Of a stretch of DNA of 64,000 nucleotides, positions 1-64,000 are shown piece after piece. The stretch covers positions 1 through 64,000 of IMG/VR virus record IMGVR_UViG_3300005758_000037. One strand, 5' to 3'. The stretch comes from a virus. The notes beneath the pieces were generated by a model. It saw only the letters and a list, made by a program, of their open reading frames with translations, had not been told where the DNA came from and did not search any database. Numbering within the stretch: position 1 is the first letter of the stretch; each line of letters opens with the position of its first letter. Made by a program: the position numbers and the translations under genes.

Positions 1-73
1 GAACCCGAGCTAGGTGCATGGGCTTGACTGTTAATCAATGGTTAGCTGAGTTCGAATCTCAGATGCGGAGCCA
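1..73 (+). tRNA. tRNA-Asn (anticodon GTT), 5' end cut by window edge
   Basis: Anticodon loop CTGTTAA on stem TTGA/TCAA. T-arm CTGAG-TTCGAAT-CTCAG. 3' acceptor ATGCGGA + G + encoded CCA (71-73). The matching 5' acceptor strand lies before position 1. Confidence 0.7.
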
Positions 74-80
74 TTTATAT

Positions 81-156
81 ATATCTGTAGCTCAATTGGC
101 AGAGCATCGGACTCCAAATCCGAGGGTTGAGGGTTCAAGTCCTTCCGGGTATGCCA
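81..156 (+). tRNA. tRNA-Trp (anticodon CCA)
   Basis: Acceptor ATATCTG/CGGGTAT (with G-U pairs). D-arm GTAGCTCAATTGGCAGAGC. Anticodon stem TCGGA/TCCGA with loop CTCCAAA. T-loop GGTTCAAGTCC. Encoded CCA at 154-156. Confidence 0.85.
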
Positions 157-161
157 AATAC

Positions 162-251
162 AGAAGATTGGTCGAGAGGTTTAAGGCAATGGTTTGCTAA
201 ACCATCGGTGACGAAAGTTGCCCACAGGTTCGAATCCTGTATCTTCTGCCA
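162..251 (+). tRNA. tRNA-Ser (anticodon GCT), class II
   Basis: Acceptor AGAAGAT/ATCTTCT. Anticodon stem ATGGT/ACCAT with loop TTGCTAA. Long variable arm. T-arm ACAGG-TTCGAAT-CCTGT. Discriminator G + encoded CCA. Confidence 0.85.
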
Positions 252-256
252 AACAT

Positions 257-334
257 CCGTTTTTAGGCTAGTCTGGTTAAGTCACCTGATTTGGGGTCAG
301 GATATCGTAGGTTCGAATCCTACAGAACGGACCA
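257..334 (+). tRNA. tRNA-Pro (anticodon TGG)
   Basis: Acceptor CCGTTTT/AGAACGG. Anticodon stem CCTGA/TCAGG with loop TTTGGGG. T-arm GTAGG-TTCGAAT-CCTAC. Encoded CCA at 332-334. Confidence 0.85.
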
Positions 335-344
335 TAAAATTTAT

Positions 345-421
345 TGCGGGGTACGTCAGTGGTCAGACTACCAGCCTCATAAGCTGGAGGACGTTGGTTC
401 GAATCCAACCCTACGCAACCA
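345..421 (+). tRNA. tRNA with CAT anticodon (Met or Ile2), irregular acceptor stem
   Basis: Anticodon stem CCAGC/GCTGG with loop CTCATAA. T-arm GTTGG-TTCGAAT-CCAAC. 3' ...CGCA-A-CCA. The acceptor strands (TGCGGGG vs CCTACGCA) do not pair cleanly, so the boundaries are approximate. Confidence 0.6.
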
Positions 422-452
422 CATTCGCTATTCGCAAATAGCAAACAACAAT

Positions 453-540
453 GGGTACTGAGTAGCATTGGTGACTGCAACGGACTGTAAATCCGTCACC
501 CTTCGGGGTATACTTGGTTCGACTCCAAGAGTGCCCACCA
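453..540 (+). tRNA. tRNA-Tyr (anticodon GTA), class II
   Basis: Acceptor GGGTACT/AGTGCCC. Anticodon stem ACGGA/TCCGT with loop CTGTAAA. Long variable arm (CACCCTTCGGGGTA..). T-arm CTTGG-TTCGACT-CCAAG. A + encoded CCA. Confidence 0.85.
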
Positions 541-633
541 GTTTTTTGTATTGAAGATCGTTAGCAAACTAACGGGCATCTCAGATAACCTGATGTGCGT
601 AGTTTAATTGAAAAACATCAATGCAATCTATTT

Positions 634-708
634 GGCTTCATCGTTCATCGGTTAGGATTCTACACTGTCACTGTAGAGAGATGGGTTCGATTCCCATTGA
701 AGCCGCCA
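634..708 (+). tRNA. tRNA-Asp (anticodon GTC)
   Basis: Acceptor GGCTTCA/TGAAGCC. Anticodon stem CTACA/TGTAG with loop CTGTCAC. T-arm ATGGG-TTCGATT-CCCAT. G + encoded CCA. Confidence 0.88.
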
Positions 709-894
709 TTAAGAATCCCTCTACCTTAGGGGCCGTTGTGACCTCGGTGTGAAAGTTTGCCAAAGCTTTCCGGTGTCAACAACAACTGCAATCTGTTGGC
801 AGTTTAAACAAAGGATACAGCGTGAGTTGCCGAGCCGTTAGGACGAAATGCTAACCCTGAATTCGGTAATCAGGACTAACAACTAGGAGATATT

Positions 895-1257
895 ATGGCT
901 TTTGTAAAAGGTAAATCTGGAAACCCTGCTGGTAGACCCCGCAGGGATAAACTGCTTGATAAACCAACAAATCGAGAATTAAAAGAACGTGAATTGATTA
1001 TGCTATTACGCAAGATCAAACCGCACGTTGCTGATGCTATTATTCAGGCAGCTAAGATCATGAAGAATGAAGAGGCTGCACACCAAAACCAATTAAAAGC
1101 TGCTGCTCTCCTATTGGATAGTTACAGAAAGCTTTCACTCGACCTTTACGGTGGTGAAGATGTTGCAGATGAAGAAGGTGAAGAAATTCAACAAAATAAT
1201 CCTGCGCCAATCTTTAGTTTAAAAGTAATTAATTCTGAAGAATCAAAGACTGAGTAA
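895..1257 (+). CDS. putative small terminase subunit
   Basis: 120-aa ORF with an AGGAG RBS, just upstream of HNH + large terminase. The N-terminal KGKSGNPAGRP box (GNPxGRP) is typical of small proteins encoded next to large terminases. Acidic C-terminus. Called from position and motif only. Confidence 0.5.
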   Translation: MAFVKGKSGNPAGRPRRDKLLDKPTNRELKERELIMLLRKIKPHVADAIIQAAKIMKNEEAAHQNQLKAAALLLDSYRKLSLDLYGGEDVADEEGEEIQQNNPAPIFSLKVINSEESKTE

Positions 1258-1401
1258 TTATGTGGATTATTATTCCAATTGTAATATTCATGATTTTGAT
1301 GAATGTTTAAGTTATTTGTGAACCGGCTAGGTTAGCTCCCGAAAAGTTCGACTATCCACCGAACCTGCCGATTTATTTTGTGGATTTGTTAGGATGACAA
1401 T

Positions 1402-1893
1402 ATGAAATTATGTAAGTGGTGTAACACTGAAAAACCTTTTTCAGATTTTTATAGAAGTAAGACAACAAAAGATGGTTGTCAATCACATTGTAAAGAATGT
1501 CATAGTAAATATAATAGTAAAAAATATTATGAAAATCATGAAGAAAATCGTGAAAGACTTTCTAATTATTACTATGAAAATCATGAAAAAGAAAAAGAAA
1601 ACCGTAGAAAACACTATACTAAAAATAAAGCAAAATACCTTGCTAATTTCTATAAAAGAGAAGAGAAAATTAAAAAGGCAACTCCTAGCTGGTTGACCAA
1701 AGAAATGCTTCTTACAATTGAAGAAATATACAGAGAACGACTAGAAATTTCTAATAAAACAGGAATTGAACACCATGTAGACCATATTGTACCGCTACAA
1801 GGTGAAAATGTTTGTGGTCTGCATGTACCTTGGAATCTTCAAATTATAACAGCAGAAGAAAATTTGAGGAAAAGTAATAAGTATGAACAATGA
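1402..1893 (+). CDS. HNH endonuclease (terminase-associated), family A
   Basis: C-terminal HNH core HHVDHIVPLQGENVCGLHVPWNLQIITAEENLRKSNK. N-terminal CKWC...CKEC zinc ribbon and a K/R/E/N/Y-rich linker. The stop overlaps the terL start. Confidence 0.9.
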   Translation: MKLCKWCNTEKPFSDFYRSKTTKDGCQSHCKECHSKYNSKKYYENHEENRERLSNYYYENHEKEKENRRKHYTKNKAKYLANFYKREEKIKKATPSWLTKEMLLTIEEIYRERLEISNKTGIEHHVDHIVPLQGENVCGLHVPWNLQIITAEENLRKSNKYEQ

Positions 1894-3349
1894 AATAGTA
1901 TTTGCTCCAGCGTCAAAGGCGCAAGAACAGTTTTTAAATAGTGATGCGGATATTACATTCTATGGTGGCGCTGCTGGAGCAGGTAAGTCACATTGCTTAC
2001 TCGGATCATTCTTAAAGTTCTGCCATCATCCTAGAACTCGTGGTGTTATTTTTCGTAAAACTACTAAACAATTATCAAATCCCGGCGGTTTATTTGACTC
2101 AGCAGTAAACTTGTATAAAAAAGTTGATCCAAAACTAAGAGTTAGAGTTAGGGAATTAGAAATAATTTTTAGTTCTGGAGCTACATTAAAATTTGGTTAC
2201 TTGGATAACACATCAGATAAATATAATTACCAAGGTGCAGAACTAACATTTATTGGTTTTGATGAAGTTCAGCAACTTAGTGAAGATAATGTAATGTACA
2301 TGCTTTCACGATTGCGTTCAACATCGGTTGATTATAAAAAGCAAGTGGTGGCTACTGGTAACCCTGATTATGACAGTTTTATCAGACATTGGGTTGAATT
2401 CGCTCTTGATGAACGAGGGATTCCAATTCGAAAAGAAGTCTACCCGACAAGGTATATGGTTCAGATTGAAGGTGGTAGGATTCAATGGGCTGACACCAGA
2501 GAAGAACTTGAAGAAGTTTTTGGTAAAGGTGATAAATCAGGCATTCTATCATTTAAATTTATTCCCGGTACGATTTACGATAATCCACCTTTGATGAAAG
2601 CTGATCCAACATATGTTTCAAAACTCAAGGCATTACCTAGAGTTGAAATGGAGCGATTGTTACTTGGTTCATGGTATGCTAGACAGGAATCGGCTGGTTT
2701 ATTTAAACGAGAATGGTGTAATCTTGTAGACCACCCGAATCCTAGAGCAACAAAACGAATTCGTGCATGGGATTTTGCTTTCACTAAACCCTCTGAACAA
2801 TATCCAAATCCAGATTGGACTCGGGGAATCTTGGTATCAAAAGATAAAAATAATATGTATACTATTGAAGATGTACAATCAATCCGAGATAGAGTGCATG
2901 AAGTTGAAAAGCTTGTATTTGATACAGCAATGAGAGATGGTCAGGAAGTAATAATCTCAATACCTATTGACCCTGCTGCTGCTGCTGGAGCATACGCAAG
3001 AGATTTACAAAGAAGATTAGCTGAGATGGGATTTAATGTTAGATTGACTAAACCTGTCAAATCTAAAATTACTCGTTTTGCACCGTTTTCCAGCGTAACA
3101 CAGGCTGGTTTTGTAAGTGTAGTAAAAGGTCACTGGAATGTACCGTTCTTTGACGAGTTAGAAGTCTTTGATGGTGATCCAAAGAAGAAAGATGACCAAG
3201 TTGACTGCTGTTCAGATGCAATGCTTTTACTCAATAAAGAAATGGTTATCCCTACATTCAGTCTACCAGATTTAACTGGTACTAACCCTTTTGATAGAAT
3301 GGCAAGCTCGTCAATCGACATGCCAGTGTATGCAAATATTGGAATTTAA
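1883..3349 (+). CDS. terL: terminase large subunit
   Basis: Walker A FYGGAAGAGKSH and Walker B LTFIGFDEVQQ, with a C-terminal nuclease-type acidic region. 488 aa, placed between HNH and portal. Confidence 0.93.
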   Translation: MNNEIVFAPASKAQEQFLNSDADITFYGGAAGAGKSHCLLGSFLKFCHHPRTRGVIFRKTTKQLSNPGGLFDSAVNLYKKVDPKLRVRVRELEIIFSSGATLKFGYLDNTSDKYNYQGAELTFIGFDEVQQLSEDNVMYMLSRLRSTSVDYKKQVVATGNPDYDSFIRHWVEFALDERGIPIRKEVYPTRYMVQIEGGRIQWADTREELEEVFGKGDKSGILSFKFIPGTIYDNPPLMKADPTYVSKLKALPRVEMERLLLGSWYARQESAGLFKREWCNLVDHPNPRATKRIRAWDFAFTKPSEQYPNPDWTRGILVSKDKNNMYTIEDVQSIRDRVHEVEKLVFDTAMRDGQEVIISIPIDPAAAAGAYARDLQRRLAEMGFNVRLTKPVKSKITRFAPFSSVTQAGFVSVVKGHWNVPFFDELEVFDGDPKKKDDQVDCCSDAMLLLNKEMVIPTFSLPDLTGTNPFDRMASSSIDMPVYANIGI

Positions 3350-3362
3350 GAAGGAGCCTTAG

Positions 3363-4844
3363 ATGGCATCAAAACGAAATATTACGCCTGTCACTAAGGC
3401 AATTGACGATACTCCTGAAAGATTTAAACTGAGTGAAGCTGGTTATCTCGGTCTTAATGTTTGGAATGGTATTACCCAAGACGAACTAAAGAAAGAATTA
3501 AACTTTCCACACAGTATCAAAACTTATAAACAGATGACATATCACAGCACAGTGAATGCATCGCTTACTTTGTTTGATAACTTAATTGGTAAAGTACAGT
3601 GGAACTTCAAGCCACCAAAAGACGCTACTGAGCAAGAAAAACGCCAAGCTGAAATCATTAATGAAATGATGCATGATATGCAAGATCAGACTTGGCAAGA
3701 GTTTATCAGTGAAGCACTTAGTTCCAATGTCTTCGGTTTCTCTGTTCATGAGAAAGTCTATCGTCGTAGAAGCAAATCAAACGGTTCAAAATATAATGAT
3801 AATATCATCGGTTGGAAACGTTTGCCTATTCGCAATCAAGAAACAATCGAAAAGTTTATCTTCTCTGAAGATGGCAACGATGTTATTGGTGTAAAGCAAA
3901 ACCTTTCTACAATTTCCGATCAGTACAATCGTTATACCAATCGTACTTTAAAAGAAGTTGTTCTACCTCGTAGTAAGATTATGCTGTTCCGTGCTGGAAA
4001 ACACAAGGGTGATCCTTTTGGTAAGTCCATGCTACGTGATGCATATTTGGCTTGGCGATTCCTTACTGTCATTGAAGAGATTGAAGCTAATGGTGTAGCA
4101 AAAGATTTAGCTGGTCTACCAGTTTTAAAGCTACCACCTCAGTATCTCTCACAAGATGCTTCACCAGAACAAAAAGCTATTCGTGCTTATTACGAAAACG
4201 TAATGCGTAACTTGCAGATGAATCAGCAATCCGCTTTGATTCTACCACAGGCATACGATCCTGATACTCGTAATCCTCTTTTTGAACTTGAGTTACTATC
4301 TCTCAATGGTAGTAAAGCAATGGATACAACGAAGATCAAAGAGTACTACAAAAACATGATCGTTACTGCATTGTTTGCTGACGTTCTTATCATGGGACAA
4401 CAAGGTAGTGGTTCACTTGCCTTAGGTCAAATTAAGAACTCACTTTCCGCAAGTGCAGCAGAAGCAATGCTTGACAAAATTGTTAATGTAATCAATAACG
4501 ATCTAATTAAGCAGACATATGAACTCAACGGTTGGGATACCGCTAGAATGGGTTCAATGGATTACGATAACCTAGAAAACGATGATCTAGAATCATTCTC
4601 TAAAGCTGTACAACGATTTGCAAGTACTTCAGTTATTGAAGTTGACCGTGCAGTTCTTAACCGTGTTCGTGAAAGTATTGGTGTCGATCCATTACCATTG
4701 GATCAGGAACCAAATAAAGAGTACATGCCAAAAGCAACATCACGATCTGGTGACGGTATGGCTGTTGGAACTACTGGTAACGGTACAGCAACCAGTGCAA
4801 CCGGTGCAGACACATCTAGTAACAATTTAGAAAACGCAGGTTAA
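3363..4844 (+). CDS. portal protein
   Basis: 493-aa ORF immediately after terL with an AAGGAG RBS. Size and position are typical of a portal, and the C-terminal tail is acidic/Gly-rich. Confidence 0.75.
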   Translation: MASKRNITPVTKAIDDTPERFKLSEAGYLGLNVWNGITQDELKKELNFPHSIKTYKQMTYHSTVNASLTLFDNLIGKVQWNFKPPKDATEQEKRQAEIINEMMHDMQDQTWQEFISEALSSNVFGFSVHEKVYRRRSKSNGSKYNDNIIGWKRLPIRNQETIEKFIFSEDGNDVIGVKQNLSTISDQYNRYTNRTLKEVVLPRSKIMLFRAGKHKGDPFGKSMLRDAYLAWRFLTVIEEIEANGVAKDLAGLPVLKLPPQYLSQDASPEQKAIRAYYENVMRNLQMNQQSALILPQAYDPDTRNPLFELELLSLNGSKAMDTTKIKEYYKNMIVTALFADVLIMGQQGSGSLALGQIKNSLSASAAEAMLDKIVNVINNDLIKQTYELNGWDTARMGSMDYDNLENDDLESFSKAVQRFASTSVIEVDRAVLNRVRESIGVDPLPLDQEPNKEYMPKATSRSGDGMAVGTTGNGTATSATGADTSSNNLENAG

Positions 4845-4848
4845 TATT

Positions 4849-5073
4849 ATGCCATATTCTATGTCAGGTGATATCCCTCAGTGGGCATCCAAGAAATCAA
4901 AAGCTGTTCAACGAGTAGCGATTGATGTGTTTAATCAGACTTTGAAAGATACAGGTTCTGAAGAGAAAGCAAGGATTGCTTCTCTAGCTGCTATGAAAAA
5001 TGCTGAAGAAGCATACAAAAAGAAAGTAGCTAAATCTGTTGAAGAAATTCTGAAATCAAAATATACTAACTAA
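4849..5073 (+). CDS. small ChaB-like protein (tentative)
   Basis: 74 aa. MPY..IP.W....S..AQ-like start and helical ...VFNQTLKDTGSEEKARIASLAAMKNAEE resemble the ChaB fold signature. Tightly packed after the portal gene. Confidence 0.5.
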   Translation: MPYSMSGDIPQWASKKSKAVQRVAIDVFNQTLKDTGSEEKARIASLAAMKNAEEAYKKKVAKSVEEILKSKYTN

Positions 5074-5084
5074 AGGAAATACTC

Positions 5085-6563
5085 ATGTCTAACAAGAAAT
5101 TCAGCGATACAAGCATTCCTCTTAACCTTAAAAATAAATCCGAAGAGATTAAGAAGATGTTTGTCAAAGTCGCAAATGAATCATACGATAAAGGCATGAG
5201 TATTACTCAATCTATTGCGAAGGCAAATCAGGTTGTGTTAGATTTCGAAAAAGAACAATTAAAGAAATCAGCAAAACCTGTAACTTCAGTAGAAGATAGA
5301 TTGAAACAAACAATTAAGAAAAGGCTTGAGGAAAGTAATTCTTATAGTTTTATTGAAGATGATAATGATGAAATCGTAGAAGTAGAAAAAGCTACTTTAG
5401 ACGAACAGTTGTCTGATGATATTGTTAGTGCAGATTTCGATGAATACGGTAGATTGATAATTACCCTCGAAAGTGGTAAACGAATTATCTCTAAGAAACC
5501 TAGATATAAAGAACAACAAGTCGAACAGAATATTGTAGTTACTAACGATTATCGACCTTTTCTTGAAATGCAAGAACCAACTGGTTTTAAAACTAGAACT
5601 ACAAGCCAGTTGAATTTTAATGACGCAACTAGAACTTTTACGATTTCTGCTAAAGCACCTGCTACTGAATTCAACGTGTGGCTTCACGCAAGAGAATTTA
5701 CGAGAGAGTCTGAATCTGTACAAATTCCTGACATTTCTGGTATCCATTTCTTTTATTTTGATTATCCAGATAATGAACTAAAAACTACAATGATTCCAAC
5801 AAGTGATTTATTCTTAAATACTGCACTTGTAGCGTTGGTATATTGGAGAGCAGATCAACAGCGTTCTATTTATTTCGCAGATGAAAGACATGGTATCGTA
5901 ATGGATGGTGCAACACACCAGCATTTACATTTGTCAATTGGAGCGCAATATAGAACTGGTCTGGGTCTTTATAATTTCCAAGCAGATCAAAATGGTAGTT
6001 TAGACTCTCATGCTCAATTTGCTTGTGAAAATGGTATCATTGCTGACGAAGATTTGACAATAAATATTGTAGATGGTTTACCACAGGAACTGGCTCCAAT
6101 TGCGAACATTCCCGTGTTCTACAGAATTGGTTCAACCACTAGTCCTTGGTACAAGAAAAATGCTAATGGTTTTCCTTTGATTATGTCGGGACAAGTTACG
6201 CATTATGCTACAGGAAGTAGACCTTGTTATAATTACCTTGTTGGTAATGAATGGCAAGTTGCTGAAGTACCCAATAACCAGTTTTTATTAGTACATGTTT
6301 TAGCAACAAACGACACTAACCATCCAATTATTGCTATTTTGGGTAATACTTATAATACAAAAAGCGCAGCAAGGGATGCAATTCAGAATGAAATTGGTTC
6401 TCTAACAAATTTGCCTGTTTTGGAATTCGTAAAGTTGGGTTCCGTCATTTATGAATGCGCTGATTCATATGCGAATTCTGTAAAATCAAGAGTTACTACA
6501 ATTGATGGCACTTTACCGTATTACGACTTCAGACAGACATTCTTCACATTTGTTAGATTTTAA
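5085..6563 (+). CDS. hypothetical 492-aa protein (ChaB-like N-terminus, unrecognised C-terminal domain)
   Basis: Long uninterrupted ORF with an AAAGGAAA RBS. The N-terminal IPLNLKNKSEEIKKMFVKVANESYDKG repeats the pattern of the preceding small ORF. No motif recognised in the remainder. Confidence 0.75.
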   Translation: MSNKKFSDTSIPLNLKNKSEEIKKMFVKVANESYDKGMSITQSIAKANQVVLDFEKEQLKKSAKPVTSVEDRLKQTIKKRLEESNSYSFIEDDNDEIVEVEKATLDEQLSDDIVSADFDEYGRLIITLESGKRIISKKPRYKEQQVEQNIVVTNDYRPFLEMQEPTGFKTRTTSQLNFNDATRTFTISAKAPATEFNVWLHAREFTRESESVQIPDISGIHFFYFDYPDNELKTTMIPTSDLFLNTALVALVYWRADQQRSIYFADERHGIVMDGATHQHLHLSIGAQYRTGLGLYNFQADQNGSLDSHAQFACENGIIADEDLTINIVDGLPQELAPIANIPVFYRIGSTTSPWYKKNANGFPLIMSGQVTHYATGSRPCYNYLVGNEWQVAEVPNNQFLLVHVLATNDTNHPIIAILGNTYNTKSAARDAIQNEIGSLTNLPVLEFVKLGSVIYECADSYANSVKSRVTTIDGTLPYYDFRQTFFTFVRF

Positions 6564-6572
6564 TTATTACTC

Positions 6573-6601
6573 TTGAAAATATTATATTTCTATGATATAA
6601 T
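6573..6601 (+). promoter_or_regulatory. sigma70-type promoter with extended -10
   Basis: TTGAAA (6573-6578), 17-nt spacer, TGa-TATAAT (6593-6601). Confidence 0.6.
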
Positions 6602-6613
6602 GAAACTTAGCAG

Positions 6614-6645
6614 CCCTCCGGTCATCGGAGGGTCTTTATTTGTTT
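6614..6645 (+). terminator. intrinsic terminator hairpin 12 nt downstream of the promoter -10
   Basis: CCCTCCG-gtcat-CGGAGGG (6614-6632) followed by TCTTTATTTGTTT. Confidence 0.7.
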
Positions 6646-6677
6646 ATAATATCGTAATCCTAAAGTAAGGAACAAAA

Positions 6678-7034
6678 ATGCAACCAGCGAGTTTAGATTT
6701 AACGATTTATAAAGGATCAACTTTTGTAAAAAGCATTCAGTGGAAAACTGGTGATCCTGCTGTTGCAGTTGATCTAACGGGTTGTACTGCAAGAATGCAG
6801 GTTAGAAAGAGTCCTTGTGATTCGGCTATTTTAGAATCATTGACTACTGAAAATGGTAAAATTGTAATCACTGAACCACTTAATGGTAAACTTGAAATTA
6901 GAATCTCTGCACAAACTTCCAGTGCTTATACATTTATTTCCGGTGTTTATGATTTAGAACTTGTATTTCCAAATAGTACAGTAGTCAGAATTATTGAAGG
7001 TGGATTTACTGCTGTACCGGAGGTAACTAAATGA
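6678..7034 (+). CDS. hypothetical virion protein, first gene of fibre module
   Basis: 118-aa ORF with a TAAGGA RBS. Beta-rich sequence (LTIYKGSTF...DLTGCTARMQVRK). ATGA overlap with the next ORF. Confidence 0.65.
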   Translation: MQPASLDLTIYKGSTFVKSIQWKTGDPAVAVDLTGCTARMQVRKSPCDSAILESLTTENGKIVITEPLNGKLEIRISAQTSSAYTFISGVYDLELVFPNSTVVRIIEGGFTAVPEVTK

Positions 7035-7270
7035 CAACAAACGTTATTGTAGAAAAAACACAAGAAACTGTTGTTATTGATAATGATGTAGTTACCATCA
7101 TTACATCAGCAGAACAGGGTCCACCCGGAGTTACAAGAATCAGCCAAGCTGATGATGTAAACGTATCGAATTTAGAAAATGGTTCAGTTTTAGTATATTC
7201 TGGATCAAGTGAAAAGTGGGTAGCAACAAGGTTGCTTGAGAACCAGAGCGTTGAATCTGGGCATTATTAA
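7031..7270 (+). CDS. hypothetical small virion protein
   Basis: 79-aa ORF translationally coupled (ATGA) to the previous one, directly 5' of a fibre gene. Confidence 0.55.
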   Translation: MTTNVIVEKTQETVVIDNDVVTIITSAEQGPPGVTRISQADDVNVSNLENGSVLVYSGSSEKWVATRLLENQSVESGHY

Positions 7271-7284
7271 TTTAAGGAAAAATT

Positions 7285-9567
7285 ATGGCTTCAATTGTAA
7301 GAATTAAACGCTCAGAGGTTTCTGGTAATCCAGCGATCCTAGCTCAAGGTGAATTAGCCTATTCTGCATTAACGGACAATGGTTCAAACGGTGGTGATCG
7401 TCTATACGTTGGTATGGGTACAGAAACCGCAGGTAACGCAGCCAACCACGTTGTAATCGGTGGTAAGTACTTTACCGACATGATGGACCACAACAAGGGT
7501 ACTTTGACACCTAACAGTGCAATCCTTGTAGATGCCAATAGCAAGATCGATAATCTAAAAGTAGATAACATCGATATTGATGGTAATACAATCAGTTCAA
7601 CCAATGCAAACGGTAATGTTGAACTAGCTCCAAACGGCTCAGGTTCAGTTGTACTAGACGGTCAAAATTGGCCTCAAACATCTGGTACAAACGGACAATA
7701 CCTACAAACAAACGGTGCTGGTCAAACTTCTTGGTCTACACTACCTCCAAGTGATTTTACAATCGCTGGTGATACAGGTAGCGACCTGTTTAGTACAGGT
7801 GGTACACTAAATTTTGTTGGCGTTGATCCAATCGATACTGCTGTAACTGACGATACTGTAACCATTTCAATCAAAGATGCTTCTAGCACAGTAAAAGGTG
7901 CTGCATCATTCAACGTAACAGACTTTAGCGTAACTGCTGGCGCTGTGAGCATCAACCATGAAGCGATTCAAGATATCGTTGGTGGTATGGTTTCATCAAA
8001 CGTTGAAAATGGTATTGCTGTAACATATGATGATGTAAATGGTAAACTCGACTTTGCTGTAAACAACCCAACAATCACAATCTCTGGTGATGTTGATGGT
8101 TCAGCAACAATGACCAATCTTGGTAACACAACAATTTCTGTTACTCTAGATACCGTAAACTCAAACGTAGGTACATTTGGTTCTGCTACCAGCATTCCAA
8201 TCATTACAGCAAACGAAAAAGGTCTAGTTACCAGCGTTGGTACTGCTGCGATTTCTACATCTTTCACTCTTGCCGCTGATACAGGTACTCCTGACGTTTT
8301 CAACAACGGTGAAACACTCTCAATCGTAGGTGGTGAAGGTATTGATACCAGCGTAAGCGGTGCTACTAATACTATCACAATTTCTGGTGAAGATGCAACT
8401 GATACCAATAAAGGTATCGCCAAATTTAACGCTGCAAGCTTTACAGTAACCTCTGGTGATGTAACAATTAAAGCTGGTGGTGTAACCAACACTCAACTTG
8501 TAAACTCACAAGTAACTCTTGGTACTTCTACAGTATCACTTGGTAGTACAATCACAAGTCTAGCTGGTTTAACTGAAGTTCAAGTAGATAACATCAACGT
8601 AAATGGTAACTCCATTAGTGCCACAGATGTAAATGGCAATGTCAATCTGGTTCCAAATGGTACAGGTGTTGTAGACGTTACTGATTCACGTATTGTAGGT
8701 GTTGCCGACCCAATTAATGGCAATGATGCTGCTAATAAAGCTTATGTAGATAATGCTGTTACTGGTCTTTCATTCAAACAAGCGGTAAATCTATTCGCTA
8801 ACACAAACGTAGCTCTAACCGGTTCTACAAGCACTCTAGTAATCGATGGTCACTCTGCTCTAGATCAGACAGATAATGGTTATCGCATTCTTCTAACTGG
8901 TCAAACTACTGATTCAGAAAACGGTATCTATGTTTACGCTGACAATGGTACAACATACTCTCTAACTCGTTCTGCTGATGCCGATGCTTACTCTGAACTA
9001 GATGGTGCATCAGTATTCGTTGTAGAAGGCGTAACATATGGTCAAACTGGTTGGGTTCAAACTAATCACTATCTAACAAGTTTTGCTGGTCAAACATGGG
9101 TTCAGTTCTCAGGTTCCGGTGCATACGTTGCTGGTGAAGGTCTAACACTCACAGGTACAACTTTTGATGTTGGTGCTGGTCTTGGTATCAGTGTAACAGC
9201 AAACGCTGTTAACCTAGCTAATTCCGTAGCTGGTGCTGGTCTAACATTTGATTCTGGTGTAATCAACGCTGTTGGTACAGCAAACAGAATCACTGTAAGT
9301 GCTGATTCAATTGACATTGCTTCAACATATGCTGGTCAAGCAAGTATTACAACTCTAGGTACTATCACAACCGGTACTTGGTCTGCTGATACAATCGCTA
9401 CTACCAAAGGTGGTACAGGCTTGACAAGTTATGCTACTGGTGATATACTATATGCTTCTGGTACTAATACTTTAGCAAAACTAAGTGCTGGTACAAACGG
9501 TAAGGTTTTACAAATTAATGGTAGCGGTGTCCCTGTTTGGGGTGATATCGACGGTGGTACATACTAA
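7285..9567 (+). CDS. tail-fibre-like protein 1 (760 aa)
   Basis: The N-terminal IVRIKRSEVSGNPAILAQGELAYS...LYVG motif is shared with many phage fibre N-termini. Gly/Thr/Asn/Val-rich beta repeats with an internal duplication. ...NDAANKAYVDNAV... motif and a globular C-terminal domain. Confidence 0.8.
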   Translation: MASIVRIKRSEVSGNPAILAQGELAYSALTDNGSNGGDRLYVGMGTETAGNAANHVVIGGKYFTDMMDHNKGTLTPNSAILVDANSKIDNLKVDNIDIDGNTISSTNANGNVELAPNGSGSVVLDGQNWPQTSGTNGQYLQTNGAGQTSWSTLPPSDFTIAGDTGSDLFSTGGTLNFVGVDPIDTAVTDDTVTISIKDASSTVKGAASFNVTDFSVTAGAVSINHEAIQDIVGGMVSSNVENGIAVTYDDVNGKLDFAVNNPTITISGDVDGSATMTNLGNTTISVTLDTVNSNVGTFGSATSIPIITANEKGLVTSVGTAAISTSFTLAADTGTPDVFNNGETLSIVGGEGIDTSVSGATNTITISGEDATDTNKGIAKFNAASFTVTSGDVTIKAGGVTNTQLVNSQVTLGTSTVSLGSTITSLAGLTEVQVDNINVNGNSISATDVNGNVNLVPNGTGVVDVTDSRIVGVADPINGNDAANKAYVDNAVTGLSFKQAVNLFANTNVALTGSTSTLVIDGHSALDQTDNGYRILLTGQTTDSENGIYVYADNGTTYSLTRSADADAYSELDGASVFVVEGVTYGQTGWVQTNHYLTSFAGQTWVQFSGSGAYVAGEGLTLTGTTFDVGAGLGISVTANAVNLANSVAGAGLTFDSGVINAVGTANRITVSADSIDIASTYAGQASITTLGTITTGTWSADTIATTKGGTGLTSYATGDILYASGTNTLAKLSAGTNGKVLQINGSGVPVWGDIDGGTY

Positions 9568-9576
9568 TTAAATAAC

Positions 9577-9600
9577 GGGCGGTTTTTACCGCCCTTTCTT
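9577..9600 (+). terminator. intrinsic terminator
   Basis: GGGCGGT-tttt-ACCGCCC followed by TTTCTT. Confidence 0.75.
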
Positions 9601-9621
9601 AACCTTTTTTAAGGATTGCGA

Positions 9622-11616
9622 ATGGCAAATAAGATCGTCTTAAAAAAATCATCTGTAGCTGCTAAAGTTCCAGTTGCTGGAGATTTAGATTTTGGTGAAT
9701 TAGCGATTAATTACACAGATGGTAAATTATATTTTAAGAAAGCAGATAATACAATTGATGCTTTTACAACAGCCGCTGCTTCTGCTCCGGTTACTTCTGT
9801 TGGTGGTAATATCGGTGATATTACAGATGCTCAACTTTTGGCATCTATCAAAAATGTAGATGGTACAGGTAGTGGTCTTGATGCTGATACACTAGATGGT
9901 AATCATGCTTCTGCTTTTTATCTTGCAAGCAATCCAAATGGTTATACAAGTAATACAGGTACAGTAACATCTGTTGGTGCTACTGCTCCTTTGGTATCTT
10001 CTGGTGGTACTGCTCCTTCTATTTCTATTCCTGCTGCTAATTCAACAACCAATGGTTATATGTCAAGTGCTTATGCAAGTAAACTTGATGGTATTGCTGC
10101 TGGTGCTACTGCAAATACAGGTACGGTTACTTCTGTTTCGGGTACTGGTGGTTATGGGGGTTTGACTTTAAGTGGTACTATAACTTCCTCTGGTAGCTTG
10201 ACTTTAGGTGGTACACCAACGGGTACATGGCCTATTAGTATAACCGGCAGTGCTGCTACAGTTGGTACTATAGGAACAACGCAGGTAACTACATTATACA
10301 GTCCAAATGGAGCTACTGTTGTCAATCCCGATACTGCTTCTGCAATGCCAGCACAAGGACAATCATTTATTCATACTCTAGGTACTGGACCTAGTGCGAA
10401 TGATGGTCATATTCTAGGTATGTCATGGGCAAATACAACTAGTGTTTATGGTGCTCAGATTTGGCTTGATACTGATCCAACTAACAGAATGGCAATTCGT
10501 TCACGCAGTAGTGCCGGTGTATGGAATGGATGGAGTGAAGTTTTAACTTCTAATAATTATACATCATACTCACCATCACTAACTGGTTCCGGTGCATCTG
10601 GTACTTGGGGCATTAATATCACTGGTAATGCAGCGACTGCTAGTAATTCATCTCAATTGAACGGACTATCATCTATCCAATTATTTAATAATATGGGTGG
10701 TGTCCACGGAACTCAAACAGATTTCAATGCGATTTCTGATTTCGGTGTTAGATATGTTCAAGGAACAACAAATGGTCCGGGTACAGGTTCGCAATATTAT
10801 GGTTTTACTCTTGGATTAGGTAATGATTACGCATACTCATCATATGCATCACAACTTTACTGGCCTCGCACACCTTTGTCTGGTTCACCTTATTTAAGTG
10901 TAAGATTTAGAGAAGGTGGTAGTTGGGGTAGTTGGTCTAAAATTTATGCAGGATATGCTGACTCTGCTGGTTCCGTAGCTTGGACAAACGTTTCTGGTAG
11001 ACCAACTGCTGTATCAAGTTTTACTAATGATAGTGGTTATTTAACTAGTTCAACAGGTGTAACTACAACCAACAACACCAGTTTAAACAGTGATACCCGA
11101 AATACTCGTGGTGTAACTCGCCTATATCGTCGTGATGATAATAGTGATTATTCTGTTCAAACTTATTGGACAGGTTCTCATTGGATGTTATATGGTTATG
11201 TTGGTGATAGTAATCACGCTGGTTGTCGTGTTGCGTATGCAGATTCCGCTGGTAATGGTGGTGTAACCTCTGTTAATGGAGCCACTGGTGCAGTTACTAT
11301 TAGTGCATTGACAGATGGTGGTGCGTCTTTTAGTGGATCAAGTGGCTATCAAAAACTATCAAATGGTTGGATTATTCAATGGGGATTATATGATAGAGGT
11401 GGTTGGACCGGTAACATGTATGAAAACGGTGAAAACATTTCTTTCCCTATAACATTCCCAAATGCATGTAGATCAATTACAACGTCACCGTATACCGGTG
11501 GAAATAACAACACAACATGGAGTTCTGAACCAAAAGTATATAGTTATACTAATAGTTCTTGGAAAAGAACAGGTGATGGTCACAGGTGGATTTTTTGGAT
11601 AGCGATTGGACATTAA
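9622..11616 (+). CDS. tail-fibre-like protein 2 with receptor-binding-type C-terminal tip
   Basis: ATG at 9622 preceded by AAGGA. N-terminal IVLKKSSVAAKVPVAGDLDFGELAINYTDGKLYFK fibre motif. Repeated GTVTSV / ITGNAATA units. The C-terminus (GYQKLSNGWIIQWG...FPITFPNAC...WIAIGH) is paralogous to the end of 29735..30841. Confidence 0.8.
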   Translation: MANKIVLKKSSVAAKVPVAGDLDFGELAINYTDGKLYFKKADNTIDAFTTAAASAPVTSVGGNIGDITDAQLLASIKNVDGTGSGLDADTLDGNHASAFYLASNPNGYTSNTGTVTSVGATAPLVSSGGTAPSISIPAANSTTNGYMSSAYASKLDGIAAGATANTGTVTSVSGTGGYGGLTLSGTITSSGSLTLGGTPTGTWPISITGSAATVGTIGTTQVTTLYSPNGATVVNPDTASAMPAQGQSFIHTLGTGPSANDGHILGMSWANTTSVYGAQIWLDTDPTNRMAIRSRSSAGVWNGWSEVLTSNNYTSYSPSLTGSGASGTWGINITGNAATASNSSQLNGLSSIQLFNNMGGVHGTQTDFNAISDFGVRYVQGTTNGPGTGSQYYGFTLGLGNDYAYSSYASQLYWPRTPLSGSPYLSVRFREGGSWGSWSKIYAGYADSAGSVAWTNVSGRPTAVSSFTNDSGYLTSSTGVTTTNNTSLNSDTRNTRGVTRLYRRDDNSDYSVQTYWTGSHWMLYGYVGDSNHAGCRVAYADSAGNGGVTSVNGATGAVTISALTDGGASFSGSSGYQKLSNGWIIQWGLYDRGGWTGNMYENGENISFPITFPNACRSITTSPYTGGNNNTTWSSEPKVYSYTNSSWKRTGDGHRWIFWIAIGH

Positions 11617-11617
11617 T

Positions 11618-12010
11618 ATGAAATATGCACATTATAACGAAGATACTTTTGAATTGATTGGTTGGTACACAAAAGATATACACGATCTGATTCCTGAACC
11701 AAACATGGAGGTTTCGGAAGAAGTTTGGCAGGAATCTTTAAAATACAATTATAACTGTGTTGACATTATTAATTCTTGTTTGATTAAAAAAGATTTTTCT
11801 ACATTAGAAGAACGCATGTCTACTGTAAGAAATTCAAGAAATTTTAAATTATCTGAACTAGATTTAATAATTGGAAATCCTTTTAGATTTCAAGAATTAT
11901 CTGATGATACGAAAAATAAGTTAAAAGAATATAGACAAAACTTATTAGATGTTCCACAACAAAGTGGATTTCCAGATAATGTTATTTGGCCTATAATGCC
12001 AAAAATTTGA
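11618..12010 (+). CDS. tail fibre assembly chaperone (Tfa/Caudo_TAP-like)
   Basis: Lies directly after a fibre gene. The C-terminal pattern ...LKEYRQNLLDVPQQSGFPDNVIWPIMP matches the W/YR..L..vpq...fP..v.WP..P signature of fibre assembly proteins. Confidence 0.65.
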   Translation: MKYAHYNEDTFELIGWYTKDIHDLIPEPNMEVSEEVWQESLKYNYNCVDIINSCLIKKDFSTLEERMSTVRNSRNFKLSELDLIIGNPFRFQELSDDTKNKLKEYRQNLLDVPQQSGFPDNVIWPIMPKI

Positions 12011-12027
12011 TAATATGAATATTACAC

Positions 12028-12056
12028 TTGATTTTCTTATAATTTTATGTTATAAT
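12028..12056 (+). promoter_or_regulatory. sigma70-type promoter with extended -10
   Basis: TTGATT (12028-12033), 17-nt spacer, TGt-TATAAT (12048-12056). Confidence 0.6.
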
Positions 12057-12085
12057 TACATTTATACGTTTATTATGAGGTGAGT

Positions 12086-12865
12086 ATGGAACAAGTAAAT
12101 AAAGCTAAAAGTTTCACTCCCACGCAAGCTATGCGAAATAACGCAAAAAGAGGACTTGCATTAAGAGAAAAGTGGAATAGAGGCGGTTTAAGTGCTTCTC
12201 AAGCTAAATCAGAAGGTGTAGGTTCCGGTGTTGCAAGAGCTAGAGATATCGCAAATGGTAATCTTACGCTCGACACTGTAAAGAGAATGCATGCGTTTTT
12301 CAGTAGGCACGAAAAGAACTTTAATCCTTCAAAGAAGGAATCTGATGGTGGTCCAACCGCAGGTACTATTGCTTGGTATCTTTGGGGTGGTTCAGCAGGT
12401 AAAGCTTGGGCTAGAAGTATTCTTAGACAAGAGAAATTATTAAAAGCTGTTGATGCTGAATTAAATCTAAATATTGAAGATTTAAAAGATAAGCTATCTG
12501 TTAGTAAAGCAGTTAACGAAGAATTAAAACAGGCTACATTCGTAGTAATGGTCCCAGACGAGATTGATGCTCATGGTGATATTACTACAGAAGAAGAGAT
12601 TCGTAAAGCTTGTTATAACTTCAACAAGCACTCAATGAAGGCTAATCTCTTTCATTTAGTAGAAACAAAAACATTTGAATTTTGCGAAAGCTATTGTTGT
12701 CCTACAGACTTCATCCTTGGTGATAAGTTAGTTAAAAAGGGAACTTGGTTAGCAACCATTCAAGCACTAGATGATGGTCTATGGGCATTGATTAAATCTG
12801 GTGATATTAACGGTCTTAGTATTGGTGCTTTAGCATCAGTAGAAAACATTGAAGAGGATGAATAA
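12086..12865 (+). CDS. prohead protease (XkdF-like C-terminal domain) with conserved N-terminal domain
   Basis: GAGG RBS. The C-terminal half (DAHGDITTEEEIRKACYNF...KGTWLATIQALDDGLWALIKSGDINGLSIGA) resembles XkdF-type phage serine peptidases. Precedes the scaffold and capsid genes. Confidence 0.65.
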   Translation: MEQVNKAKSFTPTQAMRNNAKRGLALREKWNRGGLSASQAKSEGVGSGVARARDIANGNLTLDTVKRMHAFFSRHEKNFNPSKKESDGGPTAGTIAWYLWGGSAGKAWARSILRQEKLLKAVDAELNLNIEDLKDKLSVSKAVNEELKQATFVVMVPDEIDAHGDITTEEEIRKACYNFNKHSMKANLFHLVETKTFEFCESYCCPTDFILGDKLVKKGTWLATIQALDDGLWALIKSGDINGLSIGALASVENIEEDE

Positions 12866-13833
12866 TGGCACGTAGAGCTAAAAGAAAACTCTCCGATATT
12901 AGCTTCCAGCACGAAGGTGCTCATGTTGCTCTAGTATCCAAAGAGCAAGGTGGTCCAGCTAATCTACACGATTATGCACTAGTTTTAAAAGCTAATAAGT
13001 TCAGTGAAGAGTTTGTAGAGAAAATGCAACAAGTTCGTGTAACAATGGAACTACCTGATTTTCTACAAAAGTTTTTCGGTATGTGGAGCGAAGATGCTAA
13101 AGTTCTTGCGACCATGATGGGTTATGTAGAACCTGCCGAAACACAAGAGATGGAAAATGAAGAAGCTCAAGCTGAAGTTGAAGACTGGATTAAGTCTCGC
13201 ATGGAAGCATTTGAAATTCTAAAAGCTGCACATGATTCAGATAATCTAGCTGCTGTTTTATCCGAACTCAGTGAAGAACAATATTTAGCTATGCTAAAAG
13301 ACCAAGAGCTAATCGAAAAAGCTTTTGAAAATGAATCTAAGCTATCTGCAAGTGCAGAGGCTGATGATACCTCACCCGCTAGCGAGGTTAAAGAAGAAGA
13401 GGTGTCTGCCTCTATTAACAAAGAAAACTTGGAGAAATCTACGATGGATGAAAACCAAAAAGAAATGGTAGAGAAAGCCACTCTAGACCTTCTACAGAAG
13501 TCATTTGACGAACAGAAGGTAGCTCTAGAAAAAGCTCTCGAAACTCTAGCTGTATATGAAGCTGAAAAGAAAGCTGCAATTGAGAAGGCCCGTAAGGATC
13601 AACTAGTTGCTGCCGTAAAAGACGAAGCTAAAGCTGAAACCCTATTTAAAGCAGTTAAGGATGTTGCCGACGAGGAATTCCAAGCTGTTGTTAAAACTCT
13701 AACAGAAATGCAAGAATCTGTAGAGAAGTCTGCTCTATTCCAAGAGCAAGGTAGCTCTGCTCAAGAAGAGACAGAAGTTATTCAAGAATCTGCTGTGGCG
13801 AAATTGCTAAAAGCCAAGCAAGCTAAAAAGTAA
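12865..13833 (+). CDS. scaffolding protein
   Basis: 322 aa, very acidic, Ala/Glu/Lys-rich predicted coiled coil, between the protease and decoration/capsid genes. TAATG overlap with the upstream gene. Confidence 0.7.
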   Translation: MARRAKRKLSDISFQHEGAHVALVSKEQGGPANLHDYALVLKANKFSEEFVEKMQQVRVTMELPDFLQKFFGMWSEDAKVLATMMGYVEPAETQEMENEEAQAEVEDWIKSRMEAFEILKAAHDSDNLAAVLSELSEEQYLAMLKDQELIEKAFENESKLSASAEADDTSPASEVKEEEVSASINKENLEKSTMDENQKEMVEKATLDLLQKSFDEQKVALEKALETLAVYEAEKKAAIEKARKDQLVAAVKDEAKAETLFKAVKDVADEEFQAVVKTLTEMQESVEKSALFQEQGSSAQEETEVIQESAVAKLLKAKQAKK

Positions 13834-13860
13834 TTTTAAATTTTATATTGGAGAATTAAT

Positions 13861-14259
13861 ATGGCTAACCCATTTGCCACAGAAGCTAAACGTCTATCTA
13901 ACGTTGTAAAGCAAGAACTATGGCCCGAAACTGGTTACACTCGTGCAGTTGTAACCGTAAATGATGCTGCTGCTACACTAGTACCCGGCACTGTTCTAGG
14001 TAAAGTAACTGCTACTGGTAAGTACAAAGTTGCTGTTCAAACTGCTGTTGACGGTTCTGAAGTTGCTGACGCTATCGTTATGCAAGAAATTGCTGTTCCT
14101 GCTACTACCGACACAAAGGTATTAGTTCTAATCAAGGGTCCAGCTATCGTTTCTAAGGCTGGTCTAGTACTAGACGCTTCTTACAATACTGCTGGTGAAC
14201 TAGCTGCTGTTTACGCTGCTCTAGAAGCTAAAGGTATTGCTTGCAACGATGCTGTCTAA
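13861..14259 (+). CDS. head decoration protein (lambda gpD-position)
   Basis: 132-aa Ala/Val/Gly-rich ORF immediately 5' of an E-type major capsid gene. GGAG RBS. Strongly biased (highly expressed-type) codon usage. Confidence 0.6.
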   Translation: MANPFATEAKRLSNVVKQELWPETGYTRAVVTVNDAAATLVPGTVLGKVTATGKYKVAVQTAVDGSEVADAIVMQEIAVPATTDTKVLVLIKGPAIVSKAGLVLDASYNTAGELAAVYAALEAKGIACNDAV

Positions 14260-14309
14260 TCCGACACATTGATTGTAACTATTGAATAACTATTTAAGGA
14301 ATATATAAC

Positions 14310-15326
14310 ATGGCACAAGTACGTAGCTTTGAAAAACCATTTGAGCTAGTTGACTACACAGAAGAACTACTTCTAGTTCCCAATAAGTGGGGTCTAATTA
14401 ACGAACTCGGCATCTTCCGTAACGAAGGTGTAGCTCAACACTCTATCACTGTTGAATCCAGCCAAGGTACTCTAGGTCTAGTAACCGACAAAGTACGTGG
14501 TGAGCGCAACAACGTAAACAAGGACGACACACGTAACCTACGTTCATTCGCTATCCCTCACTTCCCACTTGATGACGGTATCAAGCCTGAAGATGTACAG
14601 GGCAAGCGTGCTTACGGTTCTGCCGATGCTGCTGAAACCGAAGCTGCTGTAGTTGCACGTAAACTAGAACGTATTCGTATGAGCCACGCTGCTACTCTAG
14701 AAGCTGCTCGTGCTTACGCTCTAACCACTGGTGCTATCTACGCTCCTAACGGTACTGTTGCTGGTAACTTCTACACTGATTTCGGCGTAACCCGCAAAGA
14801 AATCGACTTCGCTCTAGGTACTACAACTACTGATGTTCTAGCCAAGTCTGAAGAAGCTATTGCTCACATTCAGGACAACATCCTATCTGGTGAAACCGTT
14901 TCTAACGTAACCGTTCTCTGTTCACCTGCCTTCTTCGGTAAACTAATCACCCAAGCTGGTGTTAAGGAAGCTTACAAGTACTACAGTTCTACTCAAGAAC
15001 CCCTACGTCAGCGTCTAGGCTCTGGTCTATATCGTCGCTTCGTACACGGTGGTGTGGAATATCTAGAATATCGTGGTAGCTACAACGGTCAGGCTCTAAT
15101 CCCTGCTGGTGATGCTTACGCAATGCCACTAGGTACTAGCGACATGTTCATTACTTATTTCTCTCCAGCAAATAAGTTTTCTCATGTCAACACCATTGGT
15201 GAAGAAGCATACGCATTTACCTACAGAGATCCCAAAGATAGCGAAATTCAGATTCAAACTGAGTCTAACTTCCTAAACTTGGTTCGTCGCCCACAAGCTC
15301 TAGTTCGTTTGTTTACAAGCAACTAA
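14310..15326 (+). CDS. major capsid protein (lambda gpE-like family)
   Basis: 338 aa. N-terminal ...NELGIFRNEGVAQHSITVESSQGTLGLVTDKVRGERNN...RNLRSFAIPHFP and the C-terminal pattern resemble lambda E-type capsid proteins. Synteny with the decoration protein and strong codon bias support the call. Confidence 0.8.
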   Translation: MAQVRSFEKPFELVDYTEELLLVPNKWGLINELGIFRNEGVAQHSITVESSQGTLGLVTDKVRGERNNVNKDDTRNLRSFAIPHFPLDDGIKPEDVQGKRAYGSADAAETEAAVVARKLERIRMSHAATLEAARAYALTTGAIYAPNGTVAGNFYTDFGVTRKEIDFALGTTTTDVLAKSEEAIAHIQDNILSGETVSNVTVLCSPAFFGKLITQAGVKEAYKYYSSTQEPLRQRLGSGLYRRFVHGGVEYLEYRGSYNGQALIPAGDAYAMPLGTSDMFITYFSPANKFSHVNTIGEEAYAFTYRDPKDSEIQIQTESNFLNLVRRPQALVRLFTSN

Positions 15327-15339
15327 TCAGCTTTAAGAT

Positions 15340-15357
15340 TGGCTCCTTCGGGAGCCA
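15340..15357 (+). terminator. stable hairpin after capsid gene (no clear U-tract)
   Basis: TGGCTCC-ttcg-GGAGCCA with a UUCG tetraloop. May act as a terminator or mRNA 3' stabiliser. Confidence 0.4.
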
Positions 15358-15370
15358 TCTAACATAAAGA

Positions 15371-15399
15371 TTGCATTCTAACATTACTTATGTTACAAT
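15371..15399 (+). promoter_or_regulatory. sigma70-type promoter with extended -10
   Basis: TTGCAT (15371-15376), 17-nt spacer, TGt-TACAAT (15391-15399). Confidence 0.55.
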
Positions 15400-15528
15400 T
15401 CAGTTTTTATGTTAGATAAACTTGCAGTCACATTGCAGTGTGATACTTATGTTCCGAAAAGAGTCTGCAAGCTCTGTTGTGCCGATCCACGACTAGGAAC
15501 TCCTTATTCAAATCTGACGGAGATCAAA

Positions 15529-16104
15529 ATGAAGAAATGTCGTGAATGTCTTATTGACAAAGAAGAATCTTGTTTCAGTAAAATGAAAGATTCATTAGAT
15601 GGTTTACAAAGGCGTTGTAAAGATTGCAATCGTAAATATCGTGAATTAAATAAAAATAAAGTCTCTGAAGCAAAGAAAAAGTGCTATTTAAAAGATAAAG
15701 AAAAATATAAAAATAGAATTCAAGCTGCTTATTTCGAAAATAGAGAAGATAGATTACTTTATGCAAAAAATTATAGAGAATCCAATTGTTTAGAAGTATC
15801 TGCTACTAAAAGAAAATGCTATGATTCTAACCCACCACTATACACATTTCTAAGAGCAAAATACAGAGCCTCTAAACTAAAAGCTACTCCACCTTGGTTA
15901 ACAAAGCAAGACTTCGAACAAATAAAAGAATTATACGAAGTTGCTAAAGCTTTTAAGTTGTACACAGGTGAAGAATATCACGTAGATCATGTTATTCCAT
16001 TACAGGGTGAAAATGTTTGCGGTTTGCACGTACCTTGGAATTTACAGGTAATTTCCGCAAAAGAAAATCTCAGTAAACATAACAAGTTGATACAGGAATT
16101 ATAA
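15529..16104 (+). CDS. HNH endonuclease, family A paralogue
   Basis: ATG at 15529 with a GGAG RBS (the ORF is open from 15409). CREC...CKDC zinc ribbon, basic linker, and HNH core [37 protein letters not shown], near-identical to the core of 1402..1893. Confidence 0.85.
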   Translation: [191 protein letters not shown]

Positions 16105-16511
16105 TGGCAACGATCCAAGACATAAGATATGAACTAGGTGATACTTCACCAGAATTCCCGATGATGACTGATGCTGAGATTAGATACTTTCTATATAAAA
16201 ACGATTGTAATCTACAACGCACTGCAATGGACGTAGCAAAATCTTTGTTACTAAAATTGAGCATGCGTAGTGATGAAACAGTTGACTTGTTCAGTGTCAA
16301 AGGTTCACAGGCTGCTAAAAATTACATGCAAGCTCTAAAGATGTATATTAGCAATCCTGACCTTAACAGAATTTATGACAGTGTTATGCCCTATGCTGGT
16401 GGTATTAGTAAATCTGACATGGAAGCAAATGATTCTGTAACAGATAACAATATTATTGTGCCTCCAACAAAATCACCAAGCTTACCTGTCAATGGTTACT
16501 TTGAGATTTGA
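16104..16511 (+). CDS. putative head-tail adaptor/head completion protein
   Basis: 135-aa ORF, TAATG-coupled, first of four small genes between the capsid and tail tube genes. Called from position only. Confidence 0.5.
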   Translation: MATIQDIRYELGDTSPEFPMMTDAEIRYFLYKNDCNLQRTAMDVAKSLLLKLSMRSDETVDLFSVKGSQAAKNYMQALKMYISNPDLNRIYDSVMPYAGGISKSDMEANDSVTDNNIIVPPTKSPSLPVNGYFEI

Positions 16512-16519
16512 GGTGCTAG

Positions 16520-16876
16520 ATGAATCAGTTTTTGCAATCTACTGTAAAATTAATTAATCTACACGGTCAACAAATGACTTATGTTGCTGTCACAGAGGGT
16601 GCTTATAATATTGAAACTGGTTCTAGTACAAATACAGATACTAACTATGCTGTAAAAATGTATAAGAAGCACATTAGAGCAAATCAGTATAATTATCCAA
16701 ACTTAATTGGTCAAGATGCTGCTCTATTTTATTTAGCTAATAATAAACTACAGTTTGTACCAAATGTAAGAGATAAAATTGTAGTTGATTCTAAAAGTTA
16801 TGTAATTGACAACATTACTGAACACAGAGCAAATGGTGTAATTGTACTTTACAGAATATTGGCTGTTAAGGGTTAA
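16520..16876 (+). CDS. putative head-tail joining protein
   Basis: 118-aa ORF with a GAGG RBS in the neck-gene position. Confidence 0.5.
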   Translation: MNQFLQSTVKLINLHGQQMTYVAVTEGAYNIETGSSTNTDTNYAVKMYKKHIRANQYNYPNLIGQDAALFYLANNKLQFVPNVRDKIVVDSKSYVIDNITEHRANGVIVLYRILAVKG

Positions 16877-16878
16877 TC

Positions 16879-17421
16879 ATGATTAGCTGTGATACTTCAA
16901 AATTAGAAGCTGAATTAAAGAAGTTTCACGAAGAAGCTACCCGTAAACTAGAAGGAATGGTAGAGAAATTTTCTTATTGGGTAACTTGGGAAGCTATTGA
17001 AAATACACCATTCGGTGACGATGTAGAATACGCTGCACTATACAATAATCCAGCTAGATTAACAGTAGCCAAAAATGCTAGAGCCGGTAATGCAAAAGGT
17101 GGTTGGGTTATAGAAATGAATAAACCCTATTCATCTTGGTGGTTCATGCAAGCAGATAATGAAAATGCTGAAAACGTAAAATGGGCTGCGGATCATCGAT
17201 CTTCTAATTATAAAATTGGTGATACAGTTTATATTACAAACAATGTACCTTATGTTAGTGCAGACGGTTGGCCCTACGATACATATAAAAATGGCGCACC
17301 AGTAAGATCGCTAGAATCAGGCGCATCTGCACAAGCTCCGTTTGGTATAATGGAACCAACTTTACATGCTGTGCTTGGTATATACCAATCCGATCTTAAA
17401 AAATATTATGAGGAAAGTTGA
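16879..17421 (+). CDS. putative neck/tail-completion protein
   Basis: 180-aa ORF in the neck-gene position, overlapping the next gene (TGATG). Confidence 0.5.
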   Translation: MISCDTSKLEAELKKFHEEATRKLEGMVEKFSYWVTWEAIENTPFGDDVEYAALYNNPARLTVAKNARAGNAKGGWVIEMNKPYSSWWFMQADNENAENVKWAADHRSSNYKIGDTVYITNNVPYVSADGWPYDTYKNGAPVRSLESGASAQAPFGIMEPTLHAVLGIYQSDLKKYYEES

Positions 17422-17831
17422 TGGCAATCGTAGATATTAAACGTGCTGCTGAAAGGCACTTAAATGGATTGACACCAACTGTACAAACTGGTTGGGAAAA
17501 CGTAAGTTTCGATCCACCTAAAGATCAATTATATCAACGTGTACAATTTCTTGTGCAACCTCCAGAAGACCCTGTATTGGGTACTGGCTTTCACAGAGAA
17601 AGAGTTACAATGCAAGTTTTTGTAGTTGGTATGATTAACAAAGGGACTTCAGAAGTCCTTTCTCGTGCTGAGTTAATCAGAGACAGATTTAAAAAAGGTT
17701 TAGTTCTTGTAGAAGACAATGTACGAATTCACGTATTAAGAACACCTCAGATTTCTGGAACAGCAATTGCATCTGACAGAATTATCTGTCCTGTAATTAT
17801 CGAACTAGTCGCAGAAGTGTATTCCGACTAA
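17418..17831 (+). CDS. putative tail terminator protein
   Basis: 137-aa ORF immediately 5' of the tail tube gene. Called from size and position. Confidence 0.5.
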   Translation: MMAIVDIKRAAERHLNGLTPTVQTGWENVSFDPPKDQLYQRVQFLVQPPEDPVLGTGFHRERVTMQVFVVGMINKGTSEVLSRAELIRDRFKKGLVLVEDNVRIHVLRTPQISGTAIASDRIICPVIIELVAEVYSD

Positions 17832-17894
17832 AGGTTTTCTGATACCTTAAATCAGTACATTTGCAAATGTCAAATCTAATTTGGAGAAAACAAT

Positions 17895-19103
17895 ATGCCT
17901 ATTTCAAAAGGTACAGCCAAGCAAGTTGGCTATAAGAAAGAAACAACTTGGGGTACACTAGCCGGTAATACTTCTGGTAAGCTACTACGTCGAGTAACAG
18001 CTAGTTTTAACCTAGTAAAAGATGCTTATGAATCTGGTGAGATTCGCACAGACCGTCAAATTGCTGATTATCGTCACGGTGTGCGCTCTGCTGAAGGTAG
18101 TCTAAATGGTGAATTATCACCTGCCACTTATGCTGATTTCATGGGTTCAATTGTTGGTAAAGACTTCGTTGCTGGTCCATCAGCCACTGGTCTTTCAGTA
18201 ACAATCGCTCAATCTGGTTCACTTTATACCGTAACTCGTGCCACTGGTTCATGGTTGGCAGAAGGTTTCCAAGTCGGTATGATTGTACGTTTGTCTGGTA
18301 CTGGTCTAGATGCTGCAAACGCCAGTAAAAACCTTCTGATTGCTTCTATGACCGCTACAGTACTAACAGTAGCTGTTGTAAATGGTTCAACACTAACCGC
18401 TGAAGGTCCAATCGCTTCTGTATCTGCGAATGGAACAGGTAAAGTAACTTATGTACCTGCTTCTGGTCATACTGACGATTCATATACTGTTGAAGAATGG
18501 TATGCTGACATTGCACAGTCTGAAGTATATACAGGCATGAAGCTAAACAGCATGGCAGTTCAACTTCCTGCTACTGGTCTAACAACTGTAGACTTTGGTT
18601 TTGCCGGTAAAGACCTAACACAAAAAGGTACGACTCAGTATTTCACTTCACCAACTGCTCAGAACTCAAACGGTATTTTTGCTGCTGTTAACGGTGTAAT
18701 GCTTGTTGCTGGTCAACCTGTTGCTCTAGTAACCTCTGCTGACTTTACAGTAGAACGTGCTACAGAAAATGCAACTGCTGTAGGTTCTAACTCTATTGCT
18801 GAAATTTTCACTGGTCGTATTCGTGTAACAGGTAACCTAAGTGTTTACTTCCAAGATGCTACTTTCCGTGGCTACTTTGATGCTGAAACACCCGTTACTC
18901 TAGTTCTAGCTCTAACTACAGATAGTACTGCTAACTCACAATTCGTAACCTTTACACTACCAAAAGTAAAACTAGGTAGTTTTACAAAGGATGATGGTGA
19001 ACTAGGTATCGTTGCATCTACAAGCTTCCAAGCTCTACTAAATGATGTAACTACTGCTGGTCTACCAGCTACTACAATCCAGATTCAAGACTCTGCTGCT
19101 TGA
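17895..19103 (+). CDS. major tail (tube) protein
   Basis: 402 aa with a GGAG RBS and strong codon bias. Followed by a terminator and then the chaperone and tape-measure genes, which is the canonical siphovirus order. Confidence 0.65.
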   Translation: MPISKGTAKQVGYKKETTWGTLAGNTSGKLLRRVTASFNLVKDAYESGEIRTDRQIADYRHGVRSAEGSLNGELSPATYADFMGSIVGKDFVAGPSATGLSVTIAQSGSLYTVTRATGSWLAEGFQVGMIVRLSGTGLDAANASKNLLIASMTATVLTVAVVNGSTLTAEGPIASVSANGTGKVTYVPASGHTDDSYTVEEWYADIAQSEVYTGMKLNSMAVQLPATGLTTVDFGFAGKDLTQKGTTQYFTSPTAQNSNGIFAAVNGVMLVAGQPVALVTSADFTVERATENATAVGSNSIAEIFTGRIRVTGNLSVYFQDATFRGYFDAETPVTLVLALTTDSTANSQFVTFTLPKVKLGSFTKDDGELGIVASTSFQALLNDVTTAGLPATTIQIQDSAA

Positions 19104-19114
19104 TAACTGACGTA

Positions 19115-19147
19115 AACCCGAGGGAGAAATCCTTCGGGTTTTTCTTT
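19115..19147 (+). terminator. intrinsic terminator
   Basis: AACCCGAGGG-agaaat-CCTTCGGGTT followed by TTTTCTTTGTTT. Confidence 0.75.
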
Positions 19148-19158
19148 GTTTACAACTC

Positions 19159-19187
19159 TTGATTTTATTTGTTATTTGTGCTATAAT
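19159..19187 (+). promoter_or_regulatory. sigma70-type promoter with extended -10
   Basis: TTGATT (19159-19164), 17-nt spacer, TGc-TATAAT (19179-19187). Confidence 0.6.
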
Positions 19188-19216
19188 GGTTACTTCATTA
19201 ACAATGAAAGGAAATT

Positions 19217-19630
19217 ATGTCACTAGATTTAGCAAAAACAAACCTAGCCGATGCTGCTGATGCTGGCTACGAATTCGAAGTAAAACTCCCCGGTACTGGC
19301 GATCCAACAGGTGCTTTTATCACCGTGCGTGGTGAAATGTCAAAGACTGTCAAAGCTTATGCTCGTCAGAAGTTTCGTGAGTTTCAACTAAAAGAACAAC
19401 AGGCAAAACGCCGTGGTAAGCAATCCGAAGAAATGACACTTGAAGAAGCTGAAGAACTTGCAGTAGAATCCGCAGTAGTTCGTGTCATTGGTTGGAAAGG
19501 TATTACCGAAAATGGTAAAGAAGTACCATTCACCAAAGAAAACGCAGAAAGAATCTTTACAGAACACTCATGGATTCGTGAGCAAGTTATGGAGGAATCA
19601 AATCAACTGCTAAACTTTCGACCCGAGTGA
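19217..19630 (+). CDS. tail assembly chaperone (gpG-like)
   Basis: 137-aa acidic ORF between the tail tube and tape measure genes, with an AAAGGAAA RBS. Confidence 0.7.
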   Translation: MSLDLAKTNLADAADAGYEFEVKLPGTGDPTGAFITVRGEMSKTVKAYARQKFREFQLKEQQAKRRGKQSEEMTLEEAEELAVESAVVRVIGWKGITENGKEVPFTKENAERIFTEHSWIREQVMEESNQLLNFRPE

Positions 19631-20000
19631 TGTAGAACAAACACTGGAATATGCCGAACAAGAATTTAAGTTATCTGTAACATTTAAAGATGGTAATACT
19701 TTACGTGATCAACTTAATAATGTTTGGCGACAAACTGGTGTAAAACCAAAAGAACTAAACGAGATGGTTGAATTACCATCAAGTTGTGAACATGTTTGGA
19801 AATGGTTTATTGATTTGCATAGCTCAAGATCAAGTAGTGGTTTTGGTATTAATCCTTTGTCTTATTCAGATATGTATTCGTACTTTAATTTAATTAACAT
19901 GCAACCAGAAGAGTGGGAACTTGATTTGATTAAATTAATAGATAGAAAAGTTTTGAATATACACGCTAAAGAAGCTGAAAAGAATTTAAATAAAAAATAA
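19614..20000 (+). CDS. gpT-like extension reading frame (expressed as a G-T fusion by frameshift, or from ATG 19764)
   Basis: The +1 frame is open from 19614 across the G stop (19628-19630) to 20000. The encoded ...CEHVWKWFIDLHSSR...INPLSYSDMYSYFNLINMQPEEWELDLIKLIDRKVL resembles the T-domain of tail chaperones. The -1 frame is closed (TAG at 19633-19635). Confidence 0.55.
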   Translation, partial: TFDPSDVEQTLEYAEQEFKLSVTFKDGNTLRDQLNNVWRQTGVKPKELNEMVELPSSCEHVWKWFIDLHSSRSSSGFGINPLSYSDMYSYFNLINMQPEEWELDLIKLIDRKVLNIHAKEAEKNLNKK

Positions 20001-20004
20001 ACCA

Positions 20005-20030
20005 GCCCCTTAATTGGGGCTTTTATCTTT
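20005..20030 (+). terminator. intrinsic terminator
   Basis: GCCCC-ttaatt-GGGGC followed by TTTTATCTTT. Confidence 0.7.
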
Positions 20031-20085
20031 GTGAATTATCTTTAGTTTATAAAGATAAAATCTTCCATACACACAGGAGACAATT

Positions 20086-23000
20086 ATGGAATTAACGCAA
20101 TTAAAGTTTGTCGTTGATACTTCAGATTTAAAGAATGCTTCCGCTGCAATTAAAGCATTGGCAGAAGACGTTAATAGACTGAACAAACCAATGCAAGAAG
20201 CTGCAAAGGCTTCTAGCAATCTAAATAAAGAACAGACCAAGAGTTCTAGCACTGCTAAAGAAGTCGAAGCAACAACAAAGAAACAAGTTAGCGTTTTAGA
20301 ACGTCAACAAATGATTCTTGAGTTCATGACTCAAGGTTTCTCCAAAGGTCAATCTTCACAGTTAGCATATGCCAAAGCCGCTGGTGCAGTTACTACGGAG
20401 ATCGAACAGTTGGGTAAAGTGCTTCAGACACAACGCACTTTGATGGGTACTGATCCATTCGATAAGAGTCTTGGTGCTATGCAAGCTCTTAAAAACGAAT
20501 ATACAGTAATTAAAGAAGTTCAAAGATTATACAATGCTGAGTTAGGTTTGAGCAAATCTCAAATGGAAGACTTGGCTCGTGAAAAACTTCGTTTAATCGA
20601 AAAGTTCAAGCTTGAAGGTGCATCATTAAATGATGTAAAGCAAGGTCTTAGAGATTTAAAGACAGCGTATGTTCAAAACGCAAATGCTGAAAATTCGATT
20701 ACTCAGTCGATCCGTTCAAGACAAAAGGCTATTCAAGATACTGCAAAAGCACAAGACTATGTATCTCGTGAATTTGAACGAGTAAATAGATTAACTGCCG
20801 ACAATGGTAATATTACTAGTGCTACAAATAACAAGCTTATCGCAATGGAAAAAGCTTTGCGTATGAGTGGTATGTCTGCTGCTGAACAGACAAGTAAGCT
20901 TGAAGCATACAGAAAGAGTCTAGAGTCAATTCAAAAAGCTTCTGGTCAAAGACAAGTTGATTACTTATCTCGTGCCCTCGGTCCACAGATTACCGATATT
21001 TTCGTCGGTCTTGCAACAGGTCAATCTCCAATGATGGTCTTGTTACAGCAAGGTGGTCAATTACGTGACCAATTTGCTCTAGCAGGTGTTGCTGGCGCTC
21101 AAATGGGTGATATGCTTGTTAAAGCAAGTAAGGCAATGGTTACCAGTGTAAAAGATATTGCTTTCGCTGTCGGTGATCTATTACTAAAAGCAATACTAGG
21201 TGTTGGATCAGCTATTGTCGGCTCTTTAATATCGCCGTTCAAAGTGCTATATACAACAATGGTTGGTATGGCAACTGGTACAATGACGGCAACTGCTGCT
21301 CTTGAGGCACTGAAGATTGCCACTTTAAATCTTGCTAAAACAGGTATTGGTGCAGTTCTAATTGGTCTTGGTGCGTTACTATATGAATACATTCAAGTAA
21401 CTAAAGCAAACACTGATTTATCACAAGCTATTGCACTAACAGGTGCTAGTTTGGGGATGTCTCGCAATGAAGCTATTGCATTTGCAGAAACTCTAAGTCA
21501 AAAGACAGGAACAAGTACATTAAAGTATATTGGAATCTTAACTGAATTTGCTAAGGCAGGTGCTAATGTTGATGAAGGTATCATCAAGTTGGCTTCTGAT
21601 ATGGATAAATATCTTGGTCAGTCAATAGATCAAACAGCACAACAGTATGCAGAATTATCTAATGAACCAACAAAGGCTTTAGTTAAGATTGCTCAACAAC
21701 AAGGTTTTGTAAATGAAGCAACTCTTCGTCAAGTTTATGAACTAGAAAGAGTCGGTAGAAAAACTGAAGCTGCTACAATAGCTCAAAAAGCTTATCAGGA
21801 GTCACAAAGAAATGCATTAGCAGATGCTAAAGCTAACTTAGACCCTTTACAAAAGTTGTGGATTGATGTAAAATCAGCAGTAAGTCAAGCAAGTGAAGCT
21901 GTCTATGATTTATTAAAGTCAGGTCCAGTAGTTGCAACTTTTAGAACTATTTGGGAAACAGTATCTGTTGTTGTATCAGAAGTTTGGTATGTTCTAAAGC
22001 AAACCGGTATTGAAATCGGTGGTATTGGCGCTCAAATTGCTGCTGTGATGCGAGGTGACTTTGCTGGTGCTAAGAGCATTGGTGAACAAATGAAGATTGA
22101 TGCTGATGCTGCTAGAAAATCACAAGATGAACTAGTTAAATCAATTCTAGATAGAAACAAAGCTGAATCCGAAGGTTCGAAGATAACAGCAGAACAGAGA
22201 AAAGCCAATTCTGATGCTGGTAAATCTTTCACTGATAGAATGCAACTTCAGAAAGAATCTTTAGACTTCTTCAATCAAACAATGAAAGAAGCTGCGAAGA
22301 TTGAAACTGAAGCTGCTTTTGCTGGTTATGAATTGAATGCTGCACAGCGAAAAATGATTGAGATTATTTCTGATGTTAAATTCCAGAAATTAACTCAGGA
22401 TAAGCAATCAGAACTTTTAGCTAGATTAGCCAATGCTAGTGCTGCAATTGAAGAAATAAAAGCTTTAGAGGAATTGAGAAAGCAAAACATAAAAGTAACT
22501 GAAGAATATATTAAACAACAAGAAGCTAAAGATAAGCTCTGGTTTGATTCAATGGAAGCTTCAGATGCTGCTACAAAAGCTGTTAGATTGGAAAGTGAAG
22601 CATTAGATTTTCAAATGCAAGTCCTTTCAAAGACTGAACGTGAAAGAAGTAGAGCATTGAAAATTAGACAAATTCAGCTTGAGCTAGACAAAGAAAATCT
22701 TGAGCTAGATAAAAAGCTAGGTCTAAGTGCTGTACAACGTGAAGAACTAAAAGCTGAAGCTGCGGAACGTGCTGCTCAAAAGATCGCAAATGTAAATAAG
22801 AGCATTGTACTTGAAGACGAAATGAAACGAGTAACTGCTTATGGCGATGCCTTTAAAAATGTATTTAATGGTATGGCCGATGCAATCGTTGATTTTGCCA
22901 AAACAGGTAAATTGAACTTCGGTGATCTAATCAATACCATGATTACTGATTTGATTAGATTTGAAATGCGTATGCAGATGATGAAAATCTATGAAGGTTT

Positions 23001-23445
23001 TGGTGGTTCTGCTGGTATAATCAGTGGTCTTACAAAAGCTTTTGGATTTGCAGACGGTGGTGCTTTCTCAGGTGGTGTTCAGAAGTTTGCTAATGGTGGT
23101 GCTTTCACAAACAGCATTGTCAGTCAACCAACCATGTTTAAGTTCGCCAAAGGTACAGGTCTAATGGGTGAAGCTGGTCCAGAAGCGATCATGCCTCTTA
23201 CAAGAGATTCTAGTGGTAAACTTGGTGTACAAGCATCTGGTTCTGGTTCAAATGTTTCTGTACAAGTTATAAACAATACAAACGCAACAGCAACAACAAA
23301 TGAAACGGTTGATTCTAAGGGTAATAGAAAGGTTGAAGTAGTAATTGGTGAAATGACTGCTGGTGAAATTTCACGCAGTGGTAGTGCTTCACAAAAATCA
23401 ATTCGATCAACATTTGGTATTACACCTCAACTAATTAGGAGATAA
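20086..23445 (+). CDS. tape measure protein
   Basis: 1119 aa, Ala/Gln/Lys/Glu-rich helical with a central hydrophobic segment and a C-terminal Gly-rich region, located after the chaperone pair. Confidence 0.9.
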   Translation: MELTQLKFVVDTSDLKNASAAIKALAEDVNRLNKPMQEAAKASSNLNKEQTKSSSTAKEVEATTKKQVSVLERQQMILEFMTQGFSKGQSSQLAYAKAAGAVTTEIEQLGKVLQTQRTLMGTDPFDKSLGAMQALKNEYTVIKEVQRLYNAELGLSKSQMEDLAREKLRLIEKFKLEGASLNDVKQGLRDLKTAYVQNANAENSITQSIRSRQKAIQDTAKAQDYVSREFERVNRLTADNGNITSATNNKLIAMEKALRMSGMSAAEQTSKLEAYRKSLESIQKASGQRQVDYLSRALGPQITDIFVGLATGQSPMMVLLQQGGQLRDQFALAGVAGAQMGDMLVKASKAMVTSVKDIAFAVGDLLLKAILGVGSAIVGSLISPFKVLYTTMVGMATGTMTATAALEALKIATLNLAKTGIGAVLIGLGALLYEYIQVTKANTDLSQAIALTGASLGMSRNEAIAFAETLSQKTGTSTLKYIGILTEFAKAGANVDEGIIKLASDMDKYLGQSIDQTAQQYAELSNEPTKALVKIAQQQGFVNEATLRQVYELERVGRKTEAATIAQKAYQESQRNALADAKANLDPLQKLWIDVKSAVSQASEAVYDLLKSGPVVATFRTIWETVSVVVSEVWYVLKQTGIEIGGIGAQIAAVMRGDFAGAKSIGEQMKIDADAARKSQDELVKSILDRNKAESEGSKITAEQRKANSDAGKSFTDRMQLQKESLDFFNQTMKEAAKIETEAAFAGYELNAAQRKMIEIISDVKFQKLTQDKQSELLARLANASAAIEEIKALEELRKQNIKVTEEYIKQQEAKDKLWFDSMEASDAATKAVRLESEALDFQMQVLSKTERERSRALKIRQIQLELDKENLELDKKLGLSAVQREELKAEAAERAAQKIANVNKSIVLEDEMKRVTAYGDAFKNVFNGMADAIVDFAKTGKLNFGDLINTMITDLIRFEMRMQMMKIYEGFGGSAGIISGLTKAFGFADGGAFSGGVQKFANGGAFTNSIVSQPTMFKFAKGTGLMGEAGPEAIMPLTRDSSGKLGVQASGSGSNVSVQVINNTNATATTNETVDSKGNRKVEVVIGEMTAGEISRSGSASQKSIRSTFGITPQLIRR

Positions 23446-23447
23446 TA

Positions 23448-23813
23448 ATGGCTTATACTTATATCTGGCCTCCTACACTTCCGCAAATGCCTCTGAACAA
23501 TTATTCAGAGACAACTGGTGTTTTAGTCATTAGGACACAACCAGATGTAGGTCCAGCTAAGATGCGTAGAAGAGGTCAACGACCAGACACACTTAGTGTA
23601 CAATATAACATGTCAACAGCACAGGTTGAAACCCTTCGGGGTTTCATCCAAGATACCTTGCGTGGTACTACCAGATTCGGTTATACTCACCCAAGAACAG
23701 GTCAAGTTGTAGAAGTTCGTGTTGTACCACAAGGTGATGGTCAGATGTTTACGACTGCTTACATCTTACCTGATTATTGGCAAGTATCTTTACAACTGGA
23801 GGTATTACCTTGA
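23448..23813 (+). CDS. minor tail protein (gpM-position)
   Basis: 121-aa ORF directly after the tape measure gene, with an AGGAG RBS. Confidence 0.5.
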   Translation: MAYTYIWPPTLPQMPLNNYSETTGVLVIRTQPDVGPAKMRRRGQRPDTLSVQYNMSTAQVETLRGFIQDTLRGTTRFGYTHPRTGQVVEVRVVPQGDGQMFTTAYILPDYWQVSLQLEVLP

Positions 23814-24331
23814 GTAGATTAGCTTCAATGTCGCCGTCAGCATTAAAGGCAGTCTTTTCACCTGATGCAGATGATGATCTGATTATTCTTCTTACGATTT
23901 ATGATCCGGTTAATGAAGCACAAGTGATTGCTAGGCTTGCTGATGGATATACCAAGCGAATATCTGAAACTGAATCAGATGTTATTTATGGTGTTACAAG
24001 TAACGGTTATGATTATACATTCCTTCCGATGGAAATATCTTTACCATCAGAAGATGAAGCACAAGCTCCAAAGTGCTCAATTACAATGTATGATGTAACT
24101 AGATATTTGACACCAATTATTCGTACAATTACATCGCCGCCAAAAGTAAAAATGGAGTTGGTTTTAAGTAAGACTCCAAATGTAGTGGAAGTTTCTTTTT
24201 CTGATTTTTTCATTAGTAATTTCAATTATAATGCAGACTCAGTTTCTGCTGAATTATCAATGATTGATTACGAAAGAGAACCATTTCCAATGCACTCTTT
24301 TACTCCGCAATATTTCCCCGGAATGTTCTAA
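23810..24331 (+). CDS. minor tail protein (DUF1833/gpL-position)
   Basis: TTG start at 23810 six nt after GGAGG (alternative ATG at 23828). ...LIILLTIYDP...YTFLPMEISLPSEDE... resembles the DUF1833 pattern. Sits between the M-like gene and the tip protein. Confidence 0.55.
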   Translation: MSRLASMSPSALKAVFSPDADDDLIILLTIYDPVNEAQVIARLADGYTKRISETESDVIYGVTSNGYDYTFLPMEISLPSEDEAQAPKCSITMYDVTRYLTPIIRTITSPPKVKMELVLSKTPNVVEVSFSDFFISNFNYNADSVSAELSMIDYEREPFPMHSFTPQYFPGMF

Positions 24332-24341
24332 TAGGATTAAT

Positions 24342-27300
24342 ATGCAATTAGAAAAGTACATAGGCTTAAAATATAAAGAAAAAGGTAGAGACTTCGATGG
24401 AGTTGATTGTTGGGGATTGGTGCGCCTATTCTACAAAAATGAATTCAAGATCGATCTACCTAGCTTTAGCTCAGAATATACACAGACAGATGTTCAGCGT
24501 ATCGAAGAGCTAATTGCACAATACAAAGAAGGTTGGGAATCTAGCGAACAACCTGAAGAGGGTTCTATTGTACTTTTCAGAGTTCTTGGTTCAGAATCCC
24601 ACGTTGGTATTGTCGTAAACAAAGAACAATTCTTGCATGTTCGTGAAAACCAAGATAGTGCTATTGAGAATTTTGATTCTCCTTTTTGGAAAAAACGAAT
24701 TGTTGGATATTTTAAATATTCAGAAAATAAAAGTGTAGTATTAAATGCTGTTCCACATCCATTGAGAACAGAACGTTATACTATGCCTATTCTTCCCGGT
24801 ACAACACTTGATTTGTTAGCCAATGGATTAAACAAAGAATATGGTGTTGCTGAAGAATTAAAATCAAAAGTAAGTATTGTTTTAAATGGCAGAGTTATTG
24901 ACGAAAAAGATTGGTCATCTACAGTTCTAAAAGAAGGTGACACAGTAGAATATCGTGCTGTACCAAAAGGTTCGGCGGGTAGGATGCTTGCTTTATTGGC
25001 TTTAACTTATGTGGCCCCATATTTGGCAGGTTACGCTGAATTTGCGTACATGGGTACGGCTGGTGCAACTATTGCTGGTTCAACTGCTGTTTATGCTACA
25101 GCGTATGCGGCAACAATCTTAGTCGGTACAGCATTAATCAATGCTATTGCACCGATTCGTCCACCAGTAGATGCTGCTGGTAAAGACCCCGGTTCTGCTG
25201 AACGTCAATTAATGGTCAACGGAGGTTCTAACCGTCAAAACCCATATGGTTCAATTCCTGTTGTACTTGGTAAAGTTCGTGTAACACCTTTGCTTGGTTC
25301 TACAAATTATTTGACATATGAAAATGAACGTGATAGCTATGTTTCAATGCTATTGGTTTGGGGTTATGGTCCACTCAGTATTGATGCATCTACATTAAAA
25401 ATTGGTGATATTCCATTAACTAATTACACCGATTATAACATTATTACTCTTGATCGTAAGACAGAACCAACTATCACAGAGAAAAATGCATTCGATGCTA
25501 TCTATGGTAAAGATATTACACAGGTTCAAGTATCAACAGAATTGACTTGTGATGGCAACCCTGAAATTATTACAAGAAATTATTCAGGTATTCAAACTGT
25601 TGAAGGTGATCAAGAATCAGGATATTCAACTGTTCTTAATGTTAATTTCACAAATACAGTTAGTGGTCAGAATATTGAAGCAACATTTGTTTCCAATACA
25701 ACATCTTGGTCATTGTCCCATAATAATTTATCAAATGTAGTAATTACAAACATAAATTCTACAACTAAAAAAGTTACAGCAACAGTAAATGATAATTATA
25801 GTAATTTTGATAAAACATATTTAAAATATACTATTGATAGTGTTGCAACGGGTTCATATACTGCTACAGCATTCGGTGTTTCTCCCGGTCCTTGGTTACA
25901 AGCTGCTACAACTGAAAATGTAGACTCTTATACTGTGGCTTTGCACTTTCCACAAGGTTTACGTAGAATTAAAATAAAAGGTGATAATGCAGGTGATTCA
26001 TTTGCTGCATCAGTTCAGTTTAGAATTGAATATTCTACAAATAATGGTGCTACTTGGAATTTACAAGAAACATTAACCATTGGTGGCGATACACCTAAAA
26101 AGGATGGTTTTACTACAACTAAAACATATTCTTTCCCTTCCAAACCTGCTCAAATGATTGTACGGGTTAGAAGAGAAACAGGTGACAATACTGAAGATAA
26201 TCCTGACAATCGTTACTACTTTACCAGTGTATTACAAAACGTAACTTTTACTAGAAACGCAAATCCTGCTGTTGATCCATTAAATGCAAAAATTGCTAAA
26301 ACAGCATTTAAGATCAAAGCCACGGATCAATTGAACGGTAGAGTAGATGGTATTAGTGCAGTAGTTCAAACTTGGTGTAAAATATGGAATGGTTCTGCAT
26401 GGGTAGATGGTGCAACAAGTAACCCTGCTGCGCTGTTTAGATATGTTTTAGAACATCCAGCTAACCCAAGAAGAATAACCGATGCTTCTACACAGATCAA
26501 TCTTACACAATTACAATATTTCTATAACTATTGTGCGTCAAAAGGATTCGAATACAACTCTGTAATGGGTGATAGTCGGAGTGTTCTTGATGTATTGCGT
26601 GACATTTGTGCTGCTGGTCGAGCAAGTCCTGCTATTGTAGATGGTAAGTGGACAGTTGTTATCGATGAAGTGAAGCCAAACGTAATCCAGCATTTCACAC
26701 CACACAATAGTTGGGGTTTTGAAGGTAGCAAACCACTACCAAAGAAACCCGATGGTTTACGTGTAACTTACTTTGATCAGGATCAGGATTATCAGGAAAG
26801 TGAAATCATTGTATATGACATTGGTAAGAATGCATCAAATTCTACATTATTTGAAAGCATTACACTTCCGGGTGTAACTAAAAAATCATTAGTGATTGAT
26901 CATGCACGTTGGCATATGGCTCAAATAAAACTTCGTCCTGAAGTCTACACAGTCAATGCTGATATTGAATATCTCGTTTGCAATCGTGGTGATCGTGTGA
27001 AAGTAACCCATGATGTACCGATGTGGGGTCTTGGTAGCGGTCGAATCAAAAATCGAATCAGTGCGACTAAGTTTGAATTGGACGAAGAAATGCCAATGCA
27101 AGCGGGTAAGCAATATACAATACGCATTCGAAGTGTAGATGGCAGTTCTGTCGTTAGAACAGTAGTCACTAAAACCACTGATGGTTATTATAGTGAGATT
27201 GATCTTACCACATCTACTACTTCAACAGAAGTTCAATCTGGTGATCTATTCTTGTTTGGTGAATTGGGTCAAGAATCACAAGATTTAATTGTATTGAGTG

Positions 27301-29732
27301 TAGAACCATCTAATAATAAATCTGCAAGATTAACTCTTGTTGATTATGGTGTTACTTCACAATATAATATCTTCAGTGATTATTTAAATTTGACTGCTTC
27401 CACTGTATTTGAATCTCAAATTACTAATACACCGATTTTACAGCAAGAAAATTTTGGTATTAAAACACCATTGATTACTGGTTTTGTAAGTGACGAATCT
27501 GTAATGGAAAGAATATCAAAAGGTATCTTCCGCTATAATATTAATATTGCATATGTTAATGCAAGTCAATTACCACAAATCACTGAAACAGTAGAAGTTC
27601 AATATGATCTTTTGTCTTCTACCAGTACTGTAAATGCAAAATCTGTTTTTGTACCTTATCAAAAAGGTTCTGTTCAAATTTCGGATGTAGCACAAGGCGA
27701 GACTTATAAAGTTAGAATGCGCTATATTGGTAGAAATGGTAAATTAGGTGATTGGTCATCTTATAGTAATCACACCGTGATTGGTAAGATTAACCCACCA
27801 TCTTCTGTTACTCAGTTTACAGTATCTGCGGATAAATCAAGTGGTCAATTATTGTTAACATGGGCTGAAAATCCAGAATTAGATACTTATACTTATGAAG
27901 TCAGAACACAAGACGCTAATTGGGGTGCTAATGATATTTATCGAGTATTTCATGGTGATTCAAATCGTTGCTTCTCAAAATATTCTGGTTCTGGTGCTAT
28001 AACTTTTTATATAAAAGCAATAGACAGTTCCGGTAACTATAGTGTAAATAGTACATTTGTAAATTTTACACCAAGCAATGTTCCGAACATAACAAGTATA
28101 AGATATTCTTATGCAGATACTTCCTTGACCAGTGCTACGGTTACTTTGGATTGGGATGAAGTGACAACTTCACAATTCCCAATAAGTTCTTATGAAGTTA
28201 CATATAATGGTACGGTTCGAAGTGTAAAAGCCAATAATATTATTCTTCCAGCAGATTGGGTTGGTAATAGAGCTTTTACAATTAAGGCAGTTGATGTTCA
28301 CGGAAATAAATCCAGTGGATATACTGAGTTAGTTAGTAAATCTGCTCCTAATCCTGTCTATGACGTAAGAGCGCAAGTTATTGACAACACTGTTATGTTG
28401 TACTGGTCTTTACCAGATAGAACATCTTTGCCGATTGACCACGTTATGCTAAAGAAAGGTTCGACCTTTGAAACAGCTACAGTTATTGGTGATAAGAAGG
28501 GTGCTTTCACAACAATTACAGAAAGTCAAGGCGGTAATTATACTTACTGGTTATCTGCTGTGGATACAGATGGTATTGAAAGTGATCCAGTATCTGTTAC
28601 AACGGTTGTTTCTGAACCACCAGATTTTGTATTCAATGCTGAATTTTTAAGTTCTTTTACTGGAACAAAATCTTCTGCTGAATATGATGGTGTGAGTTTA
28701 GTATTACCAGTTAATACAACAGAAACATGGTCTGACCACTTTACATCAAGAAGCTGGACAACACCTCAAGATCAAATTGATGCAGGATACCCTATATTTA
28801 TTCAACCGTCTACTTCTATTGGTTATTATGAAGAGACATTTGATTTTGGTCAATTGCTAGCTTCAAGTAGAGTTACATTAAACTTCCGTGGTACTGTAAT
28901 TGCAGGTTCACCAAGTGTAAATACGAAAATTAGCTTGTCTGTTGACAATGTTACTTTTGTAGATTATAATGGTGTTACTGATGTTTATGGTTTGAATTTT
29001 AGATATGTTAAAATTAGAATTACTGTAACTGCTCCGGTAAACATTGGTTTGTATTCAATTCAAGATTTAACAGTTAGATTGGATGCTAAACTAAAAAATG
29101 ATGCAGGTACAACTTTTGCTCTTGCTGCAAATGCAGGAACATATTCACAATCTGTAAACACAATCACTGTAACATCTTCAAGTCATGGATTGGTTGCTGG
29201 TTCAAAAGTATTTCTGACATTCACCAGTGGTGCTGCACAAAGTGGTTACTATACTGTTGTTACAGCAAACACAAATACATTTACTGTTACCTCTACAATT
29301 TCACAGACAACTTCTGGAAACGTTGTTTTGGATCAGGAAGGTACTATCGTGAACTTTAATAAAGAGTTCATTGATGTTCAGAGTATTACGCTTTCACCAG
29401 CGGGTACAACACCTTCTATTCCGGTATATGATTTTAAAGACAACTTGGCTTCTGCCACATACTCAATTACATCTAATGTTTGTACAGTCACCCTGAACAA
29501 TCATGGATTAATAAGTGGTCAGAAAGTTAAGATGTTCTTTGCAAGTGGTACAGGTATTTCAGATACATATACTATTTCATCTTATACAACTAACACTTTC
29601 AGTTTTGATTTAACTGCTAGTAACGGTTCAGGTAGCTGTACAGTTTACCCGCAATCATTCAGAATATACTTGTTCAACAATTCTGGTTCAAGAGTTTCAT
29701 CAAATGTTTCTTGGGCAATTAAAGGATATTAA
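24342..29732 (+). CDS. fused tail tip protein: NlpC/P60 (gpK-like) + gpI-like + gpJ-like host-specificity protein
   Basis: ATG at 24342 after AGGA. NlpC/P60 Cys-His motifs (GVDCWGLV, SHVGIV, FLHV). Ubiquitin-like + hydrophobic segment (VSIVLNGRVIDEKDW...GDTVEYRAVPKG, then an Ala/Gly/Thr-rich TM stretch) as in lambda gpI. J-type core (RQNPYGSIPVVLGKVRVTP...). Three FN3-like repeats and two ~55-aa C-terminal repeats. Confidence 0.85.
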   Translation: MQLEKYIGLKYKEKGRDFDGVDCWGLVRLFYKNEFKIDLPSFSSEYTQTDVQRIEELIAQYKEGWESSEQPEEGSIVLFRVLGSESHVGIVVNKEQFLHVRENQDSAIENFDSPFWKKRIVGYFKYSENKSVVLNAVPHPLRTERYTMPILPGTTLDLLANGLNKEYGVAEELKSKVSIVLNGRVIDEKDWSSTVLKEGDTVEYRAVPKGSAGRMLALLALTYVAPYLAGYAEFAYMGTAGATIAGSTAVYATAYAATILVGTALINAIAPIRPPVDAAGKDPGSAERQLMVNGGSNRQNPYGSIPVVLGKVRVTPLLGSTNYLTYENERDSYVSMLLVWGYGPLSIDASTLKIGDIPLTNYTDYNIITLDRKTEPTITEKNAFDAIYGKDITQVQVSTELTCDGNPEIITRNYSGIQTVEGDQESGYSTVLNVNFTNTVSGQNIEATFVSNTTSWSLSHNNLSNVVITNINSTTKKVTATVNDNYSNFDKTYLKYTIDSVATGSYTATAFGVSPGPWLQAATTENVDSYTVALHFPQGLRRIKIKGDNAGDSFAASVQFRIEYSTNNGATWNLQETLTIGGDTPKKDGFTTTKTYSFPSKPAQMIVRVRRETGDNTEDNPDNRYYFTSVLQNVTFTRNANPAVDPLNAKIAKTAFKIKATDQLNGRVDGISAVVQTWCKIWNGSAWVDGATSNPAALFRYVLEHPANPRRITDASTQINLTQLQYFYNYCASKGFEYNSVMGDSRSVLDVLRDICAAGRASPAIVDGKWTVVIDEVKPNVIQHFTPHNSWGFEGSKPLPKKPDGLRVTYFDQDQDYQESEIIVYDIGKNASNSTLFESITLPGVTKKSLVIDHARWHMAQIKLRPEVYTVNADIEYLVCNRGDRVKVTHDVPMWGLGSGRIKNRISATKFELDEEMPMQAGKQYTIRIRSVDGSSVVRTVVTKTTDGYYSEIDLTTSTTSTEVQSGDLFLFGELGQESQDLIVLSVEPSNNKSARLTLVDYGVTSQYNIFSDYLNLTASTVFESQITNTPILQQENFGIKTPLITGFVSDESVMERISKGIFRYNINIAYVNASQLPQITETVEVQYDLLSSTSTVNAKSVFVPYQKGSVQISDVAQGETYKVRMRYIGRNGKLGDWSSYSNHTVIGKINPPSSVTQFTVSADKSSGQLLLTWAENPELDTYTYEVRTQDANWGANDIYRVFHGDSNRCFSKYSGSGAITFYIKAIDSSGNYSVNSTFVNFTPSNVPNITSIRYSYADTSLTSATVTLDWDEVTTSQFPISSYEVTYNGTVRSVKANNIILPADWVGNRAFTIKAVDVHGNKSSGYTELVSKSAPNPVYDVRAQVIDNTVMLYWSLPDRTSLPIDHVMLKKGSTFETATVIGDKKGAFTTITESQGGNYTYWLSAVDTDGIESDPVSVTTVVSEPPDFVFNAEFLSSFTGTKSSAEYDGVSLVLPVNTTETWSDHFTSRSWTTPQDQIDAGYPIFIQPSTSIGYYEETFDFGQLLASSRVTLNFRGTVIAGSPSVNTKISLSVDNVTFVDYNGVTDVYGLNFRYVKIRITVTAPVNIGLYSIQDLTVRLDAKLKNDAGTTFALAANAGTYSQSVNTITVTSSSHGLVAGSKVFLTFTSGAAQSGYYTVVTANTNTFTVTSTISQTTSGNVVLDQEGTIVNFNKEFIDVQSITLSPAGTTPSIPVYDFKDNLASATYSITSNVCTVTLNNHGLISGQKVKMFFASGTGISDTYTISSYTTNTFSFDLTASNGSGSCTVYPQSFRIYLFNNSGSRVSSNVSWAIKGY

Positions 29733-29734
29733 AA

Positions 29735-30841
29735 ATGGCAGATCATTTAAAACCGACATTAACTAGCAATTACTCTAGTTTTGTAACGGAATTAGATGGG
29801 CGTTTTGATGATTTGACAGTGGGGCTTGACCCCGCTGTCACTACGGCAACAAACGTACCAACTAATTCTATTCGATGGAGTAGTGCTGTAAATAAATGGC
29901 AAAAGTACAATGGTACTTCTTGGGCAGATTTGACTGCTCTATATAATATCAGTATTTCAGGTAATGCTGCTACTGTAACCAATGGTGTTTATACTACTGG
30001 TTCATATGCTAACCCATCATGGATTACGTCTTTAGCTGGTTCTAAGATTACTGGTGATATTGCTGGTAATGCAGGTAGTGCTACTAGACTTGCTACCGCT
30101 AGAAACATTAACGGTGTTGCTTTCGATGGTACAGCAGCGATTAGTGTTAATCTAAATAACTCTGTAACATTTAATAATACTGGTACAGGTTCTACATCCG
30201 GTTCAACATTTAACGGTGGAACAGGTTTGACTGTAAGTTATAACACAATTGGCGCACCGAGTACGACTGGAGCTAACGCAAGTGGTACTTGGGGTATCTC
30301 AATCTCAGGTAATGCTGCTACTGTAACCAATGGTGTTTATAATAACGGTGGAACATATGGAATTAACATTTCAGGTAATGCTGCTACTGTAACCAATGGT
30401 GTTTATAATAACGGAGCTACTTATAATATTAATATTAGCGGTAATTCAAACTATGCCACTTCATCAGGATATGCTACTTCAGCAGGTAATGGTGGTGTGA
30501 CCAGTGTAAATTCTATAACAGGTTCTGTAGTTTTATCTAATCTGAGTGACTTTCAGAGAAGTTTAACAAACTACGGTTATCAAAAATTACCGGGTGGCAT
30601 GATTATTCAATGGGGTGTATATGATCATGGTTATTACAGTGGGAACCAATATGAAAACGGTCCAACGATATCATTTCCTATAAGTTTTCCAAATCAAATT
30701 AGGGTGATTACTCTTTCAACAGAAGGTACTCAATATACAGACTGGTCTTCTGAAACGAAAATATATTCTAAAGATAATTCTGGTTTTAAAATAACGGGAG
30801 ATGTGCGAAGATTTGTACATTGGATTGCAATTGGTAGTTAA
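29735..30841 (+). CDS. tail-fibre-like protein 3 with receptor-binding-type tip
   Basis: 368 aa with repeated ISGNAATVTNGVY units. The C-terminus (GYQKLPGGMIIQWG...FPISFPNQ...WIAIGS) is paralogous to the end of 9622..11616. Confidence 0.8.
   Translation: MADHLKPTLTSNYSSFVTELDGRFDDLTVGLDPAVTTATNVPTNSIRWSSAVNKWQKYNGTSWADLTALYNISISGNAATVTNGVYTTGSYANPSWITSLAGSKITGDIAGNAGSATRLATARNINGVAFDGTAAISVNLNNSVTFNNTGTGSTSGSTFNGGTGLTVSYNTIGAPSTTGANASGTWGISISGNAATVTNGVYNNGGTYGINISGNAATVTNGVYNNGATYNINISGNSNYATSSGYATSAGNGGVTSVNSITGSVVLSNLSDFQRSLTNYGYQKLPGGMIIQWGVYDHGYYSGNQYENGPTISFPISFPNQIRVITLSTEGTQYTDWSSETKIYSKDNSGFKITGDVRRFVHWIAIGS
30302..30433 (+). repeat. 66-bp tandem duplication inside fibre gene (2 full units + diverged third)
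   Basis: Units start at 30302 and 30368 and share an almost identical ~45-nt core, tcaggtaatgctgctactgtaaccaatggtgtttataataacgg. A further 40-nt copy of the core lies at 29954-29993. Confidence 0.85.
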
Positions 30842-30853
30842 CTTATTTAAGCC

Positions 30854-30882
30854 TTGATTTTCATCAATAATTGTGATATAAT
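30854..30882 (+). promoter_or_regulatory. sigma70-type promoter with extended -10 upstream of lysis cassette
   Basis: TTGATT (30854-30859), 17-nt spacer, TGa-TATAAT (30874-30882). Confidence 0.6.
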
Positions 30883-30894
30883 TATACTTAACAC

Positions 30895-30925
30895 GCCTGT
30901 CTTATTAGCATAAGACGGGCTTTTT
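30895..30925 (+). terminator. strong intrinsic terminator 12 nt downstream of the promoter -10
   Basis: GCCTGTCTTAT-tagc-ATAAGACGGGC (11 bp, one G-U) followed by TTTTTATTTT. Confidence 0.8.
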
Positions 30926-30959
30926 ATTTTGTCAATTTATTAATTTAGCGGGTTATATT

Positions 30960-31217
30960 ATGTCAGTAGAATCTCATGGTGCGACAGCGTTTGATACAAC
31001 AATGGCTGCTATTGGCAGTAAAGCAACATATACTGGTGCGACCACAAGTGTTTTAGGGTGGATCATGTCTTCAGAATTTGGTGTATTAATCGGTATTATA
31101 CTTGGTGTCGGTGGTTTCTTAATTAATTGGTATTACAAGTACAAACAAGACAAGCGTGAGCAAGAACTGCACGATCAACGCATGAAAAATGAGGTTAAAC
31201 CTTTCGGTTTAGAATAA
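30960..31217 (+). CDS. holin
   Basis: 85 aa with two hydrophobic segments (..TTSVLGWIMSS / EFGVLIGIILGVGGFLINWYY) and a highly charged C-terminus. Immediately 5' of the endolysin. Confidence 0.65.
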   Translation: MSVESHGATAFDTTMAAIGSKATYTGATTSVLGWIMSSEFGVLIGIILGVGGFLINWYYKYKQDKREQELHDQRMKNEVKPFGLE

Positions 31218-31218
31218 C

Positions 31219-31692
31219 ATGATTAATCGTCAAGGTGTAGCTGCACTGGTATTGAGTGCGTCAGCTTTAATTGGAATTGCTGTTCACGAAGGTTATAGAG
31301 AAGAGGCGTATATTCCCGTACCCGGAGATGTGCCTACAATCGGTTTTGGCAGCACAACTAACCTTGATGGTAGTCCAGTACGTCTAGGTCAACGAACAAC
31401 GTCTGTAGAGGCTTTAAAGCGGCTTGGTAAGGATGTTGAGAAGTTTGAAACAGCAGTCAAAACCTGCGCTCCTGTTCCGATGTATCAATATGAATTTGAT
31501 GCTTACGTATCACTGACATACAACATTGGACCAAATGCATTCTGCAAAAGTACACTCGCTAAAAAATTAGTACAATATGATTATGAAGGAGCTTGCAAGG
31601 AAATTCTTCGTTGGGATAGATTTCAAGGTAAACCACTAAAAGGTTTAACAATTCGTAGACAAGAAGAATATAAAACTTGCATTGGAGAATGA
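31219..31692 (+). CDS. endolysin, lysozyme-like with SAR-type N-terminus
   Basis: EGYREEAYIPVPGDVPTIGFGST resembles the GH24 (T4/P21-type) lysozyme catalytic region. The N-terminal GVAALVLSASALIGIAV is a weakly hydrophobic Gly/Ala-rich signal-anchor-release-like segment. Confidence 0.78.
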   Translation: MINRQGVAALVLSASALIGIAVHEGYREEAYIPVPGDVPTIGFGSTTNLDGSPVRLGQRTTSVEALKRLGKDVEKFETAVKTCAPVPMYQYEFDAYVSLTYNIGPNAFCKSTLAKKLVQYDYEGACKEILRWDRFQGKPLKGLTIRRQEEYKTCIGE

Positions 31693-32171
31693 TGACTTGG
31701 CAAACTAAATTAATAGCAATATTGTTAGTAGTCGCTAGCTTATTTGCTTGGTATAAATATGAAGTTAATAAGGCAGTCAATAGAACCATTGCTGAACAAA
31801 CTGCTATTTATAAAAAGCAAGTTGATGAACTAACGATTAAAAGCCTAAAGGTTGAATCTGAATTAAAAACTCAGGTTTCAACAATCAAAGGAGAGAAAGA
31901 TGCTCAGATTAAAACTCTTGATACTAAGTATCGTATTGCTATTGACAGCTTGCGCCAGCGTCAAGAAAGAAGTTCCTCAAGCAATTCTACCGGAAATTCC
32001 TGTAATGCAGAAAGCACCAAAGGAGCTACTGGAGCAGAACTATATCGAGAAGATGCAGAGTTTCTTATCCGGTTCGCTAGAGACACAGAAGAACTTAAAA
32101 CGCAATTAAATGCATGTTATGCTCAATATGATATTGTATATGAGCAATTAAATAATTACAAATCCAAATAA
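31689..32171 (+). CDS. Rz: i-spanin (Rz-like)
   Basis: ATG at 31689 after GGAG. N-terminal TM (LIAILLVVASLFAWY) followed by a coiled-coil periplasmic domain. Last gene of the lysis cassette. Confidence 0.7.
   Translation: MMTWQTKLIAILLVVASLFAWYKYEVNKAVNRTIAEQTAIYKKQVDELTIKSLKVESELKTQVSTIKGEKDAQIKTLDTKYRIAIDSLRQRQERSSSSNSTGNSCNAESTKGATGAELYREDAEFLIRFARDTEELKTQLNACYAQYDIVYEQLNNYKSK
31900..32109 (+). CDS. Rz1: o-spanin (Rz1-like lipoprotein) embedded in the i-spanin gene
   Basis: +1-frame ORF wholly inside 31689..32171 with an AGGAG RBS. Signal peptide with lipobox LLLTAC and a Pro-rich mature part. Confidence 0.75.
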   Translation: MLRLKLLILSIVLLLTACASVKKEVPQAILPEIPVMQKAPKELLEQNYIEKMQSFLSGSLETQKNLKRN

Positions 32172-32221
32172 AAAGACCCCTGAGGGATTCCATTACGGTT
32201 TCCTTCAGGGGTTTTTCTTTT
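32171..32221. terminator. bidirectional terminator at convergence of late (+) and leftward (-) blocks
   Basis: CCCCTGAGGG (32177-32186) pairs with CCTTCAGGGG (32202-32211). A-run on the left and TTTTTCTTTTT on the right. Confidence 0.8.
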
Positions 32222-32223
32222 TG

Positions 32224-32466
32224 TTAAGCTACAAAATCTTTGAGTTGTTGTGCAGTCATTGCACCTGATTTGCGTTTAACAACTTGATTATCTTCGATTA
32301 GAAGCAATGTAGGTACACCAGTGATTGCGTACTCTTTTACTGCTTCCAAGTCTTCGTCTACGTCTACTGTCGATACTGGAATACCTAGATCGGTATTCGC
32401 TAAAACCATTGATAGACCTTTACATGGTTGACACCATGCAGCTTTAAACACTACTAGATTTTTCAT
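32224..32466 (-). CDS. thioredoxin-like protein
   Basis: 80 aa with the WCQPCK redox motif and a Trx-fold pattern (..GVPTLLL..). AAAGGAG RBS. Adjacent to the RNR genes. Confidence 0.85.
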   Translation of the reverse strand: MKNLVVFKAAWCQPCKGLSMVLANTDLGIPVSTVDVDEDLEAVKEYAITGVPTLLLIEDNQVVKRKSGAMTAQQLKDFVA

Positions 32467-32475
32467 ATTTCTCCT

Positions 32476-34176
32476 TTATTGACAAGCTTCACATTCACCT
32501 TTAGCAGCTTGTACGCCAGCCTGAGTGTAGATATAGTATAACGCAAGAATATTCGGATCAGCAAATGCTTCCTGATGAACTTCAGCAATCCATGCAGGGT
32601 CTTCATCGGCAGCAAAGAATAAATTCAAAGACTGCCACTGATCAATATAACGACTACGAGCAGATGCTAAACGTAGAACAGCTTTTTGGTTGATTTCAAA
32701 GGCTGTCTTAAATACAGCTTTCTCTTCGTCGGTCAACCAATCCACATGCTGAACAGAACCTTGTTTATCTGTAATTTCTTGAATGTGTTTCTTGGTGTAG
32801 ACACCTTTTTGTTTCATTAGCTCAAGTAGTACAGGATTCAAACGATCAACTTCACCAGCAGCGGTCATCTGAGTATAACTCATTGCAGGATCAGGATTGA
32901 TACCCTCAGATACACCACCCATTAGAAGTGCAGTGGATTTTGTTGGTGCAATAGCAATCAAATGTGTATTGCGAACACCGTAACCTTTACACCATTCTGG
33001 TTCACCTAATAGTTCAGCCATTCTTACCGTAGCAAGATTTGCATGTTCCCAAATCTTAGCTTGAATTGTTTGGCTTAGACTATGCGCTTGGAATCCTTCA
33101 AATGGCAGCATCTTTTGCATGAACAAAGTATGAATACCACACAGTCCAAGACCTAACGCTCGACCTTTTTCAGTGAATCGTACAGCTTTCTCTAAGCCGG
33201 GAACATTTTTAGCACGTTCAACAAATTCACTTGCTACACAGTCTAGGAAGATCGTTGCCCAATATGCAGCATTCGTATCTTTCCATTCATCCCACTTAGC
33301 AGCATTCATAGAAGATAGAACACAAGTATATGTATGTTCGTCATCATTGAATAGCATAATCTCTGAACATAGCTGAGAGTTGTTAATAAACAAATCCTTA
33401 TCACGGTACATAATCGGGCGTTTAGCGTTAGCTTTATCCACGAAGAAGAAGTACCCCTTACCAGTGACCATCTTGATCTTCATGGCCTTCTGGAAGCGTT
33501 CTAGAGCCTCTTGATCACCAGAGTTTAGACGGTCAATGAAAGTCTGCTTAATTGTCCATCCAATATTCAAATCATCGGGTTCAGCTAGGATGTGGTCAGC
33601 AACTTCGTTGAAATCACCGTGTTCAATATTTAGATAACATGCCCATGCACCACGACGAGCAGTGCCTTGTGCAATATTACGCATTGCATTTACGTGTTCT
33701 TTGATTACTGGTAGAACACCACTGGCCTTACCACCAATGCTAATCTTTGCACCACGAGGGCGAACATTACTTAGATCGGTAGCTGTACCAAAACCATACT
33801 TTGTTAGTAGTGCAACTTCACGTAGGTTACTGTAGAAACCATCTACAGAATCATCTGCGATAGTACCAGAGCAAGATACAGGCATACCACGGGAAGTACC
33901 CATGTTAGCAAGCACAGGAGTAGAAGGAGAGAGCCATCCTTTCCAAAGTAGGTTAAAGAACTCTTCTTCAGCTTCTGGTAGCATCGGCACATGCTTTGCA
34001 GCAGTTTTTGCAATACGCTCAAATTGACCACGAACTGAACGACCTTGTGTTTCATATTCGTACTTTTCTTTAAATAACTGATATCCAGCAGTGGTATACC
34101 ATTCAGGAACTAGACCTTGATTTTGGAATTCTTTACGTTCTTCACTTAATTTTTTATAAATATTTTCAATCATCAT
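32476..34176 (-). CDS. nrdA: ribonucleotide reductase class I alpha subunit
   Basis: 566 aa. Active-site NSQLCSEI (N-x-C-x-E), a conserved RNR core, and a C-terminal CEACQ redox pair. No ATP-cone-length N-terminus. Confidence 0.9.
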   Translation of the reverse strand: MMIENIYKKLSEERKEFQNQGLVPEWYTTAGYQLFKEKYEYETQGRSVRGQFERIAKTAAKHVPMLPEAEEEFFNLLWKGWLSPSTPVLANMGTSRGMPVSCSGTIADDSVDGFYSNLREVALLTKYGFGTATDLSNVRPRGAKISIGGKASGVLPVIKEHVNAMRNIAQGTARRGAWACYLNIEHGDFNEVADHILAEPDDLNIGWTIKQTFIDRLNSGDQEALERFQKAMKIKMVTGKGYFFFVDKANAKRPIMYRDKDLFINNSQLCSEIMLFNDDEHTYTCVLSSMNAAKWDEWKDTNAAYWATIFLDCVASEFVERAKNVPGLEKAVRFTEKGRALGLGLCGIHTLFMQKMLPFEGFQAHSLSQTIQAKIWEHANLATVRMAELLGEPEWCKGYGVRNTHLIAIAPTKSTALLMGGVSEGINPDPAMSYTQMTAAGEVDRLNPVLLELMKQKGVYTKKHIQEITDKQGSVQHVDWLTDEEKAVFKTAFEINQKAVLRLASARSRYIDQWQSLNLFFAADEDPAWIAEVHQEAFADPNILALYYIYTQAGVQAAKGECEACQ

Positions 34177-34675
34177 TTTCCTTAAAATTGTTAAATACCC
34201 ATTCTGCGAACAACATCAATTCTTCAACAGATGCGTTAGTTTTCATACTATTTGCAAGCTTTGATATGACCTGAATATTACCAACAACATATCCGAGTTC
34301 TGGAATTATTTTATCTAAGCTTGGTGAATTATTTAGAGCAATTCCATCGTTTACCTCTAACTTTATTTTTAAAATTGGACAGTATTCAGGAATATCAAAA
34401 TCATCAACTGTAATAGAAAATGGTAAATCGTTTTTCTTGGCCCTGTGTTTTGCGGTAGCTAACATATTTGCTTTTGGGTTATTTTTTCTTTTTATTTTGT
34501 TAGTACTTATTACTCTGTCTCTATTTTTAAGATACCATTCATATTTGCTCTTGTTGTTTTGTTTGTGTTTTTGGTGACAAGTTTTACAAGCGGAATATGG
34601 TTTATTGGTATCTTTTCTTAAATAAAACTCAGATATTAATTTTAACTCTCCACATTTTGAGCAGTATTTTTCCAT
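34166..34675 (-). CDS. homing-endonuclease-like protein, family B (HNH/EndoVII-superfamily-like)
   Basis: N-terminal CSKC...CKTC zinc ribbon and basic linker. C-terminal YCPILKIKL...NSPSLDKIIPELGYVVGNIQVISKLANSMKTNAS module shared with 37620..38180 and 40094..40534. Overlaps both the nrdB stop and the nrdA start. Confidence 0.75.
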   Translation of the reverse strand: MEKYCSKCGELKLISEFYLRKDTNKPYSACKTCHQKHKQNNKSKYEWYLKNRDRVISTNKIKRKNNPKANMLATAKHRAKKNDLPFSITVDDFDIPEYCPILKIKLEVNDGIALNNSPSLDKIIPELGYVVGNIQVISKLANSMKTNASVEELMLFAEWVFNNFKENDD

Positions 34676-35637
34676 ACAAAATCTGTTTCACTCCAATTTC
34701 TATGATACTGGTTACCCATACCACTGAAGAAGTCGTTAAAAGTATAGTCATTGATACCTTTATAGAACCATTCAGCAATGGGGTTGTACTTCACATCGTA
34801 TTCTTTTGTAAACCCTAACTGTTTCAAGCATTCGTTAATGCGAGACTGTACAAAGTTTTCTAACTGATGTGCAGTGATACCTTCAATCTTACCCTTCTCA
34901 AATAACATCGCAATGATCTGACATTCGTGTTCATAAATCTTACGTGCTACTTGACGAATCTTTTCTTCAATATTCTTTTTATATAAATCAAAGTCAGTCG
35001 TTGTACCCTTCATCTTTTCGAGCGCATATCTAAATGCCCATGCACCAGCAACAGAGTGTAAGTTTTCATCACGAACACTGAAGTTGATACCACGTACAAC
35101 ATTCATTAGTTTGTTCTTACCTTGTGACTGATAGTGCTTCAAGAAAGCAAACGAACTGTATAGAATCGCACCTTCAACCATTGAGAATGCTGCTAATGAA
35201 ACAAGGTCATCGGGATCATCAATAATTTCACCAATGTGTTTTACTCGCTCTTTTAGAACTTCACTGTCTAGATATGACATGTAGAACTCTGGTGTGTCAA
35301 TATGCAACAACTGGTTGATCTTGTTATAGAACGGAGCATGTACAGCAAGTTCAAACATGGCGAATACACTAGCCATGCGATGGAATTCTGCACCATCGAA
35401 CATTTGCTTAAACCGACCACCCCAATATTCATCACCCGCATGAGTTTCATAGATGCTGAAAAGCTTTAGAGTTGTAATAACTGCATGCTTCTCAGCTTCC
35501 GTAAAATTCACTAGTACATCTTGCACATCTTTCTCTACCTTAATTTCATCAGGTAACCAGAAAATCTTCAGTTGTTTATCTGCAAACTCAACTGGTTCAT
35601 TCGTTTCATTAATTGGTAGTAGATGTTTTTGTAGCAT
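34642..35637 (-). CDS. nrdB: ribonucleotide reductase class I beta subunit
   Basis: 331 aa. Di-iron/radical-site motifs (..TEAEKHAV.., SMVEGAILYSSFAFL, VRDENLHS). Confidence 0.9.
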   Translation of the reverse strand: MLQKHLLPINETNEPVEFADKQLKIFWLPDEIKVEKDVQDVLVNFTEAEKHAVITTLKLFSIYETHAGDEYWGGRFKQMFDGAEFHRMASVFAMFELAVHAPFYNKINQLLHIDTPEFYMSYLDSEVLKERVKHIGEIIDDPDDLVSLAAFSMVEGAILYSSFAFLKHYQSQGKNKLMNVVRGINFSVRDENLHSVAGAWAFRYALEKMKGTTTDFDLYKKNIEEKIRQVARKIYEHECQIIAMLFEKGKIEGITAHQLENFVQSRINECLKQLGFTKEYDVKYNPIAEWFYKGINDYTFNDFFSGMGNQYHRNWSETDFVWKNTAQNVES

Positions 35638-36056
35638 TAAATTTCCTCTTTTACTTCTGTATATTTATCTCTTGCTTCCAATAACGCTTGGGCATCTTCT
35701 GTTAGATACTTACTACGATATAGGTCTTCAAGAATTTTACTACCGCTTGCTTTATCAATTGCTTCTTTGCTGGCATAACCGGTGCTGATCCAATCCGAAT
35801 CAATACGCTCTTCACCAACCCATCGACTACATACTACGACTTCATTGAATCTATTACGATGCTGTAAACCATCTTGTCTCTGATATGGTTTATGCGTGTC
35901 CATACCTAGACTAAATAGAAACTTCTTAAAGTTTTCATCGTCACTTTCAAATTCAGCAGAGTAATTTGGCATTACTTTTACAATTTCTGATTCTGAAATA
36001 ATACACAAGGCAACAATTGCACTTGGACGAATATATTTTTTAGGTTTTAGGGCCAT
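35637..36056 (-). CDS. hypothetical protein
   Basis: 139-aa ORF with an AAGGA RBS, ATG/stop-coupled to nrdB, downstream of the promoter at 36090-36118. Confidence 0.65.
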   Translation of the reverse strand: MALKPKKYIRPSAIVALCIISESEIVKVMPNYSAEFESDDENFKKFLFSLGMDTHKPYQRQDGLQHRNRFNEVVVCSRWVGEERIDSDWISTGYASKEAIDKASGSKILEDLYRSKYLTEDAQALLEARDKYTEVKEEI

Positions 36057-36089
36057 TACTACAATCCTTAAAAAGAAGCGGAACTTACG

Positions 36090-36118
36090 AGTATATCACA
36101 ACATTCATGATATTTCAA
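36090..36118 (-). promoter_or_regulatory. sigma70-type promoter with extended -10 (minus strand)
   Basis: Reverse complement reads TTGAAA (36118-36113), 17-nt spacer, TGa-TATACT (..36090). Confidence 0.55.
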
Positions 36119-36124
36119 GGTTGA

Positions 36125-36277
36125 TTAAAGCATTTCAATATGCTTATTTTCACCGTTGAATAAAGTTCCACTGTATTTGAAATCTAGAATAAATTTGATA
36201 ACGGCAACTGCCATGCTACCGAAAATAACCACCATGATTGCCATTAAAACTAATGGTAACAAAATTGTTTGCATCAT
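36125..36277 (-). CDS. small membrane protein (50 aa, below ORF-track cutoff)
   Basis: The ATG overlaps the stop of 36274..36855 (ATGA). MMQTILLPLVLMAIMVVIFGSMAVAVIKFIL... is a single TM helix. Confidence 0.5.
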   Translation of the reverse strand: MMQTILLPLVLMAIMVVIFGSMAVAVIKFILDFKYSGTLFNGENKHIEML

Positions 36278-36855
36278 TTTTCCTTCAAATCGGGATTGAG
36301 CATAAATTCTAGCAGAAACATTGCATTAACGGCTACAGCAGCTAAATGCGGCATGTCTGGTACGGAGCTATCAGGATCATAGATTTCACCCTTTCTATGG
36401 GCTTCTAAGTGCCTATAAAGGGCATCTAGATAACGCTGTTCTGCATTCGGTACTTTCTTCCAGTTGTCTCGTTCTTTGTACTTCTTTAGACCGATTGTAA
36501 GGTTACGAGCAACTTCAGCAAGAGCATGTGGAGGAATCAGTGTGTACTGAAGCTTATCCTGATCATACTTTGTACCGGGAATTTGTTGATCCAAATTTAT
36601 ACCGTTTAGTATCTTTAGATTGAAATCTTGGATTTCTTGCGTGATTGATTTGTGTAGCATTTCGATTGGTTTCCAAATTTTGTTATTGCTAATACAATAA
36701 GAATTTGTTACATCACAAGCTTCGTGGCATTTTGAATAGTCACCATTGCTTAAAGTTAAATTAAACATGCAGCCATCACAACCTTCATATTCATCTACAG
36801 GATAATATTGTTTACCCTGAACAGTAAGATTAGTTATTACTTTTGTTTCTGTCAT
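36274..36855 (-). CDS. Cys-rich N-domain + phage NTP diphosphohydrolase-like domain (MazZ/DUF5664-type, tentative)
   Basis: The C-terminal KYDQDKLQYTLIPPHALAEVARNLTIGLKKYKERDNWKKV...YLDALYRHLEAHRKGEIYDPDS..PHLAAVAVNAMFLLEF matches, by eye, the K.D..K..L.P..AL...A.vl..G..KY...NW......Y..A..RHL pattern of phage dATP/dGTP diphosphohydrolase-type domains. Confidence 0.55.
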   Translation of the reverse strand: MTETKVITNLTVQGKQYYPVDEYEGCDGCMFNLTLSNGDYSKCHEACDVTNSYCISNNKIWKPIEMLHKSITQEIQDFNLKILNGINLDQQIPGTKYDQDKLQYTLIPPHALAEVARNLTIGLKKYKERDNWKKVPNAEQRYLDALYRHLEAHRKGEIYDPDSSVPDMPHLAAVAVNAMFLLEFMLNPDLKEK

Positions 36856-37397
36856 TTAATTTCATCCAAATTAATTAATACAAGATTATAACCAAAAGGT
36901 TTCCAATCTGGAAAAACTGTTTGCAGATTCTCTGGAATACAATCTTTCAGATCGTTGCTGACAAAATCACTTGGCTTACGAACTTTATCATTTGCATCTT
37001 TGATGACGTAAACATCATATTTGGATTTGAACTCTGCTACTACATCAATTCCTTGACGTTCGTACATTTCAACAGTTTCAATCGCTACAGCTTCTGTAGT
37101 TGGAAACTTACTTAGATTGTTTACTGCTGTTTTATACAGTGCTTTGTTAACGTTCATTCCTAGATTCTCTAGTTTCTGTAATAGACCAATTGCAGTAACC
37201 ATTACATCTACTGTACCATCCAGAACTTCTTCAGGGTTGTTTGTTGCTAGACCATCACAGGTTTCCTTTAGTTCTTCAACAATCAATTTAAACTGTTCTG
37301 TTAGGTCTTTATGAGATACAAGAGTATCTTTACCTGCTAGTTTATTAAACAAATAGCAGTCAGATTGAAAATCTTGCATGTCGTATTCTAGTTCCAT
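36852..37397 (-). CDS. MazG-like all-alpha NTP pyrophosphohydrolase (tentative)
   Basis: 181 aa with acidic helix pairs (IVEELKETCDG...EEVLDGTVDVMVTAIG) and ..NNLSKF.., typical of the MazG/HisE-type fold. ATGA-coupled to the downstream gene. Confidence 0.5.
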   Translation of the reverse strand: MELEYDMQDFQSDCYLFNKLAGKDTLVSHKDLTEQFKLIVEELKETCDGLATNNPEEVLDGTVDVMVTAIGLLQKLENLGMNVNKALYKTAVNNLSKFPTTEAVAIETVEMYERQGIDVVAEFKSKYDVYVIKDANDKVRKPSDFVSNDLKDCIPENLQTVFPDWKPFGYNLVLINLDEIK

Positions 37398-37422
37398 TAT
37401 TGTCCTTTCTTTGCAGATTTAA

Positions 37423-37566
37423 TTAGATCAAAAGCATATTCTGCATCATCCATTGCTTCACGGATGTAAGCAAACAGAAAAGCGGCAATGATACAACTAG
37501 GATTGTATACAGAACAACTTTCAGATTATGATCAACGAACCATTGTACCCAAGGTCTTACCATCAT
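37423..37566 (-). CDS. possible 47-aa membrane peptide
   Basis: AAGGAG RBS + ATGATG immediately after the terminator. Hydrophobic core VVLYTILVVSLPLFCLL. Short, so weakly supported. Confidence 0.3.
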   Translation of the reverse strand: MMVRPWVQWFVDHNLKVVLYTILVVSLPLFCLLTSVKQWMMQNMLLI

Positions 37567-37583
37567 TTTCTCCTTTACTTAAC

Positions 37584-37610
37584 AAAAAATCCCTACGACT
37601 GAGCGTAGGG
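37584..37610 (-). terminator. intrinsic terminator after homing-endonuclease gene (minus strand)
   Basis: Reverse complement reads CCCTACG-ctcagt-CGTAGGG followed by ATTTTTTGTT. Confidence 0.75.
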
Positions 37611-37619
37611 AGAATTATA

Positions 37620-38180
37620 TCAGATTTTATTGTATGTTTGCAATACCCATTCAGCAAATTTTAATAAATCTTCTGGCGTAGCATTACTTTTCATTGCATT
37701 TGCAAGTTGACTAATAATTTGAATATTGTCTTTAGTGTAACCTTTGTTTGGATCAATCCTATCGACGGAAGGGGAATTTTTTGTCACAGCACCATTTCCT
37801 TTTATTAAGGGAATACCTAGTATTGGACAAAAATCGGGGATAATAATATCTTCTTCTGTAAGATCGAATTCCAAAGAGTTTTTATTTGCCCTCTTTTTAC
37901 AACGAGCTACAATATAATGTTCATATTCTTTTTCGCATCTATCTCTGTAATATTTTGAACGATATTGCTTTTTCTTTTTTAAGACTTCTGGGTCATTTTT
38001 TGTTTTTTCATAGTATTGCCTAGATTTCTCAATTATTAATTCTTTATTTTCTGAATATCGTTGTAAATCATAATCTTTTCTACAAGATTTACATTCACTA
38101 CGATATCCTGTTTTTGAATTGGCTTTTCTATGAAAATTAGAAAAATCTAAAGTTTTATTACATTTTATACAAGTTAACAT
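37620..38180 (-). CDS. homing-endonuclease-like protein, family B
   Basis: ATG at 38180 four nt after AGGAGG. CIKC...CKSC zinc ribbon and basic linker. FCPILGIPLIKGNG...NSPSVDRIDPNKGYTKDNIQIISQLANAMKSNAT module. Confidence 0.8.
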   Translation of the reverse strand: MLTCIKCNKTLDFSNFHRKANSKTGYRSECKSCRKDYDLQRYSENKELIIEKSRQYYEKTKNDPEVLKKKKQYRSKYYRDRCEKEYEHYIVARCKKRANKNSLEFDLTEEDIIIPDFCPILGIPLIKGNGAVTKNSPSVDRIDPNKGYTKDNIQIISQLANAMKSNATPEDLLKFAEWVLQTYNKI

Positions 38181-38199
38181 ATGGCCTCCTAATGAATTT

Positions 38200-38228
38200 A
38201 TTATATCATAATTTGGCCGAAAAATCAA
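38200..38228 (-). promoter_or_regulatory. sigma70-type promoter with extended -10 (minus strand)
   Basis: Reverse complement reads TTGATT (38228-38223), 17-nt spacer, TGa-TATAAT (..38200). Confidence 0.6.
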
Positions 38229-38229
38229 G

Positions 38230-39219
38230 TTAAATAATTAAACTTTCCAACTTTTCTTTAGATGTAGTTGATTTTCTTGTCCTGTGAACAGAACCACAAC
38301 AACCACATCTTACTTCTTCAAATGTGCTAACAGATGTTGTAATTTTACGACCCGTTTTTACTAGATCAATACTACCACACGTTCTGCACCTTTTTTCTTC
38401 ATCATCAAAATATAATGCCGCATTAAAATCAGACCCTGCTTTACCAGCTTGACGAATTTTAACATATACATCGTAGAGTAATTCAACATCTTGCATGCAA
38501 TATAATTGCATCTTTTTCATTGCATCTTCATCACCAGACTGGACTTCTTTCCACAAATTAATTCCACCAGTAGATAGCTTACGACCAAGATTAAAATATT
38601 CTCCAATGGAATCAAGTTTATTGCTTGGAAGCTTTAGATTTTTTTTGGCTAATGCAAGGGTGTCGAGAATCTTTACAGATGGTAATGCTGGAAAACCATG
38701 ATATAATGCTCTTGTTTGTACCACTTTATGATCAAAACCAAGCGAATTATGAGCAAGAATCGCATCTGCTTGTTCATACAATTCAAACAATTCTGCTACT
38801 ATTCTTCCATCGTCTTGTTGTTTAATTTCATTTGGTGTAAGTGCTAGTGAAAAAGTTGTTGGTGAACCAAACCAACGCCAAGATGCACACAGAATCCAAC
38901 CCCCTTCAGTGACTATATTGTCTTGTGAAAGATTAATGTTGTATCTACCAAATGTCATTACAGTTGATGCTGCTGTTTCTAAATCAAGTACCAGAATTCG
39001 TGGACCTTTCTTTTTGAAAGCTACATTTTCTGGATTGTATTCTGGTGTTGGAACTTCTGCATCCCATTCCCAATCAATGAGTTCTGCATTAGTAGTTCTA
39101 TTGTAGATATCGTTTACGGTTGATTTACCAATACCTAAAATTGCACCAATTGCACGACTAGACAGACCTTCAGCTTTTAATGCAATTACTTTATCGATTG
39201 TTTCTTGTGAATGTTTCAT
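38230..39219 (-). CDS. HTH + DnaQ-like 3'-5' exonuclease + zinc-ribbon protein
   Basis: N-terminal HTH (LSSRAIGAILGIGKSTVNDIY). Exo motifs ILVLDLETA, LAHNSLGFDHKV, YCMQDVELLY. C-terminal CRTCGS...CGCCGS. Confidence 0.7.
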   Translation of the reverse strand: MKHSQETIDKVIALKAEGLSSRAIGAILGIGKSTVNDIYNRTTNAELIDWEWDAEVPTPEYNPENVAFKKKGPRILVLDLETAASTVMTFGRYNINLSQDNIVTEGGWILCASWRWFGSPTTFSLALTPNEIKQQDDGRIVAELFELYEQADAILAHNSLGFDHKVVQTRALYHGFPALPSVKILDTLALAKKNLKLPSNKLDSIGEYFNLGRKLSTGGINLWKEVQSGDEDAMKKMQLYCMQDVELLYDVYVKIRQAGKAGSDFNAALYFDDEEKRCRTCGSIDLVKTGRKITTSVSTFEEVRCGCCGSVHRTRKSTTSKEKLESLII

Positions 39220-39228
39220 TCTATTCCT

Positions 39229-39426
39229 TTAACATGTAATTCTATTTGGATTAATTTCATCGAAACTTCTTTGTCCCGGTGCAAAATAGAATGGGTTATT
39301 TACGTTATTGACTTTATTTAAAGCTACACCTAATGCAGAATATAATGATTCAGCTTCGGTTTTCGTCATTGAAATCGTTGTTCCATCTTCAAGGGTGACT
39401 ACAATGTTATTTTCAACTTTTATCAT
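39229..39426 (-). CDS. hypothetical protein (65 aa)
   Basis: ATG at 39426 overlaps the upstream stop (ATGA). The ORF track shows a longer 79-aa version. Confidence 0.5.
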   Translation of the reverse strand: MIKVENNIVVTLEDGTTISMTKTEAESLYSALGVALNKVNNVNNPFYFAPGQRSFDEINPNRITC

Positions 39427-39605
39427 ACATTGCCCTCTACAATTGTAGTATCTTCTTTGTACACCCAATTTAGTGCATTAAATACACCGTCACGCTCTCT
39501 TGTCCAATATGCTTTATCATCAATAAAACGCACTTCAAATTCTTCACCAACATGTTTGTTGTACCAAAGCAACGGATTACTGCATTTCAAAATTTTAATC
39601 TTCAT
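39423..39605 (-). CDS. hypothetical protein (60 aa)
   Basis: Tightly packed ORF overlapping the end of 39595..40101. Confidence 0.5.
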   Translation of the reverse strand: MKIKILKCSNPLLWYNKHVGEEFEVRFIDDKAYWTRERDGVFNALNWVYKEDTTIVEGNV

Positions 39606-40101
39606 TAGTTATTTCTCCTATGAATGTCCGAATTGTATCATAGTCGTAGTTCTTTGTCAAGATACCCTTTTGAAACAATCGTTTGCGTTCTGCATCGTTT
39701 TTACCTTTTTCTAAACCCATACGTTCTAATACTCTATCTTTTTGTGAACTCTTAAGTTTATTAAAAGCAGTGTTAATCTTTTTAATCCACATATCGTGTC
39801 GCCATCTAGTATCTGGTTCTCTTTCGAGATAATTAGCACACTGTCTCAAAAAATCACTGAGAGTTCCTTTATACCACCATTTCATGTACCTAATCCACAT
39901 TTTTTCAATAACTCCAAGCGCACTATTAGCTTGCCTACTCGTTACACCACGAATATACATTTGATCATCATGTGCATGTTCAAGAATGTGTTGTTTTGGT
40001 TCAATGGGGAGATTTGTTATGGCGCACAGATTATTTTGTTCTTTGGTGAGAAATTCTCTAACTTCTTTTTTATCAGAGGTTGTGTATAAGTCTCTAGTCA
40101 A
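39595..40101 (-). CDS. endonuclease VII-like protein (degenerate Zn ligands), tentative resolvase
   Basis: LCAITNLPIEPKQHILEHAHDDQMYIRGVTSRQANSALG parallels the C..C...DHDH.TG..RG..C..CN..LG core of T4 endo VII-type nucleases, but several cysteines are replaced. Confidence 0.45.
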   Translation of the reverse strand: MTRDLYTTSDKKEVREFLTKEQNNLCAITNLPIEPKQHILEHAHDDQMYIRGVTSRQANSALGVIEKMWIRYMKWWYKGTLSDFLRQCANYLEREPDTRWRHDMWIKKINTAFNKLKSSQKDRVLERMGLEKGKNDAERKRLFQKGILTKNYDYDTIRTFIGEITNED

Positions 40102-40534
40102 GATAATTCTCCAATACCCATATTGAAAACAAAATCATTTCATCTTTTGTAGCATTAGATTTCATTGTGTTTGCTTTAAAACTTATTACTTGAATATTCT
40201 CTTTTATGTATCCTAATTCTGGAATTATTCTATCCAAACTCGGTGAATTGGCTGTTGGTCTACCAGAACCTTTAAATAAAGGAATTCCCAATATTTTACA
40301 ATATTTAGGTATCACAACATCTGAAATTTCTATATCAAATGGTAAATTAAATTTCAAAGCTCTATCTTTAGCACTTTGCCATAAAATTCTTTCTGGATTT
40401 GATTTTTTATTGTCTAAATTAATTTTATTCAGTTTTTCTTTATTTAATAAATAATAATTTCTAGCATATTCTTTTGCCTTTTCTTTATACTTTTCTCTAT
40501 AAATCTTTTGATAGTCTTTTTGATTAAAACTCAT
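40094..40534 (-). CDS. homing-endonuclease-like protein, family B (lacks N-terminal zinc ribbon)
   Basis: YCKILGIPLFKGSGRPTANSPSLDRIIPELGYIKENIQVISFKANTMKSNAT module and an N-terminal K/E/Y-rich basic region. Confidence 0.75.
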   Translation of the reverse strand: MSFNQKDYQKIYREKYKEKAKEYARNYYLLNKEKLNKINLDNKKSNPERILWQSAKDRALKFNLPFDIEISDVVIPKYCKILGIPLFKGSGRPTANSPSLDRIIPELGYIKENIQVISFKANTMKSNATKDEMILFSIWVLENYLD

Positions 40535-40743
40535 CAGAAACCACCCAATCTATGTTCTAGTCTAGCTACAGTCAACTCATAGTTATAAATGGCTTCCTGC
40601 AATTCTTCAATTTCATTGGCAGCTTCATCAAGTAAATCAGCAATACGATCAGGTTTACCTTCTTGCACAGACTTACGGTGTGGAATGTTTCTTCGAATTT
40701 CTGCACGTTTACGTAGTCTATAAATCAACGATTCTTCTTTCAT
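40534..40743 (-). CDS. hypothetical protein (69 aa)
   Basis: ATG at 40743 overlaps the upstream stop (ATGA). LIYRLRKRAEIRRNIPHRKSVQEGKPDRIADLLDEAANEIEEL is a motif recurring in small phage proteins. Confidence 0.55.
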   Translation of the reverse strand: MKEESLIYRLRKRAEIRRNIPHRKSVQEGKPDRIADLLDEAANEIEELQEAIYNYELTVARLEHRLGGF

Positions 40744-40973
40744 GATAAATATAGATACCTTTCTTGAATTGTTTTTTGTGCAATGCGACTGGTATCTAGT
40801 TCTACGAACTGAATAGTTACTTCCGTAATTCTCCAAAATGTAGAACCTTTTCCCCATTTAATCTTTTTATAAGATTCTTTCGCTTCATCAAAAGTAGTAA
40901 AACGTGTACCACCTTCAAACCAACTTATTCCACCAGACCAACCAGTATTATCTACCCTATAATATTTAATCAT
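40740..40973 (-). CDS. hypothetical protein (77 aa)
   Basis: ORF coupled at both ends (ATGA overlaps). Confidence 0.55.
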   Translation of the reverse strand: MIKYYRVDNTGWSGGISWFEGGTRFTTFDEAKESYKKIKWGKGSTFWRITEVTIQFVELDTSRIAQKTIQERYLYLS

Positions 40974-41947
40974 ATTGCGATCTTTCTTTCGTCCATGAAA
41001 TCATAAATATCACTAGGGTCTTTCCAGCTTCGTTTCATGTAAGCACATTGCCAATACATTTGTAGCATCTTCTGCCAAGTACCTTCCTGTTCAACACCGT
41101 GACAATCTGTATAAGCGAATGGTTGAGGATAGAGGCGCTTAAATTCACTGAACAGTACCTGCATAACGTCTTGCTCTGTTCGTGCGTCCTGAAGGGCTTT
41201 CATGGCCTTTGCTGGACCGTATTTAACTTCAGACAGATCGTAACCACAATAAGTATCGGCTGTATCACCAGCTAAGACTTGCAGTGCTAGGAACTTTAGA
41301 CCAGTACCTTTTACGGTCTGCTTGTCTTTGTACAGTTCACCAACATCTGGAATGACCTCAAGCTTCCAATCGTCTTTTTCATACAACCAGTTAAAAATCG
41401 TAACACCTTGACATTGATAGCTGTCTTTGTCAACACTACACAATACAGCTTCTCTGTTTGCGTTCAAGTACTCATATGCTCGGATAGTTACAACATCATC
41501 AACTTCATAGTCTGTTACAATTTGCGCCCCGTACTTTTTACGCATGTGATTTCTTGTTGCTTCAAGATGCACAGGTTTAATCATATCAGCACGATTGCTT
41601 TTATAGGGTTTTGGTAGTGCTAATCTATGTCTGAATGTCTCTCCACCACCTAAATAGACTTCAACATTATCACACCAAGTAAACTTCTGAATACTTTCCA
41701 TGAACTTGTTCACTGTGCTTAGTGCAATTGATACATCTACTTCCTTTTGAACATCTTCAATTTCGTAATCATCTGGATTGAATTCAAACCCTTTGTCAAT
41801 TACGAATTTCTTTAGTTCTGTACGATTCTTGAATTCTTTAGTATTGCCTGATTTTTTAATGGTAGCAATGATTGACCTTTGTTCAGCACCAGCAGCGAAT
41901 CTGTAGGCTATTAAGTCGCCATCTACGATTAGTGTTCTGTCACTCAT
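40970..41947 (-). CDS. 5'-3' exonuclease (T7 gp6-like/FEN-type)
   Basis: Motif series LIVDGDLIAYR, YKSNR, EVDDVV, SVDKDSYQ, AGDTADTYCG as in T7 gene 6-type exonucleases. Confidence 0.75.
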   Translation of the reverse strand: MSDRTLIVDGDLIAYRFAAGAEQRSIIATIKKSGNTKEFKNRTELKKFVIDKGFEFNPDDYEIEDVQKEVDVSIALSTVNKFMESIQKFTWCDNVEVYLGGGETFRHRLALPKPYKSNRADMIKPVHLEATRNHMRKKYGAQIVTDYEVDDVVTIRAYEYLNANREAVLCSVDKDSYQCQGVTIFNWLYEKDDWKLEVIPDVGELYKDKQTVKGTGLKFLALQVLAGDTADTYCGYDLSEVKYGPAKAMKALQDARTEQDVMQVLFSEFKRLYPQPFAYTDCHGVEQEGTWQKMLQMYWQCAYMKRSWKDPSDIYDFMDERKIAI

Positions 41948-42299
41948 TCTTTACACCCTTGATTAGATAAATGAATACGTCTAGACCCTTTTGTCTAGCT
42001 TGTACGATCATGTTTGCAGTACCTTTACTTTCACCATCCCATACTGCGATTAAGGCATCGGCATAGTTTGCCATTTCTGCATTGCGAATTGGACCTGCAC
42101 GTTTACCGTGTGTATTCCAGTCAGCAGGGAATCGCTTGACTGCAATATTTAAATTCTTTGCGAGAAGTTCACCAAGGTAGTCTACACCTCGTGCAGCACC
42201 GGAAACAATCTCTGTAGCTTTAAAACCAGATTTCTCATAGGCAATCTTCACAGCATTGAAGTCTGTAATTTCTCTACCACCAGCAATAATAACTTTCAT
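41940..42299 (-). CDS. SLOG-superfamily (DUF2493-like) Rossmann protein
   Basis: ATG at 42299 after the terminator and an AGGGG RBS. MKVIIAGGREITDF...IVSGAARGVDYLGE...PADW...GPIRNAEM...ALIAVWDGESKGT pattern. Confidence 0.6.
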   Translation of the reverse strand: MKVIIAGGREITDFNAVKIAYEKSGFKATEIVSGAARGVDYLGELLAKNLNIAVKRFPADWNTHGKRAGPIRNAEMANYADALIAVWDGESKGTANMIVQARQKGLDVFIYLIKGVKNE

Positions 42300-42310
42300 A
42301 ACAACCCCTA

Positions 42311-42341
42311 AAGAAAAACCCGAAGGTTTTATCCTCCGGGT
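42311..42341 (-). terminator. intrinsic terminator (minus strand)
   Basis: Reverse complement reads ACCCGGAGG-ataaaa-CCTTCGGGT followed by TTTTTCTTT. Confidence 0.7.
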
Positions 42342-42349
42342 CACTGAAA

Positions 42350-42568
42350 TTAACTACGAGCTACATCAATGGTTTCGATAATCTCATTACTCTTTTTCTT
42401 GAGGTCATCGACTTTATTGCTAACGATTGCTTTGGCTACTGCCGAAAGGATCGCTGGTTCCAAACCAGATTCTTTAGCTTCAGTTTTGATTTCTTTAATC
42501 TGTTCAGCAAGTGATTGCTCTTCAGAATAAAGACGTACTAGTTTTGCGATTGCTTCTTTCTTTTGCAT
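42350..42568 (-). CDS. GapR/DUF2312-like small DNA-binding protein (tentative)
   Basis: 72 aa. ...EEQSLAEQIKEIKTEAKESGLEPAILSAVAKAIV... parallels the ...EEKK.l.ddiKevyaEAKg.GfD.kalr.vi.lRk signature. Confidence 0.45.
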   Translation of the reverse strand: MQKKEAIAKLVRLYSEEQSLAEQIKEIKTEAKESGLEPAILSAVAKAIVSNKVDDLKKKSNEIIETIDVARS

Positions 42569-42569
42569 T

Positions 42570-42776
42570 TCAATCCTTTTTAATTACAGACTTACTCATC
42601 CATGTTAGATTCAATAGAACAACTGCAAACCAAGTATAGAAGTTATACGGAATCGCTAGGATGGGAAACAATGTATTGAGTGACCAGATCACAGCCAAGG
42701 GTCCAAACACAATGAGTAGACCCAAGAAGGCAATGAAAACTAGTGTGCTAACAATATCAGCAGTATATTTTGTCAT
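42570..42776 (-). CDS. small membrane protein
   Basis: 68 aa with two clear TM helices. Confidence 0.6.
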   Translation of the reverse strand: MTKYTADIVSTLVFIAFLGLLIVFGPLAVIWSLNTLFPILAIPYNFYTWFAVVLLNLTWMSKSVIKKD

Positions 42777-42791
42777 TTACCTTCTCCTTGA

Positions 42792-43427
42792 TTAAAAGGG
42801 CATGTCTTCTTCGTCAGCAGTTTCAGCAGCGGGTTTTGCTTTAGGTGCTTTTGCTGGCTTCTCAGCCTTTGCTGGTGCAGGAGCAGCAGAACCTTCATCG
42901 CTGAATTCATCACCGGGATTGTAATCACTTTCTTGAGCAACGTATTCGATCATGTTAGTGACTAGAACGTTCTTTAGATAGAGTGAAGCAGTGCCGTTGT
43001 TACGATCAAAACGATCAATGCTAATAGAACCAAGAGAACCATTAGCAGGTAGTTTGCTATTAGTTACATCAACTAGAGTTGAACCGACCTTTTCGAAGAC
43101 CTTGGGCTTGTATAGATCAGGAACAGGCTTGCCAGTTTTACCTAGCTCTGTTGACTTACGTAGAGTAATAACCCATACGTTCTTGCCAGCATCTTCTGGA
43201 GGTGCTACTTTGTAGATACCTTCAAAATCACTGGTTTTAACTTTCTTGACAGAGACTTTAGAATCTACGCTTTTAGCGAACTCTTCAAAGGCATCAACAG
43301 TGTCTTCATCAGCAATAGCAATAGAAGCTTTCCATTCATCTGGCTTTGGGTCTTGTCCGGGTTTTACATAAGCTTTTACTGGTTTGTTGATGCAAACATA
43401 TAGAAGCATACCTGTTAGTTTGTTCAT
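42792..43427 (-). CDS. ssb: single-stranded DNA-binding protein (T7 gp2.5-type)
   Basis: 211 aa with a low-complexity PAPAKAEKPAKAPKAKP linker and an acidic tail ending ADEEDMPF (SSB-type D-x-P-F tip). Driven by a consensus promoter. Confidence 0.7.
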   Translation of the reverse strand: MNKLTGMLLYVCINKPVKAYVKPGQDPKPDEWKASIAIADEDTVDAFEEFAKSVDSKVSVKKVKTSDFEGIYKVAPPEDAGKNVWVITLRKSTELGKTGKPVPDLYKPKVFEKVGSTLVDVTNSKLPANGSLGSISIDRFDRNNGTASLYLKNVLVTNMIEYVAQESDYNPGDEFSDEGSAAPAPAKAEKPAKAPKAKPAAETADEEDMPF

Positions 43428-43493
43428 AATTATTTCCTTTCGACTAATTATTTAAAGACTACTCTTAGAACGGTAAGAGTCAACCGAAATGAG

Positions 43494-43522
43494 ATTATAG
43501 CAAATCTCAGATTCATTGTCAA
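43494..43522 (-). promoter_or_regulatory. consensus sigma70 promoter with extended -10 (minus strand)
   Basis: Reverse complement reads TTGACA (43522-43517), 17-nt spacer, TGc-TATAAT (..43494). The leader contains the hairpin ACTCTTA-ccgttc-TAAGAGT. Confidence 0.7.
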
Positions 43523-43523
43523 G

Positions 43524-43600
43524 TGGTGGGACCAACTGGATTCGAACCAGTGACCAACCGATTATGAGTCGGCTGCTACTTACCACTGAGCTATAGTCCC
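43524..43600 (-). tRNA. tRNA with CAT anticodon (Met or Ile2)
   Basis: Sense strand GGGACTA-TA-GCTCAGTGGTAAGTAGC-A-GCCGA-CTCATAA-TCGGT-TGGTC-ACTGG-TTCGAAT-CCAGT-TGGTCCC-A-CCA. Canonical cloverleaf. Confidence 0.85.
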
Positions 43601-43606
43601 ACTTGA

Positions 43607-43960
43607 TTAAACTCGTGCAAATTTAGTAACTTGTACTTGTCGTGGCTCAACGAAGAACCATTCTTCATATTCTGAACCGTTGTATGATTCATACCAACCA
43701 TCAAACTGCACATATAGACTTTCAGTGCTAGTAAAGAACTTATATACAGACCAGTATTCCCGACCCATTTCTTCACCACCATAATTATCTACATGTTCAA
43801 AACTTACATTAGCATCAGATAGTTTCTTTCGGAAATCTGTTACTTTGTCAGAATCCCATCTGGTATTTTCAGTAAGTTCTGAATGAAAAAACTCATGAAT
43901 AATATCTGAATCTGCTTCATTTAGAAGATCGGTTACTTTTTGTTTTAAAGACATGTTCAA
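43607..43960 (-). CDS. hypothetical protein, paralogue of 43966..44463
   Basis: The C-terminal YVQFDGWYESYNGSEYEEWFFVEPRQVQVTKF aligns with YIRINCHYSSYNGNEYSNWSFVKPTEITCKVF of the neighbouring gene. Confidence 0.65.
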   Translation of the reverse strand: MNMSLKQKVTDLLNEADSDIIHEFFHSELTENTRWDSDKVTDFRKKLSDANVSFEHVDNYGGEEMGREYWSVYKFFTSTESLYVQFDGWYESYNGSEYEEWFFVEPRQVQVTKFARV

Positions 43961-43965
43961 TCCTT

Positions 43966-44463
43966 TCAGGGTTTATATGCTGAAAATACCTTGCAGGTAA
44001 TTTCTGTTGGTTTAACAAAAGACCAGTTGCTATATTCATTACCATTATAAGATGAGTAATGACAATTAATACGAATATAACCTTTTACGTCAGTTCCTTC
44101 ATATACAGCAAATACTGTATAAACAGGATATTCGCTTAGATCATATGAATCTACAAGACTATTCGTTTGACCTTGATTATACAGGTCATTGTCAAACGTA
44201 GAAGAATCATATGAAACTCTTAGATTTACGTCAGCTAGAGCAGTATTGATCTTGTCTTCGAAATCATTTTCTGGTTTGTGACCAATGAAACCAACAGCAA
44301 TATCATTTGAATTATATTTTACATACTCATTGAATGCAGTCTTAAAACGTTCATGCCATGATAGAGAATTACGAAGTTGTTTAATCTTATCTTGTGCTTC
44401 TTTTTGAATCTTAGCGATCTGTTCTTCAACAGTCAATTCAGTCGTGGATTTAGTTCGTGCCAT
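43966..44463 (-). CDS. hypothetical protein, paralogue of 43607..43960
   Basis: ATG at 44463 with an AAAGGAA RBS. Shares the C-terminal G/C.Y.SYNG.EY..W.FV.P motif. Confidence 0.65.
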   Translation of the reverse strand: MARTKSTTELTVEEQIAKIQKEAQDKIKQLRNSLSWHERFKTAFNEYVKYNSNDIAVGFIGHKPENDFEDKINTALADVNLRVSYDSSTFDNDLYNQGQTNSLVDSYDLSEYPVYTVFAVYEGTDVKGYIRINCHYSSYNGNEYSNWSFVKPTEITCKVFSAYKP

Positions 44464-45262
44464 TTTCAAGTTCCTTTCTAATGTTCTCAAACCTCATTGT
44501 ATCACACAAATCGAATACCTGAGGATAATAATCAATTGCCCAATCTCTGAACCAACCGCTACATAATGTAGTACATACTTTATCTAGTGCTTTGATGTAT
44601 GCATGTCGTACTGGATATTGCCAGTCTCTAGGTACAAGAAAACGCTCGATAGCAATGACTTGTGTTTCTTCAGCTACGCATTTGATTTTATCGTCTGTTG
44701 ACAGCTTATCCCACAAATCTTTGTCACACCATGCGCTACTTGGATCACGCTGAAGTTGAGTATACAACGGTTTGTCGTGATATGCAACAAGTTCGTGCAA
44801 ATAATCATGATTATATTTCTTAGTCACATAATCATCAAAGAAATCGTCAACTGACTTTTTCAAACTAGGGTGACCTTGTGGAAATTCTTTCATTGTCATT
44901 TCAATGCGTTGCTGCAAAAATCCTTTATCTGCAACAGACAGGTTGATACACTTGTATTTTTCAGGAATGTATTTGTGATAGTGCGTGATGTGTTTCTGAA
45001 AGCTCAGATTACGCCACAAATGACTACGTTTGATAATTGACAAACCACGCAAATTCATTACGTTTAGTTCATGACCATTGAAGTTTACTTTATGATGTGA
45101 ACCATAATAAAATGCAAGTTTAGCATTATTCAGAAATTTAGGATCGTGCCATTCAGAACCTTCGATTGGTTCATCACTGATGATATCCCAATCAGTAGTA
45201 TCCTTGATTTTTAATTCAGGATTCCAATATGCTAATGCTCGTGAACCAATCAAAACTTTCAT
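44450..45262 (-). CDS. hypothetical protein with possible minimal nucleotidyltransferase motif
   Basis: ATG at 45262 with an AAGGAAAG RBS; the longer ORF-track start runs into a tRNA-like gene. The N-terminal MKVLIGSRALAYWNPELKIKDTTDWDIISD resembles hG[GS]-x(n)-D-x-D of Pol-beta-type NTases. Lies immediately 3' of the tRNA island. Confidence 0.6.
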   Translation of the reverse strand: MKVLIGSRALAYWNPELKIKDTTDWDIISDEPIEGSEWHDPKFLNNAKLAFYYGSHHKVNFNGHELNVMNLRGLSIIKRSHLWRNLSFQKHITHYHKYIPEKYKCINLSVADKGFLQQRIEMTMKEFPQGHPSLKKSVDDFFDDYVTKKYNHDYLHELVAYHDKPLYTQLQRDPSSAWCDKDLWDKLSTDDKIKCVAEETQVIAIERFLVPRDWQYPVRHAYIKALDKVCTTLCSGWFRDWAIDYYPQVFDLCDTMRFENIRKELENGTN

Positions 45263-45275
45263 GACTTTCCTTATT

Positions 45276-45358
45276 TGGTGTGTATTACGGGATTCGAACC
45301 CGCATCTCAAGGTCATTAGCCCTGCGTCATGATGCCCTAACATTTAGACCAAATACAC
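45276..45358 (-). tRNA. non-canonical tRNA-like gene 1 (isotype unresolved; possible AAT anticodon)
   Basis: Sense strand has a perfect 7-bp acceptor GTGTATT/AATACAC, T-arm GCGGG-TTCGAAT-CCCGT and A + CCA. The D/anticodon region is about 6-7 nt too long. Candidate arm: CAGGG-CTAATGA-CCTTG. Confidence 0.5.
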
Positions 45359-45391
45359 GTTGTTCAATATACTGAAGTGTACCACTGAAAT

Positions 45392-45465
45392 TGGTGGATA
45401 GTAGCGGAGTCGAACCGCTGACAAGGTTATTCACCTCCTGTTAGCCATTTACACAGTCACTACCC
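45392..45465 (-). tRNA. non-canonical tRNA-like gene 2 (G3-U70 acceptor, AGGAGGTGA in place of anticodon arm)
   Basis: Sense strand GGGTAGT-GA-CTGT-GTAAATGGCTA-ACAG-GAGGTGAATAACCTTGTC-AGCGG-TTCGACT-CCGCT-ACTATCC-A-CCA. The acceptor, D and T arms are canonical. The anticodon arm is reduced to a 3-4 bp stem, or a 5-bp stem with an 11-nt loop. Confidence 0.5.
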
Positions 45466-45906
45466 AATATACTTCAAGATACTACCACGGCATTTTCTGC
45501 TGTGTTTCAAGCAACATTACCATGTCTACCCATTGTGCATGTAGTATCTTGAAGTATATCACCAGTCCCTAAACTGGATCAATACTGTCTTGTTACATCC
45601 GGGCGACGACCCTTTGGCCTTTGAACTCCGCAGTGTACCACGCCATCAGCACATCTGTTTTTCCAATCCATTCCGCTACGCAGTTTGGGTTTGACGGGGC
45701 TTACACCCGCCTCGCTTGAAGTGTGCCGCTAACTCTAGGGATGTGAGCAACAGGCATAAGCGGGATTACTTATAGGTGCTGGTTACGTTCTCCAGCTTGA
45801 TATTTCGTCATCAACGTAGCAAATACGCTATTCTAAGTACCTTTCGGTTGCCAGCTACGGCTCTTAGTGAAGAATAGCATCACCGTTCCCATCCCGAATG
45901 GGTTCT
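45466..45906 (-). ncRNA. candidate structured stable RNA(s) embedded in tRNA island
   Basis: No ORF of 60 aa or more in any frame between 45344 and 46071. Visibly more G+C-rich than its surroundings. Multiple helices, including ACC-GAAA-GGT (GNRA loop), an 8-bp stem GCTATTCT/AGAATAGC and a 19-bp perfect inverted repeat. Flanked by tRNA genes on the same strand. Confidence 0.4.
45467..45559. repeat. 19-bp perfect inverted repeat with 55-nt spacer
   Basis: atatacttcaagatactac (45467-45485) and gtagtatcttgaagtatat (45541-45559). Confidence 0.9.
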
Positions 45907-45981
45907 TGGTGCGACTAGATGGAATCGAACCACCATTCAGTGCTTAGAAGGCACTTGCATTCTCCGTTATACTATAGTCGC
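45907..45981 (-). tRNA. tRNA-Arg (anticodon TCT)
   Basis: Sense strand GCGACTA-TA-GTAT-AACGGAGA-ATGC-A-AGTGC-CTTCTAA-GCACT-GAAT-GGTGG-TTCGATT-CCATC-TAGTCGC-A-CCA. Confidence 0.85.
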
Positions 45982-45988
45982 AATATTC

Positions 45989-46066
45989 TGGTACGAGAGG
46001 ACGGATTCGAACCGACACTTTAATGATTTTAAGTCATTTGCCTACTACCTATTGGGCTACTCTCGC
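45989..46066 (-). tRNA. tRNA with TAA anticodon (Leu codons UUA/UUG) but short variable arm
   Basis: Sense strand GCGAGAG-TA-GCC-CAATAGGTAGTA-GGC-A-AATGA-CTTAAAA-TCATT-AAAGT-GTCGG-TTCGAAT-CCGTC-CTCTCGT-A-CCA. Class I shape with one T-T mismatch in the T stem. Confidence 0.7.
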
Positions 46067-46076
46067 AATACTTGGA

Positions 46077-46247
46077 TTATACCTCAGAATCTTCTTTCTT
46101 GTCAACCTCTCTCAAAATATTTTCTTTGATGTTTAGTCGAGCAATTAAATTCAGATCACTCTTTGGCATGCTCATGCTAGAACGTAGTATACCATGTTCA
46201 TCCCATTGTTGCAAAGTTTTATATTCATCGTTGTATTTATACAACAT
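46077..46247 (-). CDS. hypothetical protein (56 aa)
   Basis: ATG at 46247, two nt after the upstream stop. Last ORF before the tRNA island. Confidence 0.5.
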   Translation of the reverse strand: MLYKYNDEYKTLQQWDEHGILRSSMSMPKSDLNLIARLNIKENILREVDKKEDSEV

Positions 46248-46248
46248 A

Positions 46249-46452
46249 TTAGAATTCCTTTTCGCATTGATAATTCCAACCACCTACATCCCAAGTGTTA
46301 AATGTAGATTTTGAAATCTTTATCACATGTCCGGGTAATACCTTGGATGTACCAGAAAACCACTCTTCCTCAAAAGCACAAGACATGGAAGCTAACCAAT
46401 GTTCATGTTCCAATTCGTAGAACCACCAAGGTAATGCATTGTTCCAACTCAC
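46249..46452 (-). CDS. hypothetical protein (67 aa, Trp-rich)
   Basis: Tightly packed ORF whose start overlaps the upstream stop. Confidence 0.55.
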   Translation of the reverse strand: MSWNNALPWWFYELEHEHWLASMSCAFEEEWFSGTSKVLPGHVIKISKSTFNTWDVGGWNYQCEKEF

Positions 46453-46649
46453 TATGCTATCCTTTCAATTATATGAAAATCAGTTTCCACAAATTGACCA
46501 ACTTCAAGTTTTAAAACATGATCCCTGAAAAACCATGATGTGTCCATTGTAGAGTTTGGAATTTGATTTTTACAAGTTAACCAATCTGGTGCATCTTCTT
46601 CAGAAAACATAATTACTTTATCAAGAAAATGCGTTGCCTTAAATATCAT
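46452..46649 (-). CDS. hypothetical protein (65 aa)
   Basis: ATG at 46649 just after the polymerase stop, preceded by GGGGG. Confidence 0.55.
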   Translation of the reverse strand: MIFKATHFLDKVIMFSEEDAPDWLTCKNQIPNSTMDTSWFFRDHVLKLEVGQFVETDFHIIERIA

Positions 46650-46650
46650 A

Positions 46651-48831
46651 TTAACCCCCAATTACAAGCTTTTCCGCTTCCTGCACATAGTAATCAAAGT
46701 CGATATCACCATCAAAGTCTTTCATATTGTTACATGTCTTGACATTCCAAGCAGTATCGATGCCCAAACGACGATCACCATCATCTTCCTTACCTTCCAG
46801 TGCTGGCATCAACTTAATAAGTTTACCACCATTTTTAGAAGGATAGTAGCGACAGATATTTTGCTGTGGTACAACTCGACCATCTTCGTATTCTAACACT
46901 AGCGAAGAACTACGAGGTACTTTTGTGCGTAGCATGAAATCAAAGATGTTTCCGGCACTGAAGTGATTTTCAACGAATTGACGGATATCAGCACCATGTA
47001 GCATTACAGCTTCAGCAGCCATTGGAATGACCAATGCAGATTGATTTTGATGCCATCCTAGACCTTCGTATTGGTATGCGCCCTTGCGTTTTGTCTTACC
47101 GTTAGTGTATACAGCAATGTAGTTGTTAACATCACGAATGATCATCTTTGAATAGTCTACAAATTCAAGTTCAAGACCTACATCTTTTTGCCACTGAGTA
47201 CAAATTTCTTTGTACTGCTCTTCGGTTTCACGAAGCATAGCAACGGTCAAACCATCAGTGTTCAACTGAATAAGCTTTAGACCGTCAATCTGCAATAGAC
47301 GATCAGCAAGCATCAGCAGTGATAACTGACCGTTGATTGTAATCGACATAGTGAACTTTGGATCATAGAACACAGAGTACTTGTCGTTGGACTTACCATA
47401 CGTACCGTTCAGTGCAAGCTTGAGCATAGCATTCTCAGCAGTGCCTTTTGCATAAGACTTGCGCTGTTCATACATGTCTTTGTAAATCACACAGAAATCT
47501 TTACTCAAATGCTCAGGATAAATCTCATTTGAGATCGCAATGTTCGGATACATAGAACTTACGTCAGCATCACGAATCATATACTTAGATGTTTCTTTTG
47601 CAATACGTTCAGACAGTGAAGCATGAACACCACCTACACCGAAATCGATGCGATAACCGTCTACAACAACGTTTAGAGTCTCAGCCACACGGTAACATCC
47701 CCAATACGATTTCTTGGGCACACGGACCTTTTTAGGCTTCTTTGTGAGGTCTGGTAGACCATCAGCATCAAGAGGGTATTCGGTCACATGGTTACCTTGT
47801 GCATCAAACAGGTATTCAGTAGCCTTTAGCTCTTCTTCTTCAATCCAACCCATAGGGTGTTCACGCTTGAATTCTGAAAGCTCTTTATCGTCTGGTTTAC
47901 TCTTGAACTTCTTGCGCTTGACAGTCATTTCTGCGTACTTTGCAACATCACCTAGTTCATGCTCTTCAAGCTCAGAAAATACACCTTTGGTTTCGGTGAT
48001 TACCTGACGAGAAAACCAATCATAGACGGCCTGAAATTCTGGACGATCAAACCTGTAGTACTTGAACAGGCAGTCAGCAATAGCGATTTTGGTGCGCTTG
48101 GTTTGGTTCAGAACTTTCTTACCGTCCTTGAATACATGCAGTTTTACACCCGCTTCATCTAGTTTCATCTGGAAGTACTCAGCACCGATCTTTGTATCGT
48201 CTGCATTCAATACAACATTACCCATTGTCTCTGACATTTTGAATCGGAAGTCAACTTGTTCCTGAGATTTCAGCAGGAATTGTCGAGTTGCTTCTACGTC
48301 ATGCTCGTTGTAAGCTACAATCTTTGCAATGTCTTCTTCTGACAGTTCAGCATTGATATCGAATGGTAGGTCTTCGATGTTATCAAGACGCATGTTGAAT
48401 TCCAGCATTTTAAGGCTGGTTGACTTTGCTTTGTTGTTGAAGTGATGGATACGATAGAGGTCCAACTGCTTTATGAACTGCTCTTCAGAACGGACGGTGT
48501 TACCGAAACCGTTATCTTTGAAAGAGTCAATCTGTTCTTGTGCCCATGCAAACACTTTGTGTGCAATACCTAGACCTGTCTTTGGTAGACGATCACGCTG
48601 TAGGATGAACTTATGAACAATTGGGTAGTCGAATCCAATGTTGTTAAAACCAACAAGGAAATGCTCGTTTTCAGCAATGTAGTCAACGCATTTTAGGATA
48701 CCTTGATAATCATTCTGGAACTTAGAACATACAAAGGTTTTCTTGAACTTACCATCAGCACGAACAACACTGAAGGTGAAAGCTTCTTTGTATGTCTCAA
48801 TGTCATATACCCATAGCTTTGTCAATTCCAT
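46651..48831 (-). CDS. DNA polymerase, family B, with 3'-5' exonuclease domain
   Basis: Exo I VYDIET, Exo II GFNNIGFDYPIV, Exo III AYNEHDVEAT. Pol motif A DADVSSMYPNIAI, motif B KLALNGTYGKSN, motif C LNTDGLTV. Confidence 0.88.
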   Translation of the reverse strand: MELTKLWVYDIETYKEAFTFSVVRADGKFKKTFVCSKFQNDYQGILKCVDYIAENEHFLVGFNNIGFDYPIVHKFILQRDRLPKTGLGIAHKVFAWAQEQIDSFKDNGFGNTVRSEEQFIKQLDLYRIHHFNNKAKSTSLKMLEFNMRLDNIEDLPFDINAELSEEDIAKIVAYNEHDVEATRQFLLKSQEQVDFRFKMSETMGNVVLNADDTKIGAEYFQMKLDEAGVKLHVFKDGKKVLNQTKRTKIAIADCLFKYYRFDRPEFQAVYDWFSRQVITETKGVFSELEEHELGDVAKYAEMTVKRKKFKSKPDDKELSEFKREHPMGWIEEEELKATEYLFDAQGNHVTEYPLDADGLPDLTKKPKKVRVPKKSYWGCYRVAETLNVVVDGYRIDFGVGGVHASLSERIAKETSKYMIRDADVSSMYPNIAISNEIYPEHLSKDFCVIYKDMYEQRKSYAKGTAENAMLKLALNGTYGKSNDKYSVFYDPKFTMSITINGQLSLLMLADRLLQIDGLKLIQLNTDGLTVAMLRETEEQYKEICTQWQKDVGLELEFVDYSKMIIRDVNNYIAVYTNGKTKRKGAYQYEGLGWHQNQSALVIPMAAEAVMLHGADIRQFVENHFSAGNIFDFMLRTKVPRSSSLVLEYEDGRVVPQQNICRYYPSKNGGKLIKLMPALEGKEDDGDRRLGIDTAWNVKTCNNMKDFDGDIDFDYYVQEAEKLVIGG

Positions 48832-48845
48832 CTTTTACTGCTCCA

Positions 48846-48880
48846 AATAAAGAAAACCTAGAGTCTATCACAACTCTAGG
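48846..48880 (-). terminator. hairpin + U-tract between primase-helicase and polymerase genes (minus strand)
   Basis: Reverse complement reads CCTAGAGT-tgtgatag-ACTCTAGG followed by TTTTCTTTATTT. Confidence 0.6.
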
Positions 48881-48890
48881 CTTCTGTCAA
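48862..48890 (-). promoter_or_regulatory. possible promoter overlapping the terminator hairpin
   Basis: Reverse complement reads TTGACA (48890-48885), 17-nt spacer, TAGACT (48867-48862). Confidence 0.35.
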
Positions 48891-48892
48891 CT

Positions 48893-50665
48893 TCAATTTG
48901 CGTTGTTGTTCAACCATTCGTCAAGGTTGTGCAACGTGTGTGTTTCGTTATCATAGTATACCATACCAGCAGGACCGGTGATACCACAAATACGATTCTT
49001 ACTGAGTACAACTTTTGTAGTGTTGCGCTCAACGGGGTCTTCAGCATACTTATTCCGACTTAGCAGAATGTTAGCAGATGCAGACTTAATGATAGTAGAA
49101 CTACCTTGAATTTCTTCTTCGGTGAAGTTAGCACCTTGTGAAGAATTCGCAGTACCAGCAGCAGATTTACGAACGTGGTTGATAAAGATCAAAGTTACAT
49201 TGTGACTCTTGATGATGCCTTTAGCCCACTTCATAAACAATGCTTGTTCATCAATACCTAAACCATCCAGAATATCCTGCAATGGATCAAGCACAATGAT
49301 TCTGCAACCGCACGACACTACCAGTTCTTCAACAGTATCTTGAATTTCTTCAATACTACCATCACGGTTATCCAATAGAAAGAATCGGTGTTGACCATCT
49401 TCATTGTAGAACAATTCATTTGCTTTTTCACGAACATTGTCAGATTCTAGCAATTGCTTCTTTGCACCATCGTCCTGAATCAACGATAGCTTACGACTCA
49501 AATGCCGACCTAGCAAAGTTTCACCATATTGACCAGAATCAAGTTCCATAGAAACGATACCAATCTTATGTGGTGAATTGAAAATCCAGTAGTAAATCAT
49601 TTCGTTAACGAATGATGTTTTACCTAGACCAGTACCAGCAGCAACGTTAATAATGTGACCCAATGGAAGACCACCAACCAACATGTCGTTCAATGTCTTC
49701 ATGAATGGTGGAAATGGTACTTTAGGAATTACTGCCTGTTCCAAAATCTTGGAGTATAGATCACCAGAACCAACCACGCCAACAGGCGTATAACGTTTTG
49801 CATTGTAGAAGTCTGCAACAAAATCTTTGCCAGCATCATTCTCAAGGTATTCATTTGCGTCCTTATAACGTAGACCCATTACTTTGACTTTACCTTTTGG
49901 TAGTGCCTTAACTACGTTCTCAATTGCTTCTTTACCAGCCTTGTCATTGTCATAGCATAGAATGATATTATCAAACGAATCAAAGAACTTGTATTGACCG
50001 GCAATTTGTTTGTGCGAGTTTGCACCGGTAGTTGGACTAACGACAGCAGTTTCAAACGTACTACCACGAGTTTTAGCATAGTCAGCAAGCATTTGATATG
50101 CAGACAACGCATCAACTTCACCTTCGGTAATTACGATGTACTTACCACCACGATTGAATCGGAATTGACCGAATAGCTCACAGTCAGCACCAGTACGACC
50201 AATAGAACGGAAATTCTTTGGTACTTCACGAATCTTGTAACCAGTCAATTGACCTTCTTGTGTTACAGGATAATATTGTTCGATTACTTCACCAGTAGCT
50301 TCTGAATACGCATAACGAACACCATAACCTTTACTAGTTTCAAGTGAAATACCACGAAAACCTTTAGGATCAGGTGAAGTTTCAGATTTAATCTCGTTGC
50401 GTTGTTCTTCAGTAATCACCGGCTTGTTACTAGGTTTCACTTCCATAATTTCTTCCTTTCCTACAGTCGATTTCACTCTCGATGGTTTTGATTTCTTGAA
50501 TTCAGATTTTATCTCATTGGACAAGGTTTTATCACTACAAACCCAACAGTAGTGGCTTCCGTCTTCATAAATTGCCTTACCATCGGAGGAACCGCAAACT
50601 TTACATTCTTCATGTCTTACGAAATTTCCCACCAATTCTTCCTTTCTGAGATTTATGAACACCAT
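48893..50665 (-). CDS. bifunctional primase-helicase (T7 gp4-like)
   Basis: Zn finger CKVCGS...HYCWVC. TOPRIM ITEGEVDALS and YDNDKAGKEA. DnaB-type Walker A AAGTGLGKTSF and later helicase motifs. Confidence 0.88.
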   Translation of the reverse strand: MVFINLRKEELVGNFVRHEECKVCGSSDGKAIYEDGSHYCWVCSDKTLSNEIKSEFKKSKPSRVKSTVGKEEIMEVKPSNKPVITEEQRNEIKSETSPDPKGFRGISLETSKGYGVRYAYSEATGEVIEQYYPVTQEGQLTGYKIREVPKNFRSIGRTGADCELFGQFRFNRGGKYIVITEGEVDALSAYQMLADYAKTRGSTFETAVVSPTTGANSHKQIAGQYKFFDSFDNIILCYDNDKAGKEAIENVVKALPKGKVKVMGLRYKDANEYLENDAGKDFVADFYNAKRYTPVGVVGSGDLYSKILEQAVIPKVPFPPFMKTLNDMLVGGLPLGHIINVAAGTGLGKTSFVNEMIYYWIFNSPHKIGIVSMELDSGQYGETLLGRHLSRKLSLIQDDGAKKQLLESDNVREKANELFYNEDGQHRFFLLDNRDGSIEEIQDTVEELVVSCGCRIIVLDPLQDILDGLGIDEQALFMKWAKGIIKSHNVTLIFINHVRKSAAGTANSSQGANFTEEEIQGSSTIIKSASANILLSRNKYAEDPVERNTTKVVLSKNRICGITGPAGMVYYDNETHTLHNLDEWLNNNAN

Positions 50666-51143
50666 TAGTTTTCAACACACTAGCAATGGTTTCACTCGTT
50701 TTACCTAATGCTCTACCAATTTTTGCATTAGACCACCCCTGATTTCGCAATAACAGAACTACTTCAACATAATCAGAATAATTTTCTTTTCCTGTCAAAC
50801 CCATTCTTACAGCATGTTGAGCATTACCTTTATGAGTTGTCCATTCCAAATTGGATATTGCGTTATTATCTCTAGTACCATCTAGATGATTGACAAGCAA
50901 AGATTCACACCCTTCTTGATAATTAAAGCACATCATTATTAATCTGTGAATTCTATGTAGAGTACCAACGCCATTTTCATCATATAAGGTGACGTATTTG
51001 TAACCATTACCATCTGTCCGATGTTTTAAGGTCTTACCTTTCACAGTACGCCACCCATTACTACATCGAACTAATTTATCGAATGAGGTAATAGTACCAT
51101 CACGATCAATCTTGTATTGTCCATTGTACAAATATACAAACAT
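50610..51143 (-). CDS. HNH homing endonuclease (HNH_3-type) with C-terminal HTH
   Basis: ...LHRIHRLIMMCF...LLVNHLDGTRDNNAISNLEWTTHKGNAQHA core and C-terminal QGWSNAKIGRALGKTSETIASVL. Overlaps the primase-helicase start. Confidence 0.8.
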   Translation of the reverse strand: MFVYLYNGQYKIDRDGTITSFDKLVRCSNGWRTVKGKTLKHRTDGNGYKYVTLYDENGVGTLHRIHRLIMMCFNYQEGCESLLVNHLDGTRDNNAISNLEWTTHKGNAQHAVRMGLTGKENYSDYVEVVLLLRNQGWSNAKIGRALGKTSETIASVLKTNGVHKSQKGRIGGKFRKT

Positions 51144-52162
51144 TACTCTCCTGTTTTAAGTAGCCATTTATTTGAAATAGCTTTGAAGCTCCGATCATGA
51201 ACACTTTCTGACTTAAACACGATACCTTCACGTTCAGAACCATTCAAACGTGACTTACCTTCAGCTTCACTGAGGATGCTCTGAATGCTACTACCGACTA
51301 GGGTAATACCTTCAGCTAGAATTGGTATGTGATTCAGACCAAGACGTTCACAAGCCGCTTTAAGCTGTGAAGGCAAAATATATTCACCTGTCCTAGTATT
51401 GTACATGTCGTAAACGTAGAAGTCAAGTACAACTTTATACTGATTTCCTTGGATACCTTCACCAATCATTTCACCTTGAATAGCCATTCCCTTCATGTTG
51501 TTTCGACGCATAATACCTTCGATATCATACTTTTTGGCAGTCTTCCAGAAACTATTGTTTTCATCTTCTTTCAGATCAAGGTTGCGTGAACACACATGGA
51601 ACTGATCTTCGTCATCAAGATAGAAGGTACAAGACGAACCATCAAGTTTTTCTGTAACAGACCAAGTATCTTCCATGAACTTATCGAACTGCTTACTGAG
51701 GTTTTGAATGCGCTCCTGATCAGTTTTTGGTACTAGTGCAGGGAAATTACCACGCACTTGACCAGCAAGCTGTGCAGGAATCGGACGTTCCCACTTTTGC
51801 ACATTCAATGGTACAGATACATCTAGGTCTTCAAATAGAAGACTTTCAATATTCTTACAAGTTGGCTCAAGAGGTAGCAATAGACCTTGTGAGATTTGAC
51901 CACGTAGTTTTACTGTACGCAGACGTTCGCCTTTAACACCATTGTATTCACGAGGTTCAGTACCTTTAGTTAGAAATGGTGCTAGTTCGTTTGGAACCCA
52001 AGAATCGATTTCTAGGTACACCGCAAGCGAATTTACTTCAAATTCATTTTTCTTTACTACAACTTTCCAACCACCAACTGTTGCTACTTCAATTTGATCT
52101 GCACCTTCAATGGGATCGATAGCATCGATTTTACGAATTGTTGCCATTGCACGTTCTGACAT
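51143..52162 (-). CDS. RNA ligase (DRB0094/Rnl5-like, N-terminal OB domain)
   Basis: N-terminal ATIRKIDAIDPIEGADQIEVATVGGWKVVVKKNEF...VYLEIDSWVP and adenylyltransferase motif I TEKLDGSS. Confidence 0.7.
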   Translation of the reverse strand: MSERAMATIRKIDAIDPIEGADQIEVATVGGWKVVVKKNEFEVNSLAVYLEIDSWVPNELAPFLTKGTEPREYNGVKGERLRTVKLRGQISQGLLLPLEPTCKNIESLLFEDLDVSVPLNVQKWERPIPAQLAGQVRGNFPALVPKTDQERIQNLSKQFDKFMEDTWSVTEKLDGSSCTFYLDDEDQFHVCSRNLDLKEDENNSFWKTAKKYDIEGIMRRNNMKGMAIQGEMIGEGIQGNQYKVVLDFYVYDMYNTRTGEYILPSQLKAACERLGLNHIPILAEGITLVGSSIQSILSEAEGKSRLNGSEREGIVFKSESVHDRSFKAISNKWLLKTGE

Positions 52163-53061
52163 TACATATCTCCTTCTGCACGAATTCCTACAAAAACTGG
52201 AAATCTCGGTACTTTGTATCCATTGCCTACATCAAAATATTTGACTTTAGCTAACTTACCAATCAATCCGTCACGTTCAGCCCACATTGTATCACGAAGT
52301 TTGTCCGTAAAACCACTACCGCATGTAAAAACTTCACCTTCTTTTGTCTGCAAGATCAATGCTCCCATTGTATCAAGTGCTTTCATACCTGCTTTTGCAG
52401 TGCTACGCTCAGTACGACCTAGTTCATTAATCTTAGCTTCATTCGTGTTTGTGTACTTTGGTTCAAAACCAATGACCAAGAACTCGTTGTCAACAAAGCG
52501 TTTTACTTTTTGTAGTTCTGGATTCTTTGTGCCAGAACGACCACACTTGTATTTAGCGTCAGAATCTCTCAACATAACACCTTCTGCACCCTGCGCTAGC
52601 ATCTCAGCTTCAAAGTCGTCAATATCAGACATTTGATCTACAGCAAAATGCTCCAGCAATACAACTCGATCAATTGGTGAGTCTTTTAGTTTATTTTTGA
52701 CATAAGCATACCGAGCCAACCAACTTTCAGTAGGATGATATTTATCAAATACCCAAAAAGTGAAATCGGGTTCTCCATCGTGCCGCATTACACCGCTTGT
52801 GCTTTGATTAAACACATCAGGAGCGTTTTTATTACCTACGATAAGCTCACCGTCCATACCTTCGAAGAAATCAGCATGGCGCTTGAAATAAGCCTGAATA
52901 AAGCTATTTGGAATTGGTTTGAGACTGCGTGAGTATCCTACACCACCAAAAACTACACAGCGAATGCCATCTAGCTTTTCAGACATGTACATGTTTGCTG
53001 GCGCAGTCTTTACTTTGCTATGCTCGATAGCGAGAAGTGGTTTGAAACCTTCTGGAATCAT
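52162..53061 (-). CDS. ATP-dependent DNA ligase
   Basis: Motif I SEKLDGIRC, motif IV EGVMLR, motif V ..LQKVKRF. 299 aa (minimal phage ligase size). Confidence 0.8.
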   Translation of the reverse strand: MIPEGFKPLLAIEHSKVKTAPANMYMSEKLDGIRCVVFGGVGYSRSLKPIPNSFIQAYFKRHADFFEGMDGELIVGNKNAPDVFNQSTSGVMRHDGEPDFTFWVFDKYHPTESWLARYAYVKNKLKDSPIDRVVLLEHFAVDQMSDIDDFEAEMLAQGAEGVMLRDSDAKYKCGRSGTKNPELQKVKRFVDNEFLVIGFEPKYTNTNEAKINELGRTERSTAKAGMKALDTMGALILQTKEGEVFTCGSGFTDKLRDTMWAERDGLIGKLAKVKYFDVGNGYKVPRFPVFVGIRAEGDM

Positions 53062-53399
53062 TCTTGATCCTCCTTAGGAATTGAACATGCAATGATTGTA
53101 CCATAACTTGGTGTAGAAATGTAACCCATGTAGCATGCATCACCTTCTTTTAATGATTCATCAAATTCTTTTCTGTCATAAGAAATATTATGAATCACTT
53201 GGTATGGATACTGTTTAGTGAAGTCTTTTACTTGTGGTTCGCTATCAAGATAGTTTTGTTTGAAAATACCGCACTTTGGTGCAGCGTAACCAACAAAGAA
53301 AGCACGAGGGTGAATGTGATTGATACTTCTTACATTGTGCTTATTTCTTTTTGCAAACTCTAACAACGCCTTCTTTGCTCTTTGTTCAGCTTTTGTCAT
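53058..53399 (-). CDS. hypothetical protein
   Basis: 113-aa ORF, ATGA-coupled to the ligase gene. Confidence 0.6.
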   Translation of the reverse strand: MTKAEQRAKKALLEFAKRNKHNVRSINHIHPRAFFVGYAAPKCGIFKQNYLDSEPQVKDFTKQYPYQVIHNISYDRKEFDESLKEGDACYMGYISTPSYGTIIACSIPKEDQE

Positions 53400-53492
53400 C
53401 GTGGACCTACTTTCATAATTCGATATCGCTTGTTACCAATCTTCAGATAAAGACCTGCGTAGTAAAACATCTTTGGTGATTGCCAGATTAAT

Positions 53493-53834
53493 TTAGGAAC
53501 CACCATAAGAAAGATTCTCCAATGTTTTAATAATAGCATCTGCAATTTTGGTTAAATGCTCTACACGTAGTTTTTCTGTCGGGAACTGACCGAGCCAACC
53601 CGAGTATTCTTTGAAGTGATACTCATAAACTTTAGTTCCACCAACATCAGGGAACGCACAATATAGCATACCATAACGAAGTCTGACGTAACCAACAATG
53701 TATGTTACACCATCAAGACCTTCGTAAATTACATCATACTGTTCTGGACAAGCACCACAAGTACCGATGAATTTTAAACCATTGATTACATAATCAGGTT
53801 TGTTATTTGCATATTGACTGTCGTAAGGTTTCAT
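53493..53834 (-). CDS. hypothetical protein
   Basis: 113-aa ORF overlapping the upstream stop. Confidence 0.6.
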   Translation of the reverse strand: MKPYDSQYANNKPDYVINGLKFIGTCGACPEQYDVIYEGLDGVTYIVGYVRLRYGMLYCAFPDVGGTKVYEYHFKEYSGWLGQFPTEKLRVEHLTKIADAIIKTLENLSYGGS

Positions 53835-54016
53835 TCTTCATCCTTTTTGTACAATTCTTTTCTTCTTTTGTTCCACATTTTCATTGCTTTATTGTAACCC
53901 GTCCAATTATCAACACCAGAATCTTCAAGTGCTTCAAGGATCAATGATCTGGATTCGAGTTCTTTAAAATATTCTTCGTCAACCATTATAATTTTATCAC
54001 CAACTTTCATTTTCAC
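53831..54016 (-). CDS. hypothetical protein (61 aa)
   Basis: Tightly packed ORF. Confidence 0.5.
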   Translation of the reverse strand: MKMKVGDKIIMVDEEYFKELESRSLILEALEDSGVDNWTGYNKAMKMWNKRRKELYKKDEE

Positions 54017-54356
54017 CTTTCAGTTTATTGATTTCTTCTTGCAATTTTAGCTCAACAAGTTCAAGCGTTTGTTTACCAATATTGCTTTCTGCGACTTTTT
54101 CTGTAGCGTAAGCACCTGCCATCAACCACATTGTTTTCTCAGATGGTAGGAAAACTTTAAATATACCACAGCAGATCAAAAGTACAAAGGGCCACTTGTA
54201 GAATTTACCACGATTCTTCCAATTTGACTCGTTCGCAATAAGATAACCGAAAACATATAGTGCATAAATAATTGCTGTTGATACAAAAACAACACTAAGG
54301 AAATTAGACATGGAACTAATAACACCTGCGAAATAAACTAACAATGCCAATGTCAT
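53997..54356 (-). CDS. membrane protein
   Basis: 119 aa with three hydrophobic helices followed by a coiled-coil tail. Confidence 0.6.
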   Translation of the reverse strand: MTLALLVYFAGVISSMSNFLSVVFVSTAIIYALYVFGYLIANESNWKNRGKFYKWPFVLLICCGIFKVFLPSEKTMWLMAGAYATEKVAESNIGKQTLELVELKLQEEINKLKGENESW

Positions 54357-54487
54357 TTCAGTACTCCCAAAATCATATTAATGCCTTGTATAACTTGCAT
54401 TTGTTCCATAGGATTCAATTGTTGCCAGCTACGGCTTACACCAAACTTTGCTGATACAGCTTGCCAGAATTTCTCTACGTCACTCAT
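54353..54487 (-). CDS. small protein (44 aa, below ORF-track cutoff)
   Basis: ATGA overlaps at both ends fill an otherwise empty 130-nt gap: MSDVEKFWQAVSAKFGVSRSWQQLNPMEQMQVIQGINMILGVLK. Confidence 0.5.
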   Translation of the reverse strand: MSDVEKFWQAVSAKFGVSRSWQQLNPMEQMQVIQGINMILGVLK

Positions 54488-54909
54488 TGTTCAACCTTTC
54501 GAATGTTGTGTTTCAGTCTATATTCTACTTCACTTCCGAAGAGTTTTTCAACATATGTACCTTCGATATGATGTTGAGTACGAAGAATATTTCCAATGTG
54601 ATCATCTGTCATATCACATAGTGCAATATAAATACCTTGTGGATGTTCACCGTTCTTACCATATGACCGCCACACAAACGCCATACGTACTACTTCAAAA
54701 TTATCGTCTGAGTATACCGTCAAATCTTCTGCTGGAACAATGTTAATTGATCTACGAAGATAGTGATTGCCACCATCTACAATATAAGTTTCACCAGTAA
54801 TTGTATCTACATGTTCAACATAGTCATGCACATGATAACTACGCAGATAAGTACCATCGGGCGTAATAATTGCATTACGAATAATAAAATTGTCAGTCTT
54901 CATCTTCAT
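54484..54909 (-). CDS. hypothetical protein
   Basis: About 141-aa ORF with several in-frame ATG/GTG starts at 54912-54901. No motif recognised. Confidence 0.65.
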   Translation of the reverse strand: MKMKTDNFIIRNAIITPDGTYLRSYHVHDYVEHVDTITGETYIVDGGNHYLRRSINIVPAEDLTVYSDDNFEVVRMAFVWRSYGKNGEHPQGIYIALCDMTDDHIGNILRTQHHIEGTYVEKLFGSEVEYRLKHNIRKVEQ

Positions 54910-55051
54910 CACTCCATACTTCTACAAGTTCAGAATCAAGTGCAGTTGAGTCGAATTGTTCAAACGCAAGTTTGATTGCTTCATCTTCAGTCATTGCGGT
55001 ATCAATCACAAGTGTTTCTTCAACTTTGATTGTAACATAATAAGTTGCCAT
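54893..55051 (-). CDS. small acidic protein (52 aa, below ORF-track cutoff)
   Basis: AAAGG RBS + ATG at 55051. MATYYVTIKVEETLVIDTAMTEDEAIKLAFEQFDSTALDSELVEVWSDEDED. The stop overlaps the next gene's start region. Confidence 0.5.
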   Translation of the reverse strand: MATYYVTIKVEETLVIDTAMTEDEAIKLAFEQFDSTALDSELVEVWSDEDED

Positions 55052-55171
55052 GATTACCTTTCGATTTTAGGGTTGACGATTGCGCCGGGACTCTTACGTA
55101 GTTGCATCAAATGCCACATTGCATCTTGCTGGTTGCAAACATACATCTTGTCCTGAATTGTACCACAGGAT

Positions 55172-55498
55172 TTAACTTCCTGCCAAACCAGTTTGACTGT
55201 ATGTTGACTTGTTGTTTTCTTCCAACCACTTCCTGATCGATTCTGCACGTTCATTGATTTGCCTTTCGTATTCACACTTCATTTCTTCGGTTGCTGGAAC
55301 GTACATTGTATTACGAGTTTCAAAGCTTCCATCAGGAAATTTCTTTAGAACCGTAGATGTACGTACATTAGGACAAGAACCAAGGTGAGGATGATCAAGA
55401 ACTACTTCTAAACCAGCTACTTCATTCTTTGAATCCCACATCCAATAGTGCGGTTCACCTAGATAGTATACAGTAGGTTTTTCACTTTGTGTTGTCAT
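55172..55498 (-). CDS. hypothetical protein, first gene of leftward block
   Basis: 108-aa ORF with an AAAGGAAA RBS, downstream of the minus-strand promoter candidates. Confidence 0.65.
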   Translation of the reverse strand: MTTQSEKPTVYYLGEPHYWMWDSKNEVAGLEVVLDHPHLGSCPNVRTSTVLKKFPDGSFETRNTMYVPATEEMKCEYERQINERAESIRKWLEENNKSTYSQTGLAGS

Positions 55499-55527
55499 GT
55501 TACAATTTCCTTTCGATGTTACGTCAG

Positions 55528-55556
55528 TTAATACTGAAGTTATAAAAATAATTCAA
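55528..55556 (-). promoter_or_regulatory. candidate leftward early promoter
   Basis: Reverse complement reads TTGAAT (55556-55551), 17-nt spacer, TATTAA (55533-55528). A second candidate, TTGAAC-N17-TTATAA, lies 12 nt upstream (55568-55540). Confidence 0.4.
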
Positions 55557-55679
55557 CCCTGAGTTCAACCCTTGAGACAAACCCTCTCGACTCCCCCTGA
55601 TCCCCCTCAGGGACTGAATTGTACAGAGTTTCGCAAACCTTGTCAAGAGGGTGGCAACAAAATATTTTTACACTGGGTC

Positions 55680-55708
55680 TTGCACACCTGCATTGTATGT
55701 GCTATGAT
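55680..55708 (+). promoter_or_regulatory. rightward early promoter with extended -10
   Basis: TTGCAC (55680-55685), 17-nt spacer, TGc-TATGAT (55700-55708). A weaker TTGTCA-N17-TATTTT lies at 55640-55668. Confidence 0.55.
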
Positions 55709-55741
55709 TCGTTCATGTCAACACTCATGAAAGGAACAGAC

Positions 55742-56161
55742 ATGCTACTCAAGGAACAATTTGAAGCAACCATCGCACGTATTGGTATTGACGATGACAC
55801 CGACTATGATCTTGCCAGTATCATCTGGAAACGCTGTGAAGATGCCATGATTGGTAAGACCTCACAAGAACCTGTACTCTTGCACAAACCAACCAAGTAT
55901 CGCACGAGTAATGAGCAACTTACTCTGCAAGAGATTCAGTTTCTGAACCAAATCTTTGCTGGAATGCTCACCATTAGCTCGTATAACATTCGTGAACTCA
56001 AAGCAGTGACGCAAGAATTTTGGCTTCAATGCGATCCTGATAATTCTGAAACACAAGAATATTTTGAACATTTGAATCAACTTCGCAGCCTACAACGCAA
56101 ATTCAAGAAATCGCACAACCAACTGGCTACGATCCAACGCAAACTGAAGAAAAGTCGCTGA
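55742..56161 (+). CDS. hypothetical protein, first gene of rightward early block
   Basis: ATG at 55742 after AAAGGAA. The ORF-track version starting at 55619 would begin upstream of the promoter. Confidence 0.6.
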   Translation: MLLKEQFEATIARIGIDDDTDYDLASIIWKRCEDAMIGKTSQEPVLLHKPTKYRTSNEQLTLQEIQFLNQIFAGMLTISSYNIRELKAVTQEFWLQCDPDNSETQEYFEHLNQLRSLQRKFKKSHNQLATIQRKLKKSR

Positions 56162-56508
56162 TGAAACCAAAGAAACGCTATACACTGGTTGCTACTTGTT
56201 TTGACCGAAAAGGTCGTGTAATCGGTACTGGTACAAATGAATACCATCGGTCACATCCCTTGATGCAAGAATTTGCAGTGAAAGCTGGTGAATCTGAAGA
56301 GAAAATCTACAGACATGCTGAATTCAATGCAGTACTTGGTGCTGGTCGAAAAGATGTAGATAGTATCCTTGTACAGCGTTTCCATGCGAATGGTGATATG
56401 GCAAATGCAATGCCTTGTCCTACTTGCCAACAAATGCTAAAATCTTTCGGTGTTCGTCTTGTGCGCTATACACATCCAGATGGAATCAAGGAGTATGAAA
56501 TTGGCTGA
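56161..56508 (+). CDS. small CDA-fold zinc deaminase
   Basis: HAEFNAV ... PCPTCQQML (H-A-E / P-C-x-x-C zinc site) in a 115-aa protein. Confidence 0.7.
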   Translation: MKPKKRYTLVATCFDRKGRVIGTGTNEYHRSHPLMQEFAVKAGESEEKIYRHAEFNAVLGAGRKDVDSILVQRFHANGDMANAMPCPTCQQMLKSFGVRLVRYTHPDGIKEYEIG

Positions 56509-56947
56509 TCAAAAACAACTAGATGAAACGTACATGGGTACTGCCCTGCTGCATGCAAAGCTTTCCAAAGCCCGTAGAGCGCAGGTAGGAGCCATTTTGG
56601 TGACTAGTCATGGGGTAACCCTCACCGGATACAATGGAACCGCTACAGGACGTTCTAATGAATGTGAAGAATTGAAAGCTCAACCATTTCCACATGAACC
56701 TGCACTTGAAACAAAACCAGAAGTAATCCATGCAGAATTAAACTGCGTTCTCAAAGCTGCTCGTGAGGGTGTTAGTTGTATTGGTGCAACAGTCTATGTT
56801 ACACTTAGTCCTTGTATTCAATGCAGTGCAATGCTGGTTCAAGCTGGTGTTAAACGTGTTGTATACAAACAACAGTATCGTGATAATTCTGGTGTAGAAC
56901 TTCTGAAAAGCTGTGGTATACTTGTGCAATCCTATAACGAACTCTGA
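56495..56947 (+). CDS. dCMP deaminase
   Basis: ATG at 56495 after AAGGAG. ...VGAILVTSHGVTLTGYNG..., HAELNCV, TLSPCIQCSAMLVQAGVKRVVY. Confidence 0.85.
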   Translation: MKLADQKQLDETYMGTALLHAKLSKARRAQVGAILVTSHGVTLTGYNGTATGRSNECEELKAQPFPHEPALETKPEVIHAELNCVLKAAREGVSCIGATVYVTLSPCIQCSAMLVQAGVKRVVYKQQYRDNSGVELLKSCGILVQSYNEL

Positions 56948-56957
56948 AAGGTAAATT

Positions 56958-57278
56958 ATGCATCCAACACACGTTATTGATTTTGTAGATTTTAAATTGA
57001 AGCAATATCAAGAAAAGCATGATATCAGCTATGCCAAGTATTTAGAATATAAAGCCGAATACGATGCTAAATGGTATAATAAATTAGTTGGTTCAAAATA
57101 TACCGGAATGTGGGATTTTTGGGATTGGTTTCGATATTCACACTGGATTGATGAACTAAATGAAATTCGCAGAGAAGCAATTTATAAATCTAAGATGGAT
57201 TATACTGTAATGACTATTGATTCTAAATGGCATACTCATTTTTATAAATGGGCACAAGAGAATAACATTCCTTATTGA
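56958..57278 (+). CDS. hypothetical protein (Trp/Tyr-rich)
   Basis: 106-aa ORF in a tight gene array. Confidence 0.6.
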   Translation: MHPTHVIDFVDFKLKQYQEKHDISYAKYLEYKAEYDAKWYNKLVGSKYTGMWDFWDWFRYSHWIDELNEIRREAIYKSKMDYTVMTIDSKWHTHFYKWAQENNIPY

Positions 57279-57287
57279 AAGTAAATT

Positions 57288-57578
57288 ATGAAAATTTCAG
57301 CAGAAGTAAGACAATCAGTACATGTACAATTTGAGTTAAATCCGAATGAAGATTTTGATACACTACTAAAAGAATTCAATGAAACTATTTTTGAAACTGA
57401 TGAAGCCGGTTTGATTGATTTTATTTGTGGACAACTTACGAGCGACCCTTATTTTGTTGAAGGTATCGGTCCTGTTCAATATTCTAATAGTTTGAATTGG
57501 GAACTGGCAGATGAAGGTACAGTTTTGATGTATAATACATACAAAGATGAGCAGGAAGTAGAAGCACATTATGAGTAA
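57288..57578 (+). CDS. hypothetical acidic protein
   Basis: 96-aa ORF overlapping the next start. Confidence 0.6.
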   Translation: MKISAEVRQSVHVQFELNPNEDFDTLLKEFNETIFETDEAGLIDFICGQLTSDPYFVEGIGPVQYSNSLNWELADEGTVLMYNTYKDEQEVEAHYE

Positions 57579-57975
57579 AGCAACTTTGTATCTAATTCGT
57601 GGTGTACCGGGGGCAGGTAAGACTACTTTTGCTAACATGCTAAACAGTCGTTTGCTTGTTGATCGTGTATACGAAGCTGATCAATGGTTTTATGAGTATG
57701 ATGGTGTTTATAAATTTGATGCTACAAAACTCAGTGACGCACATGAACAATGCCAACGTAATACTCGAAAAGCATTGTCTGAAGGTTTGAATGTAGCTGT
57801 ATCTAATACTTCTTGTAGTGAATGGGAAGTAGCTACTTATGAACTAATTGCTAAAGAATTTGATGCTAATTTTGTGAGTATTATCATTGAGAATCGTCAT
57901 TGTAACGATAGTATTCACAATGTACCAAAAGAAAAAGTAGAACAGATGAAAAGGAAATTCAGTGTACGACTGTAA
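57571..57975 (+). CDS. P-loop polynucleotide-kinase-like protein
   Basis: Walker A LIRGVPGAGKTTFA followed by ..VYEADQWF.. (catalytic Asp position) in a compact 134-aa kinase-domain-only protein. Confidence 0.65.
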   Translation: MSKATLYLIRGVPGAGKTTFANMLNSRLLVDRVYEADQWFYEYDGVYKFDATKLSDAHEQCQRNTRKALSEGLNVAVSNTSCSEWEVATYELIAKEFDANFVSIIIENRHCNDSIHNVPKEKVEQMKRKFSVRL

Positions 57976-57986
57976 GGAGTTATGGA

Positions 57987-58841
57987 ATGTTAAACTATGA
58001 TCAACAAATGAATCTTGTCAATCGTGGTCTTGCAACCATGAAAAACGATGGTAAGTACACTACGTTCAAGTATGCTCGTAAAGCAATGTATGAGTATCTT
58101 TGGTTTGAAGTACCTGATCTTATGGAGTGCAGAGGTCATGTTTATGATAATGCTACGCATGAATTAGTACAGGCAGCACCACGTAAATCATTTAATTACC
58201 TTGAGCGTGGCTGGTGGGCCAATGCCTCTAGAACTACTCAAGTTGAAATGTTTAAAAAGATTAATGGATATATGGCATGTGCTACAATCCACAATGGTGA
58301 ACTTGTTGTATCAACTACAGGTACTACCACATCAGATTATGCAAAGTGGGCTAAAGAACTGATTGAAAAAGACTGGAAACTTTACGACATGGTTATCGAT
58401 TGTGAAGCCACTACTCTATTCGAAGTTGTAGTACCGCAAGACCCTCATATTGTCGAAGAACGAGAAGGTTTACATCTACTTGGTTGGCGTGAAAAAGAAA
58501 ACGGTAAATTTCACCCTAATGGTAGACCAATTGTTTGCGATCTAGAATCTGCTCTGCAAATGGCAGATGAAGACAAAGGTGAAGGTTTTATGGTATACCC
58601 TGTCGGAGTTCATAATACATGTTGTAAAATCAAGACACCTTACTATATTGGTAAGAAAAAATTGATGCGTATGACAGCAAAAAATGTAGAGTTGATGTAT
58701 ACTCAAACACGAACCATCGAGAATCAACTTCCTGAAATGTGGAAGTTTGCACCTCAGATGATTATGGAGCATCATACGAAAGAAGTCTGGTCAAATTCTA
58801 CTGATCAAGAACGTAGAAAGTTTTTGGAGTATATTGAATAA
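57987..58841 (+). CDS. RNA-ligase-like nucleotidyltransferase
   Basis: Covalent-NTase motif series: I FKKINGYMA (K-x-N-G variant), III TLFEVVV, IV GEGFMVY, V CKIKTPYY. Confidence 0.6.
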   Translation: MLNYDQQMNLVNRGLATMKNDGKYTTFKYARKAMYEYLWFEVPDLMECRGHVYDNATHELVQAAPRKSFNYLERGWWANASRTTQVEMFKKINGYMACATIHNGELVVSTTGTTTSDYAKWAKELIEKDWKLYDMVIDCEATTLFEVVVPQDPHIVEEREGLHLLGWREKENGKFHPNGRPIVCDLESALQMADEDKGEGFMVYPVGVHNTCCKIKTPYYIGKKKLMRMTAKNVELMYTQTRTIENQLPEMWKFAPQMIMEHHTKEVWSNSTDQERRKFLEYIE

Positions 58842-59023
58842 TGAACTACCCAATTAAAACACCAAGTGGAAAGAGTTATATTACAATTATTGATGTTAAT
58901 AAAAATATATTTAATATAAGACTTGATGAATATCAAAATCTTTCGGTAGTACTTGATAAAAAGTGCATCCCTGATATGATTAAAATTTTACAGGAGATAA
59001 ATGGTGAAAATTTTCACAAGTGA
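58841..59023 (+). CDS. hypothetical protein (60 aa)
   Basis: ORF coupled to the ligase-like gene (TAATG) and overlapping the phosphoesterase start. Confidence 0.5.
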   Translation: MNYPIKTPSGKSYITIIDVNKNIFNIRLDEYQNLSVVLDKKCIPDMIKILQEINGENFHK

Positions 59024-59579
59024 TCTGCATTTTGGACATAACCGAATTGTAGAATTTACAAATCGTGCTGTTGATTGTGGTTCGCAAAGTAATCACACGC
59101 AATGGCTCATTGATCTTTGGAATACTGAAGTGTCTGCTGGTGATGTTGTCTATCACCTTGGTGACTTTTCATTCTTTAAAAAGTACGAAGATGTTGCTGG
59201 CGTAGCATGTCAACTTAAAGGCAATAAGATTTTTATCAAGGGTAACCATGATCGTCGTGAGCATTTGGATCAACTTGTAAAAGATGATCTTATTACAGCA
59301 TGGTATGATTACAAGGAAATCAAACTTGGTGATACTTCTGTAGTACTTTTCCATTTTCCTATTGCCTCGTGGCACAAGCAAGGATATGGTGCATACCATT
59401 TACATGGTCATTGTCATGGTAATTTTAAGGATTCACATGGGAAAATGCTTGACGTAGGTATCGATAGCATGTATAATTTATATGGAGTTCATGGTTTTAT
59501 TGACGAGCATCAGATTCATACAATCATGAAAGAAAAAGAATTATATCTTGCAGATCAACATAGAAAGGATTTATCTTGA
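59001..59579 (+). CDS. calcineurin-like metallophosphoesterase
   Basis: AGGAG RBS. Motifs SDLHFGH, HLGDF, GNHD, FHFP, HGHCHG. Confidence 0.8.
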   Translation: MVKIFTSDLHFGHNRIVEFTNRAVDCGSQSNHTQWLIDLWNTEVSAGDVVYHLGDFSFFKKYEDVAGVACQLKGNKIFIKGNHDRREHLDQLVKDDLITAWYDYKEIKLGDTSVVLFHFPIASWHKQGYGAYHLHGHCHGNFKDSHGKMLDVGIDSMYNLYGVHGFIDEHQIHTIMKEKELYLADQHRKDLS

Positions 59580-60487
59580 CAATTAGCGCAACCGTAATCG
59601 CAGATAGCATTAGTCCAGAAGGTGTACGTATCACCACACTGGAACTGGAATACCCTCGTTTCATTCATGCTGAATTAATGACACATCGTGTGTTTAGTCG
59701 CAATAGTGCATCGAGTCGTGCTATTCCAATTAAGACAATGCTCGATACCATTATGTTTAATCCAGCCACACCTGTGCATTGGGGTAAAAACCAAGCGGGT
59801 ATGCAAGCTAAAGAAGAGTTGGAGCAACCACAAAAGATTCGGGCACAAGCTCTTTGGAATACGGCAAAATCTGCTGCTGTAAAATATTCAGATATGATGC
59901 ACGAAGCTGGTGTACACAAGCAAATTGCTAATCGTATCACTGAACCGTTCCAACACATGAAGGTAGTCGTAACATCTACTGAGTGGAATAATTGGGACTG
60001 GTTACGTTATCATCCTGATGCACAACCTGAAATTAAAGAACTGGCATACATGACAATTCTAGCTAGAAAAGATTCTATCCCTCAGAAACTAAAGCATGGT
60101 GAATGGCATGTACCTTATGTACAAACCAAGCGTCATGAAGCTGGTTATCTAGAATATTTTGATGAAACCGGTAAGCAAATCTCTGCACATGAAGCCATTA
60201 TGATCAGTGCCAGTTGCTGTGCCCAAACATCATATCGTAAATCAGATACCAGTCTAGAAAAGGCAGAAACGATCTACAAGCGATTAATTGAGAGTGAACC
60301 GTGTCATGCCTCACCTGTAGAGCATCAAGCCGCTGTGATCGATTTTACCTATGCACAAGCTTGGGATTCAAATAGTTGGCCTGTTGGTGTAACACATGTT
60401 GATCGCTATGGTGTTTTCTGGTCTGGTAATTTCCGTGGTTGGGTGCAGTATCGCCAACTCGTACCTAATAACGCAAAGAAAGGTTAA
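59576..60487 (+). CDS. thyX: flavin-dependent thymidylate synthase
   Basis: ThyX signature ELMTHRVFSRNSASSRAIP (RHR..S....S.R variant). 303 aa. TTG start overlapping the upstream stop. Confidence 0.85.
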   Translation: MTISATVIADSISPEGVRITTLELEYPRFIHAELMTHRVFSRNSASSRAIPIKTMLDTIMFNPATPVHWGKNQAGMQAKEELEQPQKIRAQALWNTAKSAAVKYSDMMHEAGVHKQIANRITEPFQHMKVVVTSTEWNNWDWLRYHPDAQPEIKELAYMTILARKDSIPQKLKHGEWHVPYVQTKRHEAGYLEYFDETGKQISAHEAIMISASCCAQTSYRKSDTSLEKAETIYKRLIESEPCHASPVEHQAAVIDFTYAQAWDSNSWPVGVTHVDRYGVFWSGNFRGWVQYRQLVPNNAKKG

Positions 60488-60489
60488 TT

Positions 60490-60717
60490 ATGATTAACGA
60501 AATTGACATTAAAGATTGGCAGATGCTAACCGAACCATTACAACTGAAAGAACTAAAAGAAAAAGACTTATTTAGTTTTGAGGGTAGTGATTGTATTTTT
60601 GAATATTATGCAAAACTAGGTGAAAGAATTATTGCAACTTTTCATGCTGATAACATTCCAATTACTTTTACATTTCCAGAATTCATTAAAGTATACAAAT
60701 GGCAAAAGCTGGTGTAA
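60490..60717 (+). CDS. hypothetical protein (75 aa)
   Basis: Tightly packed ORF. Confidence 0.55.
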   Translation: MINEIDIKDWQMLTEPLQLKELKEKDLFSFEGSDCIFEYYAKLGERIIATFHADNIPITFTFPEFIKVYKWQKLV

Positions 60718-61106
60718 ATAAAAGCAAGGCACACAAACAACTCATGAAGATGGTAGCTGAAAGTTCTGGCTATCTTCTTTATGAAGTTGAAGATGTATTA
60801 GATCACTTAATTGGTAATATTCAACTACTTCTTGCAGAAGGTGTAGATGTGAAGTTATCAGGTCTTGGTACGATTAGGGTTTCTCCTATGAATGTAAATA
60901 ATACGCTGAACGGTAAAAAAGTGTGTTATACTACGCATCGTCTGTCGTTAGCAACAGATGAACCAATGCGTAGATATTTACAGGAGAACTATGTTGGAAG
61001 ATCAAATCCCGATGAATTGCAAGACGAGCGAAAGCAAGTCGGTGTGGCCCTTTCCCATGCACAACGGACAGAGAACGGAGGAAAGTCAGAAGCTTCTGAA
61101 CACTAA
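60699..61106 (+). CDS. HU/IHF-like DNA-binding protein with C-terminal extension
   Basis: ...LMKMVAESSGY...VLDHLIGNIQLLLAEGVDVKLSGLGTIRVSPMN...GKKV... parallels the HU-fold pattern (..L.GFG.F.V..R...). About 45 extra charged C-terminal residues. Confidence 0.55.
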   Translation: MAKAGVNKSKAHKQLMKMVAESSGYLLYEVEDVLDHLIGNIQLLLAEGVDVKLSGLGTIRVSPMNVNNTLNGKKVCYTTHRLSLATDEPMRRYLQENYVGRSNPDELQDERKQVGVALSHAQRTENGGKSEASEH

Positions 61107-61163
61107 GCGTTTTCCTAAACAAAAGGAAGACCTTTCAGATTGTGAAGAAGCTCTGCTATAATA

Positions 61164-61598
61164 ATGAAAATACTAAGTGTAGATAGAATCCTAAGTACAA
61201 AAGGATTACCATCGTGGATTTATAAGGCTGCATTTGAATTAAAAGTAGGTGGTTATCTTCCGACTGGAGAATTCTTTGAGAAACTAGATGATGTAGAATT
61301 ACAACATTTACGAGAGTGTGCAAAGAATGTAAGTACAAAAGATTTTTTTAGTTTTGAAACAATGTCACGAGAAGCTGAAGAAAATCTTGAATTCTTATCT
61401 TTACTGTGCTTTATTCTTGCTATTGGTGAAGGTGAAGTAGAAGTAACACCAGATATGCTTTCTACATTACTTGAATCACTGTTTATTTTCATCAGTATTG
61501 AGCATATGTATCGTCAATCAGAAATTGATGTTCTGCGTGAAAACTATTCTCTAATCGATGGTAATAAGTCTGTCATTAAAGCGAAAGGATCAAAATGA
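61164..61598 (+). CDS. hypothetical protein
   Basis: 144-aa ORF, ATGA-coupled to the next gene. Confidence 0.6.
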   Translation: MKILSVDRILSTKGLPSWIYKAAFELKVGGYLPTGEFFEKLDDVELQHLRECAKNVSTKDFFSFETMSREAEENLEFLSLLCFILAIGEGEVEVTPDMLSTLLESLFIFISIEHMYRQSEIDVLRENYSLIDGNKSVIKAKGSK

Positions 61599-62071
61599 GA
61601 GTTCATATTGGTAGATTTCCAAAAAATGGAAGCAATCGCAAAATTTCTGTTAAACTCCATAAGTGGGATAGTTGGAATGCAGATAATACAATTGCTATAA
61701 TTGCACATCCTCTTTTGATTCAATTAAAAGAAAAAAAACATGGCGCACCATTGGTTGATGATGAAGATGTTCCAGATGAATTAAAATCAACATCAGCACC
61801 TCCAAAAGAAAATGATTATGACGTAGATGGTAATCACTTTAAACGGTGGGATTGGGTAATGGATGAAATGATCTTTGCAATGCAAGAAATTGCACGAGAA
61901 GATGATGGTGATTCACAATTTTATGATCATTCAGAAGTTGATGACTCTACTGATATAAATACACAAGTAAAGCAAATCAAAGTTGATCGTGCAGGTCTTG
62001 AGGCATATCATAAACGTATTCAAAATGGATGTGTTTTATTCGGTAAATATTTTCAAAATCTTTGGGATTAA
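61595..62071 (+). CDS. hypothetical protein
   Basis: 158-aa ORF. Confidence 0.6.
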   Translation: MRVHIGRFPKNGSNRKISVKLHKWDSWNADNTIAIIAHPLLIQLKEKKHGAPLVDDEDVPDELKSTSAPPKENDYDVDGNHFKRWDWVMDEMIFAMQEIAREDDGDSQFYDHSEVDDSTDINTQVKQIKVDRAGLEAYHKRIQNGCVLFGKYFQNLWD

Positions 62072-62073
62072 TC

Positions 62074-62340
62074 ATGAAAACATATGAAGATTTAGAACGT
62101 GAAGCTTATATTCGTGGTGATATTGCACTTGCTAATTTATATTCAAAAGCAATTGAATTAGATGAAGCTCTTGAAGAATTAGATGATGGAAGTCATTCAC
62201 GATATGAAATTGATCGACTTGAAGACGAAATTAGTGATCTAGAAGCTGATTTAGAGTATTATAGAGAACGAGCAATTAGAGCAGAGGCAGCACTTGAAGA
62301 AATTGAATTACAAAACGAAGAATTCCAACAAAAAGATTGA
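62074..62340 (+). CDS. hypothetical highly acidic coiled-coil protein
   Basis: ATG at 62074, 88 aa, rich in Glu/Asp/Leu. Confidence 0.55.
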   Translation: MKTYEDLEREAYIRGDIALANLYSKAIELDEALEELDDGSHSRYEIDRLEDEISDLEADLEYYRERAIRAEAALEEIELQNEEFQQKD

Positions 62341-62366
62341 CAAAGCGATTGAAATTGATGTATACT
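62337..62366 (+). promoter_or_regulatory. sigma70-type promoter
   Basis: TTGACA (62337-62342, overlapping the upstream stop codon), 18-nt spacer, TATACT (62361-62366). Confidence 0.5.
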
Positions 62367-62471
62367 CTAGGTTCTCTGAATCTGACTTAGAGTTTGTACA
62401 TAAAGAAGATGAAGAAAGTGCATTGTATCTAATGGATAGTTACAATGAGTTTAACCAAGAAAGGAAATATT

Positions 62472-62678
62472 ATGACTGAACAAGAATTCAAACAAGCCCT
62501 AGACAAAGTAGTACTAGAAGGTATTAACAAACTTGGCCCCGGTGTAGTACTGGGTGGTCTAGCAATCGTAAGTCGTTTTACTGAAGTTGTATACGACATG
62601 AATACTGTTGCTAATCTACAGGCCGCAACTCAAAAAGCAGCAGAAGAATCTGGTTCACTAAGCAAAGCCAATGACTGA
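62472..62678 (+). CDS. hypothetical protein (68 aa)
   Basis: ATG at 62472 after AAAGGAAA. Contains a hydrophobic Gly-rich segment. Confidence 0.55.
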   Translation: MTEQEFKQALDKVVLEGINKLGPGVVLGGLAIVSRFTEVVYDMNTVANLQAATQKAAEESGSLSKAND

Positions 62679-62838
62679 AGATGAATTTGAGTACAGACTT
62701 CAAGAATTGGTTTATGAAGCTAATCAAGAAGAAGTACCAATTGATTACATTTATTCAATTCTAAATCGTCAAACAATCATTGCCGAAACCATATTGCGTC
62801 TAGGCATTGAAAAAGCATACAAAGAAAGGTTTCACTGA
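62671..62838 (+). CDS. small protein (55 aa, below ORF-track cutoff)
   Basis: The ATG overlaps the upstream stop. MTEDEFEYRLQELVYEANQEEVPIDYIYSILNRQTIIAETILRLGIEKAYKERFH. Confidence 0.45.
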   Translation: MTEDEFEYRLQELVYEANQEEVPIDYIYSILNRQTIIAETILRLGIEKAYKERFH

Positions 62839-62969
62839 TGAAATACGTAGTTAAGTTCACAAACGGATACTGGAAAGTTTTTGATACTGTTCAGTATTCT
62901 GACTTCATGCTCTGCAACCTCAAGACTGAGGCAGAGTTTCACTGCAAGCGTTTGAACGCTAAAGGTTAA
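62838..62969 (+). CDS. small protein (43 aa, below ORF-track cutoff)
   Basis: ATGA-type overlap with the previous ORF, followed by a terminator. Confidence 0.4.
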   Translation: MKYVVKFTNGYWKVFDTVQYSDFMLCNLKTEAEFHCKRLNAKG

Positions 62970-62978
62970 AACCTTTCT

Positions 62979-63009
62979 GCCTGTGGGGTTATTCCTACAG
63001 GCTATTTTT
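62979..63009 (+). terminator. intrinsic terminator
   Basis: GCCTGTGGG-gttatt-CCTACAGGC followed by TATTTTT. Confidence 0.7.
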
Positions 63010-63012
63010 CTG

Positions 63013-63021
63013 TGCTACAAT
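63013..63021 (+). promoter_or_regulatory. possible extended -10 promoter element
   Basis: TGc-TACAAT immediately after the terminator, with no good -35. Confidence 0.3.
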
Positions 63022-63080
63022 ACACCCACAGTCAGCCAACAAAGTTGACTTCTCATCATCAACAAACAAGGAGTAATCTG

Positions 63081-63251
63081 ATGAAACACCAAGCCGAATA
63101 CGAAGTACTGATTGTTCGCAACACTTGCATCAATCGTTTGTACGATGTGGTTCGTGTAGACTACATGAATGAAGATGTAGAATTCATTGCACAAGCACTT
63201 GAATATGAAGATGCTGTGGGTCTTGTTGTCGAACTTGAAGAAACCAACTAA
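63081..63251 (+). CDS. hypothetical protein (56 aa)
   Basis: ATG at 63081 after AAGGAG. Confidence 0.5.
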   Translation: MKHQAEYEVLIVRNTCINRLYDVVRVDYMNEDVEFIAQALEYEDAVGLVVELEETN

Positions 63252-63264
63252 TTGATTGAGTAAA

Positions 63265-63417
63265 ATGCAATCCTCTTACTTTAAAACCAGCAAAGAAAAA
63301 ACCCGTAAATTTCGTCGTGAGTACGATGATGAACATCAGAATCGCCAATTTGAAAAGAAACGTGAGAAATATCGTGATGAACGTAGGAAACAAAAACGTC
63401 CTGAAAATTGGAGTTAA
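63265..63417 (+). CDS. small very basic protein (50 aa, below ORF-track cutoff)
   Basis: MQSSYFKTSKEKTRKFRREYDDEHQNRQFEKKREKYRDERRKQKRPENWS. Its composition resembles the basic linker of the HNH paralogues. Confidence 0.35.
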   Translation: MQSSYFKTSKEKTRKFRREYDDEHQNRQFEKKREKYRDERRKQKRPENWS

Positions 63418-63418
63418 T

Positions 63419-63931
63419 ATGTTCTGGAAAATCGCTATAGTTGTTTTCATTGGTTGGGCACTCGTTGACTACAATCAAACTGTCAACGAAGAGCGTTTAA
63501 AGCGACAATCTATCGAGCGAGAATTTAAAGAAAGAGAAAAGCAGTGCATTGTAGATGCTTTGTATCATGAAGCTCGTGGTGAAGGTGAGTTTGGTATGAA
63601 AGCTGTAGCAAATGTAATTCACAATCGCTATGAGCATCCTGCCTTTCCCAATACCTATTGTGGTATAATCAACCAGCGTAAACAGTTCAGTTATACGCTG
63701 GAAAATAAACCGCAGGGTGGCATGCTCAAGGCATTGCACCGTGATCGTCAAGCGTATAAAACCGCAGAACAAATTGCCGATGAAATGCTAGAAGGTAATT
63801 TCCAAAAGTTTCTACCATCTACTGTTTTGTGGTATACTACGAACAAGGTTAAAAATTATTGGACTAAAACCAAAAAGGTTGTAGCTCAGATTGGCAACCA
63901 CAAGTTTTACTCTGATAAGGAAAAGAAATGA
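63419..63931 (+). CDS. membrane-anchored SleB-like cell-wall hydrolase
   Basis: ATG at 63419 after GGAG. N-terminal TM FWKIAIVVFIGWALV, then DALYHEARGEGEFGMKAVANVIHNRYEHPAFPNTYCGIINQRKQFSY (Hydrolase_2/SleB signature). Confidence 0.75.
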   Translation: MFWKIAIVVFIGWALVDYNQTVNEERLKRQSIEREFKEREKQCIVDALYHEARGEGEFGMKAVANVIHNRYEHPAFPNTYCGIINQRKQFSYTLENKPQGGMLKALHRDRQAYKTAEQIADEMLEGNFQKFLPSTVLWYTTNKVKNYWTKTKKVVAQIGNHKFYSDKEKK

Positions 63932-64000
63932 AAATTAATCCACAAGATCATCCTGACTATGTTGGTGGATGGATATGGACAGAGTTGGAAATTCGATGGA
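63928..64000 (+). CDS. 5' end of a further ORF (truncated by window)
   Basis: ATGA overlap with the previous stop. Open to the end of the window. Confidence 0.4.
   Translation, partial: MKINPQDHPDYVGGWIWTELEIRW

What the first reader, a model, noticed from the sequence alone, without database searches (positions are those of the whole stretch)
45466..45906. A ~440-nt ORF-free, G+C-enriched, helix-rich region embedded between tRNA genes: candidate novel stable RNA
Between the tRNA-like gene ending at 45465 and tRNA-Arg starting at 45907 (all minus strand), the six-frame track lists no ORF of 60 aa or more; the whole 45344-46071 interval is ORF-free. The sequence is visibly richer in G+C than the AT-rich phage around it (for example gggcgacgaccctttggcc, gacggggcttacacccgcctcgc). 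In the minus sense it contains many compact helices. These include ACC-GAAA-GGT (a GNRA tetraloop), GCTATTCT...AGAATAGC enclosing CTAAG...CTTAG, TTGAT-gacgaaat-ATCAA, ATAAG-taatcccg-CTTAT, CCAGT-ttaggg-ACTGG and CCCA-ttcggga-TGGG directly after the Arg CCA end. The region is co-oriented with, and sandwiched by, tRNA genes, so it would be released by the same processing enzymes. T4 carries two stable RNAs of unknown function in its tRNA cluster; this element is much larger. I looked for tmRNA, RNase P and group I intron signature strings and saw none, so it may be an undescribed RNA class.
Basis: partly seen in the sequence, partly recalled or inferred. Interest (0 to 1): 0.75.

Follow-up and report, generated by a model that had tools for sequence, protein, structure and literature searches.

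The report
New phage RNA family beside tRNAs
The gene-free stretch between phage tRNA genes encodes a roughly 300-nt, intricately folded RNA from a family absent from Rfam 15, with about 100 distinct relatives in phage and metagenome contigs; its function is unknown.

Summary
Window 45466-45906 has no ORF of 60 aa or more, is richer in G+C than its flanks, sits between co-oriented tRNA genes, and gives no Rfam match. It is a composite, not one uniform 440-nt RNA.

It has three parts, all minus strand:
- A lineage-specific set of hairpins (45778-45902).
- A 207-nt conserved core (45561-45767).
- A perfect 19-bp hairpin, P8 (45467-45559).

The core belongs to a family I recovered from viral and metagenome contigs. 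There are 99 distinct sequences, none found in 185,579 cellular genomes, and one cultured phage carries it: Limnohabitans phage DC31, where it is unannotated.

Covariation supports seven helices: 91.8% of cells pair, against 31-43% in slid controls. These form a four-way junction plus two 3' hairpins. Two invariant loops, UCCCUA and UAGGGA, are complementary. Every member with enough flank carries the long hairpin P8. A conserved upstream segment can pair with the 5' strand of P8 instead, and this alternative helix also covaries.

It is not tRNA, tmRNA, RNase P RNA, an intron, GOLLD or ROOL, and it is not homologous to T4 rnaC/rnaD. Downstream context varies, so it is probably a stand-alone RNA cut out of tRNA transcripts. 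Its function is unknown.

The parts
46076..46105 (-). Sigma-70-type promoter-like site, TTGACA-18 nt-TATAAT (12 of 12 matches), just upstream of tRNA-Leu. Probable start of the tRNA/ncRNA transcript.
   Evidence: A consensus match only; no expression data.
45989..46066 (-). tRNA-Leu(UAA)
   Evidence: 61 bits.
45907..45981 (-). tRNA-Arg(UCU). The same tRNA precedes the RNA in many relatives.
45888..45902 (-). Hairpin a1 (CCCAU-UCGGG-AUGGG), right after the CCA end of tRNA-Arg.
   Evidence: It recurs after tRNA-Arg in L009, L170 and L052.
45827..45878 (-). Module a2: helix GCUAUUCU/AGAAUAGC enclosing CUAAG/CUUAG and two small hairpins, one with a GAAA loop. Lineage-specific.
   Evidence: Found only in the close relatives L009, L155 and L184.
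45778..45814 (-). Twin-hairpin motif. a3 is UUGAU-GACGAAAU-AUCAA and a4 is GCUGG-AGAACGUAA-CCAGC. This is a separate small motif, not part of the family core.
   Evidence: The stems covary (UUGGU/ACCAA and GCUAG/CUAGC in L009; GUAGC/GCUAC and GCAGG/CCUGC in L106). An a4-like hairpin lies 3 nt upstream of tRNA-Arg in Curvibacter phage P26059A.
45561..45767 (-). Conserved core of the new RNA family. Helices P1 to P5 form a four-way junction; the 3' domain holds P6, segment X and P7.
   Evidence: CM R1 hit of 164.6 bits. Covariation.
45763..45767 (-). P1 5' strand (AAUCC). It pairs with 45625-45629 (GGAGU) and closes the four-way junction.
   Evidence: The helix is fully swapped to GAGU/GCUC in L105, L070 and L099.
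45736..45741 (-). UCCCUA in the P3 loop, the 5' partner of the loop-loop pairing (pseudoknot or kissing contact).
   Evidence: Near-invariant in 99 distinct members and 100% complementary to UAGGGA. The only changes preserve a wobble pair.
45693..45711 (-). P4 hairpin: GGCGGG / UGUAAGC / CCCGUC, with a GNRA-type loop.
   Evidence: 99.7% of cells paired and all six pairs covary. Loop variants are GUAA, GAAA, GCAA, GAGA and GGAA.
45663..45692 (-). P4a, an optional inserted hairpin in the junction between P4 and P5. Present in some members only.
45631..45657 (-). P5 hairpin with loop GAUGGCGU.
   Evidence: All eight pairs have changes on both sides.
45601..45612 (-). P6 hairpin GGGU-CGUC-GCCC. 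GUC in the loop is invariant.
   Evidence: 99% of cells paired; the third pair is A-U, G-C or C-G; invariant columns.
45582..45591 (-). Segment X (AAGACAGUAU). AAGAC is invariant. AGUAU (45582-45586) can pair with 45553-45557 in the 5' strand of P8.
   Evidence: The alternative helix is paired in 77-82 of 82 variants, with covariation at two positions.
45562..45577 (-). P7 hairpin CCAG-UUUAGGGA-CUGG. UAGGGA (45566-45571) is the 3' partner of the loop-loop pairing.
   Evidence: 99.7% of cells paired and all four pairs covary.
45467..45559 (-). P8: a perfect 19-bp hairpin (arms 45541-45559 and 45467-45485) enclosing 55 nt. It is an obligatory 3' element of the family.
   Evidence: It is the only perfect inverted repeat of 19 bp or more in the 64-kb window. 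A hairpin of 14-24 bp starts 0-3 nt after P7 in 80 of 80 variants.
45392..45465 (-). tRNA-like gene that starts 2 nt after P8. Its anticodon stem is shortened to 3 bp. Context, not part of the family.
   Evidence: Its homologue in L043 reads as tRNA-Val(AAC).
45279..45358 (-). Odd tRNA with a 13-nt D-loop insertion and anticodon loop CUAAUGA. Context.
44450..45262 (-). Downstream gene (DUF7277 + DUF7275), probably a Pol-beta-fold nucleotidyltransferase. It follows P8 directly in the DC31-like lineage.

Best explanation
The interval is a non-coding RNA locus inside a phage tRNA operon. Reading along the minus strand, the order is:
- a consensus promoter (46076-46105);
- tRNA-Leu and tRNA-Arg(UCU);
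- a set of lineage-specific hairpins (45778-45902);
- a 207-nt core (45561-45767) plus a perfect 19-bp hairpin, P8 (45467-45559);
- two aberrant tRNA-like genes and a nucleotidyltransferase-like gene.

Core plus P8 together make one member of a family with no Rfam 15 match, found only in phage and metagenome contigs.

Shown:
- The core folds into a four-way junction (P1; P2-P3; P4 with a GNRA-type loop; P5), followed by hairpins P6 and P7.
- The P3 loop (UCCCUA) and the P7 loop (UAGGGA) are nearly invariant and complementary.
- P8 follows P7 in every member with enough flank.
- The conserved segment X (A-n-U-A-U-r) is complementary to the first bases of the 5' strand of P8. X and the 3' strand of P8 therefore compete for the same partner.

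Inferred:
- The RNA is transcribed with the tRNAs, or from its own promoter in other phages.
- It is freed by the nucleases that trim tRNA precursors, and probably by RNase III cutting the long duplex P8.
- Once the 3' strand of P8 is lost or displaced, X captures the 5' strand. This closes the 3' end of the RNA and releases the downstream tRNA or mRNA.
- The mature RNA then acts in trans as a compact folded RNA, in the manner of the other stable RNAs of phage tRNA islands. Its target is unknown.

Rough likelihoods for each step:
- Real structured RNA family read from this strand: about 0.95.
- Stand-alone RNA rather than a leader for one gene: about 0.75.
- Strand exchange between X and P8 is functional: about 0.6.
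- RNase III processes P8: about 0.35.
For: Family and fold:
- A CM built from 43 sequences finds one hit in the window (164.6 bits). It also finds 76 hits in viral-contig loci, and hits in 70 of 73 metagenome loci picked by a sequence pattern.
- On 99 distinct sequences, 91.8% of cells pair, against 31-43% when partners are slid. 40 of 48 pairs show changes on both sides. The covariation score is 0.453, against 0.06-0.085 for the slid controls, and 0 of 500 shuffles reach it.
- RNAalifold, run on the model-fitted alignment, finds the same helices.
- P1 is fully swapped in divergent members.

Strand: many conserved G-U pairs would be A-C mismatches on the other strand. Examples are GU 77 of 99 at columns 2/190 and 79 of 99 at columns 68/105.

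Loop-loop pairing: 100% of cells are complementary, and all 17 variant cells keep a wobble pair.

P8: present in 80 of 80 variants with enough flank, and unique in the window.

Alternative X:Y helix (Y is the 5' strand of P8):
- Six contiguous positions pair in 77-82 of 82 variants.
- Pair types at n are A-U 46, C-G 20, G-C 12 and G-U 3. At r they are G-C 43, A-U 30 and G-U 4.
- Pairing falls to 19 of 82 one position outside the helix on its 5' side and to 44 of 81 on its 3' side.

Stand-alone unit:
- The 5' end AGUCCCG lies 5-8 nt after a tRNA CCA end or after a -10-like box.
- Downstream of P8 there is an SD plus ORF in 20 of 77 variants, a tRNA or tRNA-like sequence in 15, a terminator-like site in 3, and other contexts in 39, including new consensus promoters.

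Operon in the window: a 12-of-12 promoter match upstream of tRNA-Leu, and no minus-strand terminator-like site in 44300-46700.

Phage-only distribution: 0 matches in genome contigs. Family loci carry 20-30 tRNAs, and two of them carry a tmRNA.
Against: - There are no expression data, so a discrete stable transcript, its ends and any RNase III cut are all unproven.
- The two complementary loops never covary, because both are nearly invariant. The pairing is therefore consistent but not demonstrated, and it could form within one molecule or between molecules.
- The covariation between X and P8 can also be read as X having to resemble the 3' strand of P8 for some other reason.
- The pair counts come from an alignment fitted to the model, which leans towards the structure. 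The MAFFT-only alignment supports P4, P6, P7, and partly P1 and P2.
- No function follows from the anatomy.
- In 38 of 88 loci the nucleotidyltransferase-like gene follows directly, so a cis role in that lineage is not excluded.
Confidence: 0.6

Rival explanations
1. It is a cis-acting leader, in the manner of a riboswitch or T-box. The core would sense a ligand, a tRNA or a protein. The switch between X and P8 would be the expression platform, controlling translation of the downstream nucleotidyltransferase-like gene or processing of the downstream tRNA.
For: - Two mutually exclusive, covarying helices are the hallmark of an expression platform.
- Many invariant unpaired nucleotides and a loop-loop contact resemble an aptamer.
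- In 38 of 88 loci the DUF7275/7277 gene follows P8 directly, with its Shine-Dalgarno sequence 1-2 nt after the hairpin.
- In the window a tRNA-like gene starts 2 nt after P8. Opening the base of P8 would free its 5' leader.
Against: - What follows P8 varies: an SD plus ORF in only 20 of 77 variants, tRNAs in 15, terminator-like sites in 3, and new promoters or further hairpin modules in the rest.
- A DUF7275 homologue at 52% identity in a 163-kb phage has no such RNA upstream.
- P8 does not cover the Shine-Dalgarno sequence and has no U tract, so no obvious on/off logic follows.
Confidence: 0.15
2. It is a self-cleaving or otherwise catalytic RNA of a new class. It would cut the polycistronic tRNA transcript at its own 5' edge, just after the tRNA trailer, or at P8.
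For: - The 5' boundary is fixed, 5-8 nt after tRNA 3' ends.
- 23 columns are invariant, mostly unpaired.
- The fold is compact, with a GNRA-type loop and a loop-loop contact.
- From general knowledge, not checked here: several small ribozyme classes are common in phage metagenomes.
Against: - No known ribozyme family matches, even at E<=10.
- In many members the RNA starts right after a -10-like box, where no 5' cleavage would be needed.
- At about 180 nt plus P8 it is larger than most self-cleaving classes.
- Nothing in the sequence identifies a cleavage site.
Confidence: 0.1
3. It is an RNA that assembles with copies of itself, as ROOL and GOLLD do. The invariant complementary loops UCCCUA and UAGGGA would pair between molecules to form dimers, rings or cages.
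For: - It shares the setting of ROOL and GOLLD: phage-encoded, in tRNA islands, ornate, with no universal protein partner within 5 kb (PMC12286853).
- Two invariant 6-nt complementary loops could kiss in trans. In ROOL, a contact first read as intramolecular turned out to be quaternary.
Against: - It is much smaller than ROOL or GOLLD (GOLLD often exceeds 800 nt; about 580 nt for ROOL is from memory).
- There is no match to either Rfam model.
- Nothing here distinguishes pairing within a molecule from pairing between molecules.
Confidence: 0.1
4. It is a DNA-level element (a replication origin, packaging site or attachment site), a decayed tRNA, tmRNA, RNase P RNA or intron, or merely spacer that happens to fold.
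For: - It lies next to tRNA genes, where integration sites and gene decay are common.
- Aberrant tRNA-like genes abound in these loci.
- The folding z-score of the single sequence is modest.
Against: - Compensatory changes occur in seven helices, and conserved G-U pairs are strand-specific. These indicate an RNA read from one strand.
- There is no tRNA, tmRNA, RNase P or intron match at E<=10, and ARAGORN finds nothing there.
- The family spans phages with different neighbouring genes.
- There are 0 hits in cellular genomes.
Confidence: 0.03

Closest known systems
Phage T4 stable RNAs rnaD (species 2) and rnaC (species 1)
   Same: The position is the same. In T4 they lie directly downstream of tRNA-Arg in the phage tRNA cluster, on the same strand and with no ORF. 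Here the RNA locus follows tRNA-Arg(UCU). Both are of unknown function. Combined size is comparable: 119 + 139 nt in T4, against about 300 nt for core plus P8.
   Different: There is no detectable homology. The family CM, run with filters off over the T4 tRNA region, scores at most 2.4 bits. T4 rnaC ends in a T-arm-like hairpin, whereas this RNA ends in a long perfect hairpin. T4 has two RNAs rather than one.
ROOL and GOLLD RNAs (large ornate phage and prophage RNAs)
   Same: They are encoded by phages, often near tRNA islands. They have elaborate conserved folds with pseudoknots and kissing loops, no known protein partner and no known function (PMC12286853). Loci of this family carry 20-30 tRNAs.
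   Different: Neither Rfam model matches, at gathering score or at E<=10. The core is about 180-250 nt plus P8, against more than 800 nt for many GOLLD members and about 580 nt for ROOL (from memory). ROOL and GOLLD also occur in prophages; this family gave 0 hits in 185,579 cellular genomes. Self-assembly was not tested.
Riboswitch and T-box leaders (aptamer plus expression platform)
   Same: It has a conserved, compact sensor-like core followed by two mutually exclusive helices that both covary.
   Different: It does not sit upstream of one gene class. There is no terminator U tract or masking of the Shine-Dalgarno sequence. No ligand is known, and no riboswitch family matches.
RNase III processing stems (rRNA operon stems, T7 early mRNA sites)
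   Same: It is a near-perfect duplex of about two helical turns placed exactly at the boundary between two RNA products of one transcript.
   Different: Cleavage is untested. The stem encloses 20-120 nt of variable and sometimes structured sequence. A cis-acting competitor strand (X) is not a described feature of such sites, as far as I know.
Candidate structured RNAs catalogued from IMG/VR in 2023 (DNAVirus_N motifs)
   Same: They were mined from the same kind of data, IMG/VR intergenic regions, and many are tRNA-like or unexplained (PMC10690425).
   Different: Those motifs are 29-151 nt long (mean 67) and have neither function nor name. Their alignments are not held here. I could therefore not check whether fragments of this RNA are among them.

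Membership tests
GOLLD RNA (Rfam) | Match to the Rfam covariance model | tested here: not met
   No match in the window at gathering score, in 45200-46120 at E<=10, or in 12 family loci.
GOLLD RNA (Rfam) | Encoded in phage or prophage near tRNA islands | tested here: met
   The feature is as described in PMC12286853.
ROOL RNA (Rfam) | Match to the Rfam covariance model | tested here: not met
   no match.
ROOL RNA (Rfam) | Homo-oligomeric cage held by intermolecular kissing loops | not testable with these tools
   Two complementary invariant loops exist. Whether they pair in cis or in trans cannot be computed.
T4 rnaC / rnaD stable RNAs | Located directly downstream of tRNA-Arg in a phage tRNA cluster, same strand | tested here: met
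   T4 annotation. In the window, tRNA-Arg(UCU) at 45907-45981 is followed by the RNA locus.
T4 rnaC / rnaD stable RNAs | Similarity in sequence or structure | tested here: not met
   CM R1 with filters off on the T4 tRNA region: best score 2.4 bits, E about 1.
T4 rnaC / rnaD stable RNAs | Accumulates as a stable RNA cut out by tRNA-processing enzymes | not testable with these tools
   No expression data.
tRNA, tmRNA, RNase P RNA, group I and II introns | Match to the family covariance model or to ARAGORN | tested here: not met
   In 45466-45906 ARAGORN calls nothing. Rfam at E<=10 gives only chance-level hits to unrelated families.
Known self-cleaving ribozyme classes in Rfam | Match to a family model | tested here: not met
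Known self-cleaving ribozyme classes in Rfam | Self-cleavage activity | not testable with these tools
   Needs an in vitro transcription and cleavage assay.
Riboswitch or cis-regulatory leader | Consistently upstream of one gene class | tested here: not met
   SD plus ORF within 40 nt in 20 of 77 variants. The DUF7275 gene follows in 38 of 88 loci. A DUF7275 homologue occurs without the RNA.
Riboswitch or cis-regulatory leader | Mutually exclusive alternative helices | tested here: met
   X:Y against Y:Z, both covarying.
RNase III substrate | Near-perfect duplex of about two helical turns | tested here: met
   19 perfect base pairs in the window. 14-24 pairs with at most one mismatch in 80 of 80 variants.
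RNase III substrate | Cleaved by RNase III | not testable with these tools
   Needs an in vitro cleavage assay or an rnc mutant host.

The most novel reading that the evidence does not exclude
This is a new functional class of phage RNA: a compact four-way-junction RNA locked by a loop-loop contact, whose 3' end is a built-in strand-exchange switch (X against the 3' strand of P8). The switch would let the RNA control its own release from tRNA transcripts, or sense a cellular signal such as tRNA status. It might work as a ribozyme or as a trans-acting regulator of translation or of host defence during infection of freshwater Betaproteobacteria.
Probability: 0.3. Interest if true: 0.85.

Novelty: new variant of a known kind. 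Interest (0 to 1): 0.7.

Why it matters
Phage tRNA islands are known to harbour large RNAs whose purpose has resisted explanation for decades: the T4 species 1 and 2 RNAs, then GOLLD and ROOL. This adds a third, unrelated fold in the same setting.

It is small enough (about 180 nt plus a hairpin) for chemical probing, mutagenesis and structure determination. About 100 natural variants already define its helices.

It occurs in a cultured, plaque-forming phage, Limnohabitans phage DC31. The open question of what tRNA-island RNAs do therefore becomes directly testable by deletion and RNA-seq.

The covarying competition between segment X and the long 3' hairpin is a concrete mechanistic handle that the other classes are not known to offer.

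Practically, the family is unannotated in GenBank and has no Rfam 15 model, so a covariance model would improve phage genome annotation.

Tried and rejected
- blastn (distant mode) of 45380-45910 against 50,697 GenBank phages found nothing. Homologues were found only after I aligned the syntenic gap of phage DC31 by hand and scanned for conserved patterns.
- With the 43-sequence MAFFT alignment, RNAalifold proposed that the 5' GUCCC pairs with GGGAC of P7. I rejected this. The 5' bases covary with GGAUU as helix P1, and four members with AGGCC break the proposed pairing.
- RNAalifold also paired GUC of the P6 loop with GAC of segment X. Both are invariant, so this is neither supported nor excluded. 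I left it out of the model.
- Homology to T4 rnaC/rnaD was rejected.
- I tested whether the UCCCUA loop targets UAGGGA-like sites in neighbouring RNAs. TAGGGR is not enriched in the flanks: 30 on the sense strand and 23 on the antisense strand, against about 70 expected from uniform base composition.
- I considered whether the P5 loop (UGGYG) pairs with tRNA 3' ends as a T-box does. By inspection it fits DC31 but not the window or L009, and the loop is not conserved across subgroups. Dropped.
- DUF7275 is not an obligatory partner of the RNA.
- AlphaFold on the single DUF7275 sequence was useless (pLDDT 38). The run with an alignment worked.
- PDB sequence searches with the protein and with its profile found nothing significant: best E=0.33 for the single sequence, and no hit for the profile.
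- The supplements of the 2023 catalogue of viral structured RNAs are not held, and a 2026 preprint on non-coding elements is not held.
- Curvibacter phage P26059A, the other named relative, has no copy of the family.
Full report
**1. The observation**

The region 45466-45906 is as described. Between 45344 and 46071 no ORF exceeds 37 aa in any frame. G+C is 0.475-0.54 across 45500-45899, against 0.31-0.39 in the neighbouring genes.

All flanking RNA genes are on the minus strand:
- tRNA-Leu(UAA) at 45989-46066 and tRNA-Arg(UCU) at 45907-45981.
- A weak tRNA-like sequence at 45392-45465.
- An odd tRNA at 45279-45358.

A 12-of-12 match to the sigma-70 consensus lies at 46105-46076(-), just upstream of tRNA-Leu. 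No minus-strand terminator-like site occurs down to 44300. The tRNAs, the interval and the next gene are therefore plausibly one transcript.

Rfam 15 gives nothing but tRNAs, at gathering score over the whole window and at E<=10 over 45200-46120. Folding the single sequence is only marginally better than shuffles, with z = -1.99. The sequence alone does not prove structure.

**2. Finding relatives**

The window comes from a phage related to two named phages. Its DNA polymerase is 75% identical to that of Limnohabitans phage DC31 and 70% identical to that of Curvibacter phage P26059A. blastn of the region found nothing.

The syntenic gap in DC31, upstream of the same downstream gene, does align in blocks. 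Three pattern scans of IMG/VR contigs brought in loci. From 43 of their sequences I built a covariance model, R1.

R1 gave these results:
- One hit in the window, at 45561-45767(-), with 164.6 bits.
- 76 hits in viral-contig loci.
- Hits in 70 of 73 metagenome loci chosen by a stricter pattern.
- No hit in the Curvibacter phage.

The stricter pattern has no match in one genome for each of 185,579 bacterial and archaeal species.

Among 50,697 GenBank phage records, blastn with the DC31 copy and with one divergent member found only DC31, and the element is unannotated there. The DC31 genome paper does not contain the term 'non-coding', and the passages read mention no such RNA.

**3. Anatomy**

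The interval is a composite.

(a) 45778-45902 holds four small elements:
- Hairpin a1, right after the tRNA-Arg CCA end.
- A branched module, a2.
- A twin-hairpin motif, a3-a4.

As a set they occur only in a few close relatives (L009, L155, L184). Most family members lack them. In other relatives the same slot holds aberrant tRNA-like genes, other hairpin modules or a promoter. The a3 and a4 stems each show compensatory changes, and the twin motif also occurs elsewhere, at L106.

(b) 45561-45767 is the conserved core.

(c) 45467-45559 is P8, a perfect 19-bp hairpin enclosing 55 nt. It is the only perfect inverted repeat of that length in the 64-kb window.

**4. The fold of the core**

I counted pairs on a CM alignment of 100 members, 99 of them distinct:
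- 91.8% of cells form standard pairs, against 31-43% when the 3' partners are slid by 1-3 columns.
- 40 of 48 pairs have changes on both sides.
- The covariation score is 0.453, against 0.06-0.085 for the slid controls.
- No shuffle out of 500 reaches the observed values.

This alignment is fitted to the model, which favours the structure. Two checks agree with it:
- The MAFFT-only alignment already supports P4, P6, P7, and partly P1 and P2.
- RNAalifold, run on the model-fitted alignment, re-derives P1-P7.

The helices are:
- P1 (AGUCC/GGAUU). It is completely swapped to GAGU/GCUC in the divergent members L105, L070 and L099.
- P2, and P2b-P3 with loop A-N-A-UCCCUA.
- P4, with a loop of the form U-GNRA-GC.
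- An A-rich junction that sometimes holds an extra hairpin, P4a, as in the window.
- P5.

P1 to P5 form a four-way junction. Downstream come P6 (GGA-YGUC-UCC), the segment X (AAGACA-n-UAU) and P7 (loop UUUAGGGA).

There are 23 invariant columns, mostly unpaired. Many conserved G-U pairs would be A-C mismatches on the other strand. The functional molecule is therefore an RNA read from the window's minus strand, like the tRNAs.

**5. The loop-loop contact**

UCCCUA in the P3 loop (45736-45741) and UAGGGA in the P7 loop (45566-45571) are complementary in all 99 distinct sequences. Only 17 cells vary: U-A to U-G sixteen times and C-G to U-G once. All 17 keep a wobble pair.

Because both loops are almost invariant there is no true covariation. 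The contact is likely but not proven. It could form within one molecule, as a pseudoknot, or between molecules.

**6. The 3' hairpin and the competing strand**

In 80 of 80 distinct variants with enough flank, a hairpin of 14-24 pairs (at most one mismatch) starts 0-3 nt after P7. It spans 38-156 nt.

Its 5' strand (Y) begins y-A-U-A-n'-U, which is complementary to X (A-n-U-A-U-r). One search gives the counts:
- Six contiguous positions pair in 77-82 of 82 variants.
- Pair types at n are A-U 46, C-G 20, G-C 12 and G-U 3.
- Pair types at r are G-C 43, A-U 30 and G-U 4.
- Pairing drops to 19 of 82 one position beyond the helix on its 5' side and to 44 of 81 on its 3' side.

The same Y bases also pair with the 3' strand of P8 (Z). 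X and Z therefore compete for Y, and selection keeps both pairings. In the window the X:Y helix is 5 bp, 45582-45586 with 45553-45557.

**7. Context and what it excludes**

The 5' end AGUCCCG lies 5-8 nt after a tRNA CCA end, or a similar distance after a -10-like box. The preceding tRNA is Arg-UCU in the DC31-like lineage and Leu, Tyr, Ser, Val or Ala elsewhere.

Downstream of P8, in 77 variants:
- An SD plus ORF within 40 nt in 20.
- A tRNA or tRNA-like sequence in 15.
- A terminator-like site in 3, for example L098 6999-7018.
- Other contexts in 39, including fresh TTGACA/TATAAT promoters and further hairpin modules.

So the RNA plus P8 behaves as a self-contained unit, not as the leader of one gene.

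Family loci carry 20-30 tRNAs. Two of them (L108, L059) also carry a permuted betaproteobacterial-type tmRNA. No other Rfam family matches in those loci.

In 38 of 88 loci the gene after P8 is the DUF7277/DUF7275 protein.
- With an alignment, AlphaFold gives a confident model (pLDDT 91.5).
- Its best PDB matches are nucleotidyltransferase-fold proteins, including the toxin MenT1. These matches are weak, with E 0.2-0.3 and TM 0.27-0.37.
- The invariant G6-S7...D24-x-D26 fits the Pol-beta nucleotidyltransferase signature.

This suits a tRNA-related neighbourhood. It is synteny within one lineage, however, because a 52%-identical homologue elsewhere has no RNA upstream.

**8. How it most likely works**

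Shown: a conserved, strand-specific, compactly folded RNA with an obligatory long 3' hairpin and a covarying competitor strand. It is embedded in phage tRNA islands and absent from the cellular genomes searched.

Inferred:
- It is co-transcribed with tRNAs, or transcribed from its own promoter.
- Its 5' end is set by trimming of the tRNA trailer or by transcription initiation.
- The two-turn perfect duplex P8, placed exactly at the border with the next RNA, is a natural RNase III site.
- Once Z is cut away or displaced, X captures Y. This seals the 3' end of the RNA and frees the 5' leader of the downstream tRNA or mRNA.
- The mature RNA then acts in trans.

I put about 0.95 on "real RNA family on this strand". 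I put about 0.75 on "stand-alone RNA", about 0.6 on "the X/P8 exchange is functional", and about 0.35 on the RNase III step. The target or activity of the RNA is unknown.

The rivals are:
- a cis-acting sensor for the downstream gene or tRNA;
- a new ribozyme;
- a self-assembling RNA like ROOL and GOLLD;
- a DNA-level element or decayed RNA gene, which the covariation contradicts.

**9. Comparison with known systems**

In position it resembles T4 rnaD and rnaC, which also sit directly after tRNA-Arg in a phage tRNA cluster. The model finds no similarity to them, with a best score of 2.4 bits.

In lifestyle it resembles ROOL and GOLLD: phage RNAs near tRNA islands, ornate, of unknown function, with kissing loops (PMC12286853). 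It matches neither Rfam model and is several times smaller.

It has the two-state logic of a riboswitch platform but lacks a consistent downstream gene.

A 2023 survey catalogued 8,495 short (29-151 nt) unnamed motifs from IMG/VR (PMC10690425). I could not check whether fragments of this RNA are among them.

**10. Verdict**

I file it as a new family within the loose kind "stable structured RNAs of phage tRNA islands". It is not a member of any described family. Interest is 0.7.

The clearest next experiment is RNA end-mapping and deletion in the cultured phage DC31.

Noticed in passing
window 45392-45465 (-): tRNA-like gene with normal acceptor, D and T arms. Its anticodon region is 4 nt short, leaving a 3-bp stem and the loop UGAAUAA. 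ARAGORN and the Rfam tRNA model both miss it. Its homologue in L043 reads as tRNA-Val(AAC).
   Followed up: partly
window 45279-45358 (-): tRNA (Rfam 51 bits, missed by ARAGORN) with a 13-nt insertion in the D loop and anticodon loop CUAAUGA. The anticodon would be AAU, which is unusual for bacteria. A homologue with the same D-loop insertion is in L114.
   Followed up: partly
window 45778-45814 (-); L009, L155, L184; L106 about 2330-2370; L002 10534-10552: Twin-hairpin motif with conserved loops rACGAwAU and AGAACGUAA and covarying stems. It occurs independently of the RNA family. A single similar hairpin lies 3 nt upstream of tRNA-Arg in Curvibacter phage P26059A. It may be a protein-binding or processing signal.
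   Followed up: partly
L015, L038, L061, L067, L097, L112, L119, L190, L191 (between tRNA-Arg and the RNA core): Relatives carry several tRNA-like genes with 30-50-nt insertions in or after the anticodon region, ending in CCA. ARAGORN does not call them. The slot between tRNA-Arg and the core looks like a hot spot for exchangeable RNA modules.
   Followed up: no
L108 12073-12412 (+); L059 2373-2769 (-): Phage contigs that carry the RNA family also encode a permuted (two-piece) betaproteobacterial-type tmRNA (116 and 96 bits) next to arrays of 20-30 tRNAs. This hints at betaproteobacterial hosts.
   Followed up: no
L002 10630-11457 (Curvibacter phage P26059A, KY981271): About 800 nt with no annotated gene. 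It contains long hairpins, each followed by GGTATAAT, and tRNA-like pieces. ARAGORN calls a 99-nt tRNA-Pyl(CUA), a possible suppressor tRNA. There is no copy of the RNA family here.
   Followed up: no
window 44450-45262 (-): The DUF7277/DUF7275 protein is probably a Pol-beta-fold nucleotidyltransferase. G-S...D-x-D is invariant, the AlphaFold model is confident, and the best (weak) structural matches are nucleotidyltransferase-like proteins, including the toxin MenT1. The family has more than 600 homologues in metagenomes.
   Followed up: partly
L001 4935-5055 and many DC31-like loci (inside P8): In the DC31-like lineage the sequence enclosed by P8 is itself conserved (caggttgggtaaacgaacgtggtttactatttggg ... 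ctaagatacgg), with a variable insert. Some loci (L015, L029) carry two long hairpins in tandem. This could be a second structured domain.
   Followed up: no
L070 10408-10533 (+): A second, partial and weak match to the family model (26.8 bits, cut off by the contig end) lies about 730 nt downstream of the full copy. Some phages may carry two copies.
   Followed up: no

What the first reader, a model, noticed from the sequence alone, without database searches (positions are those of the whole stretch)
57571..59579. Split Pnkp-like RNA-repair set: stand-alone kinase, ligase-like adenylyltransferase and metallophosphoesterase in one cluster
Three consecutive genes, with a 60-aa ORF between the last two, supply an RNA-repair toolkit. 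The first is a P-loop kinase domain only (GVPGAGKT, 134 aa). The second is a covalent nucleotidyltransferase with the motif series KINGY / FEVV / EGFMV / KIKT. The third is a calcineurin-type phosphoesterase (DLHFGH, GDF, GNHD, HGHCHG). These are exactly the three activities fused in bacterial Pnkp (kinase - metallophosphoesterase - ligase-like domain, as in Clostridium thermocellum). Functionally they correspond to T4 Pnkp + Rnl1, which heal and seal tRNAs cut by anticodon nucleases. Here they are separate polypeptides in the order K-L-P, and motif I has Asn in place of the usual Asp (K-x-N-G). Together with 12 tRNA(-like) genes and a second RNA ligase at 51143..52162, the phage appears heavily invested in countering tRNA-directed host defence.
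Basis: partly seen in the sequence, partly recalled or inferred. Interest (0 to 1): 0.7.

Follow-up and report, generated by a model that had tools for sequence, protein, structure and literature searches.

The report
Phage RNA heal-and-seal gene trio
Three neighbouring phage genes encode a small kinase, an RNA ligase and a metal-dependent phosphoesterase that most likely mend RNA cut by the host, such as tRNA, but this trio occurs in hundreds of phage genomes and has already been described by comparative genomics, so it is a sound yet ordinary finding.

Summary

- **Ligase (57987-58841):** a real covalent nucleotidyltransferase of the T4 Rnl1 / fungal Trl1 clade.
  - Evidence: PHROG 562 at 7.7e-40; wide profile against T4 Rnl1 at 4e-17; Foldseek top hit T4 Rnl1, then Trl1.
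- **Kinase (57571-57975):** a minimal P-loop kinase. Its fold is nearest to polynucleotide kinases and PSTK. It keeps the catalytic Asp.
- **Phosphoesterase (59001-59579):** a complete binuclear metallophosphoesterase of the uncharacterised AQ1575/aq_1665 type. It is not the Pnkp/lambda-phosphatase type.

Kinase and ligase have nearly the same distribution (627 and 642 phage genomes). They were linked in all 44 loci I examined, in shuffled gene orders. The phosphoesterase is usually nearby but is much more widespread (1510 genomes).

An end-healing and sealing role in RNA repair is therefore the best reading, though it is untested. It is not new. Iyer et al. 2022 described this neighbourhood in rV5-like phages, and GenBank records already call the parts RNA ligase and polynucleotide kinase.

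The "unusual" K-x-N-G is the normal motif I of Trl1 ligases and is invariant in this phage clade.

Side claims need correcting. The second ligase is on the minus strand and is DraRnl-type. There are 9-10 tRNAs, not 12.

The parts
57571..57975 (+). K: stand-alone minimal P-loop kinase (134 aa), predicted 5'-OH polynucleotide kinase
   Evidence: Family and fold:
- Pfam AAA_33 2.5e-9; phrog_2071 6.5e-40; phrog_505 'polynucleotide kinase' 7.5e-8.
- AF2 model pLDDT 85.
- Foldseek PDB best TM: PSTK 0.75, C. thermocellum Pnkp kinase 0.72-0.75, T4 Pnk 0.70.
- Nearest viral models are annotated polynucleotide kinases, and some are kinase-metallophosphatase or kinase-ligase fusions.

Residues:
- P-loop G11-T18 and invariant D37, which aligns with T4 Pnk D35.
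- T4 R38 is replaced by F40.
- Only one lid Arg (R109) is conserved (inference from the alignment).
57987..58841 (+). L: short Rnl1-like ATP-dependent RNA ligase (284 aa) with Trl1-type motif I K91-I-N93-G94
   Evidence: Family and fold:
- phrog_562 7.7e-40. Close homologues carry PF09511.
- Wide profile vs T4 Rnl1 4e-17 across motifs I-V.
- hhalign vs a T4-type RnlA: prob 98%, 2e-13, but only up to Rnl1 residue 250.
- AF2 pLDDT 90.5.
- Foldseek: T4 Rnl1 1e-11 (TMq 0.68), then fungal Trl1-LIG.

Invariant across 11 genera-level relatives: R49, K67, K91, N93, G94, E146, H154, E199, G200, K214, K216, K224, R228.
58841..59023 (+). Small 60-aa ORF in the variable slot between L and P; not a core part
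   Evidence: - No family hit.
- Conserved in only 3 of 36 related loci.
- Other relatives carry different small ORFs in this slot.
59001..59579 (+). P: binuclear metallophosphoesterase (192 aa) of the AQ1575/aq_1665 type, predicted 2',3'-phosphate end-healing enzyme
   Evidence: - phrog_547 3.5e-43; Pfam Metallophos_2 5e-4, below the cut-off.
- Profile vs PDB: the only hit at E <= 10 is 1xm7, Aquifex aq_1665, at 5.6e-11.
- Residues at the canonical metal-ligand motif positions are all invariant: D8, H10, D55, N82, H83, H118, H137, H139.
- Within about 3 kb of L in 27 of 36 close and 7 of 8 distant loci.
51143..52162 (-). Second RNA ligase, DraRnl/DRB0094 (Rnl5-type) with N-terminal OB domain; context, not part of the trio
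   Evidence: - TIGR02306 6.3e-56, 190 bits against a cut-off of 151.
- PF09414 2.4e-31 and PF21189 1.1e-29.
- Adjacent to an ATP-dependent DNA ligase at 52162-53061(-).

Best explanation
K, L and P form a phage RNA 'heal-and-seal' module. [quoted passage not shown]

- **P**, a two-metal phosphoesterase, removes or opens the 2',3'-phosphate.
- **K** transfers a phosphate from an NTP to the 5'-OH. D37 acts as the general base.
- **L** adenylylates itself on K91, passes the AMP to the 5'-phosphate, and joins the ends.

The genes sit in one + strand gene run together with dCMP deaminase and ThyX.

**Shown here:** the family and fold of each protein, the conservation of catalytic residues, and the conserved linkage of the three genes.

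**Inferred:** the substrates (RNA ends, tRNA), the order of the steps, and the role in countering host defence.
For: **Ligase**
- Rnl1 family by HMM, profile and fold.
- Of the T4 Rnl1 residues I recall as essential (own knowledge), all those aligned here are kept except D101, which is N93, and K119, which is T111.

**Kinase**
- Nearest folds are polynucleotide kinases and PSTK.
- Nearest PDB sequences are the stand-alone Mucorales tRNA-splicing 5'-OH kinases and T4 Pnk (PMC11571804).
- The catalytic Asp is conserved.
- Viral structural neighbours include kinase-metallophosphatase and kinase-ligase fusions.

**Phosphoesterase**
- Complete metal-binding motifs.

**Linkage**
- K is adjacent to L in 36 of 36 close loci, and P is within 2 kb in 27.
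- In 8 phages of different genera, K is within 5.5 kb of L in all 8 (about 1 kb in 7).
  - Genera: Otagovirus, Pakpunavirus, Vequintavirus, Seunavirus, Pogseptimavirus, Saclayvirus, Thalassavirus, Busanvirus.
- P is within 3 kb in 7 of those 8, with orders P-L-K, L-K-P and K-L-P.
- Phyletic profiles of L and K nearly coincide: 642 vs 627 records, with the same genus counts.
- No terminator-like site lies between 56.2 and 60.7 kb on the + strand.

**Context and literature**
- The phage also carries 9-10 tRNAs and a second RNA ligase.
- Iyer et al. 2021 and 2022 reached the same reading for such neighbourhoods (PMC7824862; PMC9503650).
Against: - No biochemical or genetic test exists for any member of these three phage families, as far as the searched literature shows.
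- K lacks the counterparts of two residues I recall as essential for the T4 Pnk kinase (own knowledge): R38 is F40, and R126 falls in a non-conserved position.
- P's closest characterised relatives are none: aq_1665 is a structural-genomics protein of unknown function.
- The P family is 2.4 times more widespread than L and K.
- P is absent near L in 9 of 36 close loci. L010 is clear; several others end less than 5 kb downstream of L.
- The genes are embedded among nucleotide-metabolism genes (dCMP deaminase, ThyX). That would also fit a nucleotide-directed role for K or P.
Confidence: 0.62

Rival explanations
1. Only K and L work together as kinase plus ligase. P is an independent enzyme, for example a phosphodiesterase for nucleotide second messengers or a nucleotidase. 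It merely shares the same early or auxiliary gene region. Removal of the 3'-end phosphate is left to another protein or to the host.
For: - The P family is in 1510 phage records against 642 (L) and 627 (K). These include Staphylococcus, Listeria, Enterococcus and Mycobacterium phages.
- P is missing within 8 kb of L in some relatives, e.g. L010, and in Vibrio phage PG07, where an HD phosphohydrolase sits next to L instead.
- P is separated from L by variable small ORFs.
- Its only structural relative has no known function.
- Calcineurin-like phosphodiesterases are proposed counter-nucleotide enzymes in phages (PMC7824862).
Against: - P stays within about 3 kb of L in 7 of 8 distant genera despite rearranged gene order.
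- Kinase-metallophosphatase fusions exist among the structural neighbours of K and in bacterial Pnkp.
- A 5'-kinase plus ligase without a 3'-healing activity cannot repair the usual 2',3'-cyclic-phosphate breaks (established RNA-repair chemistry; PMC1920235).
Confidence: 0.2
2. The module works like the fungal Trl1 pathway rather than like T4.

- P only opens the cyclic phosphate to a 2'-phosphate.
- L needs that 2'-phosphate to seal.
- The junction 2'-phosphate is then removed with NAD+, by a host KptA or, in other phages, by the neighbouring SIR2 protein.
For: - L has the Trl1-type motif I KxNG throughout the clade (PMC6379707, PMC10946426).
- hhalign places the invariant H154 of L on Chaetomium Trl1 His227. 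That residue is a ligand of the sulfate proposed to mimic the 2'-PO4. T4 Rnl1 has Ile there (PMC6379707).
- An invariant basic cluster (K224, R228) follows motif V, as R334/R337 do in Trl1.
- In other genera the genes lie beside SIR2, Macro and NAD+ salvage genes.
- Iyer et al. 2022 proposed 2'-phosphate removal by that SIR2.
Against: - Overall, L is much closer to T4 Rnl1 than to Trl1 (hhalign 2e-13 vs 1.9e-4; no Trl1 hit by HMM).
- The Arg337 equivalent is ambiguous in the alignment.
- The C-terminal module does not align with the Trl1 C-domain.
- Neither the window nor the complete genome of the closest phage has a homologue of the SIR2, Macro, HD or NAD+ genes.
- Metallophosphoesterases of the Pnkp type normally remove the phosphate completely (PMC1920235).
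Confidence: 0.15
3. K and P are nucleotide-metabolism enzymes (an NMP or nucleoside kinase and a nucleotidase) that serve the dCMP deaminase / ThyX pathway encoded in the same gene run. L is unrelated to them.
For: - The genes lie between dCMP deaminase (56450-56947) and ThyX (59576-60487) with no terminator-like site between them.
- Weak P-loop-only hits to thymidylate-kinase PHROGs.
- JGI names such as 'uridine kinase' for homologues.
Against: - K (134 aa) has no NMP-binding or lid domains of the NMP kinases. Its best folds are polynucleotide kinases and PSTK, not dTMP kinases.
- In other genera K and L stay together away from ThyX and dCMP deaminase.
- K and L share one phyletic profile.
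Confidence: 0.03

Closest known systems
Phage 'T4-like tRNA ligase + nucleotide kinase + (occasional) calcineurin-like phosphoesterase' neighbourhood of Escherichia phage rV5 / Proteus phage Mydo (Iyer, Burroughs, Anantharaman, Aravind 2022, PMC9503650; also Iyer et al. 2021, PMC7824862)
   Same: - Orthologous L, K and P proteins (30-44% identity).
- Same linkage.
- Same predicted role in cleaning up and ligating cleaved RNA.
   Different: - The window's phage, and its complete relative DC31, have only the bare trio.
- No homologue was found of any other ORF from the eight reference neighbourhoods, which in those phages include SIR2, HD, Macro and NAD+ salvage genes. Only a MazG-like gene is present, and it lies elsewhere. 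The cREC protein of that description was not specifically identified or tested.
- The gene order here is K-L-P.
T4 Pnkp (PseT) + Rnl1 tRNA repair pathway
   Same: - Same logic: 5'-kinase, 3'-end phosphoesterase, ATP-dependent ligase.
- L shares the Rnl1 N-terminal sub-domain and NTase motifs.
- K shares the P-loop, the catalytic Asp and the SxT motif.
   Different: - T4 fuses the kinase to a DxDxT (HAD) phosphatase. Here the phosphatase is a separate binuclear metallophosphoesterase.
- L lacks the T4 Rnl1 C-terminal tRNA-specificity domain: alignment stops at residue 250 of about 375.
- L has N instead of D in motif I.
- K lacks the R38 and R126 equivalents.
Bacterial Pnkp-Hen1 (Clostridium thermocellum)
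   Same: The same three activities, including a metallophosphoesterase for the 3' end. The K fold matches the CthPnkp kinase domain at TM 0.72-0.75.
   Different: - Pnkp is one polypeptide (kinase-phosphatase-ligase) and needs Hen1.
- Its phosphatase is lambda-phosphatase-like, and its ligase is the Rnl4 type.
- P matches none of these by sequence.
- L is Rnl1-like.
- No Hen1 was seen in the ORFs scanned.
Fungal Trl1, and its split form in Mucorales (stand-alone RNL and KIN; PMC10946426, PMC11571804)
   Same: - Separate ligase and 160-210-aa kinase polypeptides.
- Motif I KxNG.
- A His after motif III aligned with Trl1 His227.
- The Mucorales kinases are the best sequence hits of K in the PDB.
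   Different: - Trl1 uses a 2H cyclic phosphodiesterase, not a metallophosphoesterase.
- The Trl1 C-domain is not detectable in L.
- Sequence similarity is weak (hhalign 1.9e-4, prob 47%).
- Dependence on a 2'-PO4 is unknown for L.

Membership tests
Covalent lysine nucleotidyltransferase superfamily / ATP-dependent RNA ligase | Motifs I (KxxG lysine), III (Glu), IV (EG) and V (KxK) in order | tested here: met
   K91-x-N-G94, E146, E199-G200 and K214/K216 align with T4 Rnl1 K99, E159, E227-G228 and K240/K242. All are invariant in 15 diverse homologues.
Rnl1 family (T4 Rnl1) | [quoted passage not shown] | tested here: met
   R49, K67 and F69 align with R54, K75 and F77. Foldseek top hit is 2c5u at E 1e-11. 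PF09511 is on the homologues.
Rnl1 family (T4 Rnl1) | C-terminal domain (T4 residues about 255-374) that confers tRNA specificity. RNA ligase families are defined by their appended domains (PMC6379707). | tested here: not met
   HMM and hhalign alignments end at Rnl1 residue 249-250. L has only about 60 helical residues after motif V. NCBIfam TIGR02308 scores 26 bits against a cut-off of 242.
Trl1-LIG / Rnl6 | Motif I KxNG | tested here: met
   K91-I-N93-G94 is invariant across the clade. The Trl1 motif is taken from PMC6379707.
Trl1-LIG / Rnl6 | 2'-PO4 site (Cth His227, Arg334, Arg337) and the Trl1-specific C-domain | tested here: inconclusive
   H154 aligns with His227. The Arg positions are ambiguous: there is a K223-K225/R228 cluster. 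The C-domain is not aligned. hhalign probability is only 47% and 21%.
5'-OH polynucleotide kinase (T4 Pnk / CthPnkp / Trl1-KIN type) | P-loop plus a downstream catalytic Asp that activates the 5'-OH | tested here: met
   G11-x4-G-K17-T18 and invariant D37 align with T4 D35. The role of the Asp is taken from PMC11571804.
5'-OH polynucleotide kinase (T4 Pnk / CthPnkp / Trl1-KIN type) | Arg three residues after the Asp (T4 R38) and a lid Arg pair (T4 R122/R126) | tested here: not met
   F40 is nearly invariant at the R38 position. Only R109 (90% or more) lies in the lid, and the second position is variable. The residue mapping is my inference. The lid region of the model has low pLDDT.
5'-OH polynucleotide kinase (T4 Pnk / CthPnkp / Trl1-KIN type) | Fold similarity to solved polynucleotide kinases | tested here: met
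   TM 0.70-0.75 to 4gp7/4jst, 1ly1/2ia5 and PSTK 3a4n.
5'-OH polynucleotide kinase (T4 Pnk / CthPnkp / Trl1-KIN type) | Phosphorylation of 5'-OH RNA or DNA | not testable with these tools
   Needs an enzyme assay.
Binuclear metallophosphoesterase (calcineurin-like) superfamily | DxH ... GD ... GNH[DE] ... H ... GHxH metal ligands | tested here: met
   D8, H10, D55, N82-H83, H118 and H137/H139 are invariant in 35 homologues. 1xm7 at 5.6e-11.
Pnkp / lambda-phosphatase-type 2',3'-phosphoesterase | Sequence relationship to the CthPnkp phosphatase domain or lambda phosphatase | tested here: not met
   A profile search of all PDB sequences at E <= 10 returns only aq_1665. PAK_P4's orthologue is assigned to CDD MPP_AQ1575 by its annotators.
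Bacterial Pnkp-Hen1 system | Single kinase-phosphatase-ligase polypeptide with a Hen1 methyltransferase partner | tested here: not met
   There are three separate ORFs. No methyltransferase was found among the neighbouring ORFs scanned.

The most novel reading that the evidence does not exclude
The roughly 290-aa phage ligases of this clade (about 640 genomes) are a separate RNA ligase family. They have an Rnl1-type adenylyltransferase core, a short C-terminal module of their own, and Trl1-like active-site features (KxNG, and a His aligned with the Trl1 2'-PO4-site His227).

Together with a minimal kinase that lacks the usual acceptor-binding Arg, and an AQ1575-type metallophosphoesterase, they would run a bacterial-virus version of the fungal 2'-phosphate-dependent tRNA ligation pathway. 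That would also explain why SIR2, Macro and NAD+ genes sit next to them in other phages.
Probability: 0.15. Interest if true: 0.6.

Novelty: new member of a known kind. Interest (0 to 1): 0.33.

Why it matters
tRNA-cleaving defence systems are now recognised as common, for example PrrC, RloC, PARIS, retron effectors, Cas13 and bacterial Schlafens. Phage answers to them, their own tRNAs and RNA repair, shape host range.

This trio is one of the most widespread predicted phage RNA-repair sets. It occurs in therapeutic Pseudomonas, E. coli, Klebsiella and Acinetobacter phages. As far as I could find, none of its three proteins has been assayed.

Showing what ends the ligase accepts would define a new ligase branch and might give a useful enzyme. 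For this particular window, though, the finding adds another member rather than a new principle.

Tried and rejected
- **Nucleotide search:** megablast of the region against phage genomes gave no match. Only protein-level searches worked.
- **Pfam on L itself:** no hit. The family was reached through PHROGs, homologues and profiles.
- **NCBIfam:** no model passes its cut-off for K, L or P.
- **Looser PDB search for P:** raising the E-value limit to 10, to find a Pnkp or lambda-phosphatase relationship, added nothing.
- **Accessory genes:** I looked in the window and in the whole DC31 genome for SIR2, Macro, HD, NadV and PRPP-synthetase homologues that accompany the trio elsewhere. None was found. 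KptA/Tpt1 could not be searched genome-wide for lack of a query; the Pfam scans of 37 window ORFs showed none.
- **Promoter and terminator scan:** promoter-like sites are not enriched over shuffles, so no operon boundaries can be claimed. The only useful result is that no terminator-like site lies inside the cluster.
- **Burroughs & Aravind 2016 (NAR):** not held in the library.
- **Role of T4 Rnl1 Asp101:** the literature search found nothing useful.
- **P structure:** not predicted, because the two structure jobs went to K and L.
- **'Tail fibre attachment':** I rejected this annotation carried by many homologues as evidence. It is copied from T4 gp63.
Full report
**What is there**

Between 57571 and 59579 the + strand carries four tightly packed ORFs:
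- K: 57571-57975, 134 aa.
- L: 57987-58841, 284 aa.
- A 60-aa ORF: 58841-59023.
- P: 59001-59579, 192 aa.

Two deaminase genes lie upstream (56161-56508 and 56450-56947). No terminator-like site lies between 56.2 and 60.7 kb on this strand.

The window is from a phage whose nearest sequenced relative is Limnohabitans phage DC31 (64-70% protein identity for K, L and P). It has no nucleotide-level match among deposited phages.

**The ligase**

L has no Pfam hit of its own, but several lines place it in the Rnl1 family:
- It matches PHROG 562, the T4 Rnl1 family, at 7.7e-40.
- Most of its close homologues carry PF09511.
- A profile of 15 diverse homologues finds T4 Rnl1 in the PDB at 4e-17, with an alignment that runs through all nucleotidyltransferase motifs.
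- The predicted structure (pLDDT 90.5) is closest to T4 Rnl1, then to fungal Trl1 ligase domains, then to archaeal Rnl3.

The residues that contact ATP and the metal in T4 Rnl1 have counterparts: R49, K67, F69, K91, G94, E146, E199, G200, K214 and K216. These are invariant or nearly so across the clade.

Two points differ from T4 Rnl1.

First, motif I is K-x-N-G. This is not an anomaly:
- It is invariant in relatives from eleven phage lineages.
- It is the standard motif I of fungal Trl1 ligases, where the Asn holds the catalytic metal through water (PMC6379707; PMC10946426).

Second, the alignment with Rnl1 stops at residue 250. L has only about 60 helical residues after motif V. It therefore lacks the T4 C-terminal domain that gives tRNA specificity.

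By the convention that RNA ligase families are defined by their appended domains (PMC6379707), L is Rnl1-like in its core but is not a full member of the Rnl1 family.

**The kinase**

K is a bare P-loop domain (AAA_33 2.5e-9; phrog_2071 6.5e-40).
- Its model (pLDDT 85) is closest in TM-score to O-phosphoseryl-tRNA kinase, the kinase domain of C. thermocellum Pnkp, and T4 polynucleotide kinase (0.70-0.75).
- Its nearest viral models are annotated polynucleotide kinases. Some are fused to metallophosphatases or ligases.
- The best PDB sequence matches are the stand-alone 5'-OH RNA kinases that Mucorales fungi use in tRNA splicing, and T4 Pnk (PMC11571804).
- The invariant D37 aligns with the general-base Asp of these enzymes.

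Against a simple assignment, the position of T4 R38 is a conserved Phe. Only one Arg is conserved in the lid, which is also the least confident part of the model. Some GenBank records already name orthologues 'polynucleotide kinase'.

**The phosphoesterase**

P has every metal ligand of the binuclear metallophosphoesterases. Its only relative among all PDB sequences is Aquifex aq_1665, a protein of unknown function. Annotators of PAK_P4 place the orthologue in CDD MPP_AQ1575. It is therefore not the lambda-phosphatase-like type found in bacterial Pnkp. Its substrate cannot be read from homology.

**Linkage**

| Set examined | K relative to L | P relative to L |
|---|---|---|
| 36 related loci (34 viral contigs, DC31, phiPsa374) | within 1.1 kb upstream or about 0.5 kb downstream in all 36 (abutting in most) | within 2 kb in 27 |
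| 8 phages of different genera, myoviruses and T5-like siphoviruses | within 5.5 kb in all 8, within about 1 kb in 7 | within 3 kb in 7 |

In the eight distant phages the gene order is P-L-K, L-K-P, or split across strands. The linkage has therefore survived rearrangement.

L and K occur in 642 and 627 of 50,697 phage records, with almost identical genus counts. P's family is in 1510 records, including many Gram-positive phages. The K-L bond is therefore strong and the P bond is looser.

The 60-aa ORF is conserved in only 3 of 36 loci and is not part of the set.

**Mechanism**

- P clears or opens the 3'-end phosphate.
- K phosphorylates the 5' end.
- L seals.

The phage also carries 9-10 tRNA genes. 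It has a second, DraRnl-type RNA ligase on the minus strand at 51143-52162, next to a DNA ligase. This fits an investment in keeping translation running under attack.

All of this is inference from family, fold and context. Nothing here shows activity.

**A variant worth testing**

Besides KxNG, L has an invariant His (H154) eight residues after the motif III Glu.
- hhalign places H154 on Chaetomium Trl1 His227, a ligand of the sulfate thought to mimic the RNA 2'-phosphate (PMC6379707).
- T4 Rnl1 has Ile at that position.
- A conserved basic cluster (K224, R228) follows motif V, roughly where Trl1 has R334 and R337. The register is ambiguous.

In other genera the trio sits beside SIR2, Macro, HD and NAD+ salvage genes. 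Iyer et al. 2022 proposed that this SIR2 removes a 2'-phosphate.

Against this:
- L is far closer to T4 Rnl1 overall (2e-13 against 1.9e-4).
- Neither the window nor the complete DC31 genome has homologues of those accessory genes.

I give this variant about 15%.

**Comparison with what is known**

The idea of phage RNA ligases working with polynucleotide kinases and phosphoesterases, calcineurin-like ones included, is set out in Iyer et al. 2021.

Iyer et al. [quoted passage not shown] My searches show that the window's K, L and P are orthologues of the rV5 proteins.

The finding is thus a further, stripped-down member of a known, computationally described, experimentally untested module. 'Split Pnkp' is a fair functional picture but not a statement of descent.

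**Verdict**

The identities, and the view that the three genes form one set, hold. The Pnkp kinship, the oddity of KxNG, the novelty of the arrangement and two side facts do not.
- Interest is modest for this window.
- The ligase clade as a whole deserves biochemical work.

Noticed in passing
window 45279-45358 (-): Rfam finds a tenth tRNA (51 bits) that ARAGORN does not report. It overlaps the 5' end of ORF 44450-45343 (DUF7275/DUF7277).
   Followed up: no
window 36274-36855 (-) and 36852-37397 (-): A dATP/dGTP diphosphohydrolase N-terminal domain protein (PF18909, 5.9e-30) lies next to a MazG/PRA-PH-like protein. The MazG-like protein is weakly homologous to PVP-SE1 gp113, which lies about 3.7 kb from the ligase in PVP-SE1.
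   Followed up: partly
window 56161-56508 (+) and 56450-56947 (+): Two deaminase genes lie in tandem and overlap by 59 nt. The first is a 115-aa mini-deaminase with an HAE...PCxxC zinc site. The second is a full dCMP deaminase.
   Followed up: no
window 50610-51143 (-): An HNH/NUMOD4 homing-endonuclease-like gene is wedged between the primase-helicase (48893-50665) and the DraRnl-type RNA ligase.
   Followed up: no
window 41940-42344 (-): A YAcAr-type SLOG protein, annotated 'DprA-like' in other phages. A gene carrying the same 'DprA-like' annotation lies about 0.4 kb from the ligase in PG07 and about 4.6 kb from it in PAK_P4; homology to this ORF was not tested.
   Followed up: no
L037 (PAK_P4), L002 (phiPsa374), L040 (PVP-SE1), L041 (TAC1), L042 (AG74): In other genera the K-L-P genes sit next to a PRPP-synthetase-like gene plus a NadV-like gene. 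I recall this pair from the literature as a phage NAD+ reconstitution pathway (own knowledge, not checked here). A Macro-domain phosphatase (PAK_P4; 'phosphatase' genes in the same position in AG74 and TAC1), an HD phosphohydrolase and SIR2 are also there. None of these is in the window or in DC31.
   Followed up: partly
BFVD hits to the K model: K-like kinase domains occur fused to other modules in other viruses. Examples are a 'DNA ligase' of Vibrio phage Kuja (328 aa), a Ser/Thr-phosphatase-like protein of Agrobacterium phage Atu_ph07 (418 aa), and a 'tRNA ligase/uridine kinase' of Bodo saltans virus.
   Followed up: no
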